DNA from: Fonticula alba ATCC 38817
Taxonomy: Eukaryota > Protista > Nucleariida
Length of the DNA stretch: 22,179 bases
Strand: one strand, 5' to 3'
Assembly: GCA_000388065.2 (NCBI GenBank)
Contig: KB932207.1
Under the pieces are notes generated by a model. It was not told the origin of the DNA and searched no databases. It saw only the letters and a program-made list of their open reading frames with translations. Below are positions 1 to 22,179 of the stretch, piece after piece. Made by a program: the position numbers and the translations under genes. Position 1 is the stretch's first letter. Each line of letters begins with the position of its first letter.

Positions 1-2358
1 CCCATCTGGAGGCCCGGAGGCGCATGAGCAGATGGGGGGGGGGGGGGCGGGCAGAAGGCCAGCTGCTTCCACCGGGCCCCGGAAGTGGCGTGCGAGCCTG
101 TGGGACTGATCGAAGGGTGTGCGCCCGGCTGGCCGGCGGCCCCACGCTACTTCGTCATGGAGCGATTAGGCGGTTTTGCGGGTCATGCGCCGGCGCGTGG
201 CTGGACCTCCGGGCGGACCCGGCCGGTGGCCGGGTTCGTGCATGAATGCGAGCGATCGATCGGAGCACCGTGCCGTTGGCCGGCCACCGGCACCGGTGCT
301 AATGAGCGGCGTGCACATTGTCTCAGAAGTGCGCCCGGGCCCCCCGTTACAGGAGTTGCGTGCGCGGCGCTACCCGCGCGAGGCTGCGGCTGGCCGAGGG
401 GCCGGCCCTTCCGGCGGGCGCGGTCCCGGGCGCCGAGAGGCGTCCGCCAGCCCGAGCCGGGCGCCGAGAGGCTGGGAGGAAAGGCAAAAAGAAGGCCGCA
501 AAGTTCGGAAGGATTACGTCAACGCATTGCAACCGCCCTCCCCCCCCCCCCGGCCGCCGGCCGCCGGCCGTCGGCTGCCCCCTGGGCTCTCAGCTCGAAC
601 CCCCGGCCGAAGAGCGGCGCCGGCGCACCGCAAAGGGGGGCGGGTTCCCCAAAGGAGGAAGAGCCACGCTGGGCGCGCATGCGCGGCATTAGGACGCTCA
701 TAAGCCCCAGAAGGGCCTGGCCTCTCGCCCTCGCCGCCCCTTACTACCTCCCCCCTCCCCCCCCGGCAGCGGCGCCGGCGGTCCCGGGGCCGGGGCGAAT
801 GTCCCCGGAGGGGAGGGGAGCGAGGGCGGAGGGCCCCATGCGCATGGGCCGCGCGGGGAAAAGCCCCGGGGAACCGGCGCCGGGCTCCTGGGTGGCCCGA
901 GGGGGCGGGGGCGGGGACGGGGGAGGGCCTTCATATGCCCCGGGGCCGGTTGGCGGGGACGCGCCGGCGCCGACGCCGGCAGGAAATCAAGTTGCCAGGC
1001 GCGCCGTGGGCCCATGTGCGCCCGGTGACGCGGATCGCCTGGCGGCCGTGAGCGGAGGACGACGACCGACACGGCGGCGCGGCCCTCGAGCCATGTGTTC
1101 CCTGTTGTACGGCCTTCTGGTGCATGGCCACCCCCCCCCCCCCCCCGGCTGTGGCCAGGCCGGGAGAAAGAACCGCCCGGCGCACCGGCATGGGGTGGAG
1201 GCGCGAGGGACCGGGCGCGAGTCCGGCACTCCTCTGTCCGGGGGGGGGGGGGAGATGCTCGCCCGGCAGACCGGGACCCCCGGTCGGTGTAACCGCCCTG
1301 TAGCCAACCCGCCGGCAATGGAGGAAGACGAACACCGGAGGCGGGTGGCCGGTTGCGCCGGAATAAAAAAGGCCGCCGGCCCGGCGCCCCTGCGCGCCCA
1401 CGAGGCACCCGGCGGGCCGGGGCACCGCAACACAGGCAACCAGCGTGGCCGCCGGCACCGGGTGGCAACCGCACGGGCCCGCTGGTGGCCCCGCACGGGG
1501 CCGCAGGGGACACCGCACCGCGAAGTGCGCCGGCCACCCGCCGGAGGCCCATGATGCCCCATCGCGCCGCGGGGCCAGACCTCGACGCCTGGGCGAACGC
1601 CGGGCGCCTCGGCGGACGAATCGCCGAGGCCGCCGCGCCCCGTTGGGCCGGGACCGCTGTTCGCCTGCCACGGCGCGCCCGATCACGACCTTAGTCATCC
1701 GCCGGCCGGATGCAGTCCGCCGACGGCCGACCCATGCCGCCTTGGTCCCCATCTCCGGACCCCACAGATTGTGGGGGGGCGCCGGTTGTCTTGGGCGGCT
1801 CGCCCCCCCCCCCCCGGCGGCCGGGCCACCCGGCTACCTGCCCTCAATGGGCGCGGGCGGGGGGGGGGGAGGCCCGGCTGGAACGGGCCCGCACACACAC
1901 CTGAGCGATTTTGAATTCAAACGGCCGGGCCGAAATTGCAATTGCCCCGGCCCAATAACCGCCCGCCCGGCCATGCTCGTCGTGCACCGCGGGGCTGGGC
2001 GTTCGCTCGGGCACCGCGGGGGCCATGGGGAGCGGGGGCCGGTGCACGAAGGGGAGAAATATAGCTCGCATTATTTCATCGGCCATTTCCTGCCCTCGCT
2101 CACGGGCTTGCCTGCTCGCCGGCGAGTGGCCCAGCCCCCCTCCCCCCCCTCTCTTGCTCCCTCTCTCGCTCTGTGGTAGTGTCTGTGAGTGGTCTCTGTG
2201 GTCCCTTGGGAAGGGCCCGGCAAAAGGGGGCCCGAAGGCGCGTCTCCCCCGTCCCGCCCCCAGGGGGCGACACCCGCCACCCCGGAAGGGGCACATGCCA
2301 GTGTCCGGGGTATGGGTGTATACACGGCGCGGTCCATCCCCGGCCGCGCCCATTCTTC

Positions 2359-2360
<2 letters not shown>

Positions 2361-2391
<31 letters not shown>

Positions 2392-2543
2392 NNNNNNNNN
2401 NNNNNNNNNNNNNNNNNNNNNNNNNNNNNNNNNNNNNNNNNNNNNNNNNNNNNNNNNNNNNNNNNNNNNNNNNNNNNNNNNNNNNNNNNNNNNNNNNNNN
2501 NNNNNNNNNNNNNNNNNNNNNNNNNNNNNNNNNNNNNNNNNNN

Positions 2544-2573
<30 letters not shown>
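2361..2573. repeat. Poly-C homopolymer runs flanking assembly gap 2392-2543
   Basis: About 30 C on each side of the N run. Confidence 0.95.
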
Positions 2574-2574
<1 letters not shown>

Positions 2575-4448
2575 CCACAGAGGAGAATCCCGGGAAATGC
2601 CCCCGGTACCGGGGACCGCCTCGGACATGCCTTTGGGAGAAACGGCCCGGCACTAGGTCCCCATTCCCCCGCCGGCGCCCAGCCCGCGCGGCGCGCCCCC
2701 ACGCCCATGCAGCGTGCGTGCCAAAGGGAGGCCCTCCAGCTTGCGGTCAGCATGTTATGCCCATCCCCCCCCCCTGCCCAGAGAGAGCGAGTCTCCTGGT
2801 GCGGGGGGAGCTGCGCGGGCAGATGGTCTCAACCTCGAGTCCCTCTGCGCCCGGGCCGGCGGACCCGAGGATCGATGGCCGGCCAAGGGACGGCTTGGCA
2901 CGGCGAACATGGTCGCCAGGCGGGGCCCCGGCGCGCCGCTTGCCGAGGCAGCCTGAGCCCCAGCCAACCCCCGTTGTCGAGGGCGCCCAGGCGTGCGGGA
3001 CCCGAGGCCGGCCGGGGGGGGGGGGGCCCGTCCCCCGCGGCCGAGGAAGCCGCCGACGCCGGAGCCCCCCCCCCCCTTCGTCGGAGAGTGAGAACACCCA
3101 GGCGCCCGGGCCCCCTGGTCCTCCCCATAGAGCCCCCCCTCCTCCCCCCGGCTCTGGGAGAAGAGCCCCCTGATGAGGCAGGCTTCCCCACTCCGGGAAG
3201 GGCGTCCACCCCGGCGCCCCGCCCCCCCGCTCTCCCCTTCGAATGCCGGAAGGATGCGGGCGCATCCTTCCGTCCCCAAGAGGCTTGGTGCTCTCCCTCT
3301 CTCTCTCCCTCCCTCCCTCGCTCCCTCGCTCTTTTCGGGCTCGTAGATACCCTCGGTGGAGGGAGGCACAGAGCAGGGGGGGGGGGCACATCTTTCGGGT
3401 GAGACCACCAAAACCGCGCCTGTGGGAAGCGGGCGTTTTGTCCGTCTGCCACTGTACACGGCGGCCCGGAGCTCGCGATGCCTGGCGTCAGTCACGTCTG
3501 CCCAGGGGCTGGTAGGGCCGGAGGAGGCAACGCAAGGGGAGAGCGCTCTGGCCGGGCAGAGAAAGAGCGAAGCGACTCCCTTGGCCTGCCCCCCCCCCCC
3601 CCCCCCCCCCCCCCCTCTGTCCCTGCCGCCCTTGGCCCAAAGAGGCGCCCCGGTGGAGAGGCCCGTGCGCGGTCCTTTGCCCGGATCCCCCCCAGCGTCT
3701 GGCCTGGGGCGACCGGGCGCACATCGTGCGCTCGGCTGCAGCTAGCCAGTGTCCCTTGTTCAGGCCGACCCGCTGGCGCATGAGCACCTTCCCCCGGCTC
3801 CCCCGTTTCCGAAGGAGGATCCCCCCTCCGGCGTATCGCCCCTGTCGACCGGCCCAAGCAGGCTCGGGCGATGATAAGCGCGCCTCCCGGCCCCCCTCTC
3901 GGTCTGGGACCGGCGGCGTGCTGCAAATCCGGAATCACAATGATGGAATGCACGGAGGCATCCGCGATGGATACACCCGAACGCCGGGCCGCGAGACACG
4001 GCCGAGGGCCTGGACTAGTCACACCCTTACACACCAGCCCATGCGTGATCACATGAAGGAGTACCGAAAGGGCGTGGGGATTTCCCACTCAGGGGAGGCA
4101 CATCCCAACGCCGGGTCTGTGATCATTCGTGATGACCCCCTCGCCGGACCGAGGAGCTTGGACAGAGAATTGGGACATCATACATCACCCGAAGAGTCAC
4201 GCGCAGTCCGTGCCCGGGAAGGGGGCTGCCTGTGGTTTATTTGGGCACCGTTCCGGCAGGCCCGCGCCACACCACCTGCCCGCAGTAGACAGCTCTCCAC
4301 ACCTCCCCTCCTCCCTTTCCCCTCCCTCCCGCTTTCCCTCTCCCTCTCTCTGCCCCCCGCCCCCCTCCTCTCCTTGCCCCCTCTTTTACGGCCACCGCGA
4401 ACTGCCCGCTCTCCCTTCCTGCCGCCGCCGTCGCAGAAGCAGAAGAAG

Positions 4449-5671
4449 ATGACAAAGTACTACTGCGGTGCGTGTCTTCCTGCCACAGTCCATTGGCCAG
4501 GCACCTTTCCCCCCCTGTCCTTCTCTCTGTCTCCCCTTTTGTCCCTTGCCTCGCCCTATCTTTGTCCCTCTCCCTCTCGAGACGCATCGCATGTTGTTGT
4601 CGCTGGTTCCTCGCTCGCGCTCAAGGCTAACTTCCCCCCGTGCGGTGGCGGTCTCCCCTGCCCAGAATACTGCGACATCTCTTTGACGTACGATTCGCCA
4701 TCCGTGCGCAAGTCTCACAACACCGGCTGGAAGCACCGCCAGACCGTCCGGAACTATTACGCCCGTGCGTGTGATCCGCCCCATCCGCCCCATCCGCCCC
4801 ATCTGCCCCCTTTGCACCCTCCCTCACCCTGCCCCGTGCCACAATGGTGTACTGAAACTTGTCGCTCCCCTCGCCCCCCACCTGTGTCCAGGGCTCGTGG
4901 GTCGTCCGGATCTCGTGTGCCATGAGACCGGGCCCCCCAACAGCAGTCGCGCCAAGCGCAACCGTCGCGGTCGTACGGGCTCCCACCTTTCCACTTGCGC
5001 CCCTGGGCTTTCCGCAGATGGCTGACCCTTCCCATTCTCCTGTTCTGCTCCTTGCCTTCCTCTTGCTTCGTGTTCGGTCGCCGACTCCAGCCGACCGTGG
5101 CGATCGTGTACGCACATATCCCCCTCCCAGGGGGCATACACTTTTCATGGCATTCCCTTGCCCTCTCTCCCCCCTCCTCCCTTACCACCGGGGCAATTGC
5201 TAACCTCTTCCCTTGGTATCCACCCATCGCCAATCCCGCCCTCCTTCCCCCCCTTCCCGATCGCCGCCTCTCCAGGGCCGCGGAATGCACTTCGGTGGTG
5301 GTGGTGGCGGCGGCGGCGGCGGCGGTGGCGGCTTCCGTAATGACATGGGCTCCGGCGGTCGTATGATGCCGATGCACGGGATGGGGCCCGGCCCGATGGG
5401 CGACATGCCCCCGCCTGGGGGCCCGTTCATGTTTGGCGGCCCGCCGCCGCCGCACATGGGCGGGATGTTCATGCCGCCGCCGCCGCCGCATGGGTTCCCC
5501 CCGCCGGGGCCACCGCCGCCGCACGGGGCCCACGGGCATGACCAGGGCCCGCCGGGGGCCTGGGCCCCTCCTCCGGGAGCTTGGGCCGGTGGGCCGCTGG
5601 CTGCCCCGTCGCAGGGTGCCTTCCCGCCGCCGGCGCTGGCGCCGGCGTCCTCATCGGCGCCGCCCCAGTGA
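4449..5671 (+). CDS. SNRPC: U1 small nuclear ribonucleoprotein C (U1-C), 5 exons: 4449-4467, 4666-4764, 4892-4972, 5091-5107, 5276-5671; 203 aa
   Basis: Spliced translation begins [38 protein letters not shown]. This matches the U1-C matrin-type C2H2 finger (human [30 protein letters not shown], ligands C6/C9/H24/H30). It is followed by a Gly/Pro/Met-rich tail typical of U1-C. All introns are GT-AG, with branch points CTAAC 4627, CTGAC 5022 and CTAAC 5200. Exon lengths sum to 612 nt and end at TGA 5669-5671. Exons 3-4 are less certain than exons 1, 2 and 5. Confidence 0.93.
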
Positions 5672-5953
5672 CAGTGGCTGGCATTTGGCTCCTTCCCCCC
5701 CGCCGCCGCGCACATGCACGCGCGTGCGCCGTTGCCCATGTAACCCTTTTCTTTCTCTTCCTCTCCTTTTCTCCGTCGTCCCCTCAATACTTGTCTTCCT
5801 TTTTGTCTCCCCCCTCTCTTCCCCGGTGCGTGGGCGCGGCCAAAACACAGGATCTTTCAGGGAGGGGGGGGGGGAGCTGGAGCTGGGAAAGGAGTGCTTG
5901 TGTATTCGGGGGTAAATAGGGTAAAAAAGGAGGGCGAGGAGGGGGGTGGGGGG

Positions 5954-6103
5954 NNNNNNNNNNNNNNNNNNNNNNNNNNNNNNNNNNNNNNNNNNNNNNN
6001 NNNNNNNNNNNNNNNNNNNNNNNNNNNNNNNNNNNNNNNNNNNNNNNNNNNNNNNNNNNNNNNNNNNNNNNNNNNNNNNNNNNNNNNNNNNNNNNNNNNN
6101 NNN
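5954..6103. other. Assembly gap (150 N) expected to hide the kinase C-terminal exon(s)
   Basis: N run located just downstream of the last kinase donor (6248) and its branch point (6174-6179). Confidence 0.9.
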
Positions 6104-6148
<45 letters not shown>

Positions 6149-6173
6149 GCGTGCGGTGTGTGCGTGCGTGCGT
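6104..6173. repeat. (TG)n/(CA)n microsatellite in the last visible kinase intron, abutting an assembly gap
   Basis: Direct reading. It lies immediately downstream (on the - strand) of the branch point GCTAAC at 6179-6174. Confidence 0.95.
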
Positions 6174-6248
6174 GTTAGCAAGGCTTGCTTGTTTCTTCCC
6201 CCTGTAACTTTGCGAATAATGGCAAGCCCGCCAAAGAGCCCCACGCAC

Positions 6249-7387
6249 CGACATAGGCTGGCGTGCCGACGACGCTGGTCAGGAAAGCCGCCCGGCCGGC
6301 GCCGTTGCCAACCACATTGGCGAAGCCGAAGTCCGCGATCTTCAGCCGCCAGAGGCCACCCTCCTTGGAAAGGAGCAGGTTCTCCGGCTTCAAGTCGCGG
6401 TGGATGACCCCGCGATCGTGGAGATGCTTGACAGCCACGGCCAGCTGGTGGAAGAGGAACCGCGCCTCATCCTCGGCCAGGGCACCCTTCTTCTCGACAT
6501 GCTCCAGAAGATCGCCACCGGGGACGCTGTTTTTTTTTTGTTGTTGTTTTTTCCCCCGTAGGAGGGACAATGCCAGGGAGATATTAGTACACAGGCGGCA
6601 AGGTGGCCACCCCCCCCCCCCCCCCGCCGCAAGATTGCCTTCTTCCCCACTCCCCCTGTCTGGCTGACTTTCCTGCCCTCGCCCCCATGACGACATGCCA
6701 ATGTGGGGCACGTACAGTTCCATGAACATGTAGATGGAGTCCTGGTCGTCGAACACCGCGTGAAGGAGAACAATGCCAGGCTGGAGAGCAGGAAAGGACA
6801 GCCGAGGGGTCAGCCTGCGAGAAGCCCAAATGGCGAGAGGTGGCAAGAGGGAAGAAGGGGGCCACCACTTCCCCGGTGGCATTCTTCCCTCCGGAGCACG
6901 TACATGGCGGACACCACCGAGGATCTCGATCTCCCGCTGGAGCTGACGCATGCTGGTCATAGAGCGCTTGCTCCGGCCGCGGCCCCAGAAGCGCCGCTTG
7001 TCCACAATCTTGACCGCGAGGTTGGTCTTGGTCGGGATGTGCCGAGCCAGCTTGACCACGCCAAATTGACCACTGCATGTGGCATGGGCGTGTCACGCGC
7101 ACGCATGGATTTCCACACCACCGCCACGGCACGCGATGGCAGCATCAGCGGCGACAGTGACATTCAGGCAGACGAAGGAAGCCACGGGGGGAGGGGGGGG
7201 ATGCCGAGAGGCCCAACAGGGGTTTCCGTGTGAGTCGACGAAGGGGCGAGCGACAGGGAGAAGGGGGGAGAAAGGGAGGGAAGAACCAAAACACCCCCCC
7301 CCCCCCGGCCAAAGGGCGGCCCCCAGCCCAAGTGCCCAGCACGCAAGTCACATACCTGCCCAAGATGACCGAGTGGTTGATCTCATA
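6249..7387 (-). other. Protein kinase domain, subdomains I-VIII (part of the giant CDS)
   Basis: Spliced sequence: YEINHSVILGSGQFGVVKLARHIPTKTNLAVKIVDK...QLQREIEIL..VRHPGIVLL...IYMFMELVPGGDLL...HLHDRGVIHRDLKPENLLL...LKIADFGFA...SVVGTPAYV. The Gly-loop, VAIK-equivalent Lys, alphaC Glu, HRD and DFG are all intact. Confidence 0.95.
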
Positions 7388-10300
7388 GTCTGACATGGAC
7401 TGGCCCAGGAGACGCTGCACGTCGGACTCGCCGGTTGCATTGGCCGCGGGCGCGGGCGCGGGCGCGGGCGGGGGCGGCCCGGCCGGCAGATCCCCCAGCG
7501 GGTCCATGCCATGCCGCGGGGACCCAGGCAGCGAAACCCCCTGGCCGCCGGGGGTGGCGGCCTGCGGCGGCGGCGGCGGGGACTGATAGTGTCCTGGGCC
7601 GTGGGCCAGCATGTGCGCCGGAGCCGAGGCCGGGTGATGGTGCGACGGAAGGTGCATGGCCATGCGTGGTGGCGGGGCCCCGGCCGTGGCCATGGCATGT
7701 GGCCCATACTGGTGGGGATGGTGATAGTGACCGGGCGCAACGCCGCTCGGGGGCCCGCCTCCTGCCACGAGGTAGGGATGGTTGCCACCGACGCCCGGGC
7801 CCGGGGAAGCCAGTGACGAGATGCTTGACATGGTGCTGCTGCGGGTCAGGCCGCTGGCGGCCCCGGGGGCCGGCGGCACATGCGGCGTCGCATTCAGCAA
7901 GGCGCTCATGTTCGTGCCGGGGATCGACAGGCCGGACATTTCCATGGTCGGGTAGGTGGGCGAGTAGCCGCCGGCGGCGGCCGCAGCCGCGACAACCGCC
8001 GCGGCCGTCACCGTCCCCGGAAGGGACTCCGTGGACCCGGTCCCGGGGGTCATGCCGCCGGTGAAGCGCCCCTGCATCATCAGCATATGGGGAGGGATCT
8101 GCCCGGCGGCGGCGGCGGCAGCCACCGCGGCGGGTGTGGCAGGCTGCCCGGGTGCCGGCATGCCGGCTGGGGCATAGTGCGCCCCGCCAGGGAAGTTCCC
8201 CGGCCCGGGGAGGGTCCCGGCCGGGGCCATCGGTCCGCCGATATGCGGCCCGGGGAGGGTCCCCGTGGCGGCCGGCATCGGCCCGCCGAGCCCACCCGGC
8301 CCGGGGAGGGTCCCCGTGCCACAGGAGGGCCCGGGAAGGGTCCCGGTCGAGGAGGGGCAAGCCGCACGCCCGGGCAGCGTCTCGGTGCCGGCCCCCAGGG
8401 TGTGGACATTCTTCATGCCGGGGCTGTGGCCGGGGCCGGTCCCCCGCGGCAGCATGTCCGTCATCAGGGGATACGGATGCGTCTGCGAGTGCATATGCGG
8501 CCCCGAGCGGCTGGGATAGGGCGAGGGCGCGGCCAGGTGGTGCTGCTGCGGTTGCTGGTGGTGCTGAAGATAGTGCTGGTGCGGCTGGTACTGGTGCTGC
8601 TGGTGCGGGGACACCGGGCTCTCGACCGAGCCGTGCGCCCGGCCATACATGTTACCAAGCTGCTTGTTTTTTTTTTTTTTTTTTTTTTTTCATTTCGGCC
8701 GGGCCGGTGAGCGAGGGGGAGGGAGATGCACGATGTCTGTCAGTGGGCGAGGCGCGGTCACACCGGCGGTCCACCAAGAGGGGGACGGACACAGGGCAAG
8801 CATATGCACACATGTGCATGCACAACAATGCGTACCTCCGACAGGGGAGACAGGTCGGAGCCCATCGGGGCGCCGGACCGCGGTAGGAGCCCCGGACTGC
8901 CAGCCCCAGAGCAGGGGGTGGTGATGGGCTGAGGCAGGGGGATGGCGCTGTGGCCGCTGGGGCTGGTGCTGCCGGCGCCGGTGGTGGGCACTGCTCGCGG
9001 GGACTGCGGCCGGTGGGGGGACGCATGGCCGCTGCCGGTGCCGCCGTGCGAGGAACTGGGCGACTGGGCATGGGGCGAGGTGCCGCCGCTGCCGCCCAGG
9101 GACGCCAGGCGCGGGGAGCTCGGTGAGGCCGAATTGCCGGAGGGCTTGCGCTCGAGCGACCCCTGCGCCTGCGGGTGATGCTGATGCGGCAGCTGGCTGT
9201 TGGTCGACAGGTGGAGGTGCTGCACCAGGGACGACCCGCTGTTGGTGCGGATTAGGGTGAAGCGCTCTGGGGTCTCGTCGCCCGGAGGCAGCAGGGGGTC
9301 CACATAGTCATTGATGGACGAGGCATTGGACCCACCGCGCGATACGCCGGGCAGAGTGCCCGCCTGGGGCAGAGGCATGTCGCGAAGCTCCTCCTCGGAG
9401 CCCAGTCGCGAGAGGAGGGCCTGCGTGGTGGGAGCCTTCGAGGCATGGGGCCCAGCGCTGGCATCTATTCCGGCAGGCGGCGGCGTGGGGGGGGGGGGGG
9501 GGGGAGGGGAAAGGCATGGTCGCAAGGTGTGCGTGCGAGATGCAAGGAGGGCTTGTCAGCATGCAGGGGACCACCCGAGAGCCAGATGCATGGGCGCCAA
9601 CAACAGCAGCAGCAGCAACATCCGCGGCGGGGGTGGTGGCGGTGGCGGTGGCGGTGGCGGTGGCGGTGCTGGCGTGGCCAATGAAGCAAGCGGAGGGCGG
9701 CCCAAAGGATGGGGGTTTGCGTACCAGGACTGCCGGGCCCGGAGGCCAGAGAGCCGGCTGCCTGCTCGGAGCTGGCTTGTTCGGTGAGCTTGGCCATGCG
9801 ACCGACCGAGGGAGCGGCGGCGGGGCCATCCACAGCGGCCGAGCTGTCATACTCGACCAGCCGATTGGATGCCGCGGCGACGGCCATCCGGCGCATTTGG
9901 GCCGCCGAGTCGGCGTAACACCGGTGCAGAGCCGAGTCGACGGACTTCCGCCGGGGGGGCTGGTGCTGGGCCGCATCCGGGCTCAAGTCGGCAAAGGCCT
10001 CGGACCGGGGCCCGGAATCGTACAGGGTCGACCCGCCGACCGGCAGGTTGACCGTGCTGACCAGGGCCTGGCGCATGCATTCCACATCGTGCAGGCCGGC
10101 GCCGGCGCCGGCGCCACCGGCCGGGGTGGAGGAGGCCGATCCGCCGATGCCGCCCTCCTGCGAGGAGCACCGCGAGGTGTACTGCTGGGACTGCTGCGCC
10201 CCGGCCATGCAGGAACTGTCCTGCAGCCGCGGGGACGCATGCTCCGGGGCCCGGCTCGGCCGTGGCGGCAGGGAGGGATTGTTCATGAGGTCCAGCCCGC

Positions 10301-11371
10301 GCTCGCGCCCGGGGGTCAGGACCAGCCCGTTGCCGGGGTACTCGTCCTTCGGCGAGCGAGTAAAGTGCGACTGGTGCGCGGTGTGCATTTCGCCGGCATC
10401 ATGGAAGAAGGACGCGGGCGCGGTGAAGGTCAATGACTGGGACCCGCCATTGCCGTAGGCCCCGGCCGGGCCATCGACCAGGGGGTTGGACAGGCAGGCC
10501 GGCAGGGCCGGCGACCCGGCCGCCGGCGACCGAACCGGGCCACCCCCGAGGGGAATGAAGTTGGCGATGGAGGGCGGCAGCTCCGGGCCCGGGGTGGGGT
10601 GCTTTGCGCCGGCCGCCGTGGCCACTGCGGCCAGCGAGGAGGCCGACTGTGACCGGCCGCCACTGGCCAGATGCCCGGCAGACGACCCGCCCAGGGCCCC
10701 GACGTGGGGCGACGAGCCGGCCGCCTGGGCCGCCGCCGCCGCCGCGGCCAGTGCCGCAAACCCCGGCGCCTGGCCCGGGAGATTCCCACTGGAGGCAGAG
10801 CCGCTGGATGGCCGCTGCCAGGTGGGCGACAGGACCGGCACCGAGCGGTCGATCGCCGACACGGCACTGGCGCCATTGGGCCCGGGGCCCATGAAGGGCG
10901 ATGCCGTGGCCCCGCCACCGGCCCCAGCCACCACCAGGGAGGGCATGGATTGCGAGTGGCCCGAGTGCGCCGGCGACTGCAGCGACATAACCTGCGGGTG
11001 GGAGAGGGACCCGCCATTGGAATGGTGCCCCGGGGGAGCATAGTGGCCCGGCAAGCCGGAGGAGGGGGAATAGTAGCCGGGGATGTTGGCCGTGGCACTG
11101 GGAGCAGGCCCGGCACCGTTGAGGCCCGGGTGCACGGCACCGCCGGTGCCATTGGCTGCGGAGGCCGCCGCGGCGGCGGCCGCCGCCGCCGCCAGGAACC
11201 CCGATGACCCGCCACTCCAGGTGTAACTGCTACCATGGAGATTGGCGCCGGCCAGGACCCCGGCGGCTGGCGGCGAGCCCGGCATCAGGTGCGGCGAGTC
11301 GGACCCGGTACCGGCCAAGTGTGCCAGGGCATCATTGGAGCTGACAAAGTAGGCATGCCCCAGGGAGGCTG

Positions 11372-11412
<41 letters not shown>

Positions 11413-12856
11413 TGCAGGGCGGCCAGGTGGGCTGAGTCTAGGAGATGGTGCTGCGGGTGGAAGCGCAAGCCGCCTCCCCCGGCGGCGGTGGCCGCCGCCA
11501 CGGCCAGGTGCTGGAAGTGGGCCTGCTGCGCGGCCTGCAGGTGGTGGGACGGCAGCATGTGGTGTTCGGTCGGATGCATGCCGGCGAAATGATGGGGCGA
11601 AAGGAGGGGCCCCCCGGCGGCGGCGGTGGAGGTGGCCATGCCGCCAGGCCCGGAGCGCTGCTGCATCTGCTGGTGCATTTGCTGCTGATACTGGGCCGCC
11701 TGCTGCTGGTGAAGCTGCTGCATCTGGAGCTGATGCATCTGCGCCTGCTGCTGCTGCTGCTGCTGCTGTTGGAGTTGCTGCTGTTGGAAGTGCTGGAGCT
11801 GCGCATGGGCCTGGGCCTGGGGATCGTTCAAGGCGGTGGGGCCCTCTGTGCTGGAGAGGGCAAACTCGGCCTCCTGTACATAGAGGGTCTCCTCGCCGGA
11901 GGCCGGGGCCAAGAAGGGCTGATTGGTGTTTTTCTGCAAGGGGGAGGCCTGCTGCGGCTGCTTCGGGGGAACGTGCTCGATCAGCTCATCGTCCAGGCGG
12001 CGAACCAGATCATTGTCCGGGAAGGAGCTGAGACGCTTGTGGCCGGCCTTCACCGATTGCAGGGAATCCCCATCGACCATGCCGTGAAAGCCGTGGTGAT
12101 GGGAGGGGTGGTGATGTGGGTGACAATGGCCAACCAGGCTCCCCTCGCTCGAGCTCCGTGCCGAGCCCGCACCCGGGGGGTGGATCTGTTTGTGTTTGTG
12201 TGTGTGTGTGGGTGTGGGTGGGTGCAGGCGCACATGCACAGGCAGGTTGTGCGAGGAGGGAGAGGGGGCAATGTCAGCAAGATGGGTTGGAGGGGGTGAC
12301 ACAAAAATGAGGAAGCCCACGACGGGCAATCACGTACATCCACCACGGCCTCGGTCTCGGAGCCGGGGCTGGCCACCAGGCCGGCGGTGTCGCGGGCGGA
12401 GTTCTCGCGCGACACGCGTGCCGTCACCGCGCCGGACATGGCCTCAGTGTTTGGCGTTGAGGCGGCCGCCGGCGACGGGCTGCCATAGTGGTGCCCGGGG
12501 GAGGGAGTCGTCACCACGGTCTTCGGGGACTTTCCGCCGGAGAGGAAGCTGGCAAAGAGACCGGGGCGCTTTTCGGCCACACTGCCACCCGCGGAGCCGG
12601 CCGGGCCCCCGGCCCCGGGAGACTGGAGCCCACCGCCGGAAGTGGCGTAGCCCACCTCCCCCGGGGAGGGGGCTTGCGAGCGACCAGGCATGTCGCCCGA
12701 GGCGGAGGCCTGTTCGAAGGTCTCCCCCGAGGCGGCACTCACTGACTTGCTGGTGGTCATGCCGAGGCGCGAGGCGGCCTTGATGCCGGTTTTGCCTGCC
12801 GGCCCGGAGGCCGCGGCGGCCGTGGTGGGGGAATTGGCCTGGCTGTTGCTGGCACT

Positions 12857-12890
<34 letters not shown>

Positions 12891-15800
12891 CTGCTGCTGC
12901 TGCTGCTGCTGCTCCCGCCACCGATGCCCAAGAAGCGACTGATGCTATTGCTGCGCAGGCGCAACTTGGCCCCGGCACTGGTCTTGGGCGGCTCGGACTT
13001 GACGCCGGGCGTGGGACTGGTGGTGGTGGCGGTGGCCGCCAGGCTGGCCACGAGGCCGGCCGACGGGCCGGATGCACTGCCAGGCCCCGGGTCAGACAGG
13101 CCGGACGGCGCACGAAGCGGCCCGGCCGGAGCTGCCCGATGACCGGCGGTGGCTCCCCCCCCGGGGAGGGTGCCAAGCCCACTGGCTCCTCCCGGGCCGG
13201 TGCCGATGCCGATGCCGGTGCCGGTGCCGGTGCCGGTGCCGGTGCCGGTGCTGATGGCGCTGGCGGCCCAGGCGCCCGGCAGGTCGCGCTGGACCCCGGC
13301 AAAGGGGTCCTCCAGTTCGTCGGTGGTGTCGGTCGCCTCGGCCAGGGAGTAGAGCCCGCGCACGGACACCGAGGTGGTCCCCTGCATGAAGCAGGCCACC
13401 AGGGTGGACTCCTCACTGTCGGTGGTCGACTCGACCGAGGTGTCCACGCGAGGGCTGGCCGATGCGGCATGCGGGTAAATGCCATCCAGCAGCTCGCTCG
13501 TGGTGGGATGCTCCATGTTCACCAGGGAGCCTGCATCCGAATGGCAGGGCGCCGGCAGCGCCTGCTGGTAGAACATCGAGGGGGAGCAACGCTGCGGCAT
13601 GTCCAGCAGCCCGGCCGGCGGAGCCAGGGGCGGAGCCGTGGCCGGACGGAAGGGCGGCGACCCGGGGCACCGGTCGGAAGATGCGACAATCTCCGGCCCG
13701 GTCGAGTGGGCCTTCGTCAGGAAGAGGTCCCCCGGCCCGATGACAGGACCGGCCAGACCGCCAGAGCACAGAGCCAGCCGGGAGTCACTGCCCGCGCGGA
13801 CTTCCCGCGGTGCCCGGTTCAGGTAGGGGGACGAGCCGGACTCCAGGCCCGGTCCCCCTGCAGGGGCAGCAAGGGGCGACTCGCTCCCGGTGCCAGGGGC
13901 AATTTGCGACAGCCCCGGCAGGTCATCCGTCGAATCTGCATGCACAGGCCCCGGGCCAAGGGGGGAACTGCCCCGGCGCCCGGGATGGGCCTGGATGTTG
14001 CCGATGGCGGTGCCACTGCCGCCGCCGCCGCCGCCGCCGTTGTTGTTGTTGTTGCTGCTGTTGTTGTGGCTGCCGAGGCGCCCGCCAGCCGCGAGTTCGT
14101 CAATGGGCGATGAGAAGCCGGCCGGGCGACCGACCGTCGAGACGGCCCCCGCCGCGGCTGCTTGGTCGTCCGGCGTCCAGGCCAGAGTAGGCAGCCAGCG
14201 AGCAGCGGCGGCGGCGGCAGCGGCGGTGGTGGTGCCAGCCCCCATGGGACCCGGCGAGCCGGACCCGGACGATGGGTCCAGTGGCCGTGCCGGCCCGGGG
14301 ACTGGGCTTGGGGCTCCGCTGGAATCGCTGCTAGACGAATGGGAGGAAGATGACGAGGAGGAGGAGGAGGAGGAGGAGGAGGACAAGTTCGAGCGCGATC
14401 GGGCCAACAAATCCGGCCGATCGAGGGATGCCTTGCTCGGGGTTCGACTGGTCAGGGTGAGTGGCTCCCAGCCGGATGATTGCCGGGACAGCATCCAGCC
14501 CGTGGTGCCGGGCAGAGTGCCTGCCCCGGACACGCCCGGCCCCCCGCCGGCGGTGGTTGTGGTGTTGAGGACACTGGCATTGGAGGGGCCGCCGGGCCCG
14601 GCGCCGGCCGGGGCACATGGCGGGAAGGAGGCCGGCTTGCCGGCGGATCCGAGCCCGGCCGGCGGTGCCAGACCGCCAGTGGTCTCCATGTCGGCAGGGG
14701 CATCGCCCAGAGCCCCGGCCGGTGGGCCGATGGCATCGGCCCAGCCCATGCCCGGGCCCAAGCCTCCGGCTGTGGCGTCACAGGGGCCCGAGTCCTCGCC
14801 TGCCACCACTGAGCCCTGCAGCTGGATCATGCGCAGGGTGGCCGGGATGGAAACCGTCGGCATGGCGGTCAGCAGGGCCTCCGGGGCGCCGACGGCCAGT
14901 GTCGTGCGGATCAATGCGTTGAGGTAGATATTTTCCCGGGGCCGCTGTGCGACAGGGCAGCAATCGGGGATGAAGGCGTGCGTGAGTAAGGACCACCGGG
15001 AGTCGGGCCCAGGACAGCCGGCATGGTGCCAAGCCTGCCTTGCTGCCCTCCAAGTGCCGGAGAGCGTGGGAACCAAATGGGTTTGCGTTTGTGCATGTGT
15101 GTGTGTGTGTGTGTGTGTGAAAGGGAGAGGGAGACATGGAGGACGGCCGGGCCCATACCTCAAAATGGTGCGGAGGCAGGCGAATCAAACGCGTAAAGCG
15201 GATGGCCGTCGAATTCCGGTGGCCCCGATAGTTGGATGGCGGGGCGTCCTCGGGCGAAGTGTCCTCCCCGAGGCTGCTATTCCGCGAGAGGTCATTCCGC
15301 TTGCGGGGAAGGTCGTGATCGGCGAAGCTGGCCACCGACTCCTTGCTTGGATGGTCGGATCCCGCCAGGAAGAGCGATGTTGCCGAGAGGCTGGAGTCGG
15401 AATTGAGGCCGCCGGCCCCGGTCGAGCAGGAGGCCGTGGCTGTCCGGCCGCCGATGCCCGAGGCACCGGCCGAGGCAGTCGGCGTAGTGGCTGCCCTCCC
15501 GCCGGCTATATCGGCCAGACGGAGTCAGGGCCGGAGGGGAGGGAGAGGGGGGGGGGAGCACATGTTAGAGGGAGGGCAACGGCGAGGCAGGAGGGCGGAG
15601 AGCGGCGGCGTGCTCCCGGCGAAGAGTCAAGCTGGATGGCAGATGCAGGATGAGCTGGCGCAGAAAGCAACCATACCAAAGGCGCCAGACGAAGAGCAGG
15701 GGGGAAGCTTCTGCGAGCAGCTCACATGGACGCGGATTTTGCAGGCTGTTGATGTTTGTCCGTTGTTGTTGTGGGTTTTTTTTCCGCACCCCCCGCCAGT

Positions 15801-17276
15801 GGTTAGATTCTTGTCCGAGAGACAGACACATGACAAAAGCAGCAGCAGCAGCAGCAGCAGCAGCGGGCACGAGGCAGGAAGTGGGAAACATACTTTGGCA
15901 TTTGTAGCCGGTTCGCTTGAGACTGAACATGGAAGTGGAGCAGACCTCGCAACTGGACCCGCCTGGCAGAGGATTGTTCCTGTTGGTGTTGTTGTCCGTG
16001 TTTTTTTTTCCCCCATCCCCCCAGGTGACGGTGGTCAGCGGCACGCATGGACTCTTGGTCGCGCATTTGCCTGGAATCCGCGCCCCGGTCCATTGCTCTT
16101 GCCCGGGCCTGTGCCTGGGCCCCTTCGCCCATCCGTGGTCGGGTCCTATGATCCCCGCCCCCCTTCGCCCCCCCCCCCCCCCCCCCGGCCAACACGTGGG
16201 GACTTCAATTCTTTCTCGCAAACACGCTTATACAGCAAGAACCTGGCACCCACTCTGGCGCCCTCGTGTGTGTGTGTGGTACACAGAGAAGGGGAAAGCC
16301 ACCGCGACGAAGGGCATGCGTACCGCACAGGGACCAGCAAGTGTCCAAAGAGGGCCAATGGCGGCTCGGACGAGGCAGCTCCCCCGCCGAAGGGAAGCAT
16401 CGAGGCGGAGCTCGATGCGCGCGGCCGGCGCCGCTTCGGCGACTTGGTCTTCTGTGACTGCGAGCGCGACAGGGCACCCTCAGAGGAGGTGTAGTCGACG
16501 GACTCTGAAGCAGGGGGGAGATATGCCCAACAGAGAGAGAGAGAAGCCAGGGAGTGTAAGTAGGTACCCCGACCAAAGGAAGTGCGCAGGCCTGAGACGT
16601 GCAGGTGTGGGGGCGGAGGGGACGAGGGCAGGGACACAGGCAGGGCACAGGAGGCCAGCGCACCAGTGAGCGACGGCAGGTCATCCTGCTCCGGATTGGC
16701 ATACGGGCCACTGGACCCGAAGGAGGTGACACTCGAGGAGGCGGAGGGGGATTGGCAGAAGCAGACCATGTGCTGGTTGCGCATCGGCACACAGTGGGGA
16801 TGGTAGCTCTTGAAGCAATCTGTCACAAGCATATGGGCGTCAGCAGCTGCAGAAGGGCATGCCCGAAGGTCAAGGAGTTGAGGCGAGGCGAGGCGGGGAA
16901 AGGCTCGCGCGAGGGGAGGAAGCGCGGCCAGGATGCCGAGCGTACTATTGCAGGACATGGCCTGGCGATCGGACGGGGCAAAGGGGATCCGGCACGCGGC
17001 GCAGGTCGTGGCCGTGGGAGCCAGGCGCTCGGAGAAGGTCCCGGGAGAATTGCTCTGGGCCCCCTGGTACAGGTGGTATATTGATGATCCTTCGAAGGGG
17101 CTGGTGCTGGGGGCGGCGTGCGGTGCCACGACCGAGGGCACATCGCCGGCATCGGTGCCCATCCGCAGGGGGCTCGAGCTGGGGGATACCGGGGAGGTGG
17201 GCGCACTGGCGGCCGGGGTTTGGCCTCGGCGTGCGACCGGGGCCCTGGGGAGGTCGGAGCAGGGGCCGTTTGTCAT
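6249..17276 (-). CDS. Giant C1-C1-linker-kinase protein (PKD-like CAMK-group Ser/Thr kinase), 3'-partial, >=2894 aa. Exons: 17276-16946, 16819-16664, 16504-16324, 15979-15894, 15745-15677, 15505-15159, 14944-12338, 12185-9725, 9464-8836, 8659-7356, 7072-6904, 6780-6716, 6526-6249
   Basis: The 13 exons join through GT-AG introns whose phases are all mutually consistent (1,1,2,1,1,0,0,1,0,2,0,2,1; total 8683 nt). Splicing reconstitutes two Cys/His fingers and kinase subdomains I-VIII. The start codon is tentative because an upstream acceptor exists at 17316. The end is missing in the gap at 5954-6103. Confidence 0.85.
8204..8383 (-). repeat. Coding tandem repeat of the TLPG motif (5 copies)
   Basis: The + strand carries cccggggagggtccc at 8204, 8249 and 8300, with variants at 8330 and 8369. 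Protein: ETLPGR..TGTLPGP..TGTLPGP..TGTLPGP..AGTLPGP. Confidence 0.9.
8667..8690. repeat. T24/A24 homopolymer at the 3' end of kinase intron 9
   Basis: Direct reading. On the sense (-) strand, A24 lies just upstream of the CAG acceptor at 8662-8660. Confidence 0.9.
11373..11414 (-). repeat. Coding CAG repeat, Q14
   Basis: (CTG)n on the + strand, translating to LQQQQQQQQQQQQQQAAS in exon 8. A second Q/H/M-rich block lies at about 11657-11790. Confidence 0.95.
13197..13250 (-). repeat. Coding hexamer repeat encoding (TG)n/(IG)n dipeptides
   Basis: (GTGCCG)n on the + strand; protein STGTGTGTGTGTGIGIGTG. Confidence 0.85.
14320..14383 (-). repeat. Coding poly-Ser tract
   Basis: (GAG)n on the + strand; protein LSSSSSSSSSSSSSHSSSSDSS. 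Confidence 0.9.
15696..16343 (-). other. C1 (phorbol ester/DAG-binding-type) zinc finger, split over three exons
   Basis: Spliced sequence HLLVPVRNNPLPGGSSCEVCSTSMFSLKRTGYKCQTCKIRVHVSCSQKLPPC gives H-x15-C-x2-C-x13-C-x2-C-x4-H-x2-C-x6-C. The canonical C1 pattern is H-x12-C-x2-C-x13/14-C-x2-C-x4-H-x2-C-x7-C. Confidence 0.88.
16755..17075 (-). other. First Cys/His finger, C1-like (PHD-like is the alternative reading)
   Basis: After removing intron 16945-16820: H-x23-CAAC-RIPFAPSDRQAMS-CNNC-FKSY-H-PH-C-VPMRNQHMV-CFC. The core C-x2-C-x13-C-x2-C-x4-H-x2-C spacing is shared by C1 and PHD fingers. Confidence 0.7.
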
Positions 17277-19494
17277 GGCTCCTTGTCCGATGTGAAAGGC
17301 GGAGGTGCACAGCACCTGAAAGGGACGAGGAGAAAGGTGTGAAGCCAAAGCCGTCAGGCTATGGATGCGGTGGCGGGGGGGGCCGACAGCCAGTCGCCCG
17401 GATCGTTGGCCGAAGGTGGAGAGTGAGGAGAGCGCGTGTTAGAGAGGGCCCTGGGGCGCGATCATGGTGGGGTCTTGGCAAGTGGGACAGCGTGTGGAGG
17501 GGAGAGAGGGGGCGGGGGGTCATCTTCACGGGCGGGGTGGGGTCAACAGGGGGCCGGCATGGGGGGGGGGGGGGGGGGGAGGGGGAGGATCCGGATCACG
17601 CTGCCAGGGCCGCCGATTGGGGGCCCATAAGAGGGCACACGGGGAGGGGGGAGGGGGAGAGAGCAGTGGTGGCGGCGGCGGCTGCGGCACGAAGAACAGC
17701 GGGAAGATGGGAGCCCTGTGCAGGAAAGAGAGCAGCGAGAGCCACCACAGGAAGGGGGCAGAGGGGGAGGGGGGGGGGGGTTAATCCGAGGTAGGCAGGG
17801 AGGGCAAGCAGGCGGCTGGATCCGTGGAGCACACAGTGGCCGGCGGAAATTAAGAGATCCCACTGGGCAAGCCAAAGATCTGGCCTGCCGGCAGGCTGGT
17901 AATCGTACTTGCTGGAGGAAAGCAGCGAGGGGGGAGCCGAAGGGGGTGAAGGGGGAGGGGGGGGGGGCGNNNNNNNNNNNNNNNNNNNNNNNNNNNNNNN
18001 NNNNNNNNNNNNNNNNNNNNNNNNNNNNNNNNNNNNNNNNNNNNNNNNNNNNNNNNNNNNNNNNNNNNNNNNNNNNNNNNNNNNNNNNNNNNNNNNNNNN
18101 NNNNNNNNNNNNNNNNNNNNNNNNNNNNNNNNNNNNNNNNNNNNNNNNNNNNNNNNNNNNNNNNNNNNNNNNNNNNNNNNNNNNNNNNNNNNNNNNNNNN
18201 NNNNNNNNNNNNNNNNNNNNNNNNNNNNNNNNNNNNNNNNNNNNNNNNNNNNNNNNNNNNNNNNNNNNNNNNNNNNNNNNNNNNNNNNNNNNNNNNNNNN
18301 NNNNNNNNNNNNNNNNNNNNNNNNNNNNNNNNNNNNNNNNNNNNNNNNNNNNNNNNNNNNNNAGGCAGGAGATGGGCAGGGGGAGGAGAGGGAGGGAGGG
18401 GGAGGAGTAAGGGGAGGGCAAGAGGATCTTGATAGCCGGGAGGAAGTAGGACGGAGGCCGGTGGCTGTCAAATGGCCACACGAGCGAGGGCGAGCAGGCA
18501 GGGCGGAGAGCAAGGGCAGGAGGAGGGAGGGGGTAATGTAACTCCCGGATGAGGAGGGCTCCATGCAGGGCCAAAAGGCCCATTCGGTGGAGGGCCGGCG
18601 GCGGGGGCCGAGGGGGGAGGGGGCAATGGGGCCCCGGGCGTGGCCGTGCGAGGGAATGCACCGCGCGAGACAGGGCCGGTGTGGATATTCTGACAGTCGC
18701 CTGGGCGGGGCCCGGGTCACCCCGGCGATGGCCCCGCCCCCCGGGCGGCTGCCATCCGATCGACGAAGGGACTCTGGCGTGGGGGGGGGGGGGGGGGGCG
18801 GGGGCGGGGGGGTCCCTCTGCCGCGGTCCACCCCCCTCGGCCCCTTGGGGTTTCCGGCCGCGCCCGGCCCCCCCCCCCCCCCCCCCCCCCCCCGAGTCGC
18901 GTGTGGACTCCTGGGCCCAGGCCAAGCCCTTGGGTGTGACTGCCAATCGACTTTCAGACACCGGCCGCCGTTTGCCGTGTGTTCAGCTGCCCAGGTGTAT
19001 TCGGAAATCGACAAGCGCCGCGGCGTGACAGTCGGCGCCCCCGCCCCCCCCCCCCCTCAATGTGGGTCGGCCGCCCCACGATGTGTGTGTGTGTGTGTGT
19101 CTACATGCGCCCGTGAGTTGGCCCAGCTCAATTGGGCGCAGGCGGCGTGGACCGGCCAGCTACATAGCCCGCAATTATGCTGCTGCTGCTGCTGCTCCGG
19201 CGCCCTGGCCGGGCTGCGTCCGGGCAAAAGCCGCGGTGCCTGGGGGCGGGGGCAGAAGGGGGGGGGATGCGACCGGACGCGGGTCACAGACAGGGGCCTC
19301 GCGCTCCCCCGCGCGGCGGCGGTCTGGTGCCGGCTGCGAGGCAGAGGCCGCTGAGCCGCTTTCGCTCGGACGCCTCGCGTGTCCTGCTGGGGGCCACAGC
19401 TCCGGCCGCAGGCTTCACCGAGGCCTCTTGACGCCTCGCGGCCACCGGAGGGCGCTCTGGCCTCGCAGACGCACGCTCGGACCTGTTCGTCTAT

Positions 19495-19527
19495 GTATGT
19501 ATGTGTGTGTGTGTGTGTGTGTGTGTG
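19495..19527. repeat. (TATG)/(TG)n microsatellite
   Basis: Direct reading. Similar (TG)n arrays occur at about 15097-15119, 19082-19100 and 20489-20508. Confidence 0.9.
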
Positions 19528-22179
19528 CATTCAAGGAGGGCCCGCACACACCCATGGACGTCGCTCTCGGATTGGAGGCCGTGGTCTCTTCGAGTTTCGC
19601 GCCAACCGGGCAGGTCTCCGGTACTGGGGGCGGGGGCGGGGGGGGGGGGGGCCGGCCGGCGGAGGATCAACTCCCTGCACGTCGGTTTTCCAAAGCGCCC
19701 GGGCGTCCGTCTCGGAAGGCAGAGGGTGCACCCTTGCGTCGGGCCAGGGGGGATATAGCCATCCTTGCCCGGAGCTCTGCCCCATGGGCTCTGCCGCAGG
19801 TTGCCGGGCCGAGGATTGCATGACGGAGTATGCCCGCCAGGCGGCAGGCCGCTAGGGCACCACAATCCCGGAGGTGTCTGGAGAGAAAAAAAAGAGGGCC
19901 TGCTCTTGTGTCTGGGGGGAGGCCGTGTGAAGGACAGGGGGCCCCAGGAGGGGCACAAGGCACGGGGCAGGGGAGCCGCCGGGAGCGAGGCCGAAGTCCC
20001 CATCATGCCCACACGCTCAAATGGGCCCGGCGTGGGAAGGGCCCCATTTGCTGGTCCAGTCTCCGGGAAGCATGTGCTCGCCTGGAGGTGGCTGGCCTCC
20101 TTGGCCTCTTCCGTGGGTGCCCGGGGCCCGGTCGCACGCGCGCACGCGCGGTGCTTCCATCCTTCGTACCCGCGCTCGCGCACCCTCCTCCCCCGCGCCG
20201 GGCATCTCTCCCTTTCTTTTTTTCTTTCTCTCTCTCTCTCTTGCATGCCCTTTCCGTCCATCTTTCTCCCCTGGTCGCTGGGGCGCCCGGAGTGTGGCGA
20301 CCTTTCTCGGTCTAGGACATGCCTGGCTCTCGCTCTCCCTCGCTCCCCCTCCAGTCGCAGATGACTTCACGCCCCCGAGGCCGCTTTGGTATATTGGCCG
20401 GGTCGCAACGCATGTATAGTGCGCCCCCGCCCGCCGCCCCCGCCCTCGGTCCTGGCGCTCTCGCCCCAGCCGGCCCGGCCTCTCAGGCGTGTGTGTGTGT
20501 GTGTGTGTNNNNNNNNNNNNNNNNNNNNNNNNNNNNNNNNNNNNNNNNNNNNNNNNNNNNNNNNNNNNNNNNNNNNNNNNNNNNNNNNNNNNNNNNNNNN
20601 NNNNNNNNNNNNNNNNNNNNNNNNNNNNNNNNNNNNNNNNNNNNNNNNNNNNNNNNNNNNNNNNNNNNNNNNNNNNNNNNNNNNNNNNNNNNNNNNNNNN
20701 NNNNNNNNNNNNNNNNNNNNNNNNNNNNNNNNNNNNNNNNNNNNNNNNNNNNNNNNNNNNNNNNNNNNNNNNNNNNNNNNNNNNNNNNNNNNNNNNNNNN
20801 NNNNNNNNNNNNNNNNNNNNNNNNNNNNNNNNNNNNNNNNNNNNNNNNNNNNNNNNNNNNNNNNNNNNNNNNNNNNNNNNNNNNNNNNNNNNNNNNNNNN
20901 NNNNNNNNNNNNNNNNNNNNNNNNNNNNNNNNNNNNNNNNNNNNNNNNNNNNNNNNNNNNNNNNNNNNNNNNNNNNNNNNNNNNNNNNNNNNNNNNNNNN
21001 NNNNNNNNNNNNNNNNNNNNNNNNNNNNNNNNNNNNNNNNNNNNNNNNNNNNNNNNNNCCCCCCCCCCCCCCCCGCCCCCATCTCTCCGGCCCCCCGGCG
21101 CCGTCGCCTACCGACTGAGGCCGGGCTTCCTTCGCGAACCCCATGGGATTGGATGCGCGGCGTGGGGAATGCCCATAGCTGCCGGGACATACCACACCGG
21201 CCGGGGGCCCAAGCGACCGTCTCTGCAGGGCATGCGGCCACCTTTCGAGCCGCAGGGCCGAAGAGGAACCGGGGGGGAGGGGGCGTGGCATGGGGCCGGG
21301 AGTAGGATATGCCGGGCGGGCAGAGGGCGCGGGGGCCGGTGGTCGACAAGGGAAGGCCTCAGCCGTCGGCTGGAGCCGGGCCGGTCCGGGGCCGATCGCC
21401 CAGCGGGCCAGGCCTTGTCCAGACTTGCCCGGACCGGGTAGCGGGCCGCTTCCCTCGGCGACCGGCTCTCCAACCAGCCGGCGACAAAATCGGCACACCA
21501 AGCACCCCCTCTGAGACGCCGACGCCCCCCTTCCCCCGCCCGCCCACCGCCCGGGGCCCCACCGTGCGCCCCCTATTTTGGATGAGCATTCCGCTGATCC
21601 CCCCGTCCCCCCCTCCGCCCGCTCTCCCCTCGCTCCCAAGAAGCGACTGCTCCGCAGAGGCCGACGACGGGGCCCCGCGACCGGCGCGTGCCTTGCCTCC
21701 GGCAGGCTCTTTTCCGCCAGGCCCCCGGAGAATCCCGGGTTTGTGGGGGGGGGGGGGGGACCCGACGGGCGGCGAGCCGGCCCGGCGGCATGCGCCAGGA
21801 CTGTGGTGAGTCTGCCGACCCCTCGTCCGCCTCCCGCGCCCCCTCGCCCCCCCGCGGCTCGACGGGCCGAGTGTGCCAGGCCAATTGTTATTGTTTGGAA
21901 AACATTCAGGGGAGCCCGCGATCCCGGCGGTGCGCGGACCGGACGCCCCGGCTGCGGGAACGGGCATGCTGCTGCTGCTGCTGCTGCTGCTGCTAAGTCC
22001 GCAGAGGCCCGGTGACGGGAACACCGCCGGCCGGGTCGGGGGCGGTGATCGCCGGGACGCGGCCGCCCCAGGTTATGGGAGCTTTTGTGAGGCGGGGGCG
22101 TCGCGGGCACTGTCCCGCAAGGCCCCCCCTGGTGGGCGGGAGGTGCATCTCGCAAGCAGGGCCGGCAGGGGGGGGGGGG

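What the first reader, a model, noticed from the sequence alone, without database searches (positions are those of the whole stretch)
6249..17276. A ~3000-aa protein kinase D-like architecture (C1-C1...CAMK kinase) in an apparently non-animal genome
Seen: splicing yields two N-terminal C1-type fingers and a C-terminal CAMK-group kinase carrying LGSGQFGVV, DKRRF, HPGIVLL and SVVGTPAY. Known: tandem C1 domains plus a CAMK-group kinase with LGSGQFG and RSVVGTPAY define the PKD/PRKD family, which is about 900 aa and characterised mainly in animals; yeasts lack it. Inferred: this is a PKD-related kinase about three times normal size in a GC-rich protist with fungal-like branch points. It could inform how old DAG/PKD-type signalling architecture is. 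Neither finger is visible in the raw ORF track.
Basis: partly seen in the sequence, partly recalled or inferred. Interest (0 to 1): 0.75.

Follow-up and report, generated by a model that had tools for sequence, protein, structure and literature searches.

The report
Giant PKD-like kinase in a fungal relative
A non-animal, GC-rich protist (probably the fungal relative Fonticula alba) carries a very long gene whose kinase part belongs to the protein kinase D family known mainly from animals, which suggests the family is older than animals; the gene's end is lost in an assembly gap and no transcript evidence was available.

Summary
The observation largely holds. On the minus strand, 17276 to 6249, 13 open exons are joined by 12 canonical introns (11 start GTAYG, all end YAG). 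They give 2926 codons.

- **Kinase:** all four quoted kinase motifs are present. The kinase stops after the activation loop. Its C-lobe is missing, lost in or beyond the N run at 5954-6103.
- **Finger 2:** it matches the two halves of Pfam C1_1, split exactly by an intron.
- **Finger 1:** it has only C1-like Cys/His spacing and no HMM hit.
- **Middle:** about 2330 residues are low-complexity sequence with no detectable domain. No PH or ubiquitin-like domain was found.

**Phylogeny (IQ-TREE, 69 kinase domains):**
- The kinase groups with three metagenomic relatives (99/95), one of which has C1 plus kinase.
- That group joins a set of C1-bearing, PH-less kinases that includes one from the fungus Olpidium (98/92).
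- That larger group joins all named PKDs, including Capsaspora (100/100).
- AU tests reject a clade with CHK2 (p 0.009) or with CAMK1/4 (p 6e-6).

So this is a PKD-clade kinase with a non-canonical architecture in a non-animal genome. I did not show that the C1 exons and kinase exons lie on one transcript. I did not search the joined protein; searches were exon by exon. The organism name comes from an earlier scan note and is untested here.

The parts
16946..17276 (-). Exon 1: ATG at 17276; holds the first part of finger 1 (17075-16947)
   Evidence: First ATG of the open frame; GC3 0.82; donor GTACGC at 16945
16568..16819 (-). Exon 2: second part of finger 1 (16817-16761)
   Evidence: Acceptor CAG, phase 1 preserved, completes C-x2-C-x4-H-x2-C-x9-C. 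No Pfam hit
16324..16504 (-). Exon 3: basic/Ser-rich stretch, ends with the His of finger 2 (16343-16326)
15894..15979 (-). Exon 4: first half of finger 2 (a C1 domain)
   Evidence: Pfam C1_1 model positions 11-32, E 0.015. Best hit of my own C1 HMM in the window, iE 0.0015
15677..15745 (-). Exon 5: second half of finger 2
   Evidence: Pfam C1_1 model positions 34-51, E 0.009
15159..15505 (-). Exon 6: no recognised domain
   Evidence: Open, GC3 0.78; no Pfam hit
12338..14944 (-). Exon 7: 869 codons, low complexity (poly-Ser, Gly, Ala, Thr runs)
   Evidence: Open frame, GC3 0.83, 68% A/G/S/P/Q/T/H; no Pfam domain
9725..12185 (-). Exon 8: 820 codons, low complexity (poly-Gln, poly-Ala, His-rich)
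   Evidence: Open frame, GC3 0.85; no Pfam domain
8836..9464 (-). Exon 9: 209 codons, Ser/Pro-rich
7356..8659 (-). Exon 10: 434 codons of low complexity; its end (7387-7356) starts the kinase domain and the glycine loop
6904..7072 (-). Exon 11: kinase N-lobe (glycine loop, beta-3 Lys, DKRRF, alpha-C Glu)
   Evidence: 53% identical to P0001 residues 72-129
6716..6780 (-). Exon 12: kinase N-lobe strands (PGIVLL...)
6249..6526 (-). Exon 13: hinge, HRDLKPEN, DFGFA and activation loop to GTPAYV; ends at a phase-1 GTGCGT donor
   Evidence: Pfam Pkinase 8.9e-31 on the enclosing frame; 73% identical to P0001 residues 151-239
5954..6248 (-). Start of the last visible intron (branch-like TGCTAAC, then a (CA)n run) followed by the 150-base N run; the acceptor and the kinase C-lobe exon(s) are not assembled

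Best explanation
This is one long, 13-plus-exon gene of a non-animal opisthokont, probably Fonticula alba. It encodes a protein of at least 2926 residues.

From N to C the protein has:
- a C1-like zinc finger;
- a genuine but atypical C1 domain;
- about 2450 residues of low-complexity, probably disordered sequence;
- a serine/threonine kinase domain of the protein kinase D clade of the CAMK group.

Shown here: the exon structure, one C1 domain, the PKD-clade position of the kinase, and the visible catalytic residues (beta-3 Lys, alpha-C Glu, HRD, Asn, DFG).

Inferred: the protein works like a PKD. The fingers would hold it at a membrane or partner. The kinase would be switched on through the conserved activation-loop serine just before VVGTPAY. 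The enormous linker is lineage-specific GC-driven expansion rather than added function.

The gene and its PH-less relatives suggest that a C1-plus-PKD-type-kinase protein existed before Holozoa and Holomycota split.
For: **Gene structure**
- The long open frames on the minus strand run 869, 820, 209 and 434 codons in about 70% GC DNA. Codon-phase GC follows these frames.
- All 12 introns are phase-consistent. Eleven start GTAYG and all end YAG.

**Domains**
- Pkinase scores 8.9e-31.
- C1_1 is hit in two collinear halves, on exons 4 and 5.

**Relatives**
- The closest proteins among 1.84 billion representatives are P0001, at 64% identity, and its 72%-identical relative P0155, which has C1_1 plus Pkinase.
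- The best named hits of P0001 are all protein kinase D, at 260-267 bits. Against solved structures, CHK2 scores 227, DCLK1 204 and CAMK1D 203 bits.

**Trees**
- FastTree, 344 rows: the window sits inside an 89-row clade (99) that holds all 26 PKD-named proteins.
- IQ-TREE, careful: support is 99/95, 98/92 and 100/100 for the three nested clades.
- AU tests reject a CHK2 clade and a CAMK1/4 clade.

**Signature motifs**
- GxGQFG, DFGFA and S[IV]VGTPxY occur in 19 of 19 PKD rows and in the window. They occur in none of the CHK2 or CAMK1/4 rows.

**Own genome**
- No other kinase piece tested from this genome enters the PKD clade.
Against: - No RNA evidence, so a single transcript is inferred only from contiguity and splice signals.
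- The kinase C-lobe is absent from the window and was not found elsewhere, so an intact kinase is assumed rather than shown.
- Pfam finds no PH domain or PKD ubiquitin-like domain in any exon.
- Finger 1 has no HMM support.
- By eye, both fingers lack the Pro, Gly and Gln consensus of DAG-binding C1 domains. DAG regulation is therefore doubtful.
- The tree rests on about 160 alignable residues for the window itself.
- DCLK references were not included.
- The spliced protein was never scored as a whole.
Confidence: 0.72

Rival explanations
1. Two or more neighbouring same-strand genes have been read as one. In this view a C1-finger or low-complexity protein and a separate PKD-like kinase are not joined in any transcript.
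For: There is no transcript evidence. The relatives P0155, P0035 and P0125 have their C1 within 100-200 residues of the kinase, not about 2600 residues away. The protein databases returned no self-hit that could show an annotated model.
Against: Every junction between the long exons has a GTAYG donor, a YAG acceptor and a compatible phase, with introns of 152-283 nt. Coding periodicity is continuous from 17.3 kb to 6.25 kb. No stretch is left over for a terminator plus promoter.
Confidence: 0.15
2. The architecture is convergent. In this view the kinase is a CHK2/Rad53-like or CAMK1-like CAMK kinase that gained zinc fingers independently of PKD.
For: CHK2 is the best solved-structure match of the relative P0001, at 227 bits. 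The window shares with CHK2 an insert between beta-3 and alpha-C and the HRD (not HCD) motif; this is my reading.
Against: The PKD clade has 100/100 support. AU tests reject the CHK2 clade (p 0.009) and the CAMK1/4 clade (p 6e-6). PKD fragments outscore CHK2 by about 40 bits. No FHA domain is found in any exon. The genome's own CHK2-like kinase lies elsewhere, on C14. HRD is also the state in Capsaspora PKD.
Confidence: 0.04
3. The kinase is truly truncated after the activation loop. In this view the locus is a decaying gene or encodes a non-catalytic fragment, and nothing is hidden in the gap.
For: The N run is only 150 bases, too short for about 100 residues plus a 3' UTR. The sequence beyond it shows no kinase match. 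No C-lobe of matching identity exists elsewhere in the assembly.
Against: Exon 13 ends at a good GTGCGT donor in phase 1. This is the same intron position as in the genome's CaMKI-like gene. A branch-like TGCTAAC follows, with no AG before the gap. All visible catalytic residues are intact, and GC3 of 0.76-0.83 shows no decay. The N run is flanked by a (CA)n repeat, as expected for an assembly break.
Confidence: 0.09

Closest known systems
Protein kinase D (PRKD1-3 of animals; CAMK/PKD of Capsaspora owczarzaki, KJE91895.1 = P0116)
   Same: The kinase domain is in the same clade with 100/100 support. It shares the GxGQFG glycine loop, DFGFA and the S-V-V-G-T-P-A-Y activation segment with its conserved serine. 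C1-type zinc fingers lie N-terminal to the kinase.
   Different: No PH domain and no N-terminal ubiquitin-like domain are detected, whereas Capsaspora PKD has C1 x3, PH and a weak ULD hit. It has HRD rather than the animal HCD. It is about three times longer because of roughly 2330 low-complexity residues. The fingers lack the usual DAG-contact consensus.
Unnamed C1(x1-3)+kinase proteins from metagenomes and Olpidium bornovanus (P0001, P0155, P0009; P0162, P0035, P0071, P0090, P0094, P0125)
   Same: These are the nearest relatives. The window is 64% identical to P0001 in the visible kinase, and clade support is 99/95 and 98/92. They are C1 plus kinase without PH. They share the insert after DK+RF/W.
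   Different: They are 336-813 residues long, with the last C1 100-200 residues from the kinase. The window's protein separates them by about 2600 residues. Only the Olpidium row has a taxon name; the rest are environmental sequences.
CHK2/Rad53/Cds1 checkpoint kinases
   Same: This is the second-closest kinase family by score. It has HRD and a similar beta-3/alpha-C insert.
   Different: CHK2 kinases carry FHA, not C1. They form a separate clade (95/68), and the AU test rejects union with this gene's clade.

Membership tests
Protein kinase D (CAMK/PKD) | Kinase domain falls in the PKD clade of the CAMK group | tested here: met
   IQ-TREE careful: 100/100 for PKD plus this clade. AU tests reject CHK2 and CAMK1/4 alternatives. 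FastTree with 344 rows agrees.
Protein kinase D (CAMK/PKD) | PKD signature motifs: GxGQFG loop, DFGFA, S[IV]VGTPxY activation segment | tested here: met
   Present in the window, with GSGQFG across one splice. Found in 19 of 19 PKD rows and 0 of 14 CHK2 and CAMK1/4 rows.
Protein kinase D (CAMK/PKD) | Tandem C1 domains N-terminal to the kinase | tested here: inconclusive
   Finger 2: C1_1 halves on exons 4 and 5 (E 0.015 and 0.009, model positions 11-32 and 34-51). Finger 1: C1-like spacing only, no HMM hit. The joined fingers were not scored.
Protein kinase D (CAMK/PKD) | PH domain between C1b and the kinase | tested here: not met
   Pfam finds no PH at E 0.01 or better on the long open frames and E 10 or better on exons 1-6. 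The nearest relatives also lack it.
Protein kinase D (CAMK/PKD) | N-terminal ubiquitin-like dimerisation domain next to C1a (PF25525; Elsner et al. 2019, PMC6768651) | tested here: not met
   No Pfam hit on exon 1 at E 10 or better. The model is short and divergent, so absence is only weakly shown.
Protein kinase D (CAMK/PKD) | Complete, catalytically competent kinase domain | tested here: inconclusive
   Lys, Glu, HRD, Asn and DFG are present. APE and subdomains IX-XI are not in the window and presumably lie in the gap at 5954-6103.
Protein kinase D (CAMK/PKD) | DAG/phorbol-ester binding by the C1 domains | not testable with these tools
   By eye, the fingers lack the Pro/Gly/Gln consensus of typical C1 domains (my knowledge of C1 consensus). 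This needs a binding assay.
CHK2/Rad53 | FHA domain plus a kinase in the CHK2 clade | tested here: not met
   No FHA in any exon. The kinase lies outside the CHK2 clade (AU p 0.009).
CAMK1/CAMK4 | Kinase in the CAMK1/4 clade | tested here: not met
   AU p 6e-6. The genome's CaMKI-like C-lobe lies on another contig.

The most novel reading that the evidence does not exclude
A C1-plus-PKD-type-kinase protein predates the split of Holozoa and Holomycota. Its ancestral form lacked the PH and ubiquitin-like domains. It survives in nucleariids, Olpidium and several uncultured lineages and was lost in Dikarya. If so, PKC is not the only C1-bearing kinase lineage on the fungal side.
Probability: 0.55. 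Interest if true: 0.6.

Novelty: new variant of a known kind. Interest (0 to 1): 0.5.

Why it matters
PKD is usually described as an animal kinase (Elsner et al. 2019, PMC6768651). [quoted passage not shown]

A PKD-clade kinase with C1 fingers in a nucleariid-type genome challenges that picture. So does the PH-less sister group, which includes an early-diverging fungus. Together they would move the origin of the C1-plus-PKD-kinase combination back to the opisthokont ancestor. They also suggest that the PH and ubiquitin-like domains were added later on the animal side.

The gene is also a clear example of how far low-complexity expansion can stretch a signalling protein in a very GC-rich genome.

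This is a point about evolutionary distribution, not a new mechanism. It rests on an incomplete assembly.

Tried and rejected
- **Pfam C1_1 over the whole genome in six frames** gave no hit in the window, because both fingers are split by introns. Exon-wise Pfam was needed.
- **The partial kinase against solved structures** was not discriminating.
- **Looking for an annotated self-protein:** the representative search and a word search with a same-genome kinase returned no 100% hit. I could not see any official gene model or confirm the organism's name.
- **Searching for the missing C-lobe:** nothing was found in the window. The best C-lobe-only hit in the genome, C1:2005216-2005506 at 51%, turned out to be CaMKI-like by its motifs and sits next to another N run. 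I rejected it as the missing half.
- **Pfam on ten top-ranked representative hits** showed mostly tandem-kinase proteins and was uninformative.
- **A possible third half-finger** at 19188-19129 lies in sequence without coding periodicity and was rejected as chance.
- **A word search with P0125** found only environmental relatives. It was limited to 8000 candidates, so it says nothing about absence from named fungi.
- **The Atlas look-up** gave only generic C1-plus-kinase clusters.
- **Literature searches** found no paper describing PKD in Fonticula or fungi.
Full report
**Where and what**

The window is G000:C7:1453807-1475985 of a 31.3-Mb, 214-contig assembly. It is about 70% GC and has four N runs. 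I could not confirm that. The protein databases returned no self-hits for this genome. The genome size, GC content and short introns show only that it is a small non-animal eukaryote. The feature lies on the minus strand.

**Checking the observation**

Three motifs are in the raw frame: DKRRF, HRDLKPEN and SVVGTPAY. LGSGQFGVV and HPGIVLL each need one splice.

I read 13 exons (see the parts list) joined by 12 introns of 63-344 nt.
- Eleven introns start GTAYG and all end YAG.
- All phases are compatible.
- The exons sum to 8779 nt, which is 2926 codons.
- There are no stops, and GC3 is 0.68-0.86.
- Codon-phase GC follows the same frames along the whole span.
- Frames of 869 and 820 codons cannot be chance in DNA where a stop is expected roughly every 50 codons.

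Upstream of the ATG at 17276 there is no coding periodicity.

**The fingers**

Finger 2 is spliced from exons 3, 4 and 5.
- Its spacing is H-x15-C-x2-C-x13-C-x2-C-x4-H-x2-C-x6-C.
- Exon 4 alone hits Pfam C1_1 model positions 11-32 (E 0.015, 15.5 bits).
- Exon 5 alone hits positions 34-51 (E 0.009, 16.3 bits).
- The two halves are collinear and adjacent. Their rough sum of 31.8 bits exceeds the 26.5-bit cut-off.
- A C1 HMM that I built from 16 C1 domains of the fetched relatives ranks exon 4 first among 367 six-frame pieces of the window.

Finger 1 spans exons 1 and 2.
- Its spacing is H-x23-C-x2-C-x13-C-x2-C-x4-H-x2-C-x9-C.
- It has no HMM support.
- It is C1-like by pattern only. The first fingers of the sister proteins are similarly divergent.

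By eye, neither finger has the usual DAG-contact consensus. I did not submit the joined fingers or the joined protein to any tool. All searches were exon by exon, by reference, as the scan's rule requires.

**The middle**

Exons 7-10 cover 2332 codons. They are 68-73% A/G/S/P/Q/T/H, with poly-Ser, poly-Gln and poly-Ala runs. They have no Pfam domain. No PH, FHA or PKD ubiquitin-like domain was found anywhere in the gene.

**The kinase**

Pfam Pkinase scores 8.9e-31. The beta-3 Lys, alpha-C Glu, HRD, Asn and DFG are all present.

Exon 13 ends at GTPAYV with a phase-1 GTGCGT donor at 6248. A TGCTAAC follows, then a (CA)n run with no AG, then the N run at 6103-5954.

No C-lobe is present anywhere in the window. 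On the plus strand, a U1C-like gene (zf-U1) converges on the same gap. The missing exons must therefore lie in an under-sized assembly gap, or the gene is truncated.

The only C-lobe-only hit elsewhere in the genome (C1:2005216-2005506) is CaMKI-like. It sits beside another N run. It shares the same intron position and phase, but it is not the missing half.

**Relatives**

Among 1.84 billion representatives, the best hit is P0001, a 336-aa metagenomic protein with 64% identity. In the window's own genome, P0001 matches exon 13 at 73% and exon 11 at 53%. That is well above its identity to any other kinase stretch of this genome (51% at most).

P0155 is 72% identical to P0001 and carries C1_1 plus Pkinase, with no PH.

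P0001's best named hits are all protein kinase D, at 260-267 bits. Against solved structures, CHK2 scores 227, DCLK1 204 and CAMK1D 203 bits.

**Trees**

A FastTree of 344 kinase domains puts the window in an 89-row clade (support 99). That clade holds all 26 PKD-named proteins and none of the CaMKI-named ones.

A careful IQ-TREE was run on 69 rows under LG+C20+F+G4 PMSF. It included named references for CHK2, CAMK1/4, PhK, MARK/AMPK, CDPK and the MSK C-terminal domain, all taken. It gives three nested clades:
- window + P0001 + P0155 + P0009, support 99/95;
- plus the Olpidium P0162 and the C1-bearing P0035, P0071, P0090, P0094 and P0125, support 98/92;
- plus all 19 PKD rows including Capsaspora, support 100/100.

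CHK2 forms its own clade (95/68). Forcing this gene's clade together with CHK2 costs 41.5 log-likelihood units (AU p 0.009). Forcing it with CAMK1/4 costs 98.5 units (AU p 6e-6).

The motifs GxGQFG, DFGFA and S[IV]VGTPxY separate PKD plus this clade from all other groups. HCD is an animal-only state; Capsaspora and this clade keep HRD.

Other kinase pieces of the same genome stay outside the PKD clade. One of them (C14) groups with CHK2.

For the window's row in the alignment, I masked the intron-derived residues with X rather than joining the exons.

**Reading**

This is a PKD-clade kinase with a non-canonical architecture. It has C1-type fingers, no PH or ubiquitin-like domain, and a huge disordered spacer. 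It lies in a non-animal opisthokont.

How it works is inferred by analogy with PKD. The fingers would anchor or regulate the protein. The conserved serine before VVGTPAY would be the activation site. Whether the fingers bind DAG is open.

**Comparison with the literature**

The papers I could find treat PKD as an animal or holozoan kinase (PMC6768651). [quoted passage not shown] I found none that describes PKD in Fonticula or fungi. That is a limited library search, not proof of novelty. The public annotation of this genome may already label the gene as a CAMK kinase.

**Verdict**

This is a new variant of a known kind, of moderate interest. The main open points are the transcript structure, the missing C-lobe and the nature of finger 1.

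Noticed in passing
window 3726-4925 (+), zf-U1 at about 4665-4760, tail running towards 5.9 kb: A U1C-like gene (Pfam zf-U1, E 7e-11) with a Pro/Gly/Met-rich tail lies tail-to-tail with the kinase gene. This leaves little room for the kinase's missing 3' exons outside the gap.
   Followed up: partly
G000:C1:2005216-2005506 (+) = L021 3217-3507; N run at L021 2242-3142: A CaMKI-like kinase C-lobe starts right after a 901-base N run. Its exon begins in phase 1 inside the Ala codon of APE. This is the same intron position and phase as the donor after window exon 13, so the intron appears conserved between CAMK paralogues.
   Followed up: partly
L007 = G000:C14:197556-201134 (kinase at C14:199056-200128): This kinase piece groups with FHA-bearing CHK2 kinases in a FastTree, although its best word-search hits were MSK/RSK C-terminal domains. 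It is probably the genome's own CHK2-like or related CAMK kinase.
   Followed up: partly
window about 15140-15095, 12220-12190, 6160-6104 (minus strand): (CA)n microsatellites lie inside three introns of the gene. The last one abuts the N run and probably caused the assembly break.
   Followed up: no
L019 (ENA metagenome scaffold, 24 kb), gene at 2293-4476: P0090, a C1-C1-kinase member of the sister clade, sits among closely packed, apparently intron-less genes (RhoGAP-PH, PP2C, F-box). This points to a compact-genome eukaryote of unknown identity.
   Followed up: no
G000:C16:194249-196139 (-): Three C1_1 hits lie within 2 kb on one strand (E 5.7e-7, 0.006 and 0.48). This is another multi-C1 gene in the genome (possibly PKC-like). 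It was not examined.
   Followed up: no
window 19188-19129 (-): A C1-like half motif (C-x2-C-x4-H-x2-C) scored iE 0.05 with my C1 HMM. It lies in sequence without coding periodicity and is probably chance.
   Followed up: partly
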